Below, in pieces: positions 1-64,000 of a DNA stretch of 64,000 bases (its first letter is position 1; every line of letters starts with the position of its first letter). The notes under the pieces were generated by a model. The model saw nothing but the letters and a program-made list of their open reading frames with translations. It did no database searches and had not been told where the DNA came from. Source of the stretch: a virus (taxonomy: Duplodnaviria > Caudoviricetes); IMG/VR virus record IMGVR_UViG_3300032233_002382, positions 64,001-128,000 of that record; one strand, written 5' to 3'. A program made the translations under genes and the position numbers.

Positions 1-77
1 GGCCGGACTCGAACCGGCACGGCTGATAAGGCCGGGAGATTTTAAGTCTCCTGTGTCTACCGTTCCACCACACCCCC
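1..77 (-). tRNA. tRNA-Leu(UAA), 3' end truncated by window edge
   Basis: Reverse complement gives GGGGGTG-TG-GTGGAACGGTAGACAC D-arm, GGAGA-CT TAA AA-TCTCC anticodon arm, long variable arm and GCCGG-TTCGAGT-CCGGC T-arm. Confidence 0.9.
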
Positions 78-83
78 AAACCG

Positions 84-400
84 ACCGCGCTCACCACTCG
101 GTTTTATTGGTAACCGAGAAACAACGTGCGCCAAGCCCGCCAGTCGATTTTTAGATGGAATCGACAAACCACTTCGGGCGACGTGGAGTTAAACCACGCA
201 AGCACTTTTGGATGACCGTACACTTGCAGTACGGACTGCTTATGAGAGCGCCGCTACCCGCCCGAAAGAAAAGGCCCGAAGCTCGTTCCCGCTTTCGCTT
301 CGGGCAACCCTCACTGCTTTAGGGAAGAGGGCTTTTGGAGGAGCCGACTTTGGGTCGGTTACCCCTTTAGACCGGATGGGGGGGGTACCCGGTCTAAACT
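84..400 (-). ncRNA. Candidate structured ncRNA inside the tRNA operon
   Basis: At least 7 hairpins or nested stems in ~320 nt with no convincing ORF, e.g. ctcggtt/aaccgag, gtcgatt/aatcgac, cgtgg/ccacg, ccgtac/gtacgg, gcccgaag/cttcgggc, ttagaccgg/ccggtctaa. No family recognised. Confidence 0.35.
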
Positions 401-740
401 AATTCGTATCGTCCGTGTCGTCATCTTCATCCGGCTCAGACTTCATGCACGAATCGCAGTACTCGTGGTCGGAGCCGAGATGATTCTGGCAGCTCGGGCT
501 GATGCAGAAACCGGCTGCCTTCTTTGCAGACTTCACCCGATCGGTTTCGATGGCCGCTGCCATTGAAGTCGGGTGGGCAAGCCACATAGCGCGCTCGATC
601 AGCACGATCTCGTTCGCCAAAATGATGGGAGGCGCGTTCAGGTCAATGAACCGCTTCAAGCGGGCCACTCGCTGCTCCAGCTTATATTCCCCTGCGAGCT
701 TAACCTCATCGAGAATCCCATTGTCATTCAAGTCGCTCAT
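399..740 (-). CDS. Hypothetical protein, Cys-cluster C-terminus and acidic tail
   Basis: ORF 399..818; GGAG before Met at 743/740; C-terminal CxxxxC...CxxC then D/E run; lies between tRNAs. Confidence 0.6.
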   Translation of the reverse strand: MSDLNDNGILDEVKLAGEYKLEQRVARLKRFIDLNAPPIILANEIVLIERAMWLAHPTSMAAAIETDRVKSAKKAAGFCISPSCQNHLGSDHEYCDSCMKSEPDEDDDTDDTN

Positions 741-820
741 CATCTCTCCGTGGCGCGGGCTTGATTGCCCGCTACATAAACGTGCGGCGGCTCCGATTTC
801 CGCTTTCCATTCGAACAAAA

Positions 821-910
821 TGGCAGAGGGTGAGAGATTCGAACTCTCGAAACGGTTTCCCGTTTACACGCGTTCCAGGCGTGCTCCTTCAGCCGCTCGG
901 ACAACCCTCT
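821..910 (-). tRNA. tRNA-Ser(GGA), CCA encoded
   Basis: AGAGGGT/ACCCTCT acceptor stem, CACGC-CT GGA AC-GCGTG anticodon arm, long variable arm, GAGAG-TTCGAAT-CTCTC T-arm, G-CCA end. Confidence 0.95.
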
Positions 911-953
911 GCAAGACTAGGTTTTCAAAGATTCAGTAGTTCTACTTTACACT

Positions 954-1039
954 TGGTGCCTAAGGACGGACTCGAACCGTCACGACGTTGCCGTCGGGAG
1001 ATTTTGAGTCTCCTGTGTCTACCGTTCCACCACTCAGGC
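954..1039 (-). tRNA. tRNA-Leu(CAA), CCA encoded
   Basis: GCCTGAG/CTTAGGC acceptor stem, GGAGA-CT CAA AA-TCTCC anticodon arm, GACGG-TTCGAGT-CCGTC T-arm, A-CCA end. Confidence 0.95.
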
Positions 1040-1108
1040 CAAAAAGAAGAGGGAGGGCGGCGCACCCAGCTTGGAGCCGACCAAGGCATGGGCCGGATGC
1101 GCCGACCT

Positions 1109-1142
1109 CCCACCAACTATACGAGCGGGCGCGTCGACTTCC
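1109..1142 (-). promoter_or_regulatory. Promoter-like motif copy (GGAAGTC-N12-CGTA-N5-GGTGGG) facing the tRNA cluster
   Basis: Same fixed spacing as the other copies; intergenic; oriented toward the tRNAs. Confidence 0.7.
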
Positions 1143-1153
1143 GCGCCTCTTTG

Positions 1154-1405
1154 TCAGTGATACTGATCTGGGGTGTTCGGGACCATATGACCCGCAAGAG
1201 CCGCAGAAGAAATACCCTTTGCGATCGCGTTGATCATATGCGGATCTTCGTCGCCCAACTTCCAAGTCTTTGCATAATCATAAAGAGCAGCAACAACAGC
1301 TCCAGCCTCTTCGGCGGAGAGGCTCGAAAGAATTTCCTGAGCTCGGGTCTTCTCTACATTGGCCTGATGATCGTGCTTATGGTGGCTGTGCATTATTACC
1401 TCCAA
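1154..1405 (-). CDS. Hypothetical protein
   Basis: 83-aa ORF in a co-oriented run; GGAGG precedes an internal Met. Confidence 0.55.
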   Translation of the reverse strand: MEVIMHSHHKHDHQANVEKTRAQEILSSLSAEEAGAVVAALYDYAKTWKLGDEDPHMINAIAKGISSAALAGHMVPNTPDQYH

Positions 1406-1424
1406 TATTATATTACATTTAAGG

Positions 1425-1610
1425 TTACGGGATCTCGGGGACGAAGACCCAAGCTTTAACGTACGTTCCGCCGGTCACTTCCACGAACGAATCTCGTTGC
1501 CAGTCTGCACTCTTATTGAGCTCGTCCACTTCCACAAAGTCTTCGATCTTGTTTTTGCGAATGATATCCTGGGCCTTCGAGATCATCTTCTCTGCGGTCT
1601 CAATGTCCAT
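1425..1610 (-). CDS. Hypothetical protein
   Basis: 61-aa ORF with AGGA-like RBS, tightly packed. Confidence 0.6.
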   Translation of the reverse strand: MDIETAEKMISKAQDIIRKNKIEDFVEVDELNKSADWQRDSFVEVTGGTYVKAWVFVPEIP

Positions 1611-1618
1611 GATCCATC

Positions 1619-1900
1619 CTAATTAATGAAAAGTCTCGCCTTAGCAGATTCTTTCTTATATCTCTCAACATTCTCTACTAGGTGTCGCCAAACCACGTAG
1701 CTCTCGCCGATCTCGTGCTTTAGTGCTAACGCCATCATTGCAGCAATTTCCGCATTCTCTTCGCTCATGATGGTCGTATTCTCAGTAATTTCAACTGAAT
1801 CGCGATTTTTAACGCACCCGACGATCTTCTTACCGTTCTGAAGCGCGATCGTTACGATCTCATCATTTCCTTCATTTGTAACATTTAAATCGGCTAACAT
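1619..1900 (-). CDS. Hypothetical protein
   Basis: 93-aa ORF with AGGAGG RBS. Confidence 0.7.
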   Translation of the reverse strand: MLADLNVTNEGNDEIVTIALQNGKKIVGCVKNRDSVEITENTTIMSEENAEIAAMMALALKHEIGESYVVWRHLVENVERYKKESAKARLFIN

Positions 1901-1945
1901 GAGATCCTCCTACCTACAATGTAACCCAGCTGAACGAACGGTCAA

Positions 1946-2398
1946 TTATGCGGACATCATGTCATTCACGATCCCGACGCCGCAGTTAGGGTCAATTTCC
2001 CCTTCCTTCAACGCCTCATTAATCGTCTGTTCCTCTTGAACGTGCACAGCCTTTAAACAACGCTTGCATTTGAAAATATAAGGCTCGCCGTTGAACAGCT
2101 TCTCTCGATGCATCTTCCAGTCATGCTCCTGGATATCACCGGAAGTCGGATTATACCGGCGGAGCATTTCCTTCTGAACGTCTACTCCTTCGGCCGCAAG
2201 AGCCTGGTCGATCATAGCAGCGAAGGGATCTTGAGGTTTCGGGATCTCTTCCGGATTCGGCGCAGACGGAGTATCGAACTCATCTTCAGGATCCTCTGGA
2301 AGCGGGGCTGCACCGTTCGGAGCCGAAAAATCTCGTACTGGCTCTTCCTTCTTTTCTTCGATACCTAGTGCTTTATCGAGCTGGTCAAGAAATGACAT
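1946..2398 (-). CDS. Hypothetical protein with CxxC and C-terminal tag (...IVNDMMSA)
   Basis: GGAGG RBS; upstream promoter-like motif; acidic low-complexity N-terminus; CKRC. Confidence 0.75.
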   Translation of the reverse strand: MSFLDQLDKALGIEEKKEEPVRDFSAPNGAAPLPEDPEDEFDTPSAPNPEEIPKPQDPFAAMIDQALAAEGVDVQKEMLRRYNPTSGDIQEHDWKMHREKLFNGEPYIFKCKRCLKAVHVQEEQTINEALKEGEIDPNCGVGIVNDMMSA

Positions 2399-2423
2399 TT
2401 AGCCTCCGCAGACGGACGCGCCG

Positions 2424-2457
2424 CCCAGACGAGCGACGGGCGGCGCGTCCGGTTTCC
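2424..2457 (-). promoter_or_regulatory. Promoter-like motif variant (GGAAACC-N12-CGTC-N5-TCTGGG)
   Basis: Conserved spacing; embedded in a GC hairpin just upstream of 1946..2398. Confidence 0.55.
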
Positions 2458-2471
2458 GATTTACTTCATAA

Positions 2472-3107
2472 TTACTCTTCCATGACCATTCCGGCGAGTA
2501 CCATCCCAAAACCATCCTTAACGTCCTGGTCCGTCAGCTCAGGCTTATTCAGGAGCTCCTTCTGGATTTTCTTCCAGAGACGCTCTCCGCCCCAAGTATT
2601 CGCCTTCGCCCACCTCTGGTGTTCCTCAGCAAGTTTTTCGATCGAATCAATGTCTCCAAGGAAGGTGTGCGGGGTCGGCTTTACGATAGTGCGTCCGCCA
2701 TAAGCCTGAGGATTCTTGAGCTGGAACTGATAGTGGTTTTCTTCGGACTGGTTCTTTAGGTCGATTTCCTCTCGGAGGCGATTGATTCGAATCGCCACCA
2801 TCTTAGCAAGAGTCTTCTGTGTGACTTTGCCCTTGATCTTAGGCTGGGCATTTTCGATGAGGGGCCTTACTTCGTGTATTGGTTTACGGAAATAGGCAAG
2901 CGCTTGCGGAATCTTCACGAAAGTCAAGTAAAAATCTGACTCAATGGCGCCGTCGGCGTCAGCTTCCTTCCAAGTCCGGATGATAACGTCCGAATCGCCA
3001 GTCACTCGGACCTGATCCGAACTTGCCTTAATGTCAGCTCGTGCGCCTTGGTCACACTTAGCGATCGCCAGGGCATCCAACTGCGGATCGTGGTAGATTG
3101 GCATCAA
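2472..3107 (-). CDS. Hypothetical protein with C-terminal tag (...LAGMVMEE)
   Basis: GGAGG RBS; motif upstream; 211 aa. Confidence 0.75.
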   Translation of the reverse strand: MMPIYHDPQLDALAIAKCDQGARADIKASSDQVRVTGDSDVIIRTWKEADADGAIESDFYLTFVKIPQALAYFRKPIHEVRPLIENAQPKIKGKVTQKTLAKMVAIRINRLREEIDLKNQSEENHYQFQLKNPQAYGGRTIVKPTPHTFLGDIDSIEKLAEEHQRWAKANTWGGERLWKKIQKELLNKPELTDQDVKDGFGMVLAGMVMEE

Positions 3108-3127
3108 GCCTCCGTGCGCGGGAATCG

Positions 3128-3161
3128 CGCACCAACAAAACGGACAAGGCGCCCGACTTCC
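3128..3161 (-). promoter_or_regulatory. Promoter-like motif copy (GGAAGTC-N12-CGTT-N5-GGTGCG)
   Basis: Conserved spacing; intergenic; followed by a small hairpin and RBS. Confidence 0.65.
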
Positions 3162-3169
3162 GATATGCT

Positions 3170-3505
3170 TTAGGCAGAACTCACGACGTAAACTGACTCT
3201 TCCATGTAAGACACGTTATTGAGGATGTTTTCCTGGGCATTACTTACTTTGTGCTTAACCGCTTCAATGAGAGCGCATCCAATTGCCATTGAGAGACTCT
3301 CGAATGCACCGAGGTCTTCGTGGTCCATCTCCCATCCTGTGTCGTCATCATAGTACCCGTTGATTTGCGAGACCACCCATTTCTCGTCCACACGATCAAT
3401 GTCGAGGCCGTCGACTTCAAGGTGGTTAGCGTCAACGACCTTGATCTCGGAATTCGGAAATCGCTTCGTGAAAACGTCGATCGCTTCGGTTTCATCAGTG
3501 TTCAT
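3170..3505 (-). CDS. Hypothetical protein
   Basis: ORF 3170..3799; AGGAG before Met at 3505 (MNTDETE); the upstream part overlaps motif copies, so the start was shortened. Confidence 0.65.
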   Translation of the reverse strand: MNTDETEAIDVFTKRFPNSEIKVVDANHLEVDGLDIDRVDEKWVVSQINGYYDDDTGWEMDHEDLGAFESLSMAIGCALIEAVKHKVSNAQENILNNVSYMEESVYVVSSA

Positions 3506-3525
3506 TGGCATCTCCTGGTAAGTCG

Positions 3526-3559
3526 ACCACATTATCAACGAGGGAAGCGGCCGATTTCC
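3526..3559 (-). promoter_or_regulatory. Promoter-like motif variant (GGAAATC-N12-CGTT-N5-TGTGGT), half of a divergent set
   Basis: Conserved spacing; faces 3170..3505. Confidence 0.55.
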
Positions 3560-3580
3560 GACATTCTTCAAAGTAAATAC

Positions 3581-3678
3581 GGAAATCGGAGAGGTCGTCG
3601 CGTCTCTTTGGTGGATCAACCAAATCTCTAATCTAAAGAGCGCTGGAAGTGCGGCGCTGTTGCCGTCCTGTTGCCGGA
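3581..3678 (+). promoter_or_regulatory. Two tandem motif variants (GGAAATC-N13-CGTC at 3581; GGAAGTG-N12-CGTC at 3645)
   Basis: Both face 3689..4315, divergent from the copy at 3526..3559. Confidence 0.5.
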
Positions 3679-3688
3679 GGTGCCACAT

Positions 3689-4315
3689 ATGGGGAAGTCG
3701 AGTTTTGAGAAGATTACTGACGCGCTTTACGAAACGGGCGAGTTCAAGTCGCTCATGATTGAGATAAAGGAACGAATCCAGTCGACCAAGATTACGCATT
3801 ATGCCGGTGCGTGCAATTCATATGACCCGAAGGCTACGCTGATGGTTCATATGGAGACCGAGTACTGCGGCAAGAAGAATGAGGCTGCCAGCAACGTCGG
3901 TAACATGAAGACGAATCCGTTCTGGACGATCTCCCGTGATCTATACCTGCCAGACTCATTCAAGGCGATTTTTAACGCGAATTTCGGTGTACTGAAGCCG
4001 AACTCGACAAAGAAATATCGCGTCCCGACATACAACGTGAAGCGAGACAAGGCGTACGAACACTTTGCATCCAATGCAAGGGGCAAAATTGCGGTTGAAT
4101 TCGACACGATGATTAAGGATAAGTCGAGTCAGATTCGAAACCAGGCACTTGAGTTCGACACGACTCCCATGGCGGATCAGATTAAGCAGGACACTCGAGA
4201 TCGGTTCACGATCGACTCGATTAAGGAGACTCTACTCCGCTTCAAGGACGCCAGGCCTGAGATCTTGAAGGCTGCCATGGATGAGTTCGTGTGTCATGCT
4301 ATCATGGAAAACTAG
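3689..4315 (+). CDS. Hypothetical protein with C-terminal tag (...VCHAIMEN)
   Basis: GGAGG before ATG 3689; 208 aa. Confidence 0.75.
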   Translation: MGKSSFEKITDALYETGEFKSLMIEIKERIQSTKITHYAGACNSYDPKATLMVHMETEYCGKKNEAASNVGNMKTNPFWTISRDLYLPDSFKAIFNANFGVLKPNSTKKYRVPTYNVKRDKAYEHFASNARGKIAVEFDTMIKDKSSQIRNQALEFDTTPMADQIKQDTRDRFTIDSIKETLLRFKDARPEILKAAMDEFVCHAIMEN

Positions 4316-4397
4316 TTCGGCAAGGAGTGGCTTACCCGCAATAGGGCGGATAATCCACTGTAAGTTGATAGGACTCCCATCCCACGCAAAGAGCGCC

Positions 4398-4431
4398 GGA
4401 AGTCGAGGCGGCGGCGCGTCGGTTGGGTGGG
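4398..4431 (+). promoter_or_regulatory. Promoter-like motif copy (GGAAGTC-N12-CGTC-N5-GGTGGG)
   Basis: Exact consensus; upstream of the AAA ATPase. Confidence 0.7.
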
Positions 4432-4482
4432 CGGCGCGGTGGGTGGTCCACGGCGGTCCGACCCCTTGAGGAGCGAGTAATC

Positions 4483-5583
4483 ATGCTGACTGGCATCGTT
4501 GAGATCCCGAACGACACGTACATGGACGTCCTGCGATTCAATATCCGCACGGGCGGCAATATGCTCGCCTTCGGCCAGGCCGGTATCGGCAAGACCGAGA
4601 TGGCCCAGCAGGCGGCGGTTAATGAGGGATTCGGGGTCTGCTACCTGAACCTCTCCGTCCTCGAGGCCCCCGATCTTCTTGGCCTCCCCCTCATCACCGA
4701 CGACAAGAGCGTGGATTACGCCCGACCGCGCTTCCTCCCGATCGAGGGGAAGGTCGACAAGCCGGTGGTCCTGCTCGTGGATGAGCTGGATAAGGCCAAG
4801 CCCGAGCTTCAGAATCCCCTCCTCGAGCTGTTCCAGAGCCACTCGCTCAACGGCACCAAGCTGGCGATCCAGGCCATCATCGCCACGGGTAACCTCCCCG
4901 ACGAGGGTGCCCACTCGCAGCCGGTCTCCCATGCCCTCACGAACCGGTGCAAGGTCTACAAGCTGGTGAGCGCCTTCGAGCCTTGGCGTCAGTGGGCGCA
5001 GGATTCGAATCTGAACGCATTCATCATCGGCTTCCTGAGCAAGAATCAGGAGTTCCTGAGCCGTCCTCCGGTCGAGGGTGACCCCACGGCTTACTGCCGA
5101 CCCTCTCCTCGCGCGTGGTCCCAGGCTGCCCGTGAGCTGGACCAGACCACCACCAAGGATACGGTCGACTTCCAGACCCTCCTCGTCGCTGGTCGGGTGG
5201 GTAGTGAGGCCGCAGCCAAGTTCCGCGTCTGGCTGGAGCACTACCGCATCCTCGAGCCCATCATCGATCGTCTGGTGGCGGAGGGTACCCTGCCGAATAT
5301 GGGGGAGATGACCATCGACCGCCAGCTGGTCTGCGCGATTGGTGCTGCAAGCGCGGTGGCCCAGGAGTGCCGCAAGGACGTGAAGGATAAGGCGAAGCAT
5401 CAGGAGGCCGTGAACAAGACGGCTAAGAATGTCTTCACCTGGCTCCAGAAGCTCCCCTCCGAGTTCCAGATTGCCGCAGTGAAGAGCACTCTGAACATGG
5501 AGATCATCACGAAGTACCAGCTGACGAAGATCCCTGAGGTCATGAACACCTACCTCAGCGTCCGGAAGGCCATGAAGGACTAG
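4483..5583 (+). CDS. MoxR-like AAA+ ATPase (AAA_5 type)
   Basis: Walker A GQAGIGKT, Walker B LLVDELDKA, IIATGN sensor, RxxPSPRAW; GAGGAG RBS; strongly GC3-biased codons. Confidence 0.85.
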   Translation: MLTGIVEIPNDTYMDVLRFNIRTGGNMLAFGQAGIGKTEMAQQAAVNEGFGVCYLNLSVLEAPDLLGLPLITDDKSVDYARPRFLPIEGKVDKPVVLLVDELDKAKPELQNPLLELFQSHSLNGTKLAIQAIIATGNLPDEGAHSQPVSHALTNRCKVYKLVSAFEPWRQWAQDSNLNAFIIGFLSKNQEFLSRPPVEGDPTAYCRPSPRAWSQAARELDQTTTKDTVDFQTLLVAGRVGSEAAAKFRVWLEHYRILEPIIDRLVAEGTLPNMGEMTIDRQLVCAIGAASAVAQECRKDVKDKAKHQEAVNKTAKNVFTWLQKLPSEFQIAAVKSTLNMEIITKYQLTKIPEVMNTYLSVRKAMKD

Positions 5584-5599
5584 ACCACCTGGTCCTTCG

Positions 5600-5634
5600 A
5601 CCCCACCCACCCCTCGACGAGGGGTGGGTGGGGT
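5600..5634 (+). terminator. Hairpin terminator
   Basis: accccacccacccctc/gaggggtgggtggggt stem followed by TTTT, directly after the ATPase stop. Confidence 0.7.
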
Positions 5635-5678
5635 TTTTCGGATATCTAACGTACCTTGGCAAGGTGAGTTGCACATAT

Positions 5679-5718
5679 GTTTAGGCCCCACCCAGGCGAT
5701 CCTGGGTGGGGCCTAAAC
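5679..5718. terminator. 18-bp perfect hairpin between convergent genes
   Basis: gtttaggccccacccagg-cgat-cctgggtggggcctaaac. Confidence 0.65.
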
Positions 5719-5734
5719 AGTTTTTCAATACTGA

Positions 5735-6052
5735 CTATTCTTCGGAACCGCCGGACTCCTCAGAACCACCAGCCTTAACACGGCTTTCCATAGTCTTAAC
5801 GAGGTTCTCGAGTGCCTTCAGTCCCTGAGGTAGTTCCTTGAAAGCGTCAACCACTTCTTTTTCCTGACCCTGGAATTTGGGTCCTAGTATTTTCAATCGG
5901 GACATCTTCTGGTCAAGAGTCTCTTCCTTACCAGCAATCTTCGAAACGAGATTCTTTAGATCCCGAATAACGAGATCTTTCGAAGGACTCTTAGAGGCCT
6001 CGATAGTTGCCGCAATTCGCTTGAGTTCTCTAGATAGGTCTGACGGATTCAT
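5735..6052 (-). CDS. Hypothetical protein with N-terminal KRIAA/KIAG leader
   Basis: 105 aa; GGGAG RBS. Confidence 0.7.
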   Translation of the reverse strand: MNPSDLSRELKRIAATIEASKSPSKDLVIRDLKNLVSKIAGKEETLDQKMSRLKILGPKFQGQEKEVVDAFKELPQGLKALENLVKTMESRVKAGGSEESGGSEE

Positions 6053-6088
6053 AGGTTTTCTCCCTGCAATACGTGGGTAATAAGTGAT

Positions 6089-6673
6089 TTAAATAGATAT
6101 GGAAAGAGCCGCCTCAAGATATTTCTTTCGATCGTTGAAATATTTGAGGTAATAAGCATGTTCCCAGACATCTAAAGTGAATAAAACTTTGGCGTTCACT
6201 AAAGACTGATTCTGGTGATTTTCGATCACATTGATCATTAACTGATTGGCGATCTGATCCTCGGCGAGACAGACCCAAGCGGACCCCTCAGCCTTAGTAC
6301 CAGCTTCAATGAATTGCTCTTTGAAAGACTCAACCGAACCGAAATCCTCGACCAGCCTTTCCTGAAGACCCTTCAAGATAGTGTTTGACGGATCGATACA
6401 ATTCCAGTATAAAGTGTGAAGAATGTGACCACTATAATTAAAAGCGAGATTTCTCTCAATTCCCTTTAGGTGAGTGAAATCCTTCTTCTCTCGAGCCTCT
6501 TGAAGTTGATCCAGGTTCTCATTCAAACCATCTACATATGATTGGTGGTGCTTGTCATGGTGTAAAGATAAAATTTGTTCGGGGATTATATGGCTTATAG
6601 ATTTGGGGTCAAATGGTAATGGCGGAAGGATATAACGGCTTTGGGCAGCAATACGAAAGTCATAGTCGATCAT
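6089..6673 (-). CDS. sod: Fe/Mn superoxide dismutase with short N-terminal extension
   Basis: YxLPPLPF start, HHDKHHQSYV, GHILHTLYW, GSAW and DVWEHAYY metal-ligand motifs; the metal cannot be assigned by eye. Confidence 0.93.
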   Translation of the reverse strand: MIDYDFRIAAQSRYILPPLPFDPKSISHIIPEQILSLHHDKHHQSYVDGLNENLDQLQEAREKKDFTHLKGIERNLAFNYSGHILHTLYWNCIDPSNTILKGLQERLVEDFGSVESFKEQFIEAGTKAEGSAWVCLAEDQIANQLMINVIENHQNQSLVNAKVLFTLDVWEHAYYLKYFNDRKKYLEAALSISI

Positions 6674-6716
6674 ATACTAATGTCCCAAAAAGAAATTAAA
6701 TACCGCAAAGCACAGC

Positions 6717-6750
6717 GGAAGTCGGCGCGTCGGCGCGTCTATTTGGTGGG
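6717..6750 (+). promoter_or_regulatory. Promoter-like motif copy
   Basis: GGAAGTC-ggcgcgtcggcg-CGTC-tattt-GGTGGG, then a gggcgg/ccgccc hairpin and GGAGG RBS. Confidence 0.7.
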
Positions 6751-6782
6751 CGGATTGGCCGCCCCCGTATCGGAGGATTGAG

Positions 6783-8267
6783 ATGGACTTTACCGCATCT
6801 ATTACGCGTCTGAGCGACCCTAAGAACGTTGCGACCAGCCCCCGACAGCTCAAGGATCTGAACGAAAAGATCTCGAGCACCATGACCCGTCTCTTCCGAC
6901 AGCCTGAGAACGGAGGCAATCCGTTCCTCTTCGCGCTCGCTGGCCCCAAGCCGCACGAGCTGGCTCGTGACGGGATCGATACCGCAGCGACCGATGGCAA
7001 GAAGTTCTACTGGAATCCGGACTGGCTCGAGCAGATGGATGCCGACCAAGTGGCGACCATCATGTCGCACGAGTCCTACCATGTCCTCTTCTTCCATTGC
7101 TCTCCGGAGCGGGCGGGTGGTCTGAACCCGCAGGTCTGGAACATCGCCGTCGACTACATCGTGAACGGGGTGATTATGGCCGATCACGAGAAGTCGGGTC
7201 GTTCGAAGAAGCAGCCTAAGTTGTTCTACGGGGCCATGGGCACCCCGATCTCGCTCCAGCAGTACATCGAGTGGATTGACGGCAAGCGTGACTCGCTTCC
7301 GGAGCCTGGGTGCTTCGCGGACGAGACGACTCACGGTCGAAGCCCTGAGTCGATCTACGACCAGATCCAGAAGGCCTTCATGAACAGCCCCCGTCGCTGC
7401 AAGGAGAATGCAGGTGGTTGCGGGGCGCTCTCCATCGACCCCAAGACCGGCATTTCGACGCTGGGTCCTGGCCCCTACGAGCCGGATTGCTGCCAGAAGT
7501 GCGGTGCCAAGCCGAACCAGGGGTTTGGGCCAGGGTCGCTCGACTCCCATCTCCCCTCCCAGCAGACCAAGGATGAGACCCTTGGAGATATGATGAGGGC
7601 GGCTGAGCAGACCCGTGCCATGGGTCGCGGGGATGTGCCAGGGGATATTGAGGCAGCCCTGGGTCGCCTCAAGAAGCCGGAGCTGTCTGCGCGGGATATC
7701 ATCCGTGCAGCCATCGCCCAGAAGCGACTGGATGCCGGTAATAACAATGATTGGAAGCGATTCCGTCGTCGTCCAGCATACATCTACGAGAAGGATGTGG
7801 AGGGTAACTACAAGCCCACCCACCGGCTCTACACGCCCAAGAAGCACGACTTCAAGCCGAAGTGGGTCGCGCTGATGGATACCTCTGGCTCGATGAGCGA
7901 TGATGATATCGCCAACGGGGTGAAGGAGCTGAAGATTGTGGCGGATATTGCCGAGGGTACTATCGTCCCCTGCGACACCCGCCCCTTCTGGGATAAGGCC
8001 ACCAAGGTCACGAAGGCCACCGATATCACGCGGACCAAGGTGGCTGGTCGTGGAGGCACCGTCTTCGAGCAGTTCTTCCGTGAGCTTCCGAAGCAGGCTT
8101 GCGGTCAGGAAGTGGACCTTGTAATCATCATCACCGACGGCGACTGTGATCAGGTTCCGGTGAATCTGATGCCCAAGGGGGCCGATACCCTGTGGATCAT
8201 CACGAACAAGCGGGAGTTTAAGCCGAATTTCGGACGGGTTTGCCAGCTCCGTCCCTCCCACGCGTAA
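6783..8267 (+). CDS. DUF2201-like putative metallopeptidase + vWA domain protein (MoxR partner)
   Basis: TAATDG..FYWNP, HESYH (HExxH), WNIAVDYIVN; C-terminal MIDAS DTSGSM, GRGGT.F, IIITDG; Cys-rich insert. Confidence 0.85.
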   Translation: MDFTASITRLSDPKNVATSPRQLKDLNEKISSTMTRLFRQPENGGNPFLFALAGPKPHELARDGIDTAATDGKKFYWNPDWLEQMDADQVATIMSHESYHVLFFHCSPERAGGLNPQVWNIAVDYIVNGVIMADHEKSGRSKKQPKLFYGAMGTPISLQQYIEWIDGKRDSLPEPGCFADETTHGRSPESIYDQIQKAFMNSPRRCKENAGGCGALSIDPKTGISTLGPGPYEPDCCQKCGAKPNQGFGPGSLDSHLPSQQTKDETLGDMMRAAEQTRAMGRGDVPGDIEAALGRLKKPELSARDIIRAAIAQKRLDAGNNNDWKRFRRRPAYIYEKDVEGNYKPTHRLYTPKKHDFKPKWVALMDTSGSMSDDDIANGVKELKIVADIAEGTIVPCDTRPFWDKATKVTKATDITRTKVAGRGGTVFEQFFRELPKQACGQEVDLVIIITDGDCDQVPVNLMPKGADTLWIITNKREFKPNFGRVCQLRPSHA

Positions 8268-8276
8268 GATAACCCT

Positions 8277-8313
8277 ATCCCACCCAGGCATCACTACGAT
8301 GCCTGGGTGGGAT
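8277..8313 (+). terminator. Hairpin terminator
   Basis: atcccacccaggcatc/gatgcctgggtgggat 16-bp stem after the vWA stop. Confidence 0.65.
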
Positions 8314-8333
8314 CTTTCGTATTTAGGTGACAC

Positions 8334-8645
8334 ATGCCGAAAGATACTAAGAAGTACACGGAAAAGGAACGGGCAGCCGCGATTCAGAAGATGTATCGGT
8401 TCTTGACGGACAAGCATCAGAACCATAGTTGGGTGTTCCGTCCAGGCAGAGACCCGATTTTCACTCGGACTAAGTCACCGCAGGATCTCTACAATCTCAT
8501 CCAGATGTTCTTCTACCATGAGCATGAGATTAAAGCACTTTCTAAGTGGGCCAATACCCACAAGCGGGCCTTTAAAGAGTTGAAGCCTGAGGACTATAAG
8601 GCAGTCCAGGATCTATTTGCCGTCGAAGCCGTTCACGAGTCTTAA
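8334..8645 (+). CDS. Hypothetical protein with C-terminal tag (...AVEAVHES)
   Basis: AGGTG RBS; 103 aa. Confidence 0.75.
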   Translation: MPKDTKKYTEKERAAAIQKMYRFLTDKHQNHSWVFRPGRDPIFTRTKSPQDLYNLIQMFFYHEHEIKALSKWANTHKRAFKELKPEDYKAVQDLFAVEAVHES

Positions 8646-8649
8646 ATAA

Positions 8650-8685
8650 CTTGAGGGCCCTGGGATTCGTTCCAGGGCCCTCAAG
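8650..8685. terminator. Hairpin between convergent genes
   Basis: cttgagggccctgg/ccagggccctcaag stem. Confidence 0.65.
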
Positions 8686-8716
8686 CGAGCGGGTAGCGAC
8701 TTCGAACTAGTTTACA

Positions 8717-9400
8717 CTAGAAGGAATAGTCTACCACCGTAAACTCTTCCGCCTCGCCAGCGCGGCAACCGCACGCGCAATCGGGCGGACAGTGGCAGGT
8801 GCCAGCTCCGCACGCCTCACAGCCGCACGAACAGGCGGGAGCGACAGCGTGCGACGGCGCATGGTCGTGCACCGTCGGCATCGACCCCTTGGACTTCTCG
8901 CCCATAATATAACGTTTGGCTTTAGCGACACGGTCTGCAGCTTCAGACAGACACTGATCTACCCACTGAGGTAGGTCGTCACAATTGTTCATGAGCTGCA
9001 TTATTTCCATGACGTCGTGCATCATGGTTACCGTGTTTGAATAAGCCATGTATGATACTGGAAAGACCCCAGGATGCTCTTCGATCACCACGTTCGGATC
9101 TAGAAGGACAGTAGGAGCCATACCAGAAGTACTGGAACGCTTCTTACCAAACCCATCAGATAATCTCTCGGCCACTTCGAGAGCCATGGCACCTGGTCCT
9201 CGATGTTTGATGTAGCTAAGCTGAGTTTTAACGTCAGTGGGCTTGTGAACCAAAACACCACCTTGCTTTTCGAATTCATCTGGCTTTACATGAAGTTCCA
9301 AAGCTCGTACATTTTTACTCTTATTTACTACTTTAACAATATCATCGATTATCTTTTTAATATTTTCATCTGCAGACATACGATAGTCATAATTAGACAT
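8717..9400 (-). CDS. Hypothetical protein with DYRMSA leader and metallothionein-like Cys-rich tail
   Basis: GGAGG before ATG 9400 (MSNYDYRMSA); tail CSCGCEACGAGTCHCPPDCACGC. Confidence 0.75.
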   Translation of the reverse strand: MSNYDYRMSADENIKKIIDDIVKVVNKSKNVRALELHVKPDEFEKQGGVLVHKPTDVKTQLSYIKHRGPGAMALEVAERLSDGFGKKRSSTSGMAPTVLLDPNVVIEEHPGVFPVSYMAYSNTVTMMHDVMEIMQLMNNCDDLPQWVDQCLSEAADRVAKAKRYIMGEKSKGSMPTVHDHAPSHAVAPACSCGCEACGAGTCHCPPDCACGCRAGEAEEFTVVDYSF

Positions 9401-9455
9401 AGTTCCTCCAGTATTACAACACTTCAATAATGGTCTATATAGGTTAAGCAGATCC

Positions 9456-9489
9456 GGAAGTCGGACGGCCCGACCGTTTCGCATATGCA
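9456..9489 (+). promoter_or_regulatory. Promoter-like motif variant (GGAAGTC-N12-CGTT, third element absent)
   Basis: First two elements at conserved spacing, upstream of 9511. Confidence 0.55.
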
Positions 9490-9510
9490 AGACTAACCAA
9501 CGGAGTCGAA

Positions 9511-10278
9511 ATGCTACTGAGTGAGATGGACGCATCTGATGCCGCCAAAGAAGTGCTCAAGTCTGAGAAAATTCATAAGCTTGGGAGCGAATCTGATCAA
9601 GAGCATGAAGAGAAGGTGGCTCAGATCCACAACGATGTCGCAAGGATTATCGAATTTATTCGGAATGCGAAGATTACTTCCACAGAAATCAAAGCAAATC
9701 GTGGTTCAAAGTATGGATCACTGATTTCGAATCAGTATCCTGGTGTCTACATCCATCAAATCATCACGCTATCTGATGGAAAGCACAAGTACTCAGTAAA
9801 TAATCCCGAATTAATCGCAAAGACTGACTATGCGGACCAGAACAAGATAGTTCCATCAAGTTTCTTCGGGATTTGGGGTGATAAAAGAGTATACCTGAGC
9901 GACCGCTCCCTGTCTCGAATGACCAAAGCCGCTCCGAATCTTGTTAATCTATATCGAAGTGCTCTTGAGATTCGTTTGGGGTTTACGCAGGAAATTGCCG
10001 AACAAGCCGCAGACAAGTATGTGAATAAGAACCAAGGGCGCGCAAAGGCTCAGATTATTAAGAAGATGGGTGGCTTCCTTGCCGAATGCAATCTCAAAGA
10101 TGAGGACCCGGAGTTCCTTCTCCAGATCATGAAGTTCATCTCTCGAGACAACTTCTGGGAGATGAAGAATTTCTTCAATTACTGTCGACGAAATCGTGGT
10201 GATATCAATTTTCTGACACCCGATGAAGTGATCCAGGCTCAAAATCTTGCTAAGGCGATTGAAATCCAGAAGTCCTAA
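9511..10278 (+). CDS. Hypothetical protein with C-terminal tag (...KAIEIQKS)
   Basis: 255-aa ORF downstream of the motif. Confidence 0.75.
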   Translation: MLLSEMDASDAAKEVLKSEKIHKLGSESDQEHEEKVAQIHNDVARIIEFIRNAKITSTEIKANRGSKYGSLISNQYPGVYIHQIITLSDGKHKYSVNNPELIAKTDYADQNKIVPSSFFGIWGDKRVYLSDRSLSRMTKAAPNLVNLYRSALEIRLGFTQEIAEQAADKYVNKNQGRAKAQIIKKMGGFLAECNLKDEDPEFLLQIMKFISRDNFWEMKNFFNYCRRNRGDINFLTPDEVIQAQNLAKAIEIQKS

Positions 10279-10286
10279 AGGGAACT

Positions 10287-10320
10287 GGAAGTCGGACGCG
10301 GCGCGCGTCTTCTTGGTGGG
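10287..10320 (+). promoter_or_regulatory. Promoter-like motif copy
   Basis: GGAAGTC-N12-CGTC-ttctt-GGTGGG, then a gggcg/cgccc hairpin and GGAGG. Confidence 0.7.
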
Positions 10321-10349
10321 CGACTTGGCGCCCGATATGGAGGCATAAC

Positions 10350-10676
10350 ATGGCTCGCACGAATGAATTCACGAAGCTGGCTGAGGTTGTCGAGGTGATG
10401 GAGGTTCCAAGTGGGTGTTTTAACAAGATGCGAATCTGCATTACTGGTCATCTGGGTAAGCCTCGACATGAGATCGTCCGTCTTATTGAGCAGGGTGGTG
10501 GTGTTTTTCATGACACTGTGAAGTACGACACCACCCACCTTCTGACGAACGCTGATTGGACGACGATCAATGGGAAGACTTCGTCCAAATACGACAAGGC
10601 CAAGAAGTATGGATGCAAGTTCATCAGCGAGGCTGATTTCTTCTCGATGATGACATCGGCTGAGGCAGCCGCATGA
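10350..10676 (+). CDS. Stand-alone BRCT-domain protein (LigA C-terminal-like)
   Basis: ICITG, R.EI..LIE..GG.F...V...TTHLL, SSKY.KAKKYG..FISE..F pattern. Confidence 0.8.
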   Translation: MARTNEFTKLAEVVEVMEVPSGCFNKMRICITGHLGKPRHEIVRLIEQGGGVFHDTVKYDTTHLLTNADWTTINGKTSSKYDKAKKYGCKFISEADFFSMMTSAEAAA

Positions 10677-10963
10677 ACTTCTACATTGGCGTGATCTCTG
10701 AAGCCGACAACTTCGATTTAAACATCAAGTACCTTGATACGATTTATACGTCGAGGGAAGCGAACATCGCCAAGAAATACTACGACTCCCTGAATGAAAA
10801 AGATAAGAAGTGGTTTGAACGGTTATCTTTCGACAGTATGATGTGGTGGAGTCGGGCGTTCGTTGATGGAATTAAGAAGACCCCGAAGGAATTGAAAAAG
10901 GAACGGGGTGACTTGATGAGAGCAAAGAGGGAGGCCAAACGTGCCGCACAAATTCGCAGTTGA
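10673..10963 (+). CDS. Hypothetical protein
   Basis: ATGA overlap with the previous gene; 96 aa. Confidence 0.7.
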   Translation: MNFYIGVISEADNFDLNIKYLDTIYTSREANIAKKYYDSLNEKDKKWFERLSFDSMMWWSRAFVDGIKKTPKELKKERGDLMRAKREAKRAAQIRS

Positions 10964-11645
10964 TAATGGCTCGACCGACACTGAAATCGAACAAGCGATG
11001 GACCATATCCGGCATACGATCGAACTAGGCCGTCAAGCCGAATTAGCATTAATCAATATTGAGAGACAGGGATATCACAACGGCGACATCACGGTAGTTG
11101 TTGATCCGAATACTAAGACCTATCACGGTGCTCTTAGGAATCTTCGCCTAGCCAAGTACATTGAGCCGACTCGTGATAAGGCTCCATCTTTTGCCGACCT
11201 AAGTGTGACTTGCGGGAGAATGATGGAAGATTCTCACGGCGGTCATTATTTCAAGAGCTGCGAAGTGACCTTAAGCGGAACTCGAGTGAATCAGATTGAG
11301 GGAAAGCTCGTGAACGAGCCATTTTCCATCATCATGGGGAATCTGAGGCTTAAGAAGACCGGACTTTCGATCGAGCTGAAGCATGAACAGTACTACAACC
11401 GATACGACGTAGCTCAGGTATACAAGAAGCCGACGGGATCTTCCATGTCGTCTTATAGAGAGATTGCCAAGTGCGTTGCGGATCATGTGGTGTCGATCGC
11501 AAATAGTTATCATGATCCAGAATTGCAGATTACGCACGATCTTCGGATGAAAGCCCGAGAGTGGTTGGTTTCGGAAGGTGTCATTCAGCGTCTCTCCACG
11601 AGTCTTTTCGAGCAAGCCAAGATTGTTGAGGTGATGAATGCGTAG
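10941..11645 (+). CDS. Hypothetical protein with C-terminal tag (...KIVEVMNA); start uncertain
   Basis: 234-aa ORF in operon. Confidence 0.7.
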   Translation: MPHKFAVDNGSTDTEIEQAMDHIRHTIELGRQAELALINIERQGYHNGDITVVVDPNTKTYHGALRNLRLAKYIEPTRDKAPSFADLSVTCGRMMEDSHGGHYFKSCEVTLSGTRVNQIEGKLVNEPFSIIMGNLRLKKTGLSIELKHEQYYNRYDVAQVYKKPTGSSMSSYREIAKCVADHVVSIANSYHDPELQITHDLRMKAREWLVSEGVIQRLSTSLFEQAKIVEVMNA

Positions 11646-12144
11646 CAGTACTACCCTTCATTATCATAACCTGCCTCAAGCCATCAGTGTAATCAAATCG
11701 GCAAAAGTATCCTCAGCCGGTTCTACCCTAAAGGGTAATTCGATTCAAGTAAGGGTTAAGTTTACGAATACGATGGGTCAGCCGTCGATCGGATATTTTT
11801 CGATCAATTCGAGTCGTATTTCAGACTACAAATTCTACGACCCTGGGTTTATGCGAAAATGCTTTCGAATGTCTGCAATCGGGTCGGCTGCTCGAAACCA
11901 GTATGATGACTGGGTTAAGGGAAATCCGGTCGAATTGCGTAGACTTCAGAAAGAAATCCTCGATGCGGCTAAGAAAGAATACTCAGAGGGTGAAGCCACT
12001 AGGCGCAAAAACGAAGCAGTTGTTGCTAAGTGCCGAAAGGCGCTTTCCGAGTGGATGATCCATTCCTTCAAGCACGGGATTGAGCAGGAGGAGATTCTAG
12101 ATATCATGAGGGAGTCGCTCATCAAGTCTACGATGTCCGAGTGA
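11638..12144 (+). CDS. Hypothetical protein with C-terminal tag (...LIKSTMSE)
   Basis: Overlapping start; 168 aa. Confidence 0.7.
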   Translation: MRSSTTLHYHNLPQAISVIKSAKVSSAGSTLKGNSIQVRVKFTNTMGQPSIGYFSINSSRISDYKFYDPGFMRKCFRMSAIGSAARNQYDDWVKGNPVELRRLQKEILDAAKKEYSEGEATRRKNEAVVAKCRKALSEWMIHSFKHGIEQEEILDIMRESLIKSTMSE

Positions 12145-12152
12145 TGAAATGC

Positions 12153-12186
12153 GGAAGTCGGATGCGCCGTGCGTCTCATATGTGGG
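12153..12186 (+). promoter_or_regulatory. Promoter-like motif copy (GGAAGTC-N12-CGTC-N5-TGTGGG)
   Basis: Conserved spacing; GGAGG downstream. Confidence 0.7.
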
Positions 12187-12217
12187 CGCACGGCGCGCTC
12201 ATTTGTGGAGGTGAATT

Positions 12218-12838
12218 ATGGCGAATCCGGTTCTTCTTGCGAAGTTTACAAATCCTGGTCCGGTTGCGAATGCGTTCATTAAGGAATGGAACGAGTATTT
12301 TAAGGGTTCTAAGTACGTCGGGCATGGTGCTAGTAAGACCGGTACCACCGCTTATGCGAAATTCTCCATTCCGGCTGTGAATAAGTTCAAGCTTTGTAAG
12401 GTTTCGATCCGAGTCCGCTATCATAGCAAACCGAGCGGAGTGTCTATCACTTCAGATGTGTGGGAGGCCTGGGCCAAACTCCGTGTCGAGAAGATCACGG
12501 ACGGGGCGAGAAGTCGGAACATGTTCTACGATTGGACACGCAATTACACGGGAGAGTCCTCTCTATCTAAGCTGTTCAATGAGACCGGTGCCAATGGACA
12601 CCAAGATCTATATGAAGCATTCTTTACGGCAGTCGGATTCATGCCGGAGTTAGATAAGGCTGCAAAGGATGTCGCCTCATCATCAACCGTCGAAGAGAAA
12701 AAGAAGATTCACGAAGTCAAGAGCGCGCTTTTTGACATTCGTGCACCTCTGCGTACTCTCCTCCGACACGGCATTGAAACTGAACAGTTGCATGAGATGA
12801 TCAATCACGAAATCGTGGATCTAATCACCGATGGATGA
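12218..12838 (+). CDS. Hypothetical protein with C-terminal tag (...IVDLITDG)
   Basis: GGAGGTG RBS; 206 aa. Confidence 0.75.
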   Translation: MANPVLLAKFTNPGPVANAFIKEWNEYFKGSKYVGHGASKTGTTAYAKFSIPAVNKFKLCKVSIRVRYHSKPSGVSITSDVWEAWAKLRVEKITDGARSRNMFYDWTRNYTGESSLSKLFNETGANGHQDLYEAFFTAVGFMPELDKAAKDVASSSTVEEKKKIHEVKSALFDIRAPLRTLLRHGIETEQLHEMINHEIVDLITDG

Positions 12839-13184
12839 AGCCAAGATTAAGGAAGTCATCACCGAGTTCGAAGGTTACCCAAAAGAATATAAGGATCAGA
12901 TGCTACAGAGGTGGTGGGAAATTAGCCCATATCTGGACAATAAGTCCGACATGCTAGCCAAGACTTTATCTTGGATTGCGTACGCCTTTAACCATAAAGA
13001 AGAGTATTGGTGGTCTAGGGAAGCAATTTGGTTTCTGCACAAGAATGATCCTGAAGTATCCGTGTATGCTCTGGTTGATCAGTATGGGTATGATTGGAAG
13101 AACACAGTAATGCCGCAATTAAAGCCAGTGTTTGAAGTGATTGCTCACCCCAGCTTACTTGTCGGTGGAATTCACGGTTCCTGA
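12831..13184 (+). CDS. Hypothetical protein
   Basis: Overlapping start; 117 aa; aromatic-rich. Confidence 0.7.
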   Translation: MDEAKIKEVITEFEGYPKEYKDQMLQRWWEISPYLDNKSDMLAKTLSWIAYAFNHKEEYWWSREAIWFLHKNDPEVSVYALVDQYGYDWKNTVMPQLKPVFEVIAHPSLLVGGIHGS

Positions 13185-13193
13185 AGCAAATCC

Positions 13194-13227
13194 GGAAGTC
13201 GCGTGCTGCGCGCGTTCTCTGGGTGGG
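13194..13227 (+). promoter_or_regulatory. Promoter-like motif copy (GGAAGTC-N12-CGTT-N5-GGTGGG)
   Basis: Conserved spacing; gggcgg/ccgccc hairpin and GGGAG follow. Confidence 0.7.
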
Positions 13228-13260
13228 CGGGCGGTCCGCCCCCATTATGGGAGAGATTAG

Positions 13261-14064
13261 ATGGATCTCATGTCGATGATCGATGGCGTTCTGGCGAAGA
13301 ATGGTGTTCCGGTTGCGGTCGTTCCCGAGCCGGTCTTGGAGAAGAAGGAGGATGTCGTCGTGAACAATGCACACGTCTGCGATGAGATCGTGGCGGCACC
13401 GAAGATGGTGGAGATTCCGCCGGACCAGGTCTATATGTACAAGGGCATGCGCCACAAGCTGGTGTTCGAGGGAGTCTGCTCCCACTGCGCGCACTGTGGG
13501 CAGCCTTTGACCGACTCAGAGTCCGTTGAGCGCGGTCTCGGTCCGATCTGCTCGAAGAAGGGCTACCTCGAGGAGGTCGTTCCCGTCGACGACACCGAGG
13601 CTCTCCTAGCGCTGGCTGAGTATCCGCAGCTGGTCGAGTACCTCACGGCGAAGTACAAGCCGCAGGGGAATCGAGCTCTCTGCAACGGTCTCGTCAGGAC
13701 CGCTTCCTTGAACCGGAGGACCCCCGTCCACGCCGCTTGTACTGACGCGGTGGAGGCATTGGGCTACAAGCGGCTGGCTTCCGCCCTGCGCGAGTCCCTC
13801 TCCGTTGTGGAGATTTCGGACTCGAAGACGAAGCCCGACTGCTACGGCCTTTGGGTGAAGAAGTCCGACTTCTCGTGGCAGTTTTGGAACGAGTTGAAGG
13901 CTCTGAACGGGGTTTATATGACGCGGTACCCCGCACGCGAGACCGTCGTCCCGAAGGTGCATCGCCGGAAGCTGGCTGAACTCCTCTTGAAGTACTACGA
14001 GGGGCTTTGCGTGAAGACCCAGAACGGGGCTCACAAGATTTCCCCGGCATGGTTGGGGAAGTAG
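13261..14064 (+). CDS. Zn-binding phage protein, DUF6011-like motif
   Basis: CAHCGQPLTDSESVERGLGPIC resembles CxxCGxxLTxxxSxxxGxGPxC; GC3-rich. Confidence 0.7.
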   Translation: MDLMSMIDGVLAKNGVPVAVVPEPVLEKKEDVVVNNAHVCDEIVAAPKMVEIPPDQVYMYKGMRHKLVFEGVCSHCAHCGQPLTDSESVERGLGPICSKKGYLEEVVPVDDTEALLALAEYPQLVEYLTAKYKPQGNRALCNGLVRTASLNRRTPVHAACTDAVEALGYKRLASALRESLSVVEISDSKTKPDCYGLWVKKSDFSWQFWNELKALNGVYMTRYPARETVVPKVHRRKLAELLLKYYEGLCVKTQNGAHKISPAWLGK

Positions 14065-14365
14065 TGGGGGCAGTTTGAGCAATCCCCGATACGGGTTCGG
14101 CGGAAGGGAGACTCCTCTTCCGCCGAACCTGGGGCTTAGGGATTAAATTCTCAAAGGCTTTCGGGTCGGGTGTAGATAACTCGGTGCCCTTGACCCTCAG
14201 TAAGATCGCCTTATGAGGATTGTGGGGAACGTTAAAGACTTTGTTGAGATATCTGTGAGCCAAGTCCAATAGTTTTGAACCGCTAGTGTGTTCTCCGGCG
14301 GCAAGCTCGGCAGGAAACTCATGAACCTTTCCGTTGAATTCGAATCGAATGAAGAATTTGCGCAT
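13694..14365 (-). CDS. Possible small gene whose frame runs antisense into 13261..14064
   Basis: GGGAG RBS and a globular-looking first ~80 aa; the remainder is low-complexity antisense overlap. Confidence 0.35.
   Translation of the reverse strand: MRKFFIRFEFNGKVHEFPAELAAGEHTSGSKLLDLAHRYLNKVFNVPHNPHKAILLRVKGTELSTPDPKAFENLIPKPQVRRKRSLPSAEPVSGIAQTAPTTSPTMPGKSCEPRSGSSRKAPRSTSRGVQPASGDAPSGRRSRVRGTASYKPRSEPSTRSKTATRSRTSSPKGRSSRASSSSPKSPQRRGTRAGRKPAACSPMPPPRQYKRRGRGSSGSRKRS
14093..14130. terminator. Hairpin after 13261..14064
   Basis: gggttcggcggaag/cttccgccgaacct stem. Confidence 0.6.
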
Positions 14366-14449
14366 TGATCTCCCGTTCAGGTTCTACCGTAACAATACGG
14401 CTTAACAATGGTTCCCATTTACATTCTAAGATCTCGAAAGAGGGTCAAT

Positions 14450-14950
14450 ATGGCAGAGGATGGGTACTGGGCAAAGCAATTCCGTGATGGGGCACCCGAG
14501 GCAGTTGCGAAGTCATGGTTGAGCTCTGGCAATCATCAGAATCGAGTCTTGCACCACATCGGTCAAATAGGGATCGATAGACTAGTAGAAAAGACCCAGG
14601 GATCTTGGAAGCGTGAAAATCTGGCTAAAGCAGTGATCGAAGACATGAAGTTGGTACCAGAGATCATCAGGGATATTCAAAGCAGTAGCAATTTTGTCAT
14701 GGGGCCTATTTTATCGGGCCTGTCGGTTAAAGATCAGATCAGCAAGAATGATATTCAAGCCAAGATGTGGCTTGACAAGAGCCCAGACCATGTGATTTTT
14801 TATGGTCCATATAGCGAGACGTTAGAGACATTTCTTATTTCTGAAGTCGGTAAGGTCATTTCGAATTCTGAATGGTTTAAAAAGAACATCAAGTCGATTC
14901 GAAGTGCAGCAGCCAAGATCAATGCAGTTAAGAAGGTAATGAACCAGTAA
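14450..14950 (+). CDS. Hypothetical protein with C-terminal tag (...AVKKVMNQ)
   Basis: GAGGG before ATG 14450. Confidence 0.7.
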   Translation: MAEDGYWAKQFRDGAPEAVAKSWLSSGNHQNRVLHHIGQIGIDRLVEKTQGSWKRENLAKAVIEDMKLVPEIIRDIQSSSNFVMGPILSGLSVKDQISKNDIQAKMWLDKSPDHVIFYGPYSETLETFLISEVGKVISNSEWFKKNIKSIRSAAAKINAVKKVMNQ

Positions 14951-15018
14951 TCTATTGTATCCATTTTGGGACAGGTACCCCAAATTCATAAACCAAGTAC
15001 CTACCATGGAGAGTTAGT

Positions 15019-15369
15019 ATGTTTAATCGTGTTCCGGTCCAGAACGACATCATGAACAACACTGTAGGTGAGACGTCTGTCGAAGGACGAATTATTCCGG
15101 TCGGTCGTGGCGGTGAAGCAATCGTGTTCGAAATTCCGATGGGGTTCTTCAAGATTGTAGCAATCGCCAACATTCCTGAGGAAGGCGCTGAGAAGGCGCC
15201 AGTCTACCTCAAGCTCAAGGTAGGCGATTTTGCGTATCAGCGGGCTCAGAATGCACAGGCTCGTGCGAATAGCCGCCGTGCCGCTCGACAGGCTCAGTAC
15301 GCAAACAATGGACATGACTCGGACGTAGATGATGGTGATTATGAAGGTGATGATTCCCATCCCGCGTAA
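15019..15369 (+). CDS. Hypothetical protein, acidic tail
   Basis: GGAG RBS; 116 aa. Confidence 0.7.
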   Translation: MFNRVPVQNDIMNNTVGETSVEGRIIPVGRGGEAIVFEIPMGFFKIVAIANIPEEGAEKAPVYLKLKVGDFAYQRAQNAQARANSRRAARQAQYANNGHDSDVDDGDYEGDDSHPA

Positions 15370-15377
15370 AGCGGCGC

Positions 15378-15411
15378 GGAAGTCTCGCGGTCGGCGCGTC
15401 CGATAGGTGGG
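15378..15411 (+). promoter_or_regulatory. Promoter-like motif copy
   Basis: GGAAGTC-tcgcggtcggcg-CGTC-cgata-GGTGGG. Confidence 0.7.
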
Positions 15412-15505
15412 CACGGGGCGCGAGTCGCGGTGGCGCGGGGATGATCTGGTGCATTGTGCACTGGACCTCCCCCGCAGCGAGCTCCCTCCCCGAATGGAGG
15501 CCCAA

Positions 15506-16177
15506 ATGCAGACGCAGAATGGTTCGGCGCTCGAGATCCTCAAGTCACTCGGTGTTTTCCAGATGGTCGCTCCCCCGCAGGTCCCTGCCGTTTCGGATCC
15601 CGCACTCTCCGGCGCGGTTCGTGAGAAGAATGTGGTCCGTCTCGGCGAGGATCCCTCGATCCAGACCAAGGCGGAGCATGCGGCTCAGCTGAAGGCGGCG
15701 CTCGAGAAGGCGCAGTCCGACTTCGAGGCCATCCAGGGTGAGATCAGGGAGTACGGCAAGGAGAAGCGGGACGCCTTCAACGACCACTTCCGGACCAACA
15801 TCACCACCGTTGCAATCCCATACGGTGATGAGAAGGCGGTGCAGGTCATTTGCGCCAACCGGTACTCGGTCAAGAAGGACATCATCCTGAACAACAAGGC
15901 GGCGTTGGGCTCGACGGTGAATGATCTTTTCACGATTGAGACCACGCGTTCGCTCAAGGCCAAGGGAGAGGACCTGCTTCGTCGGCTCCTCGTCGAGGTC
16001 GGTGTTCAGGCGAAGGACGTGGAGTTCGTCCTCAACGAGCTTACTGAGGTCGAGCACACGGTCAAGACGGTGGAGGATTACGAGCAGAAGGCCAAGCTTG
16101 TGACCGATACCGGAGTTCAGGAGATCTTGGCTCAGGCGGTCTCCCGCGCCTCCCCTGCTCTCAAGTTCGTCGGTTAG
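15506..16177 (+). CDS. Hypothetical protein with N-terminal coiled coil
   Basis: GGAGG before ATG 15506; very GC3-rich. Confidence 0.75.
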   Translation: MQTQNGSALEILKSLGVFQMVAPPQVPAVSDPALSGAVREKNVVRLGEDPSIQTKAEHAAQLKAALEKAQSDFEAIQGEIREYGKEKRDAFNDHFRTNITTVAIPYGDEKAVQVICANRYSVKKDIILNNKAALGSTVNDLFTIETTRSLKAKGEDLLRRLLVEVGVQAKDVEFVLNELTEVEHTVKTVEDYEQKAKLVTDTGVQEILAQAVSRASPALKFVG

Positions 16178-16187
16178 TTCTTAATCC

Positions 16188-16228
16188 GATGTGGGGGGAG
16201 GGGTCTAAGCGACCCCTCCCCCCACATC
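16188..16228 (+). terminator. 18-bp hairpin terminator
   Basis: gatgtggggggaggggtc/gacccctccccccacatc then TTT. Confidence 0.7.
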
Positions 16229-16244
16229 TTTCCTGGAGGTCCAT

Positions 16245-16850
16245 ATGGTCCCGAACGTTCTTGTCAGCTATGTTCCCCTATTCTATGGTCAGCCCGGAAC
16301 CATCCTTGAGAAGGATGGTGAAGTTGAAAAGACCCTTAAGGATGCCTTCGATCAGGAAGTTGGTCACTCCAAGGGAGCTGCCTGGTCTCTCGAGGAGGAT
16401 GGGTCTTCCGCCGTGACCCTGATTCTCGACAAGGCTACTGAGATTTCTAAACACTTGATGGCGTGGTCTGAGAATAAGCCGAGTGATTGGTTCACATTCC
16501 AGATCGTAAAGAATGACGGTGGTTACGCGATTGCCATCATGCCCGAAATGGAAAAGTCGATGGTGCGGTTCAAGTCGACCTACAAGGTGGCGGACGAGGA
16601 GGCGAAGTCGGTGCGAATCATCTTCCGACCGCTCACCTTCTCATCTGAGTCCGTATCAGCGCTCAATGGAGCGGAACCGAACATCAAGGACGAAATTCGG
16701 GTCTATGTGTTGGACGCCGATCTGGTGAACGAAAAGAAGTTCTCCCCGAATCATTTGAACCACCGGGTTGAATTAGGTAAGTTCAAGGTGGTTCGTGACG
16801 GTTTCGCCAAGCAGTACCTGGAAGAGATGATCGCGAGCGAAAAGAATTAG
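16245..16850 (+). CDS. Hypothetical protein
   Basis: GGAGGT RBS; 201 aa. Confidence 0.75.
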   Translation: MVPNVLVSYVPLFYGQPGTILEKDGEVEKTLKDAFDQEVGHSKGAAWSLEEDGSSAVTLILDKATEISKHLMAWSENKPSDWFTFQIVKNDGGYAIAIMPEMEKSMVRFKSTYKVADEEAKSVRIIFRPLTFSSESVSALNGAEPNIKDEIRVYVLDADLVNEKKFSPNHLNHRVELGKFKVVRDGFAKQYLEEMIASEKN

Positions 16851-16868
16851 GAAACAAGAGAAATAAGT

Positions 16869-16910
16869 AAAGTTTGGGGACTTCTCCTTCGGGGGAAGTC
16901 CCCAAACTTT
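16869..16910 (+). terminator. UUCG-capped hairpin terminator
   Basis: aaagtttggggacttctcc-ttcg-ggggaagtccccaaacttt. Confidence 0.75.
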
Positions 16911-16921
16911 TATAAGCATAT

Positions 16922-17347
16922 ATGAGTATGGATTTATTTGAAAAAATTGCTAAAAGAATCGCTTCTAACTATAAGCGGCAGCGATTTACATGTAAGGGAA
17001 ATCGTTGGAAAGTGCCGGATCTGCTTAACTTCATCAAAGAGCAGGAGATAGAGCTCGTGATGTATCCGGTCGCTCCATTATATGAAAGAGTGTCAACCTC
17101 TCCTGAAGGATACTTCGACGAGCCCTTTGAGAGCCCCGAGTTTATCGAAAGAGCCATGAAGTCCGATTACAACACCTATCCGGTCGTACTCTTTGATCTT
17201 CCAGATAAAATCCGGATCGCTGACGGAAATCACCGGGTGTATAAGGCGTTCAAGGATGGGGCAGAATTCATCCCAGCATATGTATTATCTGAAGAGCAGG
17301 TATGGCAGGCCCCGCACGCTCCCGTAGAAGAATCTGCTTCAGATTAG
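16922..17347 (+). CDS. ParB/sulfiredoxin-like domain protein with KIAKRIA leader
   Basis: PVVL....IRIADGNHRVYKA...G.EFIPAYV motif. Confidence 0.75.
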   Translation: MSMDLFEKIAKRIASNYKRQRFTCKGNRWKVPDLLNFIKEQEIELVMYPVAPLYERVSTSPEGYFDEPFESPEFIERAMKSDYNTYPVVLFDLPDKIRIADGNHRVYKAFKDGAEFIPAYVLSEEQVWQAPHAPVEESASD

Positions 17348-17476
17348 GTAATTGTTTAAAAACCAATAATTATTTTGAAAATCACCCGAATGACTCAGGG
17401 CTGGGACATGTCTTGGGTTGTATTATGACTTAACGGAAATTTCCTGAAAACTTAGTTTCTTTTATGGGAGAATCAT

Positions 17477-18775
17477 ATGATCGAAAGATACGCGCAGCCT
17501 GAGATGACTGAAATCTTCTCGGACCGGACTAAGTTAGAGCTCATGATCTCGGTTGAGAAGGCTGCCGCCTCGGCGATGGCTTACAAGGGCCTAATCCCGG
17601 TTGATGCCGAGATTGCTATCAATAACTACAAGGTCGATTTCGACGATGCGCTCCAAAGAATTCCTGAGATCGAAAAAGAGACTCGGCACGACGTCCTGGC
17701 GGTTTTGAAGTACCTAGAGTCGAAGATCGGTCCTGAGGGAAGGTACCTTCACCGAGGGATGACGAGCTCTGATGTCCAGGATACCGTTCTAGCCATACAA
17801 CTCGTCCGGGCCGGGCGGATTATCTTGAAAGAGTCCAAGATTTTGAGGGATTTCCTTAAAGAAACTGCGATCAAGTACAAGAAGACTCCGTGCGTTGGAA
17901 GATCCCACGGAATGCACGCTGAGGTAACGACGTTTGGACTCAAGGTCCTCAGCTGGCATGGCTATGTTGCCAGGGCCCTCAAATTATTTGAAACGGCTCT
18001 GTCTGAAGTCGGTTATGGGAAGATATCGGGCGCCGTCGGAACTTATGCCCATCTGAGCCCTGAAGTCGAGGAATCAGCTTTATGGCGAATGGGTTTAAAG
18101 TGCCAATACCCTTCAACGCAAATTGTGCCGAGGGATCGGATAGCTAATTTGATGGCGGCGATGGCCTCGATGGGAAATGCGATTGAAGTAATTGCCCTGG
18201 AAATCCGCCATTTATCTCGAACGGAAGTTTCAGAGGTCGCAGAATCTTTTGCAAAGGGACAAATGGGCTCGAGTGCGATGCCCCACAAGAAGAATCCGAT
18301 TGTTTCGGAACAGATGTGTGGTTTAAATAGAATCCTTAAAGGATATCTAATACCGGCCTTTGAAGACGTTCCCCTCTGGCATGAAAGAGATATCTCCCAC
18401 TCCTCTGTAGAGAGATTGATTGTTCCAGACGCATTCCATATCTTGAAATACATGATCTCAAAGACAACTGGGATGGTTTTGAATTTAGTCGTGAATTCCG
18501 AAAGGATGGAGTCTAACCTAAGGATGACTCTTGGAAATATCTTTTCGGGATCGTTATTACTTAAAGTGTCCGATCGGGTCGGGCGGGACGAGGCCTACAC
18601 GTACGTTCAGCAGTTAGTGCATACCGAGTCGACCCATTCGCTTAATTTCCGAGTGAGGAAAGACGAGAAAATTATGGGGTGGCTGACCAAGGAGGAGATT
18701 GAAGAGGTGTTCAGTATATCTCACCATCTAAGACATGTCGATGAAATATTTGACCGAGCTCTGAGAGATGGCTAA
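17477..18775 (+). CDS. purB: Adenylosuccinate lyase
   Basis: HDVLA, HRGMTSSDVQDT, GRSHGMHAE, ISGAVGT, SSAMPHKKNPIVSE signature, WHERDISHSSVER. Confidence 0.95.
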   Translation: MIERYAQPEMTEIFSDRTKLELMISVEKAAASAMAYKGLIPVDAEIAINNYKVDFDDALQRIPEIEKETRHDVLAVLKYLESKIGPEGRYLHRGMTSSDVQDTVLAIQLVRAGRIILKESKILRDFLKETAIKYKKTPCVGRSHGMHAEVTTFGLKVLSWHGYVARALKLFETALSEVGYGKISGAVGTYAHLSPEVEESALWRMGLKCQYPSTQIVPRDRIANLMAAMASMGNAIEVIALEIRHLSRTEVSEVAESFAKGQMGSSAMPHKKNPIVSEQMCGLNRILKGYLIPAFEDVPLWHERDISHSSVERLIVPDAFHILKYMISKTTGMVLNLVVNSERMESNLRMTLGNIFSGSLLLKVSDRVGRDEAYTYVQQLVHTESTHSLNFRVRKDEKIMGWLTKEEIEEVFSISHHLRHVDEIFDRALRDG

Positions 18776-19139
18776 ACCAAACATGCTTAAAATGAGTTGC
18801 ACGATTCAAGATGGGTGGGGTTATGTCGAATTTTCCAAGCGGGCCGCATATGAGACCCAAGAGCTCATAAGAGATTGTATCCACGAGCAATCTAAGTTCG
18901 GCTATGGGATGGCGACCGTTCACCGTCTTTCCCGTATGTATATGGAACTGGATAAATCCACGAACCTCGAAATGCTGTCGAGGGAAGACTTGGATTGTCT
19001 CAGGAAGTGCCTTCCGACTGTTGAAATTGAAAACCAAATGAACTGGTTCTATCGGGCGAATTTCTTTAAGCCAGATCAGGGGAAGTTCAAAGAGGCCAGT
19101 CAGATTTGCAAATCAATGTTCTCGATTCATGAGGAATAA
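18768..19139 (+). CDS. Hypothetical protein, possible C-terminal tag (...SMFSIHEE)
   Basis: Overlapping start with purB; 123 aa. Confidence 0.65.
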   Translation: MAKPNMLKMSCTIQDGWGYVEFSKRAAYETQELIRDCIHEQSKFGYGMATVHRLSRMYMELDKSTNLEMLSREDLDCLRKCLPTVEIENQMNWFYRANFFKPDQGKFKEASQICKSMFSIHEE

Positions 19140-19294
19140 CGAGACAGTCTCACTAAACGATTGTTCATTTTGAGACATTAATTCGTTCGAAAAACAAATC
19201 TCTGTCTAAGTATATGGCAGAGATTTTCACAGTATATGGCATATATTTCGTCAATGTGTGGCATATATTTTAACAACATAACGGATAAATCGCT

Positions 19295-19588
19295 GTGTTG
19301 AAGGAATTTAAACAGGCATTCCTACAAGCGTTCGTTGAAACCGTCGTTCGGGGTTATCCGGAGAAATCTAGATTCAAGAAGGTCAAATTGGAAGATAGAT
19401 CCTGGAGCGTTTGGATACTCGAGACCAAAGAGGGGATGCAGCTCCTCTCTGTCCAGGGCTATATCGACGATGCAATTCCGGAAGACGGCTCGTTTATTGG
19501 CGCGTTTGAATTGTGTGGCAATCTTACTGAAGTCGAAGCGGACCAGATGATGGATCGAATTGCTAAAGAGAGATCTGCAAGCCCCTAA
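19295..19588 (+). CDS. Hypothetical protein
   Basis: 97-aa ORF with protein-like composition; no clear RBS. Confidence 0.45.
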   Translation: MLKEFKQAFLQAFVETVVRGYPEKSRFKKVKLEDRSWSVWILETKEGMQLLSVQGYIDDAIPEDGSFIGAFELCGNLTEVEADQMMDRIAKERSASP

Positions 19589-19589
19589 A

Positions 19590-20440
19590 ATCCCGAAAAG
19601 AGAATATAATACCTATACGGGGCCGTTCAAACGTATATTTGATTTTTTACGGGTTTCGAGGTTTTTACGGGTTTCGAGGGTTTTGCAGGTTTTCTCCGTA
19701 TTTAGTTTCGAGGTTTATCCAGGTTCCCGAGTCATTTGCGAGGTTTTACGATTGATGGGGGGGGGTTGTGCAGGTTTACGAGGGAGTGATGGGTTACGGA
19801 GGGTTTATGGGATTCCAGATTGCTTTACAGGGTTCCGGATATTTATAAAATTTCGTGAATTTGATGTGATATAACCGGATTGAGTATTGTCCGGTATGAG
19901 AGCCCGGTTTACCTTGACTCCCGATCCCGTACAATTTCGTCTTATGCTAAACGAATTTCCTCCACGTTCCTCCCGTAAGCTTCCCGTTTTGGAGTTAGAA
20001 CCCCGTAACGTCTTCTTTAATCTATCTCGTTCCGAAGTCCTTTTAAGCGGTTTCGGAACCGTTTCGGTTTCTCGTACCGATTCAACCCCGTTTCGTCCTT
20101 CCTGTGTTGTCCGAAGGGTGTTCCTTGCCTTTCCTAGGGGGTCTCGATTCGACTTGATTATCGAGTTCGTCGGTAAGACTTCCCGCAAATTAATATAATT
20201 ATTATATCGGCTAAATGAGGCCCATATAGTGTGGCGCTTCCGACGTTTTCGGAATTCTAAGTGTCTAATTTATCGATGAGACCCTAATAAGCCGTGGAAA
20301 CGGATCCGATCGATTTTGACGAATTCGTGAACCGCCGTTCATACCTGAACGAAAGTTCATGATAAAATTGTTACCCGATATCTATATACCGTTCATTTAT
20401 CCGATCTTCCGAAGCCGTTTACACTTTTACTAAGATCTCA
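19590..20440. other. Largely non-coding, strand-skewed, low-complexity region with short repeats
   Basis: G/T-rich tract with repeated GTTTCGAGG (TTTTACGGGTTTCGAGG in tandem), then a C/T-rich tract; ORFs here look non-protein-like. Confidence 0.6.
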
Positions 20441-20445
20441 TCGAT

Positions 20446-21372
20446 ATGAGCTTAATTGAAAAGATCGCTTCTCGAATTTCACGTTTAGCCGCCTTGGTTG
20501 AAATCGTCGATTTAAGTCAGATGAAGCATCCAGAGGATCTTGATAACATTCAGATCTTCGAGAAATCCGACCCCAAGTACGATTCGGTTTTTAAATTCTT
20601 CGAGACCTTTGACATCCCCGTTAGCGTCTTCCGCGTCACCCAGACGGTCCCCGGATATTTTAACAAGACCCCAGCCGAATTCCTCGAGACCATCCGGAAG
20701 ATCCACAATCCGAACGCCATCAACGTTATCCACACCGAAACCGCCGATATGTCTCCCGGATGGGTCGCACACGACTTATTCCACGTCTTACTGGAGCGCA
20801 ACCCCGATCACGACATTCTCGCGGGCGTCATAGGCGATAACGTTTTGGCGGGTTTACTCGATCTAGATCAGTGGCGCTCTGAATTTGATCGAGCATTCCG
20901 CAAGGATTTTGCCACCGCTTTATCCGAATATTCCGAAGGCGCCGACATTGAAACCGGTCCAATATCCGACATGGTTATGCGGTACATTTCGGACACACGT
21001 CTCAAGAATAAGTTGGTCTCAGTCAAGCTCAATCAAGACACCGATATGTACCCAGATCTCTTCATAAGTTGGGTCCTAAGGAACGGTCAATATCGTTCGG
21101 TTCCTCTCCGGTACGTCTCGACCTATCTCAATAAATTCGATAACTCCGAAGGTGTGGAACTCGGGAACACTTCGAATCCTGTATTCTATGAAGTAACAGT
21201 CGGATTTAATAAAGGGCGCGATGCCTACGGCTATCTTGGAGCCTTTAAGATACTTCCAGACGATCCATCACTTCCCGCACTGACCGAGACTCTCGATCGG
21301 TTTAATCGGACCGCTTACGACACAGTTCGAAGCAATTTCCAACGTTTCATCGGTCGTGACTTCATCGTTTAA
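20446..21372 (+). CDS. Hypothetical protein with KIASRISRLAA leader
   Basis: 308-aa ORF; internal HDLFH motif. Confidence 0.75.
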   Translation: MSLIEKIASRISRLAALVEIVDLSQMKHPEDLDNIQIFEKSDPKYDSVFKFFETFDIPVSVFRVTQTVPGYFNKTPAEFLETIRKIHNPNAINVIHTETADMSPGWVAHDLFHVLLERNPDHDILAGVIGDNVLAGLLDLDQWRSEFDRAFRKDFATALSEYSEGADIETGPISDMVMRYISDTRLKNKLVSVKLNQDTDMYPDLFISWVLRNGQYRSVPLRYVSTYLNKFDNSEGVELGNTSNPVFYEVTVGFNKGRDAYGYLGAFKILPDDPSLPALTETLDRFNRTAYDTVRSNFQRFIGRDFIV

Positions 21373-21381
21373 GGATTCGAC

Positions 21382-22260
21382 TTGACCTCCCCAGATTCGT
21401 CCTCGATCGCGAAGGTTCAGCAGAATCTTCAGCGGATCCAAGCCTTTAACGATTACATATACAATAACGGCGGTTCCTATATCGCCAATTGTTACTTGCT
21501 TCTGACCGCTCAGGACGACCATGACCCCGGTCTCCAAGTCGGCATCGATCTTCTCGAGGGTGCTTTCGGCGTCGTCGGATCCTTCGGCGCGTTCGGCGGT
21601 TTCGCCGCCTGTTTTATGTGCGCTGAGGTCTCCGCCTGGACCTCAGATACTCCCCCGAACCTAAATTCGACTTTCGCCGACATGACCACACGGTTCCAGA
21701 AGTCGTCGATGGCTTTCGACTATAAGTGCGCTTTATATGCTTCCGATCCGGTCACTTATTGGGATAAGACCTTCACTTGGAACGGTCAGACCATCACGCT
21801 TGGCGATCTCGCCACAATCGACTTTCCAGCCGAATCTGACCCGCAGTTCTTCCCGATGGCCGAGGCCTCTCTCGAGTCCCTTGATATCACCATATGGAAG
21901 ACCGTCCTTCGGCAAAATTGTTGGCTAACCCTTTGGCTCACGAACGGGGCACCAGAGAAGCTGTATGTCGATGATATCCTAGCCTGGGATGAGAATTATA
22001 TAGCTCTCCATCCCGCATGGTACTGCACATGGGAATGGCATAATAAGTCCGGTCTCTTCGACTCTTCCTATTGGGCCGTTAAGGAATGGAACCTGAATTT
22101 CGGGTCGGGTCGATATAAGGCTAATAACGTCCCGGATGCTGCCTGCGATTATCTCTTCACAGACTCTTCGGACGGACACGTCATAAATCCGGAAGGTCTC
22201 GCTTCCCGCCGTGATGTTTTTGAAAAATGGGGAATCCGAACCGACATCGTGTCCGAATGA
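21382..22260 (+). CDS. Hypothetical Trp-rich protein with a Gly-rich hydrophobic segment
   Basis: 292-aa ORF with TTG start after AAGGA. Confidence 0.7.
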   Translation: MTSPDSSSIAKVQQNLQRIQAFNDYIYNNGGSYIANCYLLLTAQDDHDPGLQVGIDLLEGAFGVVGSFGAFGGFAACFMCAEVSAWTSDTPPNLNSTFADMTTRFQKSSMAFDYKCALYASDPVTYWDKTFTWNGQTITLGDLATIDFPAESDPQFFPMAEASLESLDITIWKTVLRQNCWLTLWLTNGAPEKLYVDDILAWDENYIALHPAWYCTWEWHNKSGLFDSSYWAVKEWNLNFGSGRYKANNVPDAACDYLFTDSSDGHVINPEGLASRRDVFEKWGIRTDIVSE

Positions 22261-22306
22261 TATCGATTTTCGCGTCTTAATTTGTATATATACTTAGGAG
22301 ACCCTT

Positions 22307-23005
22307 ATGGACCTAAAGAATGTCGCAAACCGCATCGCGAGATCCGGACACACGGCTGGTATCCTAGACGACGCATACGCCTCAATATATCGGGTCCTAA
22401 GCGGAAAACCCTCAGACTCTCAGATTAAGAGCACCCTCAAGGACTTCGCCACGAGTCTTGATGAGGCTCTAGGCGACCTTTGCAATAAGGTCTTTAAAAC
22501 CTACGCCGATCTCGATCGAGCAGGTCACGGCATTATGGTGACTTATAAAGACATTAAGTCGGGTTACCAACCTCACGATCGGATCAAAGACTATACTTCC
22601 TATCTCGCAAAATCCTTTAGAGAGTTTAGAGAAGCCAGCGAAGCCTTAACCAGGGCGGTTTCTGAGGTGCAAAAATCGCCGGTCCTTGCGGAGATGAAAG
22701 ATAAAGCCTCCCACGATAACCGCTTTAAAACCATAGTCAAGGCGGTTGAGTCGATCAAGTTCCCGTCAATCGATGACTCTGAAGCTTACGGAGTTCGACC
22801 AAGCCAGTCACTCCCTAACGATTTGTCGATCGGCAAGATCTACGACAATATTGAAGTCGCTTATTCTTGGTACACCAACTGCCTGCAGCCTGGGAAATCT
22901 ATACCAAACCAAGCCAACGACATGGTAAAGAAGATACAGTCGACCATTGAGAGTCTACCTAGGGTGATCGATTCAGTCAAATTCGTACCTGGCCGAAACC
23001 AGTAG
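22307..23005 (+). CDS. Hypothetical protein with NVANRIA leader
   Basis: AGGAG RBS; 232 aa; helical. Confidence 0.75.
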   Translation: MDLKNVANRIARSGHTAGILDDAYASIYRVLSGKPSDSQIKSTLKDFATSLDEALGDLCNKVFKTYADLDRAGHGIMVTYKDIKSGYQPHDRIKDYTSYLAKSFREFREASEALTRAVSEVQKSPVLAEMKDKASHDNRFKTIVKAVESIKFPSIDDSEAYGVRPSQSLPNDLSIGKIYDNIEVAYSWYTNCLQPGKSIPNQANDMVKKIQSTIESLPRVIDSVKFVPGRNQ

Positions 23006-23059
23006 GCTCACCAGATCAAGGCAGGTCACAATTCTGATTTGACCGGTGTATTCTGAATC

Positions 23060-23254
23060 ATGCGACACATACTATCTGTAGCTGCTGTCATACTGATGTG
23101 TGATACTGATCCGAAGACGTGCTCGGACTGTATCGATTTCTGTCATCCCGCCACCTTAAAGCAGTGTCTGCCGTACAATGGCGGCGTCACCTGCGTATGT
23201 AATGACGACGCATTTCGGAAGCCGGACATCAAGCCGAAATTACCGGTCAGATAG
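23060..23254 (+). CDS. Small Cys-rich, possibly secreted or lipid-anchored protein
   Basis: Hydrophobic N-terminus then 7 Cys in 64 aa. Confidence 0.45.
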   Translation: MRHILSVAAVILMCDTDPKTCSDCIDFCHPATLKQCLPYNGGVTCVCNDDAFRKPDIKPKLPVR

Positions 23255-23644
23255 ACTCGCCGCGATTGCCTTCTTGAATTTAGTGGTTGACCATCCGTGT
23301 GATCGGTCCATGTATACTATCTTCCCACAATATTCTTGACCAGTAGCATATTTCCCTATATAGTCATCTCCTAATATCCGGATGTCGAACATATGGTGTT
23401 TCATAATAGCATATAGATCTGCTTCCGTATCATATTCAATTACTTCATCTATATGGCGTATAGATAGTAGCATCATCTTTCGATCGTTAAGTGATAGTAT
23501 AGGAGGCAGTTTTTCCGGACGTTCATATGATGGATCGTTATGTAATGCAATGGTCAAATGGTCACAATGAGCTTTTGCCTCTCGGAACATGTGGATATAT
23601 CCGGGATGCAAAACGTCAAAATTACCGGCAATTATACCTTTCAT
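23240..23644 (-). CDS. Cytidylyltransferase-family nucleotidyltransferase (TagD-like)
   Basis: GNFDVLHPGYI (HxGH variant), LGDDY, RSHGWSTT. Confidence 0.85.
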   Translation of the reverse strand: MKGIIAGNFDVLHPGYIHMFREAKAHCDHLTIALHNDPSYERPEKLPPILSLNDRKMMLLSIRHIDEVIEYDTEADLYAIMKHHMFDIRILGDDYIGKYATGQEYCGKIVYMDRSHGWSTTKFKKAIAASLSDR

Positions 23645-23684
23645 TGTTTGTCCTCTGTAGAGTATTAAAACCCAGGAGAATTAA

Positions 23685-24203
23685 ATGATCCTAGCAGACT
23701 GGATTTCAGAGAATACCGAAAACACGAAAGTTACGGTAGAATTCGGGTCCATGTTTTTTGATAAATTAAGTCATAGCCAGTCTTTAAAGAAGATAGGAAT
23801 AGAAATTCATAAGCCATACATAGATCGAGCTAAATATTTTGATTGTTTAAAAATATGCGGGGACTTTAAGAACTTTGAAGACTATATCGCGGAATCTGAT
23901 ATGGACGTGGCTATGTTTATCGATACCTTAGAACATTTAAACCGATCGGAAGCTTTCGAGCTCATGAGTCGTGTGATGCAGAAATTTAAAAAAGTCATTC
24001 TAATGATTCCAGAGGGTTTGCATGAGCAACATCACGACCATTTTAACCTTGGAGCAGACAAACATCAGACACATCGAAGTACATGGTTCCGTGATGATGT
24101 TGAAGCCCTAGGATTCTCGAATATCGTAGTCGACCCTATTTTCCATCGTGGATCAAAGTCTCCAGGTTGTATCTTCGCAGTTTGGGAGAAACAGCGTGCT
24201 TGA
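23685..24203 (+). CDS. SAM-dependent methyltransferase-like protein
   Basis: VEFGS, IGIEIH, DVAMFIDTLEHL motifs. Confidence 0.7.
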   Translation: MILADWISENTENTKVTVEFGSMFFDKLSHSQSLKKIGIEIHKPYIDRAKYFDCLKICGDFKNFEDYIAESDMDVAMFIDTLEHLNRSEAFELMSRVMQKFKKVILMIPEGLHEQHHDHFNLGADKHQTHRSTWFRDDVEALGFSNIVVDPIFHRGSKSPGCIFAVWEKQRA

Positions 24204-25128
24204 TTTGACTTCAGTGCCGCATTTTAGGTTTGCAGTTAAAAAGCACGGTGCTCCGATAATATATGATTCAGGAACATCTTGGAAGTTAACTAGTATCCCA
24301 AAGGAGGCTCACTTCTATTGGGGATCTTCCTCTATGCCATTTTTAAGAGCTATGACTATAGTATCATTCGCTAAACACAATCCTGATTGGTCCATTAATC
24401 TGTATATTCCATCAGCGGTTAACAATAAAGGTAGCAACGGGTACAATATTGAAGCATCCAGTCTATCGATCGACGATAGTATCGCAGAAGTCATATCGAT
24501 TCCGAACTGCACCATCTGGAAAACGGATTGTTTACTGGAAAAATCCGCAAACATGACCGAAGTCCAGAAATCAGATTTAATTAGATGGGCTTTATTAAGC
24601 CATGTTGGCGGAGCTTGGTTTGATATGGATATATTATTCCTAAATCCGATAGGGTCTATCTATTTCAATACAGCTGAGAATTCATCGACTGATACAGTAG
24701 TATGCTTCGATCATCGACATGGGGGAGAGATGTTATATGGCGCTTTATTCTCATCGGTTAATAATAGGTTCTTCTTAGATTTATTCTCGCGTTGTGTCCT
24801 TAATGATGACTTGCATAACCATTTCTCGCTGGGCGCCCGGATGATAAAGAATTTGGGTATCACCGCTTCTACAATTAATGATCTTTATCGCGGCTTGAGT
24901 ATAGTGTCTATGAATTTAGATAGTTTTTACTTAAAAAGTTATAAGGAAATGCGAACCGTCCACGAGCAGAATTGTTTTCATGAATATCTTAACCGACAGT
25001 GTATCGGAATACACTGGTTTGGTGGACTGACCATGTCTGCGGAATCAATACGGAGAATTACTAAACAAAACTACGATGACTTCGACGACACTTTATGTAA
25101 GGCAATTAGTCATACTATGAGAGCATAG
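24148..25128 (+). CDS. Glycosyltransferase, DXD/GT32-like (likely start GTG 24196)
   Basis: HFYWG, KSDLIRWALL..VGGAWFDMDILFL. Confidence 0.8.
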   Translation: MDQSLQVVSSQFGRNSVLDLTSVPHFRFAVKKHGAPIIYDSGTSWKLTSIPKEAHFYWGSSSMPFLRAMTIVSFAKHNPDWSINLYIPSAVNNKGSNGYNIEASSLSIDDSIAEVISIPNCTIWKTDCLLEKSANMTEVQKSDLIRWALLSHVGGAWFDMDILFLNPIGSIYFNTAENSSTDTVVCFDHRHGGEMLYGALFSSVNNRFFLDLFSRCVLNDDLHNHFSLGARMIKNLGITASTINDLYRGLSIVSMNLDSFYLKSYKEMRTVHEQNCFHEYLNRQCIGIHWFGGLTMSAESIRRITKQNYDDFDDTLCKAISHTMRA

Positions 25129-25174
25129 CTAATTTATTCAGGTAAGCATATAAATGAAAGGTGTTTGGACTTGC

Positions 25175-25990
25175 TCACACAGACCGCGTAATGCATTTGA
25201 ACGATCCCCAATCTCTACCTTGATTAGCCACCAGTGTGTTAGAATCCCTAAACAAAGCGAACAGTTTATCGTTTAAGGGTAATTTAGACCAGTGGCTACG
25301 TGGATGACATAGATGAAGCCCCGATATCTCTTCATCTAGTATTAGCTCCACTCCAGAGAGTCTCACGCGACGAATGAAATCATCGTCCTCATATCCTTGT
25401 CCGTTCATGAATAGCTCTTCAATTCCTTGGATCGCAACGAAATCCTGTTTACGCATGGCTCCGAGGAAGTATGCACAATCCCTCCAATTTGATCTATTGC
25501 ATACGGCTTCTCCGCATTTAATCGAGTATTTAGACTTCAGGAAGGTGCTCGAGAAATCCGTGGATATGAACGGTTTGACATTTTCTGCTGGTTGTTCGTT
25601 TATCCACGCATAAACGAATTTCTTTTTTCCGTCTTTAAACTGGTTTTTTATTTGTTCAACATTCGTAGTTGCGTTTACGACTTCTGGTGATGTTAGTACT
25701 ATTATGTCGCCTTTAGCTTTACGGACCGCGATGTTTTGCTGTAGTGCTGGATTAATTTTTTCTAATGAATGAGTTAGCTTCAAATCAATTAGTTTATGAT
25801 CTACAAAGTGTAACTGAATTTGTAGACCCAATTCTCGGTATTTTTTGACTAGAGCGCATATAGGTGCTGTATCTGAGGAATTATCGGCGATAACCACCTC
25901 GAAATCTTTATCCGTTTGGTTTGCTAGCGATGATAAATTGATTTCGAAAAGGTCCGTTCGGTCTTTATGCGCTATACAATAGCTTATCAT
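25175..25990 (-). CDS. Glycosyltransferase family 2 (paralog 1)
   Basis: FEVVIADN, N.A...A.GDIIV, G.EE.F..G.GYEDDDF.RR. Confidence 0.85.
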   Translation of the reverse strand: MISYCIAHKDRTDLFEINLSSLANQTDKDFEVVIADNSSDTAPICALVKKYRELGLQIQLHFVDHKLIDLKLTHSLEKINPALQQNIAVRKAKGDIIVLTSPEVVNATTNVEQIKNQFKDGKKKFVYAWINEQPAENVKPFISTDFSSTFLKSKYSIKCGEAVCNRSNWRDCAYFLGAMRKQDFVAIQGIEELFMNGQGYEDDDFIRRVRLSGVELILDEEISGLHLCHPRSHWSKLPLNDKLFALFRDSNTLVANQGRDWGSFKCITRSV

Positions 25991-26213
25991 TTTCCGGACC
26001 CTCTTTCGAATTACCGAGTCAATTTAACAGACAGAATATCTAGAAGAGTTTTAACGAAGTCCGAAATGATCTTACAGGATTAATATGCACGCCTAAGTCG
26101 CCTGCTCAAGCATAGGTGTTTGGTTTTAACGAGCGCGCACACAAGAGGTAAAACGGGTACGGTTCTGATAAATTATTGTTAATTTACTCCATAAAAATAC
26201 AACAGGGGATATC

Positions 26214-27395
26214 ATGGGAGGCAAAGTAATCGTAACCGGAGGCGCCGGATATGTTGGTTCATTTATATGTCGAGACTTAAGACTTAAAGGATTCGATCCT
26301 ATCGTCGTCGATGATTTTTCAACCGGATTCAAAGAGAACGTAAGATTTGGAGAATATGAGCGGTGTGATTTACGTAATTATATGGAAGTCCAGAGGGTCT
26401 TTGAATCAATTAATGCCACAGCTGTAGTTCACGCTGCAGGATCGGTATCAGTAGAAGAGTCGGAGAGAGATCCTTCTAAATATTTCAGAAATAATGTGAC
26501 GACCACAATAAACATACTAGATGCTTGTGTGAATTTAGGTGTAAAAAATGTAGTATTTAGTTCTACGGCTGCCGTATATGATGAGTCAAACGCCGATATA
26601 GATGAGATGTCCGCGATTAGGCCAGTATCGAATTATGGTGTATCTAAACACTTGGCGGAGAAGATTCTGGAATCTTACTACAGGAGCTTTGGTCTTAATG
26701 TCATAATCTTTAGGTATTTTAATGCATCGGGAGCGAATCCGGGGTTAATGCTCGGTGATCTTAGGGCCAACAAGACACATTTGATCCCCAGAGTGGTCGA
26801 AAATGCTTTATCGGGAATCACCACCATAATAAACGGCAATGATTTTAATACCTCAGATGGTACTACAGTGAGAGATTATATTCATGTTGAGGACATAGCT
26901 TCAGCGCACTCCAAAGCTATCGAATTTTTGATGGATAAATCGACGTTCTATGACACCTTTAATCTCTCTACAGGTGTTGGGACAAGTGTTAAAGAGATAA
27001 TCGATGTCGTCGGACGTCGATTATGTGTGTCCGAAGCTTCTTGGTTCTATAGGTATGGTAATAGAAGACCGGGAGACTGCCAAAAGCTCACTTCCGGATC
27101 AGAGAAAGCGAAAAGGGCATTAAATTGGATGCCTACCAAGTCCCTTAAAGATATCATCGAAGATACTATAGAATACTCGAAGGCGAGAGGTAATTTCATG
27201 AAAAACGCAGGTCAACCGTCTCCTTATAGTAGCATATCACCAAATCAGTCAGCAGAGTGGATTGCTGGATACGCCGCTGGGCATGCAAACGCAATGTCTC
27301 AGATGCATGCGTTGATATCTAAGATCATAAGAGACATTGAGGTTTCAGAAATCAGTAAGCAGGAAATAATTAATAAACTCACTAACGCTTTGTGA
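26214..27395 (+). CDS. galE: UDP-glucose 4-epimerase with ~65-aa C-terminal extension
   Basis: TGGAGYVGS, FSSTAAVY, YGVSK, FRYFNASGA, DGTTVRDYIHVEDIA, RRPGD. Confidence 0.88.
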   Translation: MGGKVIVTGGAGYVGSFICRDLRLKGFDPIVVDDFSTGFKENVRFGEYERCDLRNYMEVQRVFESINATAVVHAAGSVSVEESERDPSKYFRNNVTTTINILDACVNLGVKNVVFSSTAAVYDESNADIDEMSAIRPVSNYGVSKHLAEKILESYYRSFGLNVIIFRYFNASGANPGLMLGDLRANKTHLIPRVVENALSGITTIINGNDFNTSDGTTVRDYIHVEDIASAHSKAIEFLMDKSTFYDTFNLSTGVGTSVKEIIDVVGRRLCVSEASWFYRYGNRRPGDCQKLTSGSEKAKRALNWMPTKSLKDIIEDTIEYSKARGNFMKNAGQPSPYSSISPNQSAEWIAGYAAGHANAMSQMHALISKIIRDIEVSEISKQEIINKLTNAL

Positions 27396-27402
27396 GGAAT
27401 CG

Positions 27403-27633
27403 ATGTTTATAGACTCGAGTTCGGTATCAAACCCTCAATCTTTTTCGTCTAATACAATCACGATCACCACAGGCTCTTCATCTCTAGGCGGCGTTCAGAC
27501 CCTACAGTACTCACCACCACCCATTACCTTCTCGAAAGACTATGTGAAAAGTCTCCTGGATATGATAGAGGCAGATCAAGAGTTATCTGCTCAGTTCGCT
27601 CGCATCATTGCATCTACGCTACATAACGAATGA
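27403..27633 (+). CDS. Hypothetical protein
   Basis: GAGGA RBS; 76 aa. Confidence 0.6.
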   Translation: MFIDSSSVSNPQSFSSNTITITTGSSSLGGVQTLQYSPPPITFSKDYVKSLLDMIEADQELSAQFARIIASTLHNE

Positions 27634-27872
27634 TTCATCCTACAGACCTGCAAGATTTGAAGTTACAAACAAGCCGATTTTATGCGGTATCTACAGACAC
27701 CGCTAAAAACCTTATATGTGAGATACAAGGTTTTCACAGAATCTTAGAGCATCTTGCAAATGTCCTGAATATTAACAAGGATGAATTATATTCAATGTCG
27801 CCCGACCAAATATGTGTCCTTATATCGAAGAAACTTTCAAGGCCGGAGTCAAAAAGTCATGATGTGGACTAA
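27630..27872 (+). CDS. Hypothetical protein
   Basis: ATGA overlap; 80 aa. Confidence 0.55.
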   Translation: MIHPTDLQDLKLQTSRFYAVSTDTAKNLICEIQGFHRILEHLANVLNINKDELYSMSPDQICVLISKKLSRPESKSHDVD

Positions 27873-27955
27873 AGACTCGTTGATTACGAATTTATCATAT
27901 AGATACTTTCAGATGTAAACAAATTAACCAGAGTTATCGTTAAATAGAGATCACT

Positions 27956-28159
27956 ATGGCGACGTTAAAATCGAATTCTCGACTCGGTATAAGCCCTGTG
28001 TGTAGCTCCATGGTGGCCTGCGACGGCATAACGGTTACCAACGGTAAAGATATTTGTGCTAGGTGTTTAAAAGCTTTGGCGAAGCGTAATGCTCCTCCAA
28101 AGCCACTCCGTGGCGAGTACTTATCTGCAACAATGGATATTAAAAAGAAGAAGCTTTGA
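27956..28159 (+). CDS. Small hypothetical protein with Cys pairs
   Basis: 67 aa; C-x5-C...CxxC. Confidence 0.5.
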   Translation: MATLKSNSRLGISPVCSSMVACDGITVTNGKDICARCLKALAKRNAPPKPLRGEYLSATMDIKKKKL

Positions 28160-28177
28160 CTAGTTTTAGACTGATGA

Positions 28178-28864
28178 TCACAGTAATAGGGACTTCACCC
28201 CTGTGATGATCGTGTCATCGTGGTTAGCCTTGTACCAGTTAACCGGAAATCCCATCGATTCTACAACTGCCCAAATATTCACCTCCCACGTAATCCGGGG
28301 TTTTATTGATTTAATGATATTCTGGGTAGCTATATGGAAATTCTTTAATGACTCCGAATCACTCGAGAGAACACCACCACAAAATCTCCACGAAATTTCG
28401 TGAATGTGATTTGTCTTTGAATTCCAGCATCCTGGAATCGTAACACCACTTGGAAGTCGATCGAATTCGACCAAATATTTTAAATGGTCTTTGTTTTTTA
28501 TGACGTGCGATATTCCGAAATCTACCCACGTTACGCGAGGAAGGTCGTACCGCTGGGCTGCTTTGACACAAAATTCAGTCTTCGCGTTTTGAATGATGTG
28601 AAAGTCGAGAGTGTTTTTAGTCGGATTATCGGAAACATAAACCTCCGGATTTTTTAAATCCATAAGCTTAAACGTATCCAATTCGCGTAGATCAGTCGGT
28701 ATTAAATTCACATGCGACGGAAAACGCGGAACATCTAGATTCTTGTCGAAAAATACCACGATCGGCAAACCTGTGTTGACCAAATCATTAAAGTATCTAA
28801 GGTAAGAATCGATGGGTCGGGTCGTATGGCCGTCTCTTTGAGCGAAAAATGAAGTAACTAACAT
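28178..28864 (-). CDS. HtrL/WlaTC-like glycosyltransferase-related protein
   Basis: AKTEF, TWVDFGISH, WRFCGG, WEVNIWA, WYKANHDD. Confidence 0.7.
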   Translation of the reverse strand: MLVTSFFAQRDGHTTRPIDSYLRYFNDLVNTGLPIVVFFDKNLDVPRFPSHVNLIPTDLRELDTFKLMDLKNPEVYVSDNPTKNTLDFHIIQNAKTEFCVKAAQRYDLPRVTWVDFGISHVIKNKDHLKYLVEFDRLPSGVTIPGCWNSKTNHIHEISWRFCGGVLSSDSESLKNFHIATQNIIKSIKPRITWEVNIWAVVESMGFPVNWYKANHDDTIITGVKSLLL

Positions 28865-29724
28865 GGGATACCGGAGTTTCTAACCACTTCTAAACATGAA
28901 TTTAATAAGTCTGGTCTGTTAGATTCTTTGATTCGTGTGAGGCATTCAAACACGTTTTTCGTGTTTTTGACTTTAACGTTATTTTCAATGATAGAAATGT
29001 AATCAGCAGGATAGCATCTAAACAGCTCCGGATTTTCGTGATAAACTTGGAACATTATCTGTTCGTCTGCGTGTCCATATCCAAGCTCGACCATTTCATT
29101 GAATTTCGACATTGCATGGTCGCAGTATAATTTCATATTCTCGATGCTGCCAGACCAAAATGTTCCTCCAAGGCCTGCGTGACCGTAAGCATAATACTTT
29201 TCGAGATCTCCTAAAAGTGAAGGCGAGTGAGAGTTCAGAATAGCCACGTTCATCTGGTCGATATTACTATCTAATATCAGATCTAAGTCTTCTCGTCGAA
29301 CGTCGCATGTTTTATAAAGCCCGAAATCCGCCCAAGCAAAATGACTCGAACCAAAAAGATCCAGATCGACTGCTTTGGAAACAAACCAAGGCTTACTGCA
29401 TGTTAAAGCAAAATATTCAGGAGTATTTCTAGGGTCCGGGTTATACTGTCTTCTGTGCCTATCTGATCGAATTTTATCTAGGAGTCTGTAGTTCGGCAAC
29501 AAAGATTTCGGTACGGGGATAACTACCGATCGGTCCGATCGGCAAAGAGATCTTATGTGAGATCCCATATCAGGTTCACAGAAGGTCACGATGTTGCAAC
29601 CATTATTCAATAATTTTTGCCCGCTTTCAAGGTATGTCCTGATCCGATCCGACTGAATTGGATTATCATCAAGACGATAAAAAGCAGTAACTAAAGTAAA
29701 GTTATTTGTGGCCATAAATGACAC
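28858..29724 (-). CDS. HtrL/WlaTC-like glycosyltransferase-related protein
   Basis: TLVTAFY, SKPWFV..A...D.FGSSHFAWADFG, GG.FWSG, ADEQIM. Confidence 0.7.
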   Translation of the reverse strand: MSFMATNNFTLVTAFYRLDDNPIQSDRIRTYLESGQKLLNNGCNIVTFCEPDMGSHIRSLCRSDRSVVIPVPKSLLPNYRLLDKIRSDRHRRQYNPDPRNTPEYFALTCSKPWFVSKAVDLDLFGSSHFAWADFGLYKTCDVRREDLDLILDSNIDQMNVAILNSHSPSLLGDLEKYYAYGHAGLGGTFWSGSIENMKLYCDHAMSKFNEMVELGYGHADEQIMFQVYHENPELFRCYPADYISIIENNVKVKNTKNVFECLTRIKESNRPDLLNSCLEVVRNSGIPC

Positions 29725-29739
29725 TACCGAGAGACCTAA

Positions 29740-30522
29740 ATGAAAATATATGATTGCTTCATGTTTTTCGCGGAATTCGAAATACTGGAATTAAGACTAC
29801 AAGAATTGAACGACTCGGTTGATTATTTCGTTCTTACGGAGTCGAATAAAACTCACGCTTTGAGGCCTAAGCCTTTATATTTTAAGGAAAATAATCACAG
29901 ATTCGAACCCTATCGAAAGAAAATAATCTACATCGAGAACTTAGATACGAACAAGTATTCGGGAGTTTGGTCTAAAGAAAATGCGGATCGCAATAGCTTA
30001 TCTCGAGGTTTAGTCAACGCAGACCAAGAAGATATTATTATGATTTCAGACGTCGATGAGATTCCCGATATAAGTAATTTAGATCTTGGTTCTGTTTCTA
30101 AACCCATTACTTTAGACATGGAATACTACAACTACTACGTTAATTGTCGTAAGAACAGGTGGTGGCCCGGTACGACGCTTCACAGGTTCAGCCATGGTCG
30201 CGACCCCCAATGGTATAGAGATAACAGAGTGGAATTCCCTAGAGTGCAGAACGGTTGGCACTATTCGTATCTTGGGGGTTTCGATCGAATAAAAGAGAAG
30301 CTCAGGCATGCTCCAGATTCGATTGAATATCGCCATTTCGACTACGTTAGCGACAATTCAAATGGGGAACTAATTAAGAAACGTTTGGATGGTATGCAGG
30401 ATATCTTCGGTAGAGGTGGTGATCAGACTATCAGGGTCGTAGATGCATTTGAAGGTCGTAAACCACGTAGCTTACGCGAATGGACTCAGAAGTATCCCTA
30501 CATGATAAGGACGGACTTGTAA
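29740..30522 (+). CDS. Glycosyltransferase family 17-like
   Basis: KIYDCFMFF.E.EILELRL.EL...VDYFVLTES..TH, IMISDVDEIP, GWHYSY.GG...I.EKL. Confidence 0.85.
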   Translation: MKIYDCFMFFAEFEILELRLQELNDSVDYFVLTESNKTHALRPKPLYFKENNHRFEPYRKKIIYIENLDTNKYSGVWSKENADRNSLSRGLVNADQEDIIMISDVDEIPDISNLDLGSVSKPITLDMEYYNYYVNCRKNRWWPGTTLHRFSHGRDPQWYRDNRVEFPRVQNGWHYSYLGGFDRIKEKLRHAPDSIEYRHFDYVSDNSNGELIKKRLDGMQDIFGRGGDQTIRVVDAFEGRKPRSLREWTQKYPYMIRTDL

Positions 30523-31256
30523 TGATCGATGTGTCGCTATGTATTCCATGCGGCGCAAAGCATGTGAAATACTTGCCTGCCGCCTTGAACTCTGTGCTTA
30601 CAGCTCCGGTGTTACCGGACGAGATCATAGTCTCGGTGTCTGGATGTGAAGACCAAGAATTGGTTCGCAGCATTCTTTCGTCTGTTAGCTTCCCTCGTTC
30701 TTTGGTCTTGAAAACCTTCATCTATCCTGAACAAAGAACGGCTGGACGAAATAGAAACGACTTGGCTGAGAAAGCGTCTTGCTCGATTATCTCATTCGTT
30801 GATGCTGATGACTGGTCTCATCCACAGCGAGTGTCCACTATAAAAAACATCTTTTTATCTGATGGCATTGTTCACCTCAATCATGGTCTAACATTATGTC
30901 CACCGCATCCTTACGATTCTTTCAGGTCGACGAAATATGATAGTGTCGAAATTATCGATTTAAAACCCGCTCGCGAATTTCTAGCGAAAATAGGCTCACC
31001 CAGACTAATGGGAGGTTACGGGAATTTTGAAAGAGTCCCAGGATGCCGTAATGATTTCGGCGTTCATAATGGAGCGGTAACCGTGCACAAAGATGTGTTT
31101 AAAAAGGTCAAGTTTAAGGAATCTCGCCGGGACTGGATCATAGCTGAAGACCAGGACTTTAACTATGAGGTTATGTTCCGATTTAATAAGTCGGTGCTTT
31201 GTCGAAATTCTCTTTATCTTTATAACCTTAGTGACCGGCTTAACGGAGGGTACTGA
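30522..31256 (+). CDS. Glycosyltransferase family 2
   Basis: SLCIPC, PDEIIV, GRNRN.LA, ISFVDADDWSHPQR, AEDQDF. Confidence 0.8.
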   Translation: MIDVSLCIPCGAKHVKYLPAALNSVLTAPVLPDEIIVSVSGCEDQELVRSILSSVSFPRSLVLKTFIYPEQRTAGRNRNDLAEKASCSIISFVDADDWSHPQRVSTIKNIFLSDGIVHLNHGLTLCPPHPYDSFRSTKYDSVEIIDLKPAREFLAKIGSPRLMGGYGNFERVPGCRNDFGVHNGAVTVHKDVFKKVKFKESRRDWIIAEDQDFNYEVMFRFNKSVLCRNSLYLYNLSDRLNGGY

Positions 31257-31933
31257 TGGAGAACGTTATTTATTGTTTCTGGACTGGGTCGAACCCCATG
31301 TCCGAAAATAGAAAGCGTTGCTTATACAGCATTTTAAATGCAGGGGTCGAAGTAAGACTTGTAACCCCACAGAATCTTTCAAATTACGTGCTTCCCGATC
31401 ATCCGCTACATAAGTCGTATGACTTACTAACGCCTGTTCACAAAGCGGACTACTTGAGAACTTACTTCATGCATTTTCATGGTGGCGGATACACTGATAT
31501 CAAGGAAACCAAGGTCTCATGGAAGCCGTACTTTGACCTCCTTAGGAATTCCGAGAAAGTATTGTGTGGATATAAAGAGGTAGGCCCTAATGGCGTAGCA
31601 GTTGTGGAAGAACCTCTTTATTCCTTTTTAAAGACAAAATGGGAAACGCTTCCAGGAAACTGCGCTTACATATGTAAACCTCGAAGCATCATAACTACGA
31701 AGTGGCTTCATCAGTGCGAACATATTCTGGATTTGAAGTATGAACTTCTATTAAAAAACCGGCCTACTGATTACCGAGACCACTACGAAAAACCTATGGG
31801 TAACTTCTTAAAATCCAACTATCCGCTTCGCTGGTCGGAGATTTTAGGTAGTGTGTTTCAGCCCATAGCCTATCTTCACAGGGATTTGGTGGACTTAAGC
31901 CTACCACCTCCAAATTTCAATGGTTATTGGTAA
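31256..31933 (+). CDS. Capsular-polysaccharide-synthesis-type (GT32-like) glycosyltransferase
   Basis: IYCFWTG, HKADYLR.YF...HGGGYTDIK. Confidence 0.8.
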   Translation: MENVIYCFWTGSNPMSENRKRCLYSILNAGVEVRLVTPQNLSNYVLPDHPLHKSYDLLTPVHKADYLRTYFMHFHGGGYTDIKETKVSWKPYFDLLRNSEKVLCGYKEVGPNGVAVVEEPLYSFLKTKWETLPGNCAYICKPRSIITTKWLHQCEHILDLKYELLLKNRPTDYRDHYEKPMGNFLKSNYPLRWSEILGSVFQPIAYLHRDLVDLSLPPPNFNGYW

Positions 31934-31963
31934 CCGTTATAACCAATAAGACTTCGGAGGCAA

Positions 31964-32743
31964 TTGATCATGACACAGAATGAGCTGAAGCAGATTTCAA
32001 ATGCGTGTAGTAAAAAGATGTTAGATTTAAGAGAAGCGAATTTTAGCTCTGATCCATTCAGTCATTTTTACGTCGATAACTTTTTTCCAGCAGAATTCGC
32101 TGAAAAAGTCCTCAATAATTTTCCGCCGCTAGACGACGCTTCCTGGGAGTTGTCTCAAGAAAAAGACATTGAAATAAAGTATAGATCGACTTGGAGATCA
32201 GAGTTCGACATACCTGAAGAAATCGTTAATGCAGTAAGAATTCTTAACGGTGCCGAATTTCTTGAGTCCTTATCGAAAGTGATGGGAGTAAATAAGATAA
32301 TTCCAGATCCGTATTTTACGGGCGGTGGATTAAATGTCAGCTCCAAGAGCGGACTTTTAGATGTGCACGTAGATGGGAATTATCACGATGCAACCGGCTT
32401 AAATCGTCGTTTAAATGTTCTTCTTTATTTAAACAAAAATTGGGATCCGGAATGGGGAGGTCAATTCGGGTTATTCGATGAGTCAGGAGATAAATGTATA
32501 AAGAAGATCGAACCAATCTTCAATAGGTTAGTAGTTTTCGAGACTCACGATCGCAGTTTTCATGGCTTTCCCGAACCACTTAAAGTGCCAGATGGTGTCA
32601 CCCGTAAATCGTTGATTTTATATTATTACACGGTTGAGAAGCGTCCGGGGCATCTCGTAACGGTTGAGGAACCCCATAGCGCGTTATGGAAAAACAGAGC
32701 TTTTCATGATAAGCGTGGTAACAAGACCAGGAATTTCACATAG
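31964..32743 (+). CDS. 2OG-Fe(II) oxygenase (prolyl-hydroxylase-like)
   Basis: PF.HF..DNF, GGGL, HVD...FHG facial triad, RRLNVLLYLN..W..EWGG, RKS. Confidence 0.85.
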   Translation: MIMTQNELKQISNACSKKMLDLREANFSSDPFSHFYVDNFFPAEFAEKVLNNFPPLDDASWELSQEKDIEIKYRSTWRSEFDIPEEIVNAVRILNGAEFLESLSKVMGVNKIIPDPYFTGGGLNVSSKSGLLDVHVDGNYHDATGLNRRLNVLLYLNKNWDPEWGGQFGLFDESGDKCIKKIEPIFNRLVVFETHDRSFHGFPEPLKVPDGVTRKSLILYYYTVEKRPGHLVTVEEPHSALWKNRAFHDKRGNKTRNFT

Positions 32744-33545
32744 CTGATATTTGGTCTCGAATTTTCGGTATCTGGAGAAAGTCATTTAAAGTGTGAACAC
32801 TTTTAAGCGTTCTGTTAATGCTTATATCTGTGTTGTGTGGCATTATATCCAGATTTAGATGGAATTTATCAGCGATGGCTTGGACTAGTTCATATTTTGA
32901 AATGGAGTCGGAGAATAAATGAACGGCCCCATTTTGATATTTCTGGTGTTTGACCATCGAATATATGCAGTCTGAAAGCTGCTTCGTCGTCATGCCGTTC
33001 CACATGTGATTCATGTAGCCGTTTATGCGACCTCCATTTTGGGATTTCACCCATTCAACAAGACCCTTACTGCCAAATCGTTCTTCCCCAATTATGCTCG
33101 TTCTAATGGTCATTACATTTATGGGCTCCCCAATTGATTTCGACTTTCCGTATAAATCTAAAGCGTTGTGGGGATCTTTCTCGTCGTAATTTCCTTTCTT
33201 GCCGTCATAAACACAATCTGTACTAATGTGGAACAATTGGATGTGGTTCGCTTTGCAATAATTCGCCAATTCTAGAGGAAAAACGCCATTTATCTTAATG
33301 GTCTCAATCGGGTCAATTTCAGCTATACTTTTCACTACCCCGATACAGTTAATAATTATGTCGCTTGAGCTTAGAGCGTTCAAAGAGCATGTTTTAGGAT
33401 CAAATTTGATGAATCTAGCATCTTTAAATACAGGCTCATTTCTAGTCGAATGAATGACATCTACATTACGAGACTGGAAATATTTAACCAGTTCATAACC
33501 GAGCATACCTCTTGCGCCTAGCACTACGATTCTCATATGTAGCAC
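32736..33545 (-). CDS. RmlD-like 4-keto-6-deoxy sugar-nucleotide reductase (QnlB/WbvR-like)
   Basis: GARGMLG, HISTDCVYDG.KG.Y.E, YGKSK, IRTSIIG. Confidence 0.85.
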   Translation of the reverse strand: MLHMRIVVLGARGMLGYELVKYFQSRNVDVIHSTRNEPVFKDARFIKFDPKTCSLNALSSSDIIINCIGVVKSIAEIDPIETIKINGVFPLELANYCKANHIQLFHISTDCVYDGKKGNYDEKDPHNALDLYGKSKSIGEPINVMTIRTSIIGEERFGSKGLVEWVKSQNGGRINGYMNHMWNGMTTKQLSDCIYSMVKHQKYQNGAVHLFSDSISKYELVQAIADKFHLNLDIMPHNTDISINRTLKSVHTLNDFLQIPKIRDQISAM

Positions 33546-34522
33546 CCTCTCACCAAGAGCTCTTTTGCCTTCTCTATATCTTGAACTTCGGATGAGTCGA
33601 ATTTAAGCATCGTCGTCTTGCGAATCGTATTGTAATTAATAGAACGATTGCGGGAAATTTCAATTTGAGGCTTCACGTATAAATATTGATTTCCATATTC
33701 GTACGCGTCCGCGCACTCGGACTCTGAAACTAGAGTCTCGTGGATCTTCTCTCCGGGTCTGATTCCTACTATGTTTATTTTAGTATCTTTATTTCCGTGC
33801 GCTTGTATTAGGCATTTGGCAATGTCGGTGATTTTAAAACTCGGCATTTTCATGACATAGGTGCCCACTCCGCACTCTCCACTAGCAGCCTTGAACAACA
33901 GCCCGACCGCTTCGGGAAGAGTTAGGAAAAACCTTGTCATTCGTTCATCGGTTATGTTTATTTGGTTGTACTTTTTTATCTGTTCGATAAACAACGGCAC
34001 AACCGAACCATTCGAGCCGAGAGCGTTCCCGCCACGAATACACTGGAATTCAGTGCCTACGGAGCTTGAATTCGCAGTAATAAATATTTTTTCGGCTATC
34101 GATTTGCTGTAACCGTATAGATTTATAGGAGCACACGCTTTATCTGTCGAAACCAGTATGGCTTTCTCGACTTCGGAAGATATGCAGGCATCGCGTAAAT
34201 TTGTGGTTCCTTGAATGTTAGTTTTAATGAACTCGTCAGGATTAGATTCACCAATCGGTACATGTTTCAACGCTGCTAAATGAAACACTATATCAATGCC
34301 TTTAGTAGCTTTGATTAATGAGTCTTTATCTCTAACATCACCGATGACAAATTCTAATGATGCGTCTGGTATTGACCGCTTCATCATGACTTGGGCATTC
34401 TCGTTACGAGAATAAACCCTGACGAGAGATGGATTATGATTCCTTAGAAGCTGACGGGTTAGTTCATGGCCCCATGATCCCGTTCCGCCTGTGATGAGGA
34501 TGCTCTTCTTGTCGAAATTCAT
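33533..34522 (-). CDS. UDP-GlcNAc 4,6-dehydratase (CapE/FnlA/PseB family)
   Basis: ITGGTGSWG, GDVRD, FHLAALKHVP, STDKA..PIN.YG.SK, GN.LGSNGSVVPLF, TDERMTRF, GIRPGEKIHE. Confidence 0.9.
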   Translation of the reverse strand: MNFDKKSILITGGTGSWGHELTRQLLRNHNPSLVRVYSRNENAQVMMKRSIPDASLEFVIGDVRDKDSLIKATKGIDIVFHLAALKHVPIGESNPDEFIKTNIQGTTNLRDACISSEVEKAILVSTDKACAPINLYGYSKSIAEKIFITANSSSVGTEFQCIRGGNALGSNGSVVPLFIEQIKKYNQINITDERMTRFFLTLPEAVGLLFKAASGECGVGTYVMKMPSFKITDIAKCLIQAHGNKDTKINIVGIRPGEKIHETLVSESECADAYEYGNQYLYVKPQIEISRNRSINYNTIRKTTMLKFDSSEVQDIEKAKELLVRGCYI

Positions 34523-35580
34523 ATTTTATCCGATATGATTTGACTAACGTTTTTGGACACTTGAGGTTCTAAGTACTCTGGAGGAATGATCCATGATCGT
34601 TTATCCATTACCATATTCAGACTGCTAAGAATGTTGTCTGGATCGTAACCGCTACAAATAGTAGAACCAGCGTCCAGCAATTCCTGTCGCTCCGTCACCG
34701 GTCTTAAAGTGACAGAAGGTATGCCCAATAAACAACATTCCTCAGGAACAGTCCCGGAATCAGAGAGAACTGCCGTAGCTTTTCTTTCAATATGTTGGAA
34801 TTCAAGAAATCCGCAAGCATCACGGAGTATGACGCGATCGGGGATTGCTACTACCGATGCCGAAAGTTTCGACTTTAACCTGGGGTGAACCATTAAAACG
34901 CAGGGCAATTCTAAATGCTCTGCACACTTCCCCAGTCCTATGATGGTATTCTGGAGATTCTTAAGGTTATCGACGCATTCGGATCTATGGAGAGTAGCCA
35001 GCAAAAATCTTTCCGGCATTGGGAATTCTGAAATGCAGCGTTTGTCTTTATAGAAATTCATTACTTCTAGGATCGGATTTCCAACAACAAAGCTGTCTGC
35101 TTCCGTTCTTCCGCACTTGTATAGGTTTTTTAGCGAATGGTTAGTGTAAGCAAGGTTAAATGCTGAAGTAGCGTCTATAATTTTTCGATTGCGTTCTTCC
35201 GGTACTGAGTCATCCCAACAACGGTTACCTGCTTCAAGATGGAAGACTGGTACTCCATATCGTTCACAAATTATAGCCGAAAGACCTGAGTATGTGTCTC
35301 CGAGTATTACGGCACCATCTGGTTTTTCGGTTATCAGGATCTTTTCAACTTGAACCAAGAGATGTGCTAAATACTCGCCGGTAGTAGATCCGCGTGTAGT
35401 CAAACGGTAATCCGGCGTCCTCATATTCAAGTCAGACCAGAATATTGAGTTTAAATTTGGTTCGAAATTCTGCTGAGTGTCTACCAATATCTGCTGGAAA
35501 TTGCGGTCTAATATTCTACTGATTACCGACAGCCTGATGATCTCTGGCCTTGTTCCTACTATTGTAATTAATTTTTTCAC
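34519..35580 (-). CDS. Non-hydrolysing UDP-HexNAc 2-epimerase (CapG/FnlC/WecB family)
   Basis: IVGTRPEIIRLS, LGDT, HLEAGNR, PEE.NR, VGNP, TLHR, DSGT..EE, LR..TER.E. Confidence 0.9.
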   Translation of the reverse strand: MKKLITIVGTRPEIIRLSVISRILDRNFQQILVDTQQNFEPNLNSIFWSDLNMRTPDYRLTTRGSTTGEYLAHLLVQVEKILITEKPDGAVILGDTYSGLSAIICERYGVPVFHLEAGNRCWDDSVPEERNRKIIDATSAFNLAYTNHSLKNLYKCGRTEADSFVVGNPILEVMNFYKDKRCISEFPMPERFLLATLHRSECVDNLKNLQNTIIGLGKCAEHLELPCVLMVHPRLKSKLSASVVAIPDRVILRDACGFLEFQHIERKATAVLSDSGTVPEECCLLGIPSVTLRPVTERQELLDAGSTICSGYDPDNILSSLNMVMDKRSWIIPPEYLEPQVSKNVSQIISDKI

Positions 35581-35581
35581 T

Positions 35582-36415
35582 TCAGATGACCTTTACAAGC
35601 ATGCACGACGAGCCCCATTCGAAACCACGATTGGCGACTACATCTCTCTGAGGGTTAAAGGTCTTATAGTACTCCTGATTTACGAATTGATTAGAATCTT
35701 TAGAATAAGATCGATCATGGGCCAAATGAATACCTGCTACCGAATCGTTTAGAACACATTTCATTCCGATAAGTTGCACTCTACGTCCGAAGTCTATGTC
35801 CTCCCAACCAACGCCCGCCATATATTTTTCATCGATACCGCCAAGAAGAGCAAAGTTTGATCGTTTCATTGCTCCCAGATAGTATTGATAAGCTTGGAAA
35901 TCTTCATGCCTACACCGAGCCGATCTTTTCGAAAGATTTTCCTTGCATATTGATTTAATGGTGCTTACTGAAATTCCTTTTTCTACCTCGGAAGCCACCA
36001 TTTCTTTAGGGCGTTCATCTAACCATCCATACAGAAAGTGATTCACATGCTCCGGATTTTTAAAATATTCGCGTATCTTCTGAACGTTGGTTGTTGCGTT
36101 TATGACTTCTGGGGAAGACAAGACTATTACATCGCCCTCACACATTTTAAATGCAAAATTCTGGATAGCAGATGGGTTGACATGCCCGTCATATCTTCGT
36201 TTAAAAAACGGCGATCTGGTCGGATCCACGATGGCTGCTTTAATTCTTAATCCTTTTTTACGATATTCTTCAACAGCAGCGACCCAACCACCGGGATTAT
36301 CAGAATTATCGATGGTGACTATTTCAAAGTCTATATCAGACTGACGTAGTAATGATTCTAGGTTCACTAAAAATAAATCGCTTCTATCTTTGTGAGGGTA
36401 TATGAAAGAAATCAT
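35582..36415 (-). CDS. Glycosyltransferase family 2 (paralog 2)
   Basis: Clearly similar to 25175..25990 and 36428..37264 (HKDR..LF..NL.SL, SSPEVINA, GIDE.YM.G...ED.DF). Confidence 0.85.
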   Translation of the reverse strand: MISFIYPHKDRSDLFLVNLESLLRQSDIDFEIVTIDNSDNPGGWVAAVEEYRKKGLRIKAAIVDPTRSPFFKRRYDGHVNPSAIQNFAFKMCEGDVIVLSSPEVINATTNVQKIREYFKNPEHVNHFLYGWLDERPKEMVASEVEKGISVSTIKSICKENLSKRSARCRHEDFQAYQYYLGAMKRSNFALLGGIDEKYMAGVGWEDIDFGRRVQLIGMKCVLNDSVAGIHLAHDRSYSKDSNQFVNQEYYKTFNPQRDVVANRGFEWGSSCMLVKVI

Positions 36416-36427
36416 TTTATATCCTAT

Positions 36428-37264
36428 CTATATGTATCTTACTAAGATTGATTCCGAACCCATACCATACTCCGTCCTACCACCGGGAGCATCTTTCGGG
36501 TTAAATTCGAAAAGTAATTTTCTATTTATGTAGTGATACTTATGCCACCAAGTTTTTTCGTGGCTGAGATGAATTCCTGCTACATTTTCTGATATTTTCG
36601 GAACAATTCCATGCATTTGAATCCTTCTAGCAAAGTCATCGTCCTCACAAGCGACTCCTTGCATGTAACGCTCATCAATTCCCCCGATCGCTTCAAAATG
36701 CTTTTTAAGTAAAGACCCGAGATAGTAATTGCAAGGGTTAAATGACTCCGGTCTGCATTTTGAGCTAGCTCGGGTCCAAGGGCCGCAAAATGCTTTTATA
36801 GTCTCATAAGTTAAATCAGCTTTCCTTAAATCTGCTGTTTCCTGAACCGACCTGTCATCAACCCAACCATATAAGAATTTAAACTCATTTTCTTTGGATT
36901 CGAAAAATGCTTTTATGTTTTTCACATTGTCAATAGCGTTAATTACTTCGGGCGAGGATAACGTTATGATATCTCCCGAGCTCATTTTGACCGCAAAATT
37001 CTGGCTGGCTGCGGGATTTACGTTTCCTTCGTATTTTTGGACGAAATGTACACACTTGGTAGGATCAACGATGGCCGCTTTAATGTTTAGTCCCTTTAGT
37101 CGATATTCTAGTACCAGATCGATCCATGGTTGCGGGTCATCGGAATTATCAACTGTAACGATTTCAAAATCATGGTCGGTCTGATTTAACAGAGAGTCTA
37201 AATTATGGCGGAATAATGTCGTCCGGTCTTTATGTGGATAGATATAAGATAGGGATTTTGTCAT
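36428..37264 (-). CDS. Glycosyltransferase family 2 (paralog 3)
   Basis: Same motifs as paralog 2. Confidence 0.85.
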   Translation of the reverse strand: MTKSLSYIYPHKDRTTLFRHNLDSLLNQTDHDFEIVTVDNSDDPQPWIDLVLEYRLKGLNIKAAIVDPTKCVHFVQKYEGNVNPAASQNFAVKMSSGDIITLSSPEVINAIDNVKNIKAFFESKENEFKFLYGWVDDRSVQETADLRKADLTYETIKAFCGPWTRASSKCRPESFNPCNYYLGSLLKKHFEAIGGIDERYMQGVACEDDDFARRIQMHGIVPKISENVAGIHLSHEKTWWHKYHYINRKLLFEFNPKDAPGGRTEYGMGSESILVRYI

Positions 37265-37282
37265 GATAAATAATCATACCAG

Positions 37283-37870
37283 TTAGACAATTCTGTCTAC
37301 GGCTTCATAAATACCTTTTAAATCAGGAAATGGATGCGCTTGACGAAGGGGTTTAAGTGAAGCGATCTCTCGAAACCTGACTATTTCCTTTTCGGAGGTC
37401 CAAAAGTATAAGAATAGATCTTTCCGAATTTTAGAATCTATAATATGTGTCGTGCGGTCTGAAATACGACCGAACTTTTTCATATCATAATAGACGAGGA
37501 CGCTAAGTGGTCGGAATATCATACGTCGCTTTAAGAATGCGGGCCATGGTGCCATAAAAACAAAGAAAAACCAAAAGAAGGTAAAACTAGGATAGATCGG
37601 GCTTAGTATTGATAAAAACGAGAGTCCACAAAGCACAATAGGGATGATATGAGAAAGATGGTAGGATACAGGCACGGACGATTTTAAAAAAGCATCAGAA
37701 ATGATAAAAAGAAATTCTCTGAAGTCGTCTTCATTCTGCACATTTAAGGTTAATCTTCTTAATACTCTTAAATGTCTTACCTTCTTTTTCAAATCCTTTT
37801 TCCTGCGTGCGAAAGATCCGCTTTTTGAGTACTCCTCGATCAAAATATTACAGGCAATCCCGTAATTCAT
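37283..37870 (-). CDS. Hypothetical membrane protein
   Basis: Two hydrophobic segments; low-GC ORF. Confidence 0.5.
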   Translation of the reverse strand: MNYGIACNILIEEYSKSGSFARRKKDLKKKVRHLRVLRRLTLNVQNEDDFREFLFIISDAFLKSSVPVSYHLSHIIPIVLCGLSFLSILSPIYPSFTFFWFFFVFMAPWPAFLKRRMIFRPLSVLVYYDMKKFGRISDRTTHIIDSKIRKDLFLYFWTSEKEIVRFREIASLKPLRQAHPFPDLKGIYEAVDRIV

Positions 37871-37873
37871 AAC

Positions 37874-38896
37874 TCACCAATAGTTCCACTTTGTCCATTG
37901 TGTCTTGCACGGACTTCCAGGGCTATAATGCAGTTCGCCTAACTGTGGAACCACTATCACCGCAAAACAAGTGGACCTGTCGGGAGCATGCCTACAAATA
38001 CCGTCGTGACCTCCGTTGCCGTGGTCACCAGCGAGATCTTTTAACATATCAACATCAATTTTTCCATGGTGATTCAGCGCCCAGCTTTGCGCTTTTTGCC
38101 TTCTATACATCGAACTTTCCGGTCTTAAATTTAAATCTTTAGAGGTCAGAATATCATAGTGGTTCGTATGGACACATATGTCTTTGTCCGGCCTTATTTC
38201 GGCTGCAGATGATGAAGTACCTTCTACCATCTTGAAATCGCCAGACCCGTTTAAAACGATATTATTGTATGAACTGCTCCTGAATGGGTTTAAAAACATG
38301 CTCATTGCATCATGTATGTCGACTGACTCTAATCCCGCTCTATATGTGAGTAATCTCGGTATGCCGGGCTTTAAATCATCACATGCGAGGGCATTACCAG
38401 AAAACACCATTCCGAACGAGTTCACCGCAAAGGAAAAGAAATATGGGTCTCTCGTGATGCCAAGGATTGAAGGTTTTCCAGTTACGGAAATTCTAATTGT
38501 GCGAGGCGAGTATCCTGGTTTTTCGTCGTTAGTATGAAGAAGGCAGGTTAATTTTGATGATGTAGAACCAGGGGCACACAAAAGATCAGTACACCGTTCA
38601 GGGACGCTAGGCAGATCTTCATAGTCCCATAGCTCTTCACAAGACGCGAAGAACAAATCCCTAAATTCCACCTTTGCGGCTTCGCATATGCCCAGCATCT
38701 CCTCACAAATGTCAGGAATAAACTGCTTGGTTATTCTCATAGATTCATCGATATAATTATCTATGAATCTATCTTTAAGTCTTTTCGGTGGATTCGATAA
38801 ACTCTCATTCACCAAATCATGGATCTCCATCGGGAATGTCTGACCGATTTGGCGGCCTACTTCCCGATGGGATCCGTAAAATTCAGTGACATCCAT
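37874..38896 (-). CDS. Peptidase C45 / acyl-CoA:6-APA acyltransferase-like Ntn hydrolase
   Basis: G.H.E.G.Q.G, RCT nucleophile site, HTND, VN.FG....GN, HTNHY. Confidence 0.75.
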   Translation of the reverse strand: MDVTEFYGSHREVGRQIGQTFPMEIHDLVNESLSNPPKRLKDRFIDNYIDESMRITKQFIPDICEEMLGICEAAKVEFRDLFFASCEELWDYEDLPSVPERCTDLLCAPGSTSSKLTCLLHTNDEKPGYSPRTIRISVTGKPSILGITRDPYFFSFAVNSFGMVFSGNALACDDLKPGIPRLLTYRAGLESVDIHDAMSMFLNPFRSSSYNNIVLNGSGDFKMVEGTSSSAAEIRPDKDICVHTNHYDILTSKDLNLRPESSMYRRQKAQSWALNHHGKIDVDMLKDLAGDHGNGGHDGICRHAPDRSTCFAVIVVPQLGELHYSPGSPCKTQWTKWNYW

Positions 38897-39300
38897 TAGT
38901 CACCAAAACAGAAATACTGAATGTAGTCGGTCGACGTAGGAGTCGAGATGACAACTAGTTCGCACTCTGTGATCGGCGTCGCTCCAGGAGTGGTTGAGGA
39001 AGCGAAGCAGAACTCGGAGTTTGGCGGCATGCTCAAGGTGTTAGTAACTGAACTGTTTAATCTGACACCGTACTCATTAGTCCCTAAGTTCTTTAGGATC
39101 AGGACGCGCGCGTTATTCACGGATCCGAAAGGAACGGCGATCGTATCGCCTGGAGATGCACTTGTATCGACGTCGATCTGTCCTACGTTCTGCGCTGCGC
39201 AAGAAGCGGTTACAGACAATGAGACAGTTCCAGAATTAGCAGCAGATCCTGGAGGAGTGTACTGGAGGCCGACGGTGGCGGTAGCGTTCAATGCTGGCAT
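38896..39300 (-). CDS. Hypothetical beta-rich, probably structural protein
   Basis: AGGAG RBS; S/T/V/N-rich; adjacent to the fibre genes. Confidence 0.65.
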   Translation of the reverse strand: MPALNATATVGLQYTPPGSAANSGTVSLSVTASCAAQNVGQIDVDTSASPGDTIAVPFGSVNNARVLILKNLGTNEYGVRLNSSVTNTLSMPPNSEFCFASSTTPGATPITECELVVISTPTSTDYIQYFCFGD

Positions 39301-39376
39301 TTGAATCTCCTATCGAGAAAGGATGATATTTGGTGTTAGTCCTTTTAGTAGCAGCCTCTTATGAAGGACGGAAAAC

Positions 39377-40618
39377 GTGGCTACTCAAGTAAATGCATAT
39401 AGAACAGGCGGCACCGTCGAATTCACGGATGCCGTGATTAATGTTCTATCAGATGCCCCTCTTGATGAGCCTTCTACTCCGATTTTTGAGAATTTAACTA
39501 AAGTCTATGCAGATCTTGGTCTAGCTAGAAATCAATTTCAACTTCTATACTTGGTCTTCCAGAAAGCTACACGCCCGAGTCCAACGCAAGTAAGTTACAG
39601 CTTTACTGCCAGATTTGCCGCTCGAACCAGTAATTTAGCTGATCCATTTCGAGGCGCAAAAGGAGATGTTGGAGCTCGAGGACCTACCGGAGCATTAGGA
39701 CCTACCGGACCCATGGGGTCCATAGGGTTAGTTGGAAGCACTGGTGCTACAGGAAGTACCGGACCTACAGGTGCCTTAGGTCTAGTAGGTCCAACAGGTC
39801 CAATAGGATTTGTGGGCCCCACCGGACCGATGGGTTTAGAAGGTCTAGTCGGCCCTACGGGAAGTATGGGTCATGTCGGTCCGACAGGTCCGACTGGATT
39901 AACGGGCGACACTGGTATTCAGGGGCCTACAGGCTTCGGCGAGACCGGTCCTACAGGCTCGTCTGGTATAGAAGGTGCCACTGGCCCCACCGGCCCATTC
40001 GGTGGTCCTCCCGGACCCACCGGTCCTGTCGGTCCCACGGGTCCGACAAACGGTCCGACAGGTGCTTCGGGTCCTACAGGACCATCCGGACCGACAGGTC
40101 CAAAGGGCGATTCAGGATTCGGTGATACCGGACCCCAAGGACCTGTCGGTTCCACGGGCTCAATAGGCAACACTGGTCCAACCGGTCCAGCGGGCCAGAA
40201 TGGCATCGTAGGTCCTACTGGAAGCCACGGTCTCGTAGGGCCTACTGGTCCTCAAGGTCCTACGGGTTCCAATGCGAATATTCAGTTAAAGGTGCCGCTT
40301 GCCGAGCCTATTCTGGTCGGTCAGCTTGTTGCAATTACCTCTACAGGAGCGGTGGTTGCGGATAACAATGACGCATCTCGTCTTCCTGCTGCTGGATTTG
40401 CAGTCGTTGTCGGACCCACTGACGTATATCTAACAAACGTGGGACCTGTGTATAACTTGGCAGGACTGAATCAGGGTTTAGTATACTATTTGGGTTCGAC
40501 CGGGGCTGCTACGGCTACCGCTCCAAGCGGCGTCGTTATAAGTCAAACTGTCGGAGTGGCTGCAGATTCGACGTCTATCTTTGCCAACGTGAGTCCGTTT
40601 GGAATATACTACCCTTAG
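39377..40618 (+). CDS. Collagen-like fibre protein with C-terminal capsid-decoration-like domain
   Basis: ~70 G-X-Y triplets dominated by GPT; C-terminal domain GQLV....AGFA...G..YYLG. Confidence 0.85.
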
Positions 40619-40628
40619 TGAGGCTACT

Positions 40629-41276
40629 ATGGCTGTAAACGTTGGCGTACAGAAATTAGCGAGTAACTCGAAAAATATAATTACCGCCACAGTAGTGCTG
40701 ACTTCTGATGTGGCAATTCTTGATCCTATATCGGCTCTTTCGAATCCGTCGATAATTACTCGAATATATAATCAGTTATCTATTACTCCGGAAACATATC
40801 AACTTACTCAGGTGTCGTCTGCAGCACCGTCGATATCTAACTTAGGCTACATTTATAACTTCGCAGTTCGGTTTCAGAAAATCGGGACAGTTCCCGAAAC
40901 AAACCAATTCCTAGGTCCTCCTGGACCTGTTGGTGTTCAGGGACCTCGTGGTCCGGTCGGTCCCCCTGGCTTCATCGGGCCTGTAGGTCCCCCCGGAATC
41001 GAAGGCAATACGGGACCAAGGGGTCCAACCGGGTTCTCCGGGTCGCCAGGACTAGTGGGTCCTACTGGTCCAGCTGGTCTAAGCGTGGTAGGGCCAACCG
41101 GAGCTCCTGGATTAGTTGGGCCGACTGGATCTGCAGGTCTTGTAGGCCCGACTGGACCCGCTGGTAGTGGGTTGGTGACTGTGACCGCAGTAGATGGTGG
41201 CGGTCCCGAAATACTTTTATTGGCGGAAATAAATAATTTCTTTGTCGAGCTTGAAATCGACGGCGGCTCGCCTTAA
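40629..41276 (+). CDS. Collagen-like protein; N-terminal domain paralogous to 39377
   Basis: ~25 G-X-Y triplets; shared SD..LD.P...T.[IV]Y..L.....QL...Y.F..RF pattern. Confidence 0.8.
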
Positions 41277-41290
41277 CCTAGGTGTAAATA

Positions 41291-44200
41291 ATGTCTACTT
41301 CGCAAATTCAACTTCGTCGCGGTACTGCTGCTAGCTGGTCCTCCATCAATCCTGTATTGGCTCAGGGAGAGATGGGGTATGAGACCGATACTGGCAAAAT
41401 TAAAATCGGTAATGGTACTACTGCGTGGAACGCACTGAGTTATTTCGCTGGCGGCGGCGGATCTGGAGATACCGGTCCTGCTGGTGCTACGGGACCCGCT
41501 GGTGCGGATGGTGCTACGGGTCCGGTCGGTCCCGCTGGTGCTACAGGTCCCGCAGGCGGTGGAGGAACCGGAGCTTTAGTATACTTCGATGAAGACCGAA
41601 GCGTGGCTTATAATACTATAGCGCTAAAACCAGATAGCGCTTTGCCATCAGATGTTAACGTCGCTCTAGTGGCCGGTTCAGGCGCTCTATTAGCTTCAAT
41701 ACCCGATGGGACTGTCGCTGGTGGTAATGATCGTGGCGCTTACGCTTTAGACTTCCAGCGTCTACGAGGCAATGCAAACCACGTAGCTTCCGGTGATTAC
41801 AGTTACATACTTAGCGGTGCATATAATAAAGTCCAGGGTACTGGTTCAGGTATACTTTTCAGTATCGATTCGGGAGTGGTCGGTGCGTCGAACTTCCTAG
41901 CAGTCGGTAATTCAGCTTTCTTGAATGGTGATGCAAACTCAGTTCTTTTAGGCGTGAATAGCGTCGTACAGGGTACCGGGAATTTCGCTGCCGTCGCTTA
42001 TGGTGCGACGATTTCTGGTTTCACTAACTCAGTACTATCTTCACCTCAAGCCTTTATCTCGGGTGATTCCAACTCCATACTTGGTGGCGAGTCTCAGCGC
42101 ATCACAGGCGACCACAGTGTCATCATCAGCGGCGAGAATAACCAAGTAAACGGCGGTTATTACGCGATCATTGGTAATGGTCGTAACAACATTGTGTCAG
42201 GAACCGGAACTGGCGTTCTAATCGGTGCCGAAAACAATGTATGGGGCGACTTATCGGCTGTACTTCTTGGTCAGCTTAACTCGGTAACCGCCTCGAGTTC
42301 CATAGTTCTTAATGGCCAAAATGTGATGGTGGTTGGCGATTCTCATTTAGTGGGTGCTGGATCTGGCCATACAGCTTCTGAAGGATATGGTGTAATCCTC
42401 AACGGCGTTTCGCATCGTGTGAGTGATCAATATGCAACGGTTCTAAATGGCGAAAATAACACTTCTGGAGCAAAGTTCGCAACGATTCTTAACGGTAAGA
42501 ATAACTTTGTGGGTGGGACTGCTTCTTCTGTAATAAGTGGTATGTACAACAGTGTTAACTCCCACTGGTCCGTGGCTGGCGGTGAATCGAATTTCGTAGG
42601 TGGTCGTGCGTCTGCTGTTATCGCGGGTCAAGCGAGCAATGCCAACGCCGATCTATCATTCGTGGGCGCAGGACAGCAAAACACAGTAAACGGAACAGCT
42701 TCATTAATCGGAGCAGGTCAGCGAAATACCGTATCAGATCAGTCAGCCGCGATAGTTGCTGGTAATGATAACCAGGCTTCTGGAGCTCAGTCTTTCATTG
42801 GAGCCGGTTCAAGTCATGCGGCGTCCGGACAGTATAGCTTTATCGGTTCAGGCCAATCAAATCAAGCACAGCAGCAGAGTAGTGCTGTTGTAGGCGGAAC
42901 CGACAATATAGCTTACAACTTCGCTTCATTTGTCGGCGCTGGTTCGACCAATGCTAGCGGATCCGCTTATTCTGCGGTGGTTGCCGGTTATGAAAACGAA
43001 GCTTTCGGGACTGCTTCGATAGTTGGCGCAGGTATTAGCAATAATCCCAACGGAACTGCGTCTGGCATTTTTGCTGGCCGCGATAGCTACATTGAGAGCG
43101 AAAATTCGGTTATTGTCGGTGGCCAGCAGAATACGATCGAGAGCCCGTCAGATAACGCATTCATAGGGGCTGGTTCACAGAACTACGTCGGAGGCGCTTC
43201 TGGATTCGTTGGAGCGGGTCAGTTAAATCAGGTTCAGAACTCCAATTCGCTTATCGGTGCTGGTCAAAGCAACGTTGTGTCATCGACAGAATCGTCAGTA
43301 TTGTCGGGTACCGGAAACGAAGTGTCGGGTAATAACTCGGCTATTTTGTCTGGAAGCTTTAACGCGGTGAAATCCACGAATTCTGCGGTGTTAAGTGGAT
43401 ATCAAAACACCGTCGATACCTCGGCCACCAATTCGGTGATCTTAGGCGGTCAAGGAAACACGGCGTCGGGCATCGGTTCGTTTATCGGTGGCGGCCAACA
43501 AAATATAGCACAGGGCATTCGTTCAACGGTCGTTAATGGCTTATTCAATGGGGCCGGTGCGCTTTACAGTGCTGTGATATCTGGCTATGCTAATTCCGCC
43601 ATCGGTCAGTATTCTACCATATTAAACGGCTCAGGCAACACTGCATCGGGTGATTACTCAGCTATCCTGTCTGGTATCAACAACGAGACCACAGGTTTAT
43701 ACTCCGTCATCATTTCTGGCGAGGGCCACACGGCGTCCGGAAGCAATTCATTCATAGGCGGCGGATACAGCAACGAAGTGACTGCCCAGAATTCGTCTGT
43801 TCTAGGAGGACGAGACAACGTAGCGTCAGGGCCGAATTCAGTGGTAGCCGGAGGTTATGGAAATAGCGCCCGCACCATTTACTCCGGAATACTGGGTGGT
43901 TGGAATAACGAATCGGTCGGGTCCGCCTCAGTGATCGTCGGTGGAACCTTTAACGAAGCAGGTTCTACCGCTACCGGTATTCTTGCCGGTACTAATAACC
44001 TTGCACAGAATTTAAATTCTTCGATCGCTTCGGGTAGACAGAACGTTATTACAAACTCAAGTGCTAACGATGAGTCTAGCTTTATCGGTGCAGGCATCAG
44101 CAATGATGTATCTGGAACCGCAAACACTATTGTTGCAGGGATCGGGAATCAAGTTGGCGGAACCGGATCGGCTATTGTTGCTGGTGATTTGAATTTTATC

Positions 44201-45565
44201 ACCAACGGAGTCTATAATTTTATCGGCGCCGGAGAAAATGTTTCCATACAGAGTTTAGACTTCGCATCCATAGTCGGTGGGAAGTTTAATCAGATGCTCA
44301 CGAACGCGGACTATGCTTTTATCGGAGGCGGCCAATCAAACTCTGTTAGAGGTGTGGCCTCTGTAGTCGCTGGTGGTCGTGATAACTTGACAGGCGATGA
44401 TGCAGAATATGTGGGCGTGTTAGGCGGTCGACAGAATAACATTTATGCGAGTTATTCATCCATTGTTGGTGGTAACCAGAATTCAATAGCAGCTGGAGCC
44501 GAACTTAGCGGTATTCTGTCGGGTTTCAGCAATCAAGTGTCTGCAACAGGATCAGCCATCGTCGCCGGGTATGATAACACCGTTTCCGGAAAATACTCGA
44601 TCGTAGGGGCCGGTTCCTTAAACCAGGTCACCAATGAACATTCGGCTGTCGTGGGCGGTCTAAATAACTTAACATATGATGATTATTCTACGATTGCAGG
44701 CGGTGCTTATAACGTAATATTCGACGGTTCAGCCTATGGGGCGTCTGGACTAAATGTGATTGCCGGAGGTTGGCTTAATAAGATACGCGCTGATCAAAGT
44801 GGCATTTTTTCTGGCGGTAACAATACAGTAACTGCAACTTCATATAGCGTGATCGCTGGCGGTAACAATAACACTATAGACGGCTCCTATAGGTCGATGA
44901 TCGGATCCGGTACTTTAAATCACATAAAGGACGGACAAGAAAGCGTTATCTTCGGGGGAAATAGGAACTACGTGACTGGGGCTAGCTGGGGTTCAGTAAT
45001 TGCTGGTGGATACCATAACTCCGTATCCGGTTGGTTTTCCTCGATACCTGGTGGTCGTGGGGCCAGCGATAGAGGCACTTGGGGAGTGTTCGCCTTATCT
45101 TCTAGCAGCGTCACGGGATCTGCGCAAACGAATGTGTCGCTCAGAGGAACCGCGCAGACTTCGATCTTGCCAGTAAAAACTATTACATTTGACGGTGTTA
45201 CCGAAACCACGATGACTTCATTGCAGCCGGTGTTCGGAGCAACCTCTTACGGAATTCTACAGATTCCAAACGCTTTCGCCGCTAAAGTTCGTCTGGACGT
45301 CACTGCTCGCAACGGTAATCCTGGAGAAGTCAAAGGCTGGTCTTATGATTTCATAGCTTATAATGATAGCGGAAATGTTTTCGTCGATGGTTTAACCGGA
45401 ATGTCTTATGGGTCATATGGTGGGTTTACCGACCCGACAGTGACTGGCAGTAGCTCACTTGGTGGCGTTATTGTTAACGTAATTGGTCCTGGCACTACAG
45501 CCACTACATGGGCAGGCACCTTCTACTCGACCGAAGTAGCCGGTTTAGGTGGTTGGACAGGCTAA
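41291..45565 (+). CDS. Long tail fibre / adhesin: Mtd_N-like anchor, short collagen, long Gly/Asn/Ser beta-solenoid
   Basis: IQLRRGTAA.W...NPVLA.GE.GYETDTGKIKIG.G.T.W..L.Y; tens of ~15-aa S.I.GG..N repeats. Confidence 0.85.
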   Translation: MSTSQIQLRRGTAASWSSINPVLAQGEMGYETDTGKIKIGNGTTAWNALSYFAGGGGSGDTGPAGATGPAGADGATGPVGPAGATGPAGGGGTGALVYFDEDRSVAYNTIALKPDSALPSDVNVALVAGSGALLASIPDGTVAGGNDRGAYALDFQRLRGNANHVASGDYSYILSGAYNKVQGTGSGILFSIDSGVVGASNFLAVGNSAFLNGDANSVLLGVNSVVQGTGNFAAVAYGATISGFTNSVLSSPQAFISGDSNSILGGESQRITGDHSVIISGENNQVNGGYYAIIGNGRNNIVSGTGTGVLIGAENNVWGDLSAVLLGQLNSVTASSSIVLNGQNVMVVGDSHLVGAGSGHTASEGYGVILNGVSHRVSDQYATVLNGENNTSGAKFATILNGKNNFVGGTASSVISGMYNSVNSHWSVAGGESNFVGGRASAVIAGQASNANADLSFVGAGQQNTVNGTASLIGAGQRNTVSDQSAAIVAGNDNQASGAQSFIGAGSSHAASGQYSFIGSGQSNQAQQQSSAVVGGTDNIAYNFASFVGAGSTNASGSAYSAVVAGYENEAFGTASIVGAGISNNPNGTASGIFAGRDSYIESENSVIVGGQQNTIESPSDNAFIGAGSQNYVGGASGFVGAGQLNQVQNSNSLIGAGQSNVVSSTESSVLSGTGNEVSGNNSAILSGSFNAVKSTNSAVLSGYQNTVDTSATNSVILGGQGNTASGIGSFIGGGQQNIAQGIRSTVVNGLFNGAGALYSAVISGYANSAIGQYSTILNGSGNTASGDYSAILSGINNETTGLYSVIISGEGHTASGSNSFIGGGYSNEVTAQNSSVLGGRDNVASGPNSVVAGGYGNSARTIYSGILGGWNNESVGSASVIVGGTFNEAGSTATGILAGTNNLAQNLNSSIASGRQNVITNSSANDESSFIGAGISNDVSGTANTIVAGIGNQVGGTGSAIVAGDLNFITNGVYNFIGAGENVSIQSLDFASIVGGKFNQMLTNADYAFIGGGQSNSVRGVASVVAGGRDNLTGDDAEYVGVLGGRQNNIYASYSSIVGGNQNSIAAGAELSGILSGFSNQVSATGSAIVAGYDNTVSGKYSIVGAGSLNQVTNEHSAVVGGLNNLTYDDYSTIAGGAYNVIFDGSAYGASGLNVIAGGWLNKIRADQSGIFSGGNNTVTATSYSVIAGGNNNTIDGSYRSMIGSGTLNHIKDGQESVIFGGNRNYVTGASWGSVIAGGYHNSVSGWFSSIPGGRGASDRGTWGVFALSSSSVTGSAQTNVSLRGTAQTSILPVKTITFDGVTETTMTSLQPVFGATSYGILQIPNAFAAKVRLDVTARNGNPGEVKGWSYDFIAYNDSGNVFVDGLTGMSYGSYGGFTDPTVTGSSSLGGVIVNVIGPGTTATTWAGTFYSTEVAGLGGWTG

Positions 45566-45626
45566 ATTAGAATCATGTGATCTGCCTAGACCGGATTCAT
45601 TCCGGTCTAGGCAGGTACAGTTATAC

Positions 45627-46349
45627 ATGAATCTCATATTGGTGTGTATGACCGACGTCTTAGGCATTTACGGATCTTCAAAATCCGATTTTCCTAAGAG
45701 TATGTCATACTTAGCACCGGACGCAGCTCAGGCATATATAAACATCTGCCATATCAATCGTCTCCGAATTTCTGACATGTACCGATCGCCAGAGCAGTCC
45801 TTGATAGCTCGACAGACGAAGTCTGGAGTTCAACCGCCGGGCTTTTCCGCACACAATTTTGGGGTAGCTATCGATGTGGATGTAGACGACTGTCTTTCAA
45901 GGTTTAAGAAATCAAAGCCGCAGTTTGATTCGCTAATGGAAGGCTTCGGATGGTATTGCCACCGCAAAGATGGCAAGCGCGGATTCGAAGACTGGCACTA
46001 CAACTTCCTGGGTGACATGAAATCAGACCCGACCATAAAGTCCAAGTTCGAGTCCGGTAGTACCACAGCTGATGCGGTCGAAGAGAAGATTCGGTTAATG
46101 TACGGCAGCCATTTCACGCTTACTAGTAAACAAATACAATCCGAATTGTCTAAGCTAAAGCTATACTCAGGCGATATAGACGGAATTATCGGACCCCGTA
46201 CCAGAATGGCAGTCTCAATATTTCAGAAGACCTGGGGTTTAAAAGAGTCTGGTGAGGCAGACGAACGCACCATGCGTACATTAGTGACAGTCGCTGCCGA
46301 TAAGCACGTCATTAGTTCAGCATCCACTTTAACACATCCAGTAGGCTAA
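45627..46349 (+). CDS. Endolysin: M15-type Zn peptidase + peptidoglycan-binding domain (start uncertain)
   Basis: SAHNFGVAID (SxHxxGxAxD), EDWHY, and DG.IGP.T..AV..FQ...GL...G.AD..T. Confidence 0.8.
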   Translation: MNLILVCMTDVLGIYGSSKSDFPKSMSYLAPDAAQAYINICHINRLRISDMYRSPEQSLIARQTKSGVQPPGFSAHNFGVAIDVDVDDCLSRFKKSKPQFDSLMEGFGWYCHRKDGKRGFEDWHYNFLGDMKSDPTIKSKFESGSTTADAVEEKIRLMYGSHFTLTSKQIQSELSKLKLYSGDIDGIIGPRTRMAVSIFQKTWGLKESGEADERTMRTLVTVAADKHVISSASTLTHPVG

Positions 46350-47358
46350 ATTTAGCAATCCAAGCTTCAGCATCCATGTACCCAAACGTTACATACAGAT
46401 CGTTATTCTGAAGCATCATTCCAGCTGCAAATTCTATCTTCATTTGCTCTTTTAGGAAGAATGGTTTACTGTAGGCGTTTATGAAGCCTTCGTGATTGCC
46501 GTGAATGAATCGGTGACTGTAAACGCGACCGGTCGGGAATTCTGCGACTTCGTGTATAATCCCGATGAAGCCACTTCCGTAGTTAACAAACTGACTACCT
46601 CCTCGGAAATGTTCGGCAAGGCTGCCCTGAAGTTCTACTGCCCTGGTTTTTAACTCGTTTCCATCGTAGACCGTCTGAACGCAACGGTTGAAATGACTGC
46701 TTGCATACAGCCATTTCATCTCGTTCGAGGGAACAATTGGCATCCAGTTCTTTTCTTGTCTGATGATTTTTGGCGTGATGATCGTTAGATCAGTGTACTC
46801 TTCCGTCGCTTCGTTAATTTTGGCCACTCCGATCCGACAACTACCATCGTAGGGAGCCACATCTCTGACCGTAGCAGACACGTGCAGGATACCGTTAATT
46901 TCGAATAAACGGGCATCCTCAAGACCCTCGACTGAAAATCCATTCGAGACATAGAACGGATCCTTTAGTACTGATCTTCTATATACTGAAAGATCCTCAT
47001 TACAATGTAATAAAATCGATTTCGTCCTGATCTTATTATTATCTTCTGGCGGCATGATGTAGTTGCCGCTATTATACTGGTAATTGGAGCTACGAACCAT
47101 AATAACAACGGAGCCATCGGATCTTCTTAAAATGCTTGGATTGAATAACGACCAATTAGGAAATGCAGGTGGTATGTCGATCTTGGCTAGAAATACCTCC
47201 ATGTACTTCGATAATTTCTGAATGTGCGGTGCCCTTGCAAGTCTTGCCCTGTAACAATTCATCTGATCAGTATTGTTGTTCAAGTACTGATCACAGGTCA
47301 AGATCATTGCTTCGTGCTGATCTGCCTGGTTTGGTGCGTTTAGATTGGTATCGGACAT
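46312..47358 (-). CDS. Five-bladed beta-propeller glycosidase-like protein (GH130/GH43 clan-like)
   Basis: FNPSI, GLEDARLF, EKNWMP, RGGSQ, IEFAAG, YVTFG..D. Confidence 0.7.
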   Translation of the reverse strand: MSDTNLNAPNQADQHEAMILTCDQYLNNNTDQMNCYRARLARAPHIQKLSKYMEVFLAKIDIPPAFPNWSLFNPSILRRSDGSVVIMVRSSNYQYNSGNYIMPPEDNNKIRTKSILLHCNEDLSVYRRSVLKDPFYVSNGFSVEGLEDARLFEINGILHVSATVRDVAPYDGSCRIGVAKINEATEEYTDLTIITPKIIRQEKNWMPIVPSNEMKWLYASSHFNRCVQTVYDGNELKTRAVELQGSLAEHFRGGSQFVNYGSGFIGIIHEVAEFPTGRVYSHRFIHGNHEGFINAYSKPFFLKEQMKIEFAAGMMLQNNDLYVTFGYMDAEAWIAKFSLLDVLKWMLN

Positions 47359-47379
47359 CTTTCACCCTGGGAGCTAATC

Positions 47380-48459
47380 GTGAAATTCGGTTCAATTACT
47401 TTATCAGGTAACAGCTCTTCCATCATCGCTGACGCCATTTCGTCAGTAGTTGATGTTGTCGATGTAGTGATTCTTATTGATACTGGTATTTCTGATGATA
47501 CTATACAGAAAGCAAGCCTAGCCGCGAAGGGCAAACTCGTTATTAAGAAATTCGCTTGGATAAATGACTTCTCGGCGGCACGCAATTATGCGCTCGAAGC
47601 GGCCAAAGAGGAGGGATGTGACTGGGCGATAATGTTAGACACTGATGAGCGGATCATTTGGAACGACGAGAATCTTACAGCCATATTAAACTCAAACACA
47701 GAAGATAAACGGAAATTTGACGTTGTGATGGTTAATTCAGTAGACGACTCATATAGCAAAGAGCGAATTTTTCGCATACCGGTTCGAGAAAAGTATTTTG
47801 GTCCGACTCATGAAACGTTCCCAGTGTATAAAGTCGGCGGTTTAATCGCCAAACGTTTAAAGTTCGTCGAGCTACCGAAATCAGACGAACAGTATCGAAA
47901 GAAATTCACTCGCGACCTCCAAATTCTTGAGAAGCACGTGCTCGAGAATCCTAAGGATCCGAGATGGTTTTATTATTTAGGAGATACTAACAAGAACTTA
48001 GGGAGATTCAAGGAAGCGATTCATGCATATGATGCTTGTTACAGAATTAACGGCTGGGATGAGGAATCTGCCTGGGCCTGCTACAGAATAGCGGAGTGTT
48101 TTGTAGCTCTAAAAGATCTTCAGTCGGCTTTAGATGCCTGTGCCAGAGGGATAGGACGACATCCAGGTATAGGCGAGTTATACTGGCTTGCTGGTTGGCT
48201 ATGTTTTCAGATGAACCAGTTCTCTAAAGCGGAGTATTGGTCATATCAGGCGATCAGCGCAGGGTTTCAAGAAGGCTTTGCTTCGAAAGTGTTCCGCATC
48301 GGATTCAGACATCCGATTGGACTGTATGATGGACCGTACGACGTTTTGCGCTGGTCACTACTAAAGCAGAATAAGCCAGTGTCTGAAGAACTTCAATCGA
48401 AATTGGTAAAGGCTATGGAGGCTAGAACAAATGGAATCAAAGCAGTCACCGGAATCTAA
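47380..48459 (-). CDS. Placeholder: not supported on minus strand (see plus-strand call)
   Basis: The supported ORF is on the plus strand; this entry records only that the antisense frame was checked and is not coding. Confidence 0.02.
47380..48459 (+). CDS. GT2-like glycosyltransferase + TPR repeats
   Basis: ILIDTG.SD.T, W.NDFSAARNYAL, W.IMLDTDE, HE; then R.WFYYLGD...LG...EAI..Y TPR helices. Confidence 0.85.
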   Translation: MKFGSITLSGNSSSIIADAISSVVDVVDVVILIDTGISDDTIQKASLAAKGKLVIKKFAWINDFSAARNYALEAAKEEGCDWAIMLDTDERIIWNDENLTAILNSNTEDKRKFDVVMVNSVDDSYSKERIFRIPVREKYFGPTHETFPVYKVGGLIAKRLKFVELPKSDEQYRKKFTRDLQILEKHVLENPKDPRWFYYLGDTNKNLGRFKEAIHAYDACYRINGWDEESAWACYRIAECFVALKDLQSALDACARGIGRHPGIGELYWLAGWLCFQMNQFSKAEYWSYQAISAGFQEGFASKVFRIGFRHPIGLYDGPYDVLRWSLLKQNKPVSEELQSKLVKAMEARTNGIKAVTGI

Positions 48460-48817
48460 TCAGCCGGAGTCTGGTGACCAGACCGTTGATACGATGTTGA
48501 AATTCCTTAAATCCCCTCGAAACACCTTTTTAGTCGGGGCTGTAGTCGGCGTGCTTTTTACTAATGCTTACAATATCCCTCACAATGCGGAAATCGAGGT
48601 ATGTAAAGCCACTGTTAAAGAACGCAATGAATTTATTACGAAGATGATAGAAGAGAATCGAATCGAAGCGGCTAGTCGGGAGAAATCTCTTGCTGCTCAG
48701 CGTGATTCATTCATCGAAATGGTAAGAGAAATGACTCAGAGAATGTCTCGCCAAACTATAACTCCGGTCATTGAATATAGATACCGGACTAAGCCTGCCG
48801 AAAGCACGAAAGAATAA
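48431..48817 (+). CDS. Single-TM coiled-coil protein (holin/spanin-like context)
   Basis: One hydrophobic segment then coiled coil; between lysis enzymes. Confidence 0.55.
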   Translation: MESKQSPESNQPESGDQTVDTMLKFLKSPRNTFLVGAVVGVLFTNAYNIPHNAEIEVCKATVKERNEFITKMIEENRIEAASREKSLAAQRDSFIEMVREMTQRMSRQTITPVIEYRYRTKPAESTKE

Positions 48818-48913
48818 ACGAGAGCTTCTCGTTCAATAGAATTTTTCTTCCTAGTGATATGTGATCATGCCTGATTTCCCAGGCATGAAATTCCGTATAT
48901 ATACGGAGGTCAC

Positions 48914-49570
48914 ATGTCACTCGTGCTCGCTTCACCCCTACCTAAAGGCGCTGAATACCTCGCCGATATTGCGGCGAAAGTCGCCCCTCAGGGCGGTGTT
49001 TCTCCGTATCTACTTCTCGGCATTCTTTATGCTGAATCAAATTTCGGCATGGCGCTTAAGCCGACCGGTCCATCTGGATCTGGCGACTTCATAGCCCGCC
49101 CCACTTCTCCAGATCGCGACAAGAGAATGGCTTCTAATCCGCTCCCTGGCGTGGTTAAGAAGACTCTGGCTGAGGGTATTAAAGCCCGTAAAATTGCTGG
49201 CCCCTGTGAAGCCTGGGTTCCCACCACCAACGGCTGGGGATGCGGCTTATTCCAAATCGATTATGAGGCCCACTACGAATTTTGCAAGTCTGGACAGTGG
49301 ACTGACCCCGAGAAGGCTTGTGCGTACGCGGTTGGAATTCTCAAGTCAGCTAGATCTTCACTCGTCAAATTAGTGCCTGGTATATCGGGCGTAAACCTGG
49401 ACCGCGCCATGATCGCCAGCTATAACGCTGGTGCTGGTCGTGTTTCGAAATTCCTGAAGGAGGGAAAGTCTCTCGATGACTGCACTTTCCACCCAGGGTA
49501 CGTCGACAAGATCTGCAATAAAGCCGACGCTCTTGCCGGTCATTCAGGTTCCTGGATGACTGTGGGGTAA
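48914..49570 (+). CDS. Lytic transglycosylase / lysozyme-like (SLT fold)
   Basis: ILYAESNFG catalytic Glu, GLFQID, ASYNAGAGRV; GGAGGT RBS. Confidence 0.8.
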   Translation: MSLVLASPLPKGAEYLADIAAKVAPQGGVSPYLLLGILYAESNFGMALKPTGPSGSGDFIARPTSPDRDKRMASNPLPGVVKKTLAEGIKARKIAGPCEAWVPTTNGWGCGLFQIDYEAHYEFCKSGQWTDPEKACAYAVGILKSARSSLVKLVPGISGVNLDRAMIASYNAGAGRVSKFLKEGKSLDDCTFHPGYVDKICNKADALAGHSGSWMTVG

Positions 49571-49603
49571 GAAAGACCTAATCAACGCCAAGAGGAGCGA
49601 AAA

Positions 49604-51964
49604 ATGCGTAAACATATTTTTAGTATAACTATTTCTTTTCTCCTCTTGGCTCCGGTGGTTAGTCCTGCACTAGACTCCGATTCGGATGGTCTAGATGACG
49701 CCGACGAAGTTTTAGCAGGACTACCACCGCTGGTTAGGGATTCTGATGCAGATGGTATGTGGGACGTATCAGATGATGATATGGATGGAGACGGGATACC
49801 CAATCTATCAGAGTGCAGCCTTGGCGCTACTACAGTCGTTTCTTTGGTAAATGGAAGCTTTGAATTACCAACATTTTCCGGCACAAACTTATTTTTCCCT
49901 ACTGAAGCTAATATGCCGGGATGGAAGTCTACAGCTCCGGACCACACCTTCGAGCTGTGGCCTAACGGAAATTTCAGTGGGTTTAACGCCTTAGACGGGC
50001 GAGTGTTTGTCGAACTGAATGCGAATTACGTTTCAACTCTATACCAAGACGTGCCCACCACACCGGGAAACAGATTTCTTTATTCGTTCGCCCATTCAGG
50101 ACGCCAGGGTACGGACACTATGGACTTCTTGCTGGGGACCCCAGGAGGCTCACTAGTCCAGCAGAGACGCTGCATAACTCCGGCCCGCACCTGGACTAGG
50201 TACAGCGGCGTTGTTCAGATTCCTGCAGGCCAAACCACCACCAGATTTGCATTTGCAAGCATCTCTTCCTCTTGTGGATCTTCATGTGGAAATTTCTTGG
50301 ATGCCATTAATTTTCGTCCCGCTTGTTTTTCTGATTTCGATCAAGACGGAATCCCAGACGCTCTAGACACTGACTCCGACAACGATGGTCTATCTGACCG
50401 CGTTGAGGGGATGTCGTTTTTCCGAATTGCCGACCGAGACGATGATGGGTGGCTAGACGGAAGCGATAACTGCCCATCTATATCAAACCCTAACCAAGCT
50501 GATTTAGATAGAGACGGTATTGGCGACCTATGTGACAATGATGACGACGGCGACGAGATCGCTGACAATATCGACAACTGTCCGCTTTACAGCAACTTTG
50601 ACCAATTAAACACCGACCATGATTTCTTCGGTGATGTTTGTGATGGTGATGATGATGGAGATTCCATAAGCGACGTAGTTGATAATTGTCCTCTGCATTA
50701 TAACGTAGCGCAAGAAGATCTAGACGGAGATTCAATAGGCGACATATGTGACCTAGACGATGATGGTGATGGGGCTAACGATGATGCGGACAATTGTCCT
50801 TGCCTGGCTAATCCTAGCCAGGCGAATCTAGATAACGATTCTGAAGGAGATGCTTGTGATAGCGATGACGACGGAGACATGGTACCGGATGATGTTGACA
50901 ACTGCTCAAGAATCGCTAATGCTGATCAGTCCGACATGGACCATGATTTAGTCGGTGACATGTGCGATAGTGATCTTGATGGAGATGGGCTTGGAAATGA
51001 TCTAGATAACTGTCCGAACATATCCAACGGCGATCAACGAAACATTGACGATGATGCATTTGGAGACTCATGCGACTTAGATAAAGATAATGACAGCATC
51101 TCAAATTCAGAAGACAACTGTGATGTCATACACAACCCACTACAGTCTGATATGGATCTAGACGGTATCGGCGATGAGTGTGACTCCGACGTTGACGGAG
51201 ATGAAATATCGAATCTAACGGACAACTGCCCCTTGCTTCGGAACGGAACTCAGTTTGACCAAGATCTCGATGGAATAGGAGACATCTGCGATCCGGATGT
51301 GGACGGAGATTCAGTTGTCGATGGTATCGACAACTGCCCTGGGGTGACAAACGCTAGTCAGAATGATACAGACTCAGACGGAATTGGAGATGCTTGCGAT
51401 GTAGATGCTGACGGCGACGGGATAGCGGACAATCATGATAACTGCACAGGGCTATCGAACGCTGACCAGACTGATACCGACACTGACGGGATTGGTGATA
51501 TGTGCGACCCCGACGCAGATGGCGACGGCGTTCCGAATATCGAGGAAGAGAAGATCGGGACAAATCCGCTTGTAGTCGATACTGATGGTGACGGGTATTC
51601 AGATGCCGAAGAAGCAAAGCAAGGTAGTAGTCCCACGGACCCTGGCCAAGTCCCACCGGGAATCTATTCAGGTGGGTGTTCTTCCTCTGGTCCCGTATCA
51701 ACTGGGTCGACTACGTTCGGGTCTAATGCTCCGAACGATCGATCATCCAGTGCTTTTTATGCCTTAGCTTTTATCCCACTCTTTATGCGTCGCAAGCGGA
51801 ACTTTTTCCTTGCTTTGTTGCTTGTTTCTTCGGTCGCTTCGGCAGACCAAGGTGTCCAAGTCTCCGTTCCGCGTGAATTAGAACTATCTTTGACTTCACC
51901 GGAGATAGGATCGGAATTCGTTACTGTGCCTTCCAGTCAATTTAAGGACGGCACCCATTTTTGA
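49604..51964 (+). CDS. Secreted surface protein: signal peptide, galactose-binding-like domain, thrombospondin type-3 repeats, MYXO-CTERM-like segment
   Basis: N-terminal signal peptide; NGSFE...PGW...ELNA domain; ~11 DNCP..xN.xQ.D.D.DG.GD.CD repeats; GGCS...hydrophobic helix-RRKR. Confidence 0.85.
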   Translation: MRKHIFSITISFLLLAPVVSPALDSDSDGLDDADEVLAGLPPLVRDSDADGMWDVSDDDMDGDGIPNLSECSLGATTVVSLVNGSFELPTFSGTNLFFPTEANMPGWKSTAPDHTFELWPNGNFSGFNALDGRVFVELNANYVSTLYQDVPTTPGNRFLYSFAHSGRQGTDTMDFLLGTPGGSLVQQRRCITPARTWTRYSGVVQIPAGQTTTRFAFASISSSCGSSCGNFLDAINFRPACFSDFDQDGIPDALDTDSDNDGLSDRVEGMSFFRIADRDDDGWLDGSDNCPSISNPNQADLDRDGIGDLCDNDDDGDEIADNIDNCPLYSNFDQLNTDHDFFGDVCDGDDDGDSISDVVDNCPLHYNVAQEDLDGDSIGDICDLDDDGDGANDDADNCPCLANPSQANLDNDSEGDACDSDDDGDMVPDDVDNCSRIANADQSDMDHDLVGDMCDSDLDGDGLGNDLDNCPNISNGDQRNIDDDAFGDSCDLDKDNDSISNSEDNCDVIHNPLQSDMDLDGIGDECDSDVDGDEISNLTDNCPLLRNGTQFDQDLDGIGDICDPDVDGDSVVDGIDNCPGVTNASQNDTDSDGIGDACDVDADGDGIADNHDNCTGLSNADQTDTDTDGIGDMCDPDADGDGVPNIEEEKIGTNPLVVDTDGDGYSDAEEAKQGSSPTDPGQVPPGIYSGGCSSSGPVSTGSTTFGSNAPNDRSSSAFYALAFIPLFMRRKRNFFLALLLVSSVASADQGVQVSVPRELELSLTSPEIGSEFVTVPSSQFKDGTHF

Positions 51965-53094
51965 TTGCCCCGCTGTTCTCGGTCGATCTATTAAGATGGA
52001 CTGGGCAGCGGGGCGAATCGCTAAATTTGATCCCAAATCTACTAAGTTCGAGCGCTGCTTTCGCTTACGCAGGGAAGTACTGGTTTGTGGGGTTGACCTC
52101 TGAACTAATTACGAGATTAGGCTCGGAGCGCATCGGTGGATTTCAGATCTTAAAACCAGAGGCGTTCGCAGGTGCTCAATTCCGAATCAAATTCCTATCT
52201 GCAAGTGTTCGGGCTGTAACGAATATTCCGATTTCCTATAATAGCTATTTCAACTCGAGCCAGTCTTTAAACGCGATTCTCGCTCTCGGTTTTAAAATCG
52301 ATAAGTTCGATGCTTCATTATCTTCTTCTTACGGCACTAGTGGATTACGCCTAAAGTCAGGCGTTAAGTATAGCTTGTTCGATTGGTTGGGGTTTTCGAT
52401 CGAATCAGATTTAAGCCACCAGATCGGAACGTATTCAGTGTTTCGACTCGGTAATAGATTTTCTGCTATCGCCGGAGTTGCATTCGCTGTAAAGAGCGGA
52501 CCCGGAATTCCTCGATTCGACTCCGTTTTAGGGGTTCGACTTGTACCACCCGATCCTGTGGATAGCCCGGCCGTGGTCGTTGAACGGCCACACCCAGTTG
52601 TTGTGTTGCCATTAGACCCAAAATCGGATCCAGAATCGATCGATTCGACTGCGATAGTCACACCCGTAATCCAGCCTGACGTAACCAGCGATCCCGACCT
52701 AGGCGCAAGCCCGTTGCCGGTTTTAAGTCCAGATCCTTCACCCGAGATCGTTTCGGAAGCGCCGTCTGAAATAAAACCGGTAGTTTCTAACGATATCAAG
52801 CTTCCTACAGTCGAACAGAAGAAGGTCGTATTCGATAAAACCGAGTTAAAGCAATTTGAGCTCATCGAAAAATGGCAGTACTTTCTGAAAGGTCACCCCG
52901 AGATCGAGTTAGTGAGCATTAATTTCGTCGGTGGAAAGATGAGTATGAATGAGGGCTACAACCGAATTAAAAAAGTCAAGGAATTTTTGATTTCTTCCGG
53001 TGTCGAGAAAGAAAGGATACGCCTCGGAAAAATGATTAAATTTTCGGGTGATCCGTACATAAGAATCGACATCATAAGAATCCGGGGTGAATAA
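51961..53094 (+). CDS. Outer-membrane beta-barrel-like region + Pro-rich linker + degenerate OmpA-like domain
   Basis: Alternating aromatic/hydrophobic strands; D/P-rich linker; R...V.EFL...GV..ERI; -1 frame relative to the upstream gene. Confidence 0.6.
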   Translation: MIAPLFSVDLLRWTGQRGESLNLIPNLLSSSAAFAYAGKYWFVGLTSELITRLGSERIGGFQILKPEAFAGAQFRIKFLSASVRAVTNIPISYNSYFNSSQSLNAILALGFKIDKFDASLSSSYGTSGLRLKSGVKYSLFDWLGFSIESDLSHQIGTYSVFRLGNRFSAIAGVAFAVKSGPGIPRFDSVLGVRLVPPDPVDSPAVVVERPHPVVVLPLDPKSDPESIDSTAIVTPVIQPDVTSDPDLGASPLPVLSPDPSPEIVSEAPSEIKPVVSNDIKLPTVEQKKVVFDKTELKQFELIEKWQYFLKGHPEIELVSINFVGGKMSMNEGYNRIKKVKEFLISSGVEKERIRLGKMIKFSGDPYIRIDIIRIRGE

Positions 53095-53831
53095 TGGAGG
53101 ATAATCGGCCCGTATGCGACATTACGCTAAATAAGGATGGATCGATACCATTCGAATCTATCGCTAACTTAGATCCTAACTGTCGAGTGCCTAAGGCTGT
53201 TAAGAATGTAATCATACCTATGGAAGGAGAGCGAGATTCTGTGAAGAATAAAAAACATACGGAGATAAAGACCACCGAAGAAGTTACCTTAAACCAGGAG
53301 GAAGTTCCAATGGCCCAGACCGAATCAGTAAAATCAGTAGACACCCAGGTTTCTGAAGCCCCCGCAACCGTAGCTACGGTAGGTGTCGACCAAGCTGTAA
53401 GTCAGGTAAAATCTCTTATACCGGCAGGGTCAGACGCCAGTCCGGCTTTGATGATTGGCGGGGCAGCGATTCTAGCAGTCGTGGGTGCTGCGATAAAATT
53501 TGGCCCGTCGATGCTAAAAGCTCGGGCTGAAAAGGCCGAAAGAGAACACGAAGCCAAGATGAAACAGCTCGAGATCGAAGAGAAGAAGAGCGAAAAACAG
53601 GAAGACCAGCACCAACAGTGCAATGCATCAAGGCTCGCTCTTGAAGCTAAGGTGGGTGCTCTCGCTTCTCAAGTCGAATCACTATCTGGCAAAGTGGAAA
53701 AATCAGGGTCCTCTTCGTTAAGTTTAGGAGATATGGACTCTGAAGAGCTAGTGGAAAAACTCGAAAAGCATGATAAAGCGATCAAAGCCCTCGATAAGAA
53801 TGTGAAGGCGTTAAAGAAAATATTAGGGTAG
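53094..53831 (+). CDS. Single-TM coiled-coil protein (strong internal start at 53310)
   Basis: AGGAGG before Met 53310; TM segment LMIGGAAILAVVGAAIKFG; coiled coil. Confidence 0.7.
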   Translation: MEDNRPVCDITLNKDGSIPFESIANLDPNCRVPKAVKNVIIPMEGERDSVKNKKHTEIKTTEEVTLNQEEVPMAQTESVKSVDTQVSEAPATVATVGVDQAVSQVKSLIPAGSDASPALMIGGAAILAVVGAAIKFGPSMLKARAEKAEREHEAKMKQLEIEEKKSEKQEDQHQQCNASRLALEAKVGALASQVESLSGKVEKSGSSSLSLGDMDSEELVEKLEKHDKAIKALDKNVKALKKILG

Positions 53832-53860
53832 TCAGACGGTTAATGGTGAGGAGGAATAAG

Positions 53861-54880
53861 ATGAAAACTAACAAACTGCTCCTCCTCACCATTGGTCTAA
53901 TGCTGTTGATAATCGGAATTCAACATAAACAGCTCCAAGATGCGAATAGTAAACTGACCAAAGTAATCGATCAAAAAGACATTGGCGGTGGGATAGTTCG
54001 GTCTTCCACGTCTGTAGGCACTAGCGCCGACATAGATTCGATGGCCTTGGATGCAGGCGTCGATATTTCTCGAATTCGTTCAGATGCCACCGACAACGGA
54101 GCAGTCGTTACTGGTATAAACGTTACGACCGCCAATACGTCTGGTTCCAACTCGACCAACGTTCGAAGCAGCCGCTCTAAGCCTCGAACGGATGTCGCCC
54201 AGCCGAATTTCGGATCGTGTGTTTGTCCTCCAAATCAAGGCTCAAGCTCGGATATAAAGATCCCACCACCTACGGCTCCCGCTTGTGCACCCGGAAGGTA
54301 CGAAAATTCGGAGCAGGTGTTGGATATTAACGAGCCTGTAACGGACCAAAATATCCCATTCGGGGAAGTCACTTTTAAGGCTTGGAAAGAGGATCCGTGG
54401 AGTCTATCAGTGTTCCCCCGAAGCTATAAATCATCCGTGGTATTTGCAGAGGATGATGATGGAAGAAAAATCGCATATTCGCACATGGAGATCATACAAG
54501 GAGATAATAAAGTCACCTTGCCGATTTCAACGGCCGAAATGGTCATGACCCCGAAACCAGCTAAGTTTAGGTGGGCGAGTCGACTTCATCTAGGGGTATC
54601 GGGAGGTATCCACACCACCCTTGGAATTACTGGTAATGCTGGTCTAGCATTTTACTTTGCTAATTACGGTTCAGACAAATTCCTGCCTGATTTCACTTTC
54701 ATCGGCGCTGGACTCGGATACGACTTCTTAAACTCATCTCCGGTCATATCATTAAACCCCGCATCCTATAGGATTGGTCAGCACTTACCCTTCGTACAGG
54801 ATTTATACTTGTCGCCACAATTGACGCTAGATCTGTCATTGAAGGTCGGTTTGCTAGTTTCGATATCGACTGCTTTATGA
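53861..54880 (+). CDS. Signal-anchored envelope protein, unknown function
   Basis: GAGGAGG RBS; N-terminal hydrophobic segment; C-terminal amphipathic beta-strands. Confidence 0.65.
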   Translation: MKTNKLLLLTIGLMLLIIGIQHKQLQDANSKLTKVIDQKDIGGGIVRSSTSVGTSADIDSMALDAGVDISRIRSDATDNGAVVTGINVTTANTSGSNSTNVRSSRSKPRTDVAQPNFGSCVCPPNQGSSSDIKIPPPTAPACAPGRYENSEQVLDINEPVTDQNIPFGEVTFKAWKEDPWSLSVFPRSYKSSVVFAEDDDGRKIAYSHMEIIQGDNKVTLPISTAEMVMTPKPAKFRWASRLHLGVSGGIHTTLGITGNAGLAFYFANYGSDKFLPDFTFIGAGLGYDFLNSSPVISLNPASYRIGQHLPFVQDLYLSPQLTLDLSLKVGLLVSISTAL

Positions 54881-55156
54881 CATAAACTCAGACAAGACGA
54901 CTTCTATTTCTTTTTTGGCTAAGTCAAGACTCTTAGCAGGGCCTTCTATCCAGGTCCTACCGTTTCGACTTATCCACCAATAAGCGTCAGATTTTGATAT
55001 TTGAATAGCAAACGCGTTGTGTTCACGGTCTATAGTCTTTGACCACCCCGATGGAAGCTCGACCCAACTTTTCGACTCGGTTCTAGTCACGGGTCTACGA
55101 ATTTTCGATAAAGCAAACCCGACGGCGAACGAAATTACCATACACACTATTATCAT
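54875..55156 (-). CDS. Hypothetical membrane-anchored protein
   Basis: 93 aa; N-terminal TM segment. Confidence 0.55.
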   Translation of the reverse strand: MIIVCMVISFAVGFALSKIRRPVTRTESKSWVELPSGWSKTIDREHNAFAIQISKSDAYWWISRNGRTWIEGPAKSLDLAKKEIEVVLSEFMS

Positions 55157-55164
55157 TTAATCCC

Positions 55165-55374
55165 CTAAGATACTATTACCAATCTTAATATATATCGGTC
55201 ATCTATCATGTGTTCAATACTGCATCGGATTTTCTTATAAAGGTAAGGTTCTATGACTGAAACAAGGTCCGAGTTTATAGCGATTTTAATTTGGTTTAAA
55301 GGACCCGTAACTAGATGAATCCAGTAAGCTTCGTTTTCATATTCTATTGAGCGAACTTCACCAGAAATAATCAC
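55165..55374 (-). CDS. Hypothetical protein
   Basis: 69 aa; packed ORF. Confidence 0.5.
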   Translation of the reverse strand: MIISGEVRSIEYENEAYWIHLVTGPLNQIKIAINSDLVSVIEPYLYKKIRCSIEHMIDDRYILRLVIVS

Positions 55375-55407
55375 GAATCATCCTGATTTATTTTACCGAG
55401 TTTAAAC

Positions 55408-55905
55408 ATGAAAAGAAAGTCAAGACGAGCCAGTGTGAAGAAGCAGGACCGAAACATTAAATACGGTGAAAACGGATATAGATTATGCCGATTTTGCCGG
55501 AAAGAGGTGAAACCTCCGAAAAGAACTATATGTAGTGCAGTCTGCTTACATGAATGGAAACTAAGGTCAGATGTCAAATATCTCAGGGATCATGTATATC
55601 AGAGAGATCTAGGTCAATGTGCTATCTGCAAGATAGACACAAGATACCAAAAAATCAAAGTCGAGGACCTAAAAAGATCAGCAAAGACATCTGGGGCAAA
55701 CGATGAACTTAATCAGTATTTAGCGGATATTCGGGTGACGCCGTTTGAGAGCAGCAAGTCTCTATGGCATGCAGATCATATACTGGCAGTTATGGACGGC
55801 GGCGGACAATGTGGAATCGACAACATCCGCACGTTGTGCGTCTCATGTCATAAGGGGGTAACACGAGACGCACAACGATCCCGCGCTAAGAAGGTAAAGC
55901 GATGA
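55408..55905 (+). CDS. HNH endonuclease with Zn-binding motifs
   Basis: CRFC...CS..C; CAIC; ADHI.AV.DGGG.C...N.RTLC..CH. Confidence 0.85.
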   Translation: MKRKSRRASVKKQDRNIKYGENGYRLCRFCRKEVKPPKRTICSAVCLHEWKLRSDVKYLRDHVYQRDLGQCAICKIDTRYQKIKVEDLKRSAKTSGANDELNQYLADIRVTPFESSKSLWHADHILAVMDGGGQCGIDNIRTLCVSCHKGVTRDAQRSRAKKVKR

Positions 55906-56362
55906 ATCCTTCTGCAAAGGCAAATATCTTGTGTTCCTTACCCTTAATCGAGCGAGATCCTAAGGACCCGTCCTTCACGATTTCAATCGGAACTGAAAAG
56001 GGTTTCCACTTCTTGTCGCCAGCTAACTTCCAATTTTTACCCTTGAACTTTAGAACGTCGACACTTGCGCTGTCGTTGGTTTCGGACATTGCTTTGTACT
56101 CCTTAGGTAATAGAGACACCACCTTCATAGGGTCTCTGGGTGTTGCCTGTTGAAGTATTTCAACAGGCTGAGCATAAAAAGAGTCGTCCATACACTGAAA
56201 TACCCCGAACTCCAACCCCTTGAATTTCTTCAATCCTAGAAAAGATTCATATCCGTTGGGCACATATGTTGGCCAGTATATCCAGTTAGAGGTAGGTAAA
56301 TCCCACGCTTTATCAGAGCATGAAAGACCCTCGCCTCTTTTTAAACTATACTTATCAGGCAT
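55886..56362 (-). CDS. Hypothetical protein
   Basis: GAGGT RBS; 158 aa. Confidence 0.6.
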   Translation of the reverse strand: MPDKYSLKRGEGLSCSDKAWDLPTSNWIYWPTYVPNGYESFLGLKKFKGLEFGVFQCMDDSFYAQPVEILQQATPRDPMKVVSLLPKEYKAMSETNDSASVDVLKFKGKNWKLAGDKKWKPFSVPIEIVKDGSLGSRSIKGKEHKIFAFAEGFIALPS

Positions 56363-56407
56363 ACTTACCTCACAGACCAGTTAATCTAATATCATACACT
56401 GACTACC

Positions 56408-56599
56408 ATGATAAGTCTAGGGCTAGCATTAACCATAATTGCGATTATATTATATGCTTCTAGTGTATTATATGTTAACGACGGAGAAAGCATTCCCACG
56501 TGCGGTGCTTGTTTGAATGAATACTACAAATGCCACTTAGACAAAGACCATCAGGGTCAACATCAATGCGATGATTTCGGGTCAGTAGTCAAATGGTGA
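56408..56599 (+). CDS. Small TM protein with Cys motif
   Basis: TM segment then CxxC...C.L..DH.G.H.C. Confidence 0.45.
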   Translation: MISLGLALTIIAIILYASSVLYVNDGESIPTCGACLNEYYKCHLDKDHQGQHQCDDFGSVVKW

Positions 56600-57092
56600 A
56601 CAGCAAGAAGATACTAAAATCGATTGTGGCGCCCTCATTATCCGTGGTAGGATTAGCTTCTATATGTAAGATAAGCTATACTAACCTCTGGATTATCTTT
56701 ATATTCTCAGCTGCATATAATTACTTGATTAGTGTCTTGTTAGGTATTGAATCGAATGATTAACCTTGCACCATGGGAATTAAGGGGATCGCTGCGCAGT
56801 CGCCAGACCGGTGGAAGGTCACGACTGGGCCGTTGGGGATCATCAACGGCATCCAAAAATGGGCCAGCCATTGATGTTGGTTTCGCGGTCGTGTTGTGTC
56901 GCTTATTCAGCGCTGGCCTCTTCCCGCGCCACTTTTTCGGCTTGCAGATCGATCCAAAATTCGCGTTTTATTATGCTTCTATGGAGTCGAGACCATGAGA
57001 TAAACCATCATATAATCTACAGTAAATTTCACTGTCATACTATCTTACCCTCCAACCCTCTAACCCCTAACTGGCAACTTTCTAGGAATCAA

Positions 57093-57533
57093 ATGGGCAA
57101 CAAATTGTTCGTAGGCAATCTCTCCTGGTCGGCTACTGAAACTGAACTTAAGTCACATTTTTCGAGCGTCGGAACCGTGAAGGACGCCCGTATCATGATG
57201 GATCGCGAAACAGGTCGTAGCCGTGGTTTCGCTTTCGTCACGATGTCTTCCGATGAGGAGGCAAACCGGGCCGTAGGCGAATTTCACGGTGTGATGTTCA
57301 TGGGACGCGATCTGATCGTGAACGAAGCTCGCGATCGTAATGCTCCCGGTGCTCCTCCTGCTGCTTCCATGCACCGCGAGTCGACTCACAGGCCGCGACC
57401 CAGACCCTCTGTTGATCAGGGTCATTTCCAGGACGCGCCAATGTTTGCGGAACCTCCTCCAGATCGCTCGCGTGGTCGTCGCTTTAACCAGAATGACCGT
57501 CGTAAGCGTGGTGGGTATGATGATTTCGAGTAA
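57093..57533 (+). CDS. RRM RNA-binding protein (bacterial Rbp type)
   Basis: RNP2 KLFVGNLS, RNP1 RGFAFVTM, DRETGRSRGF, L.VNEAR; R/G/D-rich tail; AGGA RBS. Confidence 0.92.
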   Translation: MGNKLFVGNLSWSATETELKSHFSSVGTVKDARIMMDRETGRSRGFAFVTMSSDEEANRAVGEFHGVMFMGRDLIVNEARDRNAPGAPPAASMHRESTHRPRPRPSVDQGHFQDAPMFAEPPPDRSRGRRFNQNDRRKRGGYDDFE

Positions 57534-57576
57534 GTGATCCGGCTTTTAATCCCTCATGGTATCATTAGGAGATACC

Positions 57577-58032
57577 ATGAGGGAAATCACTCTAAATTCT
57601 TATCCGTACGTTGTGAACGAGATTATACCGAATTTGTTTATGGGCGCGGCTCCTCCCATAAACGTTGACTATGACAAGTCATTCGGATGTTTAGTCCTGT
57701 GTGCGGCGGAGTATCAGCCTTCTTCTCATTGTTTCCCTGGTTTAGACGTGTTGAACTGTCCGTTTACTGACTCTGCCGATCCTATTAACGCAAGCATGTC
57801 TGATTTGATCGACCGAACTTCTCGCAGAGTAGCGGAAATGGTCAAGTCAAATGAACCCGTTCTAGTCACTTGTTTAGCTGGCCTGAATAGGTCTGGGTTA
57901 GTTACAGCTTTAGCGATGAGCAAATTTCTCAAACACGACATCAACAAGACGATCGGGTTGATTAAGAGTAACCGAGCCCCGGCGGCTTTGAGCAACCCAT
58001 ACTTTGTGTCGCTGTTAAAAAACGGATTCTAA
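57577..58032 (+). CDS. Dual-specificity protein phosphatase
   Basis: EIIPNLFMG, D, VLVTCLAGLNRSG (CX5R). Confidence 0.85.
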   Translation: MREITLNSYPYVVNEIIPNLFMGAAPPINVDYDKSFGCLVLCAAEYQPSSHCFPGLDVLNCPFTDSADPINASMSDLIDRTSRRVAEMVKSNEPVLVTCLAGLNRSGLVTALAMSKFLKHDINKTIGLIKSNRAPAALSNPYFVSLLKNGF

Positions 58033-58313
58033 TGTATACTTTGGTGCGTTTATTAGGGTATGGAATTGGTATTCTAAGTCTTAACGGGTCATTGTCGGAA
58101 CCTGCCGACATACTTGTCGATAATGGATTCCGAGTACAGGAACTACTGAAGATCGACGACAATCGATTCCTTTTTATGTGCGGGAACGGTCTTGAGCCGA
58201 CCGAATGGAATATTAGGCAGTTCGATAAAGATGAAATTAGCGAAATGCGATCATTCATTGAAGACCATGCAAGCGATGCTTTGAAATCTCGATTCGATCT
58301 TGTATTTAACTGA
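58032..58313 (+). CDS. Hypothetical protein
   Basis: TAATG coupling; 93 aa. Confidence 0.6.
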   Translation: MYTLVRLLGYGIGILSLNGSLSEPADILVDNGFRVQELLKIDDNRFLFMCGNGLEPTEWNIRQFDKDEISEMRSFIEDHASDALKSRFDLVFN

Positions 58314-58531
58314 CGGAAATTCCTGGCTTATGTATTTTCTCCCGTAGCTGGGAGAATCGATGGTCCATCAGTGGCGCTTAGTAGACGGTAGTAACATAGT
58401 CTATCGATGTGATCTATGCAAATTGTTCGGATATATTGATAGAGATTGTCCAGAAGGGCAATTTCGAATTGTACCTGCCGCTAAAGTGGAATGTCAAGTC
58501 GAAACCGCCCGAACTATCATGGAGGCGTAGA

Positions 58532-59452
58532 GTGTCCATTCGTCCTTTGACGTTGTCAGAGTATATTGGTCAGTCCGACATTAAAAACGCACTGGCTGTA
58601 TATCTATCCTCATCTCGGAAGACTAAGAAGCAGTTCGGTCATACACTTATTTATGGTCATGCAGGTCTCGGCAAGACTTCGCTTGCTTCGATCATTGCTA
58701 ACGAATTAGACTACGATTTTGTCAGCATTAACGGAACAAGCTTTTCGATCAAAGGCGAGTTGCTATCAGTACTTATGTCGTGTGCAGATAAACAGACCGT
58801 CGTTTTCATAGACGAAATTCACGCGGTAAAGACTCAGCTGCTCGAATGCCTTTATACAATTATGGAAGATGGATTTATTGATCTGACGGCTCCCGGTGAA
58901 AGTGTTCGATTCCATTTCGGTCCAATCACAATCATCGGGGCCACGACAGAAATCGGGTCTTTGCCGAAACCGCTACTCGATAGGTTTAGTCATAAACTCG
59001 AGCTTAATGCTCTGGATGATAACGAGAAATCTCAACTTATTCGAACGTTAGCGAATAAATCATCGATCCTAGTAGACGACTTGGCTGTAGAGATCTCGGT
59101 GACGAGGCTTTCGGGGATCCCTAGGGAGATCGTATCTTTCTTTGAGCGATGTGTTGATCATATGGTGTTTCTTGATAAGGATAGGATCGATCAGGATGTG
59201 GTGTTATCTACATTTAATACACTTGGAATCGACGGTGTAGGTATGGACAAAACCTGTCGAAAATACTTAAGAATTCTGGGTAGCTCGAATCGAATGGGAG
59301 TTAAATCTCTGGCTAATGCGCTCGGAGAATCAGTGTCGACTATCGAAAATGTCGTGGAACCAAAGTGTATGTCTATGGGATTCATTACTCGATCAATTAA
59401 CGGCCGCTCCATTACGGATAAGGCTAAGTCTTACCTTGCTACTCAAATGTAG
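58532..59452 (+). CDS. ruvB: RuvB-like Holliday junction branch-migration ATPase
   Basis: RP..L.EYIGQ, G.AGLGKTSLA.IIA.E, FIDEIH, E.LY..MED, IGATT..G.L..PL.DRF, G.PR, C-terminal winged helix; GGAGG before GTG 58532. Confidence 0.85.
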   Translation: MSIRPLTLSEYIGQSDIKNALAVYLSSSRKTKKQFGHTLIYGHAGLGKTSLASIIANELDYDFVSINGTSFSIKGELLSVLMSCADKQTVVFIDEIHAVKTQLLECLYTIMEDGFIDLTAPGESVRFHFGPITIIGATTEIGSLPKPLLDRFSHKLELNALDDNEKSQLIRTLANKSSILVDDLAVEISVTRLSGIPREIVSFFERCVDHMVFLDKDRIDQDVVLSTFNTLGIDGVGMDKTCRKYLRILGSSNRMGVKSLANALGESVSTIENVVEPKCMSMGFITRSINGRSITDKAKSYLATQM

Positions 59453-59460
59453 GATTCATT

Positions 59461-59754
59461 ATGAATGTCACTAATTTCACCATATCGTACGCCTTCGATT
59501 CCAATACATCAGGATTCCGTAAATCTAGCAATTTTGTATCTGTGACATTTTCTTTGCCTAACCCAGTCGACCCCGCTCAATTCGAACTGACTCGGTTAGA
59601 AGCTAGCAGGAAAGTGACGGTATGGGCCATACAAGACGCCGTAATGCGTGGAGAGATGTCTCAGTCGGACGCCAAAGAACGAATGGAAATACTTAAGCAT
59701 AATTTCGACGGAATGAGCGAATCGATTTCAAAAAAGGTGAACGCCAATGAATGA
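59461..59754 (+). CDS. Hypothetical protein
   Basis: AGGA RBS; 97 aa. Confidence 0.65.
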   Translation: MNVTNFTISYAFDSNTSGFRKSSNFVSVTFSLPNPVDPAQFELTRLEASRKVTVWAIQDAVMRGEMSQSDAKERMEILKHNFDGMSESISKKVNANE

Positions 59755-60511
59755 GCAGCTAACTCCCGAGAAGCTTTCTCAGATTCTCGACGAAGTCGGG
59801 TCCTATGAGATTAACTTGGAAGTGGACCCAACACTGCCTCATCTAGGTAACGCATATCTGCAAAAGGCTATATCGACCTGTCGAAATTACATGAACCGTG
59901 TTAATTATTATATGCAGATGGTTAAAATGCAAGAGAGGACTTTACGTACGGCTCTTAAGACTGCCGAGTTAGACTTTGATATGAAGATCTCTGAGAAGCT
60001 TGCGGATGATGCTTTGGTACGCAAACAACCCTCCATTGAGGATCGTAAGGCATTGGCCATGACGATGTTGCGCACAGAGCATGAGCTGGTTGCGACCATT
60101 AAATCGGATCTTCAGGATATCGAAGAAACAGGTAAACTCCTTAAGATGAAGTATGACCATCTTAAGGGAACTGTTGCCGATATAAAAATGCAGCGCAGCT
60201 TAGTAAAGGATGACGCAATTATTAGAATGGGTGGAGAAGATGGCTATTCTCGTCCTGTGATTAATCAAAACGGGACGGTTCCGAATGGGATGAGAGCTCC
60301 TGTTACTGCCGATCCAATCGATCCTAAGGACCTTCTTGATCCTAATAAGCGGCCCGAGCACATGCCAGAACCGCTAGATAATGCACATGCTCAAATGATC
60401 GCTAACTTTTTTAAATCGACACCGACACATCCAAACGCGCCTTCACCAAAACCGGGAAATGATGAAGAGAATGAAGTTAAATCGATTTCATATGAGGACC
60501 TTTTGTCTTGA
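59747..60511 (+). CDS. Hypothetical coiled-coil protein
   Basis: 254 aa; long heptads; Pro-rich tail. Confidence 0.7.
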   Translation: MNEQLTPEKLSQILDEVGSYEINLEVDPTLPHLGNAYLQKAISTCRNYMNRVNYYMQMVKMQERTLRTALKTAELDFDMKISEKLADDALVRKQPSIEDRKALAMTMLRTEHELVATIKSDLQDIEETGKLLKMKYDHLKGTVADIKMQRSLVKDDAIIRMGGEDGYSRPVINQNGTVPNGMRAPVTADPIDPKDLLDPNKRPEHMPEPLDNAHAQMIANFFKSTPTHPNAPSPKPGNDEENEVKSISYEDLLS

Positions 60512-61266
60512 AGATAATTTCTAAATTTACTGATTATTATGACGTAGCGCTCGGACTTGGGATCGATCCTAATCTCACGTATGTGCGGAAGACTGAAGAA
60601 CTCGAGCTGAAGACTCCTTATCATCAAAGAATAAGACATGACCGGTACATCCACAAGGGTGAGGTTATAGAGTATTTTGTAGGTCTTCTTAGCTTTTGCG
60701 GTGTGATTTATCCATACTACAAATTCACTAGGTCATGGATCGACAGGGATCTTGGTGGCTTACAGGTTCGTAAGTATGAAGACTACTATGCTTGGACTAA
60801 GGAGCAATATGTCGAGTATTTGACTAAATTCCCTCAGGACCCCAACAGATACTCAAAGTGGTGGTCCGGGAATATGCTTCCAGAAAAAAGCGCCGGTATG
60901 TGGGGAGGCAATTACCACAACCATTTTGAATCCGTGGGTCAATCCGACCACTCGTTGCACATCGATTGCAAAACTCCTATCATATTATTCGATTCCCGCA
61001 CACAATCCATGTCAGGTAAACGGTTTATTCCGCCAAAATATACGTGCATTCTGAACCCTAATCTTAAGCAGATTCAGTTCTCTAAAAGGCTTGAAGCGCT
61101 TAAAGCTTACCAGGAAATTTCAATGTACGTTGGTGGTGTGCTGCCTCGTTCGGGTCGAGAGATGGTCGAGATATCAGACGTCGATAAACGAGATAAGCAC
61201 GGATTTGATAACTCTTCGTTTAAAACTAGTTCACCTGGCAAAAAAGCCAACCGTCGCAGTAAATAA
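60508..61266 (+). CDS. Hypothetical phage protein
   Basis: TTGA overlap; 252 aa. Confidence 0.7.
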   Translation: MKIISKFTDYYDVALGLGIDPNLTYVRKTEELELKTPYHQRIRHDRYIHKGEVIEYFVGLLSFCGVIYPYYKFTRSWIDRDLGGLQVRKYEDYYAWTKEQYVEYLTKFPQDPNRYSKWWSGNMLPEKSAGMWGGNYHNHFESVGQSDHSLHIDCKTPIILFDSRTQSMSGKRFIPPKYTCILNPNLKQIQFSKRLEALKAYQEISMYVGGVLPRSGREMVEISDVDKRDKHGFDNSSFKTSSPGKKANRRSK

Positions 61267-61292
61267 CCGCCCTGTGGGCATCTGGAGGAAAC

Positions 61293-63590
61293 GTGAAGTC
61301 ATTTAAAATCAACGACAAGCTTACTTTGGTACAGCATGAGCTCGCATTCAAGGAACCTCCGAAGAAAGTCGAGCAAAAGACTCATCATATTGCGGTAATT
61401 GACTGCTCAGGTAGCATGACCTGGGACTTGCCTAAGGTTCGTGATCAGCTTAAGAAGAAGCTGCCAAAGCTGCTTAAGGATTCCGATACCGTTTCAATCA
61501 TTTGGTTCAGCGGCAAGGGAGAGTTCGGAACCCTCCTAGAAGCAGAGGCGGTCTCGTCTCTTACAGATCTTAAGAATGTTAACTCTGCTATTGACCGGTG
61601 GCTCAAGCCCGTGGGTCTTACGGGTTTTAAGGAGCCTATGGAGGAAGTATCGGCTCTTGTCGATCGTATCCAGAAGAAGGATAGTGATGGCGTCTTCTCG
61701 CTGATGTTTATGAGCGACGGACAGGACAATCAATGGCCGAAGGATCAGATCATTAAGGCAGTCGAATCATCTTCCGGTAAACTAGCGTCCGCTACGTTTA
61801 TCGAGTATGGATATTATGCGGATCGACCGACTCTGACTAAGATGGCTGAGGCGGCCGGTGGCGCTTTAGTGTTTGCTGAAGATTTCGATAAATTCGACCC
61901 TGTTTTTGATGCTGTTATTCAGAAGAAGATTTCGGGCAAGCCTAAGATCGAGGTGAAGCTTGACTTTAAGCCGATTCGTGATTTTGCATTTGCTCTTTCT
62001 GATGGTGAGCTCATTAGTTACGGTGTGGATGGTAGCAGCGTGAAGATTCCGGAAGACTCGTCTGCCGTGTGGTATGTTGCCGAGAGCGTTACCGGGTCCG
62101 AGAGTATCGATGTTCAGAGCAATGACCCGTCCGTGTCGGCGCTTTATGCTGCAATCTCGCTTTACAGCGTCCGTATGGCGCCAGACATCGTTTTGCCGCT
62201 CCTCAAGACGTCAGGTGATGTCACATTCATTGATGCTTTTGGTGGATGCTTCGGGAAGCAGAAATATAGCGAATTCATGGACATGACGAAGGCTGCAGCC
62301 TTTGATAAGAGCAAGAGACTAGTCGAAGGATATGATCCTAACAAGGTGCCCGCTGATGATGCTTTTACCGTTCTTGATGTGCTTAACGCTCTGGCAGATG
62401 ATGAAGGTAATAAGCTGCTTCTCGACTCTCCCGAATTTAAGTATACAAAGATCGGTCGCGGACGAGTCGATGCCGATGAATCGCTTACCGCAGACGAGCA
62501 GAAGCAGATAGAGGATCTCACGAATCAAATGACTGCTACCAAGGACCCTAAGAAGGTGGCAGAGCTAGCTGCTCAGATTGCATCTATTACGGCCAGCAAG
62601 AAGCCCGCGCTCAAGTTCGTATCGCAGCCATCACCTGATGGATACTCGATCAGTAACCTCACTTATAACGAAGATCGTCCTAATATCTCGGTATTGGTGC
62701 GTAAGGAAGGAACGGTTGATGTCTCAGACCGTCTTCCTACTTCGCTCGAAGGAAAAATCCCGAAGCAGTTCCCCACTTCGATCTATCGGAATTATGCGAT
62801 TCTTAAGGACGGTTTGGTAAACGTTTCGCTTTTGCCTGTAAAGCTTACCCCCAGGACAGTTACCAAGCTAGCTAACGCAGTGTCGACCGGAAAGGCGCCC
62901 AAGGAAGCATTCGAATTCAACCCGAATGGTGCGAGCAAGATCCACCTTAATAAGTTGCCGGTTATTAACCGTCAGATGGTTAAGTCGATCAGCGCCAGGA
63001 CCTTCTTCGAGACCCAGTGGGAACTGCTGAAGTCTCAGGCAGAAAAGAAGGTATTCGACTCATTTAGCAAAGAACTATCACCCGAGAAGAAGAGCGAAGG
63101 GTTTGTGGCTCTTTATGGGGATGAGGGGGCTGCTTGGCTTAAAGAGAACGGCTTCACGGACTTCGGTTTTAATCCTAAGTCAGTGGTCGCGGAATCGACC
63201 GACTTTTATATGGGCAAAGAACTCAAGGCTTCTATAAAGGGGTATTCGACGATCCCAAGCCTTAAGGACCTTCGTGGACAGATGGCTAAGGGTAAACTCA
63301 ATGGTCCTGGAAGTCTCATGAAGCCCTTCTTCGACGAAGCCGAGAAGATCTCCACCGGAACTGCACCGCTTGAGGAGCGTATCGCTATCCTTAATGAGCG
63401 CGGTCGTCAGGCGAAGTCTCGTTCTAACGGCTTCATTCGGAAGATCGCTGCTGACACATTTACCATTGTCGTCGGTCAGGTTTGGCCTTCTGAGTGGGCG
63501 AGCATTGACGATAATACCATTCAGCTGAATCTAGACGGTAATTCGGTTGAGTGCAAGCTTGAATCTAAGGAAGTACAGGTTAAGATTTAG
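61293..63590 (+). CDS. vWA-domain protein
   Basis: MIDAS IDCSGSM, T, FMSDG.DN; GGAGG before GTG. Confidence 0.8.
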   Translation: MKSFKINDKLTLVQHELAFKEPPKKVEQKTHHIAVIDCSGSMTWDLPKVRDQLKKKLPKLLKDSDTVSIIWFSGKGEFGTLLEAEAVSSLTDLKNVNSAIDRWLKPVGLTGFKEPMEEVSALVDRIQKKDSDGVFSLMFMSDGQDNQWPKDQIIKAVESSSGKLASATFIEYGYYADRPTLTKMAEAAGGALVFAEDFDKFDPVFDAVIQKKISGKPKIEVKLDFKPIRDFAFALSDGELISYGVDGSSVKIPEDSSAVWYVAESVTGSESIDVQSNDPSVSALYAAISLYSVRMAPDIVLPLLKTSGDVTFIDAFGGCFGKQKYSEFMDMTKAAAFDKSKRLVEGYDPNKVPADDAFTVLDVLNALADDEGNKLLLDSPEFKYTKIGRGRVDADESLTADEQKQIEDLTNQMTATKDPKKVAELAAQIASITASKKPALKFVSQPSPDGYSISNLTYNEDRPNISVLVRKEGTVDVSDRLPTSLEGKIPKQFPTSIYRNYAILKDGLVNVSLLPVKLTPRTVTKLANAVSTGKAPKEAFEFNPNGASKIHLNKLPVINRQMVKSISARTFFETQWELLKSQAEKKVFDSFSKELSPEKKSEGFVALYGDEGAAWLKENGFTDFGFNPKSVVAESTDFYMGKELKASIKGYSTIPSLKDLRGQMAKGKLNGPGSLMKPFFDEAEKISTGTAPLEERIAILNERGRQAKSRSNGFIRKIAADTFTIVVGQVWPSEWASIDDNTIQLNLDGNSVECKLESKEVQVKI

Positions 63591-63661
63591 ATTTCAAGTG
63601 TAAAATCCAAACGGCGATTAAGCCAACCGGGCGGTATAGCCCACCAGCGAAGGACGGTACG

Positions 63662-64000
63662 ATGTCAGAGATCATGGAATTCGGGTTCGACGACGGCAAG
63701 GTCATCAAGAACAATGCGATCGAGAACTGGAAGCAGACGCGCCCTGGAGAGAAGTCTCGAGTCTCCATCATCAGCTACAAGAAGTTTTCTGATGGTGTTC
63801 TGGCTCAGAAGGCTCGAGATAAGGGCGCAGCTCTTACTGACGCTGAGAAGGCAGACTTCATCAGCAAGATCGACAAGAAGCTGGCGGAGCAGCTTGGTAA
63901 GCCGGTCGAGGCGCTTACTGAGGTGGATCGCCTCGATATTAAGGCACCTCGTTTTGCTTTCGCTTACACCCATTATCGCGACGGCGTCGGCTCTATCCGT
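63662..64000 (+). CDS. Truncated gene, possibly a ssDNA-binding or replication protein
   Basis: AAGGA RBS; open to the window end (MSEIMEFGFDDG...). The function is a guess from context only. Confidence 0.55.
   Translation, partial: MSEIMEFGFDDGKVIKNNAIENWKQTRPGEKSRVSIISYKKFSDGVLAQKARDKGAALTDAEKADFISKIDKKLAEQLGKPVEALTEVDRLDIKAPRFAFAYTHYRDGVGSIR

What the first reader, a model, noticed from the sequence alone, without database searches (positions are those of the whole stretch)
49604..53094. Phage-encoded myxobacterial-type surface adhesin plus barrel/OmpA-like partner
Seen: signal peptide, sugar-binding-like domain, TSP3 repeats, then GGCS...TM-RRKR, followed at once by a second signal-peptide-like stretch (FFLALLLVSSVASA|DQ) and, in the next frame, beta-barrel-like strands, a Pro linker and an OmpA-like tail. 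Known: GGC-TM-basic is the MYXO-CTERM sorting signal; the kin-recognition pair TraA (MYXO-CTERM adhesin) and TraB (barrel, TSP3, OmpA) drives outer-membrane exchange in myxobacteria. The domain order here differs, so it is not a direct ortholog. Inference: the phage decorates infected cells with an adhesion or recognition module that could promote cell-to-cell spread or exclude other phages. It also points to the host phylum.
Basis: partly seen in the sequence, partly recalled or inferred. Interest (0 to 1): 0.72.

Follow-up and report, generated by a model that had tools for sequence, protein, structure and literature searches.

The report
Frameshift-joined phage adhesin and membrane anchor
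A giant freshwater phage carries one gene, read partly through a programmed backward slip of the ribosome, that joins a myxobacteria-type surface adhesin (still bearing its sorting tag) to an outer-membrane barrel with a cell-wall-anchor-like tail. The design is known from Myxococcus, but the phage copy and its recoding signal are new.

Summary
The two ORFs (49604-51964 and 51961-53094) are one gene, not an adhesin plus a separate partner. The frame change at CAT-TTT-TGA is real. The same -1 break recurs in five other independent contigs or strains. Each keeps a U-run, a zero-frame stop 0-1 codon later, a 5-nt spacer and an invariant GC-rich hairpin. Relatives with an unbroken ~1140-1170-aa ORF lack both the U-run/stop and the hairpin. 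The shifted product (1163 aa) aligns colinearly with them. ORF2 has no conserved start codon and no signal peptide of its own.

Domain order: signal peptide, DUF642-like jelly roll, TSP3 stalk, SGGC tag, short TM, RRKR, second hydrophobic segment ending AxA, 10-strand barrel, Pro-rich linker, degenerate OmpA-like domain. The barrel is homologous to TraB-like barrels of Myxococcota (hhalign 98%).

This fused design is already described for M. xanthus MXAN_5598 (PMC11980579). This scan had already noted unbroken phage versions on other DNA. The conserved -1 frameshift signal is the new element. Processing, surface display and the host are inferred, not shown. The window's own tag fails the MYXO-CTERM HMM.

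The parts
49604..51964 (+). Zero-frame reading of the gene (786 aa plus TGA). It covers the adhesin, the sorting tag, the helical hairpin and a 39-aa tail.
   Evidence: It is 73% identical to the L002 homologue.
49604..49669 (+). N-terminal signal peptide, predicted cut after SPA at residue 22.
   Evidence: Hydropathy peak over residues 4-23. Conserved in all relatives.
49811..50329 (+). DUF642-like jelly-roll domain, about residues 70-242. Probably the binding tip.
   Evidence: 102 homologues, including tip domains of LPXTG, T9SS, PEP-CTERM and isopeptide-pilus proteins. Atlas structure TM 0.82-0.89; the DUF642 feature hits score 0.84-0.85, under the tool's 0.9 mark, so they are a lead only. 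No direct Pfam hit.
50330..51643 (+). Thrombospondin type 3 (TSP3) calcium-binding repeat stalk, about residues 243-680. 29% Asp, 21 Cys.
   Evidence: Pfam PF02412 E 6.7e-89 in 11 stretches; PF18884. Composition.
51668..51679 (+). SGGC signature of the Cys-type sorting tag. Cys692 codon is at 51677-51679.
   Evidence: SGGC is invariant in the eight family proteins aligned and is also seen in L005 and L007. The window copy gives no HMM hit. Relatives hit TIGR03382 and Synerg-CTERM above cut-off.
51749..51844 (+). Helical hairpin: short TM1 (716-728), RRKR (729-732), then a second hydrophobic segment ending ASA (733-747). Predicted signal-peptidase site between 51844 and 51845.
   Evidence: Hydropathy. 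The R-rich cluster and A-x-A followed by D/E/Q are conserved in 11 of 11 family members.
51956..51964 (+). Slip site CAT TTT TGA. U-run at 51958-51962, zero-frame stop at 51962-51964.
   Evidence: The same CC[AG]-UUUU motif occurs in L002, L007, L005 and L009. There is no indel in an independent strain contig.
51967..52014 (+). Stimulatory RNA hairpin, GCCCCGCUG...CAGCGGGGC, starting 5 nt after the UUU codon.
   Evidence: MFE -41.4 kcal/mol, z -5.2. The ten basal pairs are invariant in the four aligned contigs, with one C>U keeping a G-U pair. Site-unbroken relatives show no comparable structure.
51961..53094 (+). -1 frame continuation (377 codons plus stop), reached only by frameshifting. The full product is 1163 aa.
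   Evidence: The -1 frame is open only from 51944. The fusion is colinear with unbroken relatives. Purifying selection is seen in this frame.
52078..52545 (+). Ten-strand outer-membrane beta-barrel (ORF2 residues about 40-195), homologous to TraB-like barrels.
   Evidence: Model pLDDT 65-88. KdgM Z 12.2, NanC 10.9, FapF 11.9. hhalign against the Myxococcota profile gives 98.0%, E 1.7e-13.
52546..52848 (+). Disordered Pro-rich periplasmic linker.
   Evidence: pLDDT below 50. 20% Pro.
52849..53091 (+). Degenerate OmpA-C-like alpha/beta domain lacking the GHTD loop.
   Evidence: pLDDT about 90. OmpA-C, Pal and MotB at Z 8.7-9.6. A PDB profile search puts OmpA (5wtp) top at E 0.001. The Pfam OmpA model gives no hit.
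48914..49570 (+). SLT-type lytic transglycosylase gene immediately upstream. Syntenic in the relative L002 at 88% identity.
53094..53831 (+). Downstream 245-aa protein with a mid-protein TM segment and a coiled-coil tail. It is conserved directly downstream in L002 (67% identity) and L003 (29%, E 3e-11). L004 has a protein of similar layout.
53843..54880 (+). 345-aa protein with an N-terminal signal anchor and a strand-rich C-terminal end. Syntenic in L002 at 48% identity.

Best explanation
The stretch 49604-53094 is a single phage gene for a two-module envelope precursor. Part of its translation depends on a programmed -1 ribosomal frameshift.

**The frameshift.**
- Shown by comparison: ribosomes reach the Phe codon UUU (51959-61), which sits within a U-run.
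- It is followed by the zero-frame stop UGA and, 5 nt later, by a stable GC-rich hairpin (51967-52014).
- Inferred: a fraction of ribosomes slips back one base and continues into the 377-codon -1 frame, giving a 1163-aa protein. The rest terminate, giving a 786-aa protein.

**Processing (inferred from the architecture and from work on MYXO-CTERM).**
- The N-terminal signal peptide exports the DUF642-like tip and the TSP3 stalk.
- The short TM1 stops transfer, and RRKR stays in the cytoplasm.
- The second hydrophobic segment re-starts export and is cut after ASA by signal peptidase.
- The adhesin, held by a Cys-type sorting tag, would then be lipidated and cleaved by a host myxosortase-type protease. 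The type II secretion system would carry it to the cell surface.
- The released C-terminal module would be inserted as an outer-membrane barrel whose OmpA-like tail reaches the cell wall.

**Consequence.** The frameshift would set an adhesin-to-anchor ratio above the 1:1 that unbroken relatives must make. The net effect is that an infected cell, probably of Myxococcota or a relative, displays a phage-specified adhesion module of the TraA/TraB or MXAN_5598 type.
For: **The break is real and recurrent.**
- The same -1 break occurs in L002, L007, L005 and L009.
- A contig from a 2015 freshwater run spans the site at 94% identity, with 57 substitutions and no indel.

**The signal is conserved.**
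- All carry CC[AG]-UUUU, a stop 0-1 codon later, an exact 5-nt spacer and a hairpin. Its ten basal pairs are invariant in the four aligned contigs, and L009 carries the same arms.
- Synonymous sites between the window and L002 are otherwise saturated.

**Controls.** Five relatives unbroken at this site lack the U-run/stop. Their fold z-scores are +0.3 to +1.25 in four and -1.4 in one, against -1.5 to -6.7 for the broken forms.

**The fusion is the real protein.**
- The frameshift fusion aligns colinearly with unbroken ORFs of 1137-1167 aa. P0005 matches the ORF2 profile at E 3.9e-9.
- L002, L007, L005 and L009 have no ATG, GTG or TTG at the junction. ORF2 has no signal peptide although it encodes a barrel.
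- The -1 frame is under selection. dN/dS is 0.21 for L007 against L009. In the close strain, 18 of the 30 listed substitutions in the ORF2 frame are synonymous.

**Architecture.**
- SGGC, the R-cluster and AxA are conserved in 11 of 11 members.
- Tags of relatives pass TIGR03382 (19.1 bits against a cut-off of 15.85) and Synerg-CTERM (27 against 22.5).
- The barrel is homologous to Myxococcota TraB-like barrels.
- Fused cellular ORFs with an internal GGGCGC tag, then AxA, then a barrel were found in Myxococcota genomes, three of them checked at the junction.
- MXAN_5598 is described with this design, and its N-terminal part is proposed to be processed (PMC11980579).
Against: - No expression, protein or frameshift-efficiency data exist. 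No RNA run was listed.
- The window's own tag is not recognised by any sorting-signal HMM. It has a 23-residue polar spacer between the Cys and a short, Pro-containing TM1, so it may be a poor or dead substrate.
- The P-site codon (CAU or CGU) would re-pair badly after a two-tRNA slip, so the slip mechanism is non-canonical.
- Hairpin covariation is nearly nil, because the stem is invariant.
- No CPBP/myxosortase gene is present in the phage record, which is 72% complete. The host is unknown.
- Phage GC is 46%, against my recollection (not a tool result) of a much higher GC in cultured myxobacteria.
- The OmpA-like domain lacks the GHTD loop that carries peptidoglycan-binding residues.
Confidence: 0.68

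Rival explanations
1. The frame break is an assembly or homopolymer error, or the gene is a decaying pseudogene.
For: The break sits in a T5 run. One extra T would restore a single ORF.
Against: - Six independent instances exist, including T4 runs with different following codons.
- An independently assembled strain contig has 57 substitutions and no indel.
- The hairpin is conserved at saturated synonymous sites.
- The -1 frame is under purifying selection.
Confidence: 0.03
2. ORF1 and ORF2 are two separate genes, and ORF2 starts on its own (TTG at 51961, or re-initiation after the stop).
For: - The window has TTG at the junction, overlapping the stop.
- traA and traB are overlapping separate ORFs in M. 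xanthus (PMC11980579).
Against: - L002 (TTA), L007 (TCA), L009 (TCG) and L005 (TAC) have no start codon there, although the coding sequence is conserved from that point.
- ORF2 would lack any signal peptide, yet it encodes an outer-membrane barrel.
- Unbroken relatives read straight through.
Confidence: 0.05
3. The two frames are joined at the nucleic-acid level, not by the ribosome. RNA polymerase would stutter on the T-run, or the run would vary in length in the DNA (phase variation), switching the anchor on and off.
For: The shift lies in a homopolymer. An added U would give the same protein.
Against: - Runs of only 4-5 T are shorter than the known transcriptional slippage sites I recall (own knowledge: typically 8 or more).
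- No length variant was seen in the contigs of four runs.
- The invariant hairpin at a fixed 5-nt distance fits a ribosomal stimulator.
Confidence: 0.07
4. The protein is not a surface-display module. One version: the precursor stays uncut and tethers inner and outer membrane, as a spanin-like or envelope-remodelling role beside the SLT enzyme. Another version: it blocks receptors for superinfection exclusion.
For: - The gene sits between an SLT lytic transglycosylase and a TM plus coiled-coil protein. This order is conserved in L002 and partly in L003 and L004.
- The window's tag has a long spacer and gives no HMM hit.
- The OmpA-like domain is degenerate.
Against: - A-x-A after the second hydrophobic segment is conserved in 11 of 11 members, which argues for cleavage.
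- A tip domain of about 690 aa plus a Ca-binding stalk is typical of adhesins.
- The module is homologous to the TraB-like/MXAN_5598 design.
Confidence: 0.15

Closest known systems
MXAN_5598 of Myxococcus xanthus (internal MYXO-CTERM adhesin fused to an OM barrel and OmpA domain; Guo, Haft & Wall, mBio 2025, PMC11980579)
   Same: - Same order: signal peptide, large adhesin, Cys-containing tag with TM and Arg cluster, second signal-like segment ending AxA, outer-membrane barrel, OmpA-type end.
- The phage barrel profile is homologous to the barrels of three fused Myxococcota ORFs and five stand-alone TraB-like proteins aligned together.
- Those fused cellular ORFs, of 2815-3091 aa and of this design, are shown. 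I did not verify that they are MXAN_5598 orthologues.
   Different: - The phage protein is about 1160 aa, not about 3000.
- The adhesin is a DUF642-like tip on a TSP3 stalk.
- TSP3 repeats lie in the adhesin, not between barrel and OmpA. A Pro-rich linker takes that place.
- The OmpA domain lacks the GHTD loop.
- The tag is SGGC rather than GCGC and fails the HMM in this copy.
- The gene is phage-borne and, in this lineage, is split by a -1 frameshift signal.
TraA/TraB outer-membrane-exchange pair of M. xanthus (PMC3325183, PMC12045341)
   Same: A surface receptor with a MYXO-CTERM-type tag, plus a partner made of an OM barrel and an OmpA-like domain, encoded next to each other. The cellular proteins used for the barrel profile score best against the NCBIfam TraB model.
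   Different: - There is no PA14-like variable domain and no Cys-rich TraA stalk.
- It is one gene, not two.
- The cellular relatives score 227-267 bits against a TraB cut-off of 700, so they are TraB-like paralogues only.
- Phage ORF2 itself gives no TraB hit.
Programmed -1 frameshifts of bacteria and phages (lambda G/GT tail chaperone, dnaX, T7 gene 10; 'shifty stops'), from my own knowledge
   Same: A slippery run, a short spacer and a downstream stem-loop. Two products share an N-terminus at a set ratio. In the window and L002, a stop codon immediately follows the slip codon.
   Different: - The motif CC[AG]-UUUU is not a canonical X XXY YYZ heptamer.
- The gene is an exported envelope protein, not a virion or replication protein.
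- The extension adds a complete membrane-anchor module.
Phage-encoded outer-membrane proteins such as lambda Lom and Bor (own knowledge)
   Same: A phage gene product is inserted into the host outer membrane and changes the cell surface.
   Different: Lom is a small stand-alone 8-strand barrel. It has no adhesin, no sorting tag and no recoding.

Membership tests
MYXO-CTERM / Cys-type tripartite sorting signal (TIGR03901, TIGR03382; related Synerg-CTERM TIGR04564) | The HMM match reaches the curated cut-off. | tested here: not met
   The window tag gives no MYXO-CTERM hit at E<=10. Only Synerg-CTERM (E 0.38) and CGP-CTERM (E 0.74) appear, below cut-off. Relatives do better: P0004 scores 19.1 on TIGR03382 (cut-off 15.85) and P0003 scores 27 on Synerg-CTERM (cut-off 22.5). 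P0005 and P0003 score 18.1-18.6 on TIGR03901, under the cut-off of 20.
MYXO-CTERM / Cys-type tripartite sorting signal | An invariant Cys in a short signature, then a TM helix, then an Arg-rich cluster. | tested here: inconclusive
   SGGC and RRKR are present and conserved family-wide. In the window, however, 23 polar residues separate the Cys from a 13-residue TM that contains Pro. Haft notes that MYXO-CTERM TM segments lack Pro.
MYXO-CTERM / Cys-type tripartite sorting signal | Located close to the C-terminus. | tested here: not met
   The tag is internal in every family member. It is followed by 54 aa in the zero-frame product and 431 aa in the shifted product. This matches the atypical case of MXAN_5598.
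MYXO-CTERM / Cys-type tripartite sorting signal | A cognate myxosortase (CPBP protease) is present in the same cell. | not testable with these tools
   The host is unknown. No PF02517 match was found in the 72%-complete phage record.
MXAN_5598-type / TraB-like barrel-OmpA module of Myxococcota | The barrel is homologous to the Myxococcota family. | tested here: met
   hhalign of A5 against A8 gives probability 98.0%, E 1.7e-13, over 199 columns. The cellular members' best NCBIfam hit is TraB.
MXAN_5598-type / TraB-like barrel-OmpA module of Myxococcota | Domain order: adhesin, internal tag, signal-like segment with AxA, barrel, OmpA. | tested here: met
   for the phage. for cellular ORFs. for the published description.
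MXAN_5598-type / TraB-like barrel-OmpA module of Myxococcota | TSP3 repeats between barrel and OmpA, and a canonical OmpA domain with GHTD...NxxLSxxRA. | tested here: not met
   A Pro-rich linker takes the place of the TSP3 repeats. The profile alignment to OmpA shows a 6-residue deletion at the HTD loop, while N-R of the helix is kept. Pfam OmpA gives no hit.
MtsC (NCBIfam NF047638, equivalog) | A full-length match to the 428-position model, including both ends. | tested here: not met
   The whole protein scores 493 bits (cut-off 350), but in 5 stretches over the TSP3 part of the model. The first 299 aa score only 30 bits, on TSP3-like residues. The tag region gives no MtsC hit. The score is therefore repeat-driven.
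Programmed -1 ribosomal frameshift site | A slippery run that allows re-pairing in the -1 frame, a fixed short spacer, and a stable downstream structure, all conserved across homologues. | tested here: met
   U-run of 4-5, 5-nt spacer and a hairpin whose 10 basal pairs are invariant in the four aligned contigs; L009 carries the same arms and the X2 strain has no indel. Five site-unbroken relatives lack the U-run/stop and show no comparable structure.
Programmed -1 ribosomal frameshift site | The shifted protein is actually made, at measurable efficiency. | not testable with these tools
   No RNA or protein data exist. This needs a reporter assay or proteomics.

The most novel reading that the evidence does not exclude
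The phage uses a recoding-tuned, TraAB-like contact module to make infected cells adhere to neighbouring host cells, or even exchange outer membrane with them. That would hand progeny phage, or phage receptors, directly to new hosts within myxobacterial-type swarms. The frameshift would set how many free adhesins there are per wall-anchored complex.
Probability: 0.1. Interest if true: 0.88.

Novelty: new variant of a known kind. Interest (0 to 1): 0.64.

Why it matters
**For recoding.** This is a clean, comparatively validated -1 frameshift signal outside the usual phage tail-chaperone and replication genes. It has natural "unbroken" relatives that serve as built-in controls.

**For envelope biology.** A so-called C-terminal sorting tag can be kept mid-protein, welded through its Arg cluster to the next module's signal peptide. 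One precursor can then yield a surface adhesin and its outer-membrane anchor. Giant freshwater phages have taken this design from Myxococcota.

**For host assignment.** It gives a testable host clue for an uncultured 300-kb-plus phage. It also offers a compact model substrate, about 1160 aa against about 3000 aa, for studying myxosortase-type sorting of internal tags.

Tried and rejected
- **Complex prediction.** I tested the last TSP3 repeats up to the Cys (residues 560-692) against the barrel (ORF2 residues 1-200). The tool's verdict was "no answer", score 0.01. This is not evidence either way.
- **RNA evidence.** No RNA holder was listed among the sequencing runs.
- **Viral-contig scans.** Scans with ORF2, with the C-terminal domain profile and with two DNA patterns found nothing beyond the (excluded) own genome.
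- **Profile too divergent.** A5 was too divergent for pattern-based locus search.
- **First model.** The first ORF2 model, from a 2-row alignment, was too poor to use (pLDDT 39.5).
- **No family hits.** Pfam and NCBIfam give no family for ORF2, the N-domain or the C-terminal domain. A PDB sequence search with the N-domain found nothing.
- **Tree.** The N-domain tree does not resolve whether the frameshift-bearing lineages form one clade.
- **Promoters and terminators.** The scan found fewer sites than in shuffles.
- **Own genome.** No second tagged or TSP3 protein and no CPBP protease was found in the phage record.
- **MtsC.** Rejected as repeat-driven.
- **Independent gene at MRRKR.** Rejected as the start of a separate gene, because L002 has FF-RKKR with no Met.

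Full report
**Setting.** The window is bases 64001-128000 of a 307,777-bp IMG/VR virus record estimated 72% complete. Overall GC is 46%. The flanks carry tail-fibre, endolysin, clamp-loader and HNH genes. The finding covers two adjacent ORFs on the + strand: 49604-51964 (786 aa) and 51961-53094 (377 aa, in the -1 frame).

**Checking the observation.**
- ORF1 has an N-terminal hydrophobic signal-like segment.
- A jelly-roll domain spans about residues 70-242. Its homologues sit at the tips of sorted surface proteins of many phyla. Its predicted structure matches those tips at TM 0.82-0.89. The feature hits to DUF642 clusters (0.84-0.85) are a lead only.
- The TSP3 array is very strong (PF02412, E 6.7e-89).
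- The end of ORF1 reads SGGC, then 23 polar residues, then a 13-residue hydrophobic stretch, then RRKR, then a second hydrophobic stretch ending ASA|DQ, then 39 more residues to a TGA.
- With a 16-row alignment the ORF2 model improves to mean pLDDT 66. It shows ten strands (pLDDT 65-88), a disordered 20%-Pro linker and a C-terminal alpha/beta domain at pLDDT about 90.
- The strands match outer-membrane barrels (KdgM Z 12.2, FapF 11.9, NanC 10.9). The tail matches OmpA-C, Pal, MotB and YiaD domains (Z 8.7-9.6, rmsd 2.2-2.8 A).
- AlphaFold DB cluster hits are mostly barrel-plus-OmpA proteins.
- A profile of the tail finds OmpA-family chains first in the PDB (5wtp, E 0.001). The alignment shows a six-residue deletion where OmpA has its HTD loop. 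Pfam's OmpA model does not hit.

**One gene, not two.** The -1 frame is open only from 51944, 18 nt before ORF1's stop. One more T in the T5 run would fuse the frames.
- A related phage contig, L002, has the same cassette: SLT, adhesin, ORF2, then a 243-aa and a 348-aa gene. ORF1 is 73% identical and ORF2 49%.
- L002 has the same break, CAT TTT TAA. It has no ATG, GTG or TTG between the preceding -1-frame stop and conserved coding sequence.
- L002 also has FF-RKKR where the window has FM-RRKR. The second hydrophobic stretch is therefore not the start of a separate gene.
- A search with the N-domain found full-length relatives of 1137-1167 aa in a single ORF (P0004, P0005, P0007, P0008).
- The window and L002 proteins, joined by a -1 shift after Phe786, align colinearly with those relatives across the junction and to the C-terminus.
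- A profile of ORF2 matches residues 782-1129 of P0005.

**The frameshift signal.**
- Three more contigs carry the break: L007 (CAT TTT CAC TAG), L009 (CAT TTT CGC TAG) and L005 (CGT TTT ACC TAG).
- In all five contigs the motif is CC[AG]-UUUU, with a zero-frame stop 0-1 codon later. Exactly 5 nt after the UUU codon comes a hairpin, GCCCCGYUG...CAGCGGGGC.
- In the four aligned contigs its ten basal pairs are invariant apart from one C>U that keeps a G-U pair. L009 carries the same arms.
- In the window the fold is -41.4 kcal/mol, z -5.2.
- These contigs range from 46% to 66% GC. Synonymous sites between the window and L002 are saturated. The invariance of the stem therefore points to selection on the RNA.
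- Five relatives unbroken at this position have neither a U-run with a stop nor comparable structure. Their z-scores are +0.3 to +1.25 in four and -1.4 in one. The broken forms score -1.5 to -6.7.
- Contigs of a 2015 freshwater run cover the whole 1-kb stretch at 94% identity with 57 substitutions and no indel. The T5 run is therefore not an assembly error.
- Of the 30 listed substitutions in the ORF2 frame, 18 are synonymous. L007 against L009 gives dN/dS 0.21 over ORF2.
- ORF2 encodes a barrel but has no signal peptide. It can reach the envelope only as a continuation of ORF1.

I conclude that this is a programmed -1 ribosomal frameshift.
- Open point: the slip may be by a single tRNA-Phe in the P site, next to the stop. 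It may instead occur with UUU in the A site, which the 5-nt spacing fits.
- The upstream codon would re-pair poorly in a two-tRNA slip.
- An AAGGA lies 9 nt upstream and may add a Shine-Dalgarno-like stimulus, but it overlaps conserved codons.

**The internal tag and hairpin.** All eleven family members keep three features: SGGC, an Arg-rich cluster, and a second hydrophobic segment ending A-x-A followed by D, E or Q.
- Cut at the Arg cluster, tags of relatives pass Cys-type sorting-signal models. P0004 scores 19.1 on TIGR03382 (cut-off 15.85). P0003 scores 27 on Synerg-CTERM (cut-off 22.5). Others fall just under cut-off.
- The window's tag does not pass. It and the other three frameshift-type copies whose tag region is held (L002, L007, L005) have a 22-28-residue spacer between the Cys and the TM. 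The unbroken ones have 8-12.
- The topology is self-consistent: export, stop-transfer, cytoplasmic Arg loop, re-export, then a signal-peptidase site.

**Relation to Myxococcota.**
- The C-terminal domain motif found nine cellular loci, all Myxococcota OmpA-family proteins.
- One, in an Archangium MAG, is a giant ORF. It has a canonical GGGCGCG tag, TM and RRRERR, then a signal-like segment ending ARA|Q, then a barrel, TSP3 repeats and OmpA.
- Equivalent fused ORFs of 3009 and 2815 aa occur in two further genomes, each on the first-numbered, multi-megabase contig of its assembly.
- In a Myxococcales MAG, a 389-aa protein ending in a canonical MYXO-CTERM lies immediately upstream of a separate barrel-TSP3-OmpA gene.
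- The barrel family occurs in 202 of 301 sampled Myxococcota genomes. Its best NCBIfam hit is TraB, below the cut-off.
- The phage C-module profile is homologous to it (hhalign 98.0%, E 1.7e-13, 199 columns).
- The fused design is already published. Guo, Haft and Wall describe MXAN_5598 as a large adhesin with an internal MYXO-CTERM, followed by an OM barrel and an OmpA domain. They liken it to TraA plus TraB and propose that the N-terminal part is processed and surface-anchored.
- TraB is SP, barrel, TSP3 and OmpA, and works 1:1 with TraA.
- No paper in the library links MYXO-CTERM proteins to phages.

**Earlier notes of this scan.** The scan had already noted unbroken fused versions in other phage genomes, and the T5 shift in this one. 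I tested the shift independently.

**Mechanism and limits.**
- What comparison shows: a single recoded gene, its signal, its domain order and its ancestry.
- What is inferred: signal-peptidase cleavage, Cys lipidation and myxosortase cleavage by a host enzyme, surface display through the type II system, barrel insertion, and the role of the frameshift in setting an adhesin excess.
- Points against: the HMM-negative long-spacer tag, the degenerate OmpA domain, no sorting protease in the phage record, the unknown host and the 46% GC.
- The contigs that carry the family look phage-like and span 36-66% GC. Several host lineages are therefore likely.
- The function at the level of infection (adhesion, exchange, exclusion, or an envelope role beside the conserved SLT and TM/coiled-coil neighbours) remains open.

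Noticed in passing
L034:4300-5337 (P0006) and P0003: Two relatives read through the frameshift position unbroken but stop inside the barrel. In L034 the end of the barrel (the GVPKAQ motif) continues in the +1 frame (4620-5270), followed by a different C-terminal domain. This is a second, different break: either another recoding site or decay.
   Followed up: partly
window 51680-51748; L002, L007, L005 equivalents: The four frameshift-type copies whose tag region is held have a 22-28-residue polar insert between the tag Cys and TM1. L009 is cut off upstream of it. Unbroken copies have 8-12 residues. The two traits co-occur, but the tree cannot say whether this is shared descent.
   Followed up: partly
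window 53094-53831 and 53843-54880: The 245-aa protein has a cytoplasmic head, one TM segment, a conserved Cys and a coiled-coil tail. It lies directly downstream in L002 and L003, and L004 has a look-alike. The 345-aa protein has a signal anchor and a strand-rich C-terminus that may be another outer-membrane protein. Both may belong to the same envelope cassette.
   Followed up: partly
L010:5591-6760 and window 48914-49570: In a Myxococcales MAG, the MYXO-CTERM protein just upstream of the TraB-like gene carries what looks by eye like a lysozyme/SLT-like domain. I ran no domain search that confirms this. The phage has a stand-alone SLT gene just upstream of its adhesin. This may be a parallel, and it is untested.
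   Followed up: no
window 51944-51948: An AAGGA lies 9 nt upstream of the U-run. GAGGA and GGGGAG lie at similar positions in L002 and L005. This could be a Shine-Dalgarno-like frameshift enhancer as in dnaX, but it overlaps the conserved (D/E)DG codons.
   Followed up: no
window 49604-51964: The NCBIfam equivalog model for MtsC (NF047638) scores 493 bits, above its cut-off of 350, purely through stacked TSP3 repeats. An automatic annotation would mislabel this protein.
   Followed up: yes
L004:9419-10420: The contig carrying the unbroken relative P0004 encodes a 333-aa adenylosuccinate-synthetase-family protein. An earlier scan note reports PurZ in the window's own genome.
   Followed up: no
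window 821-1039: Two tRNA genes on the minus strand: Ser-GGA and Leu-CAA.
   Followed up: no
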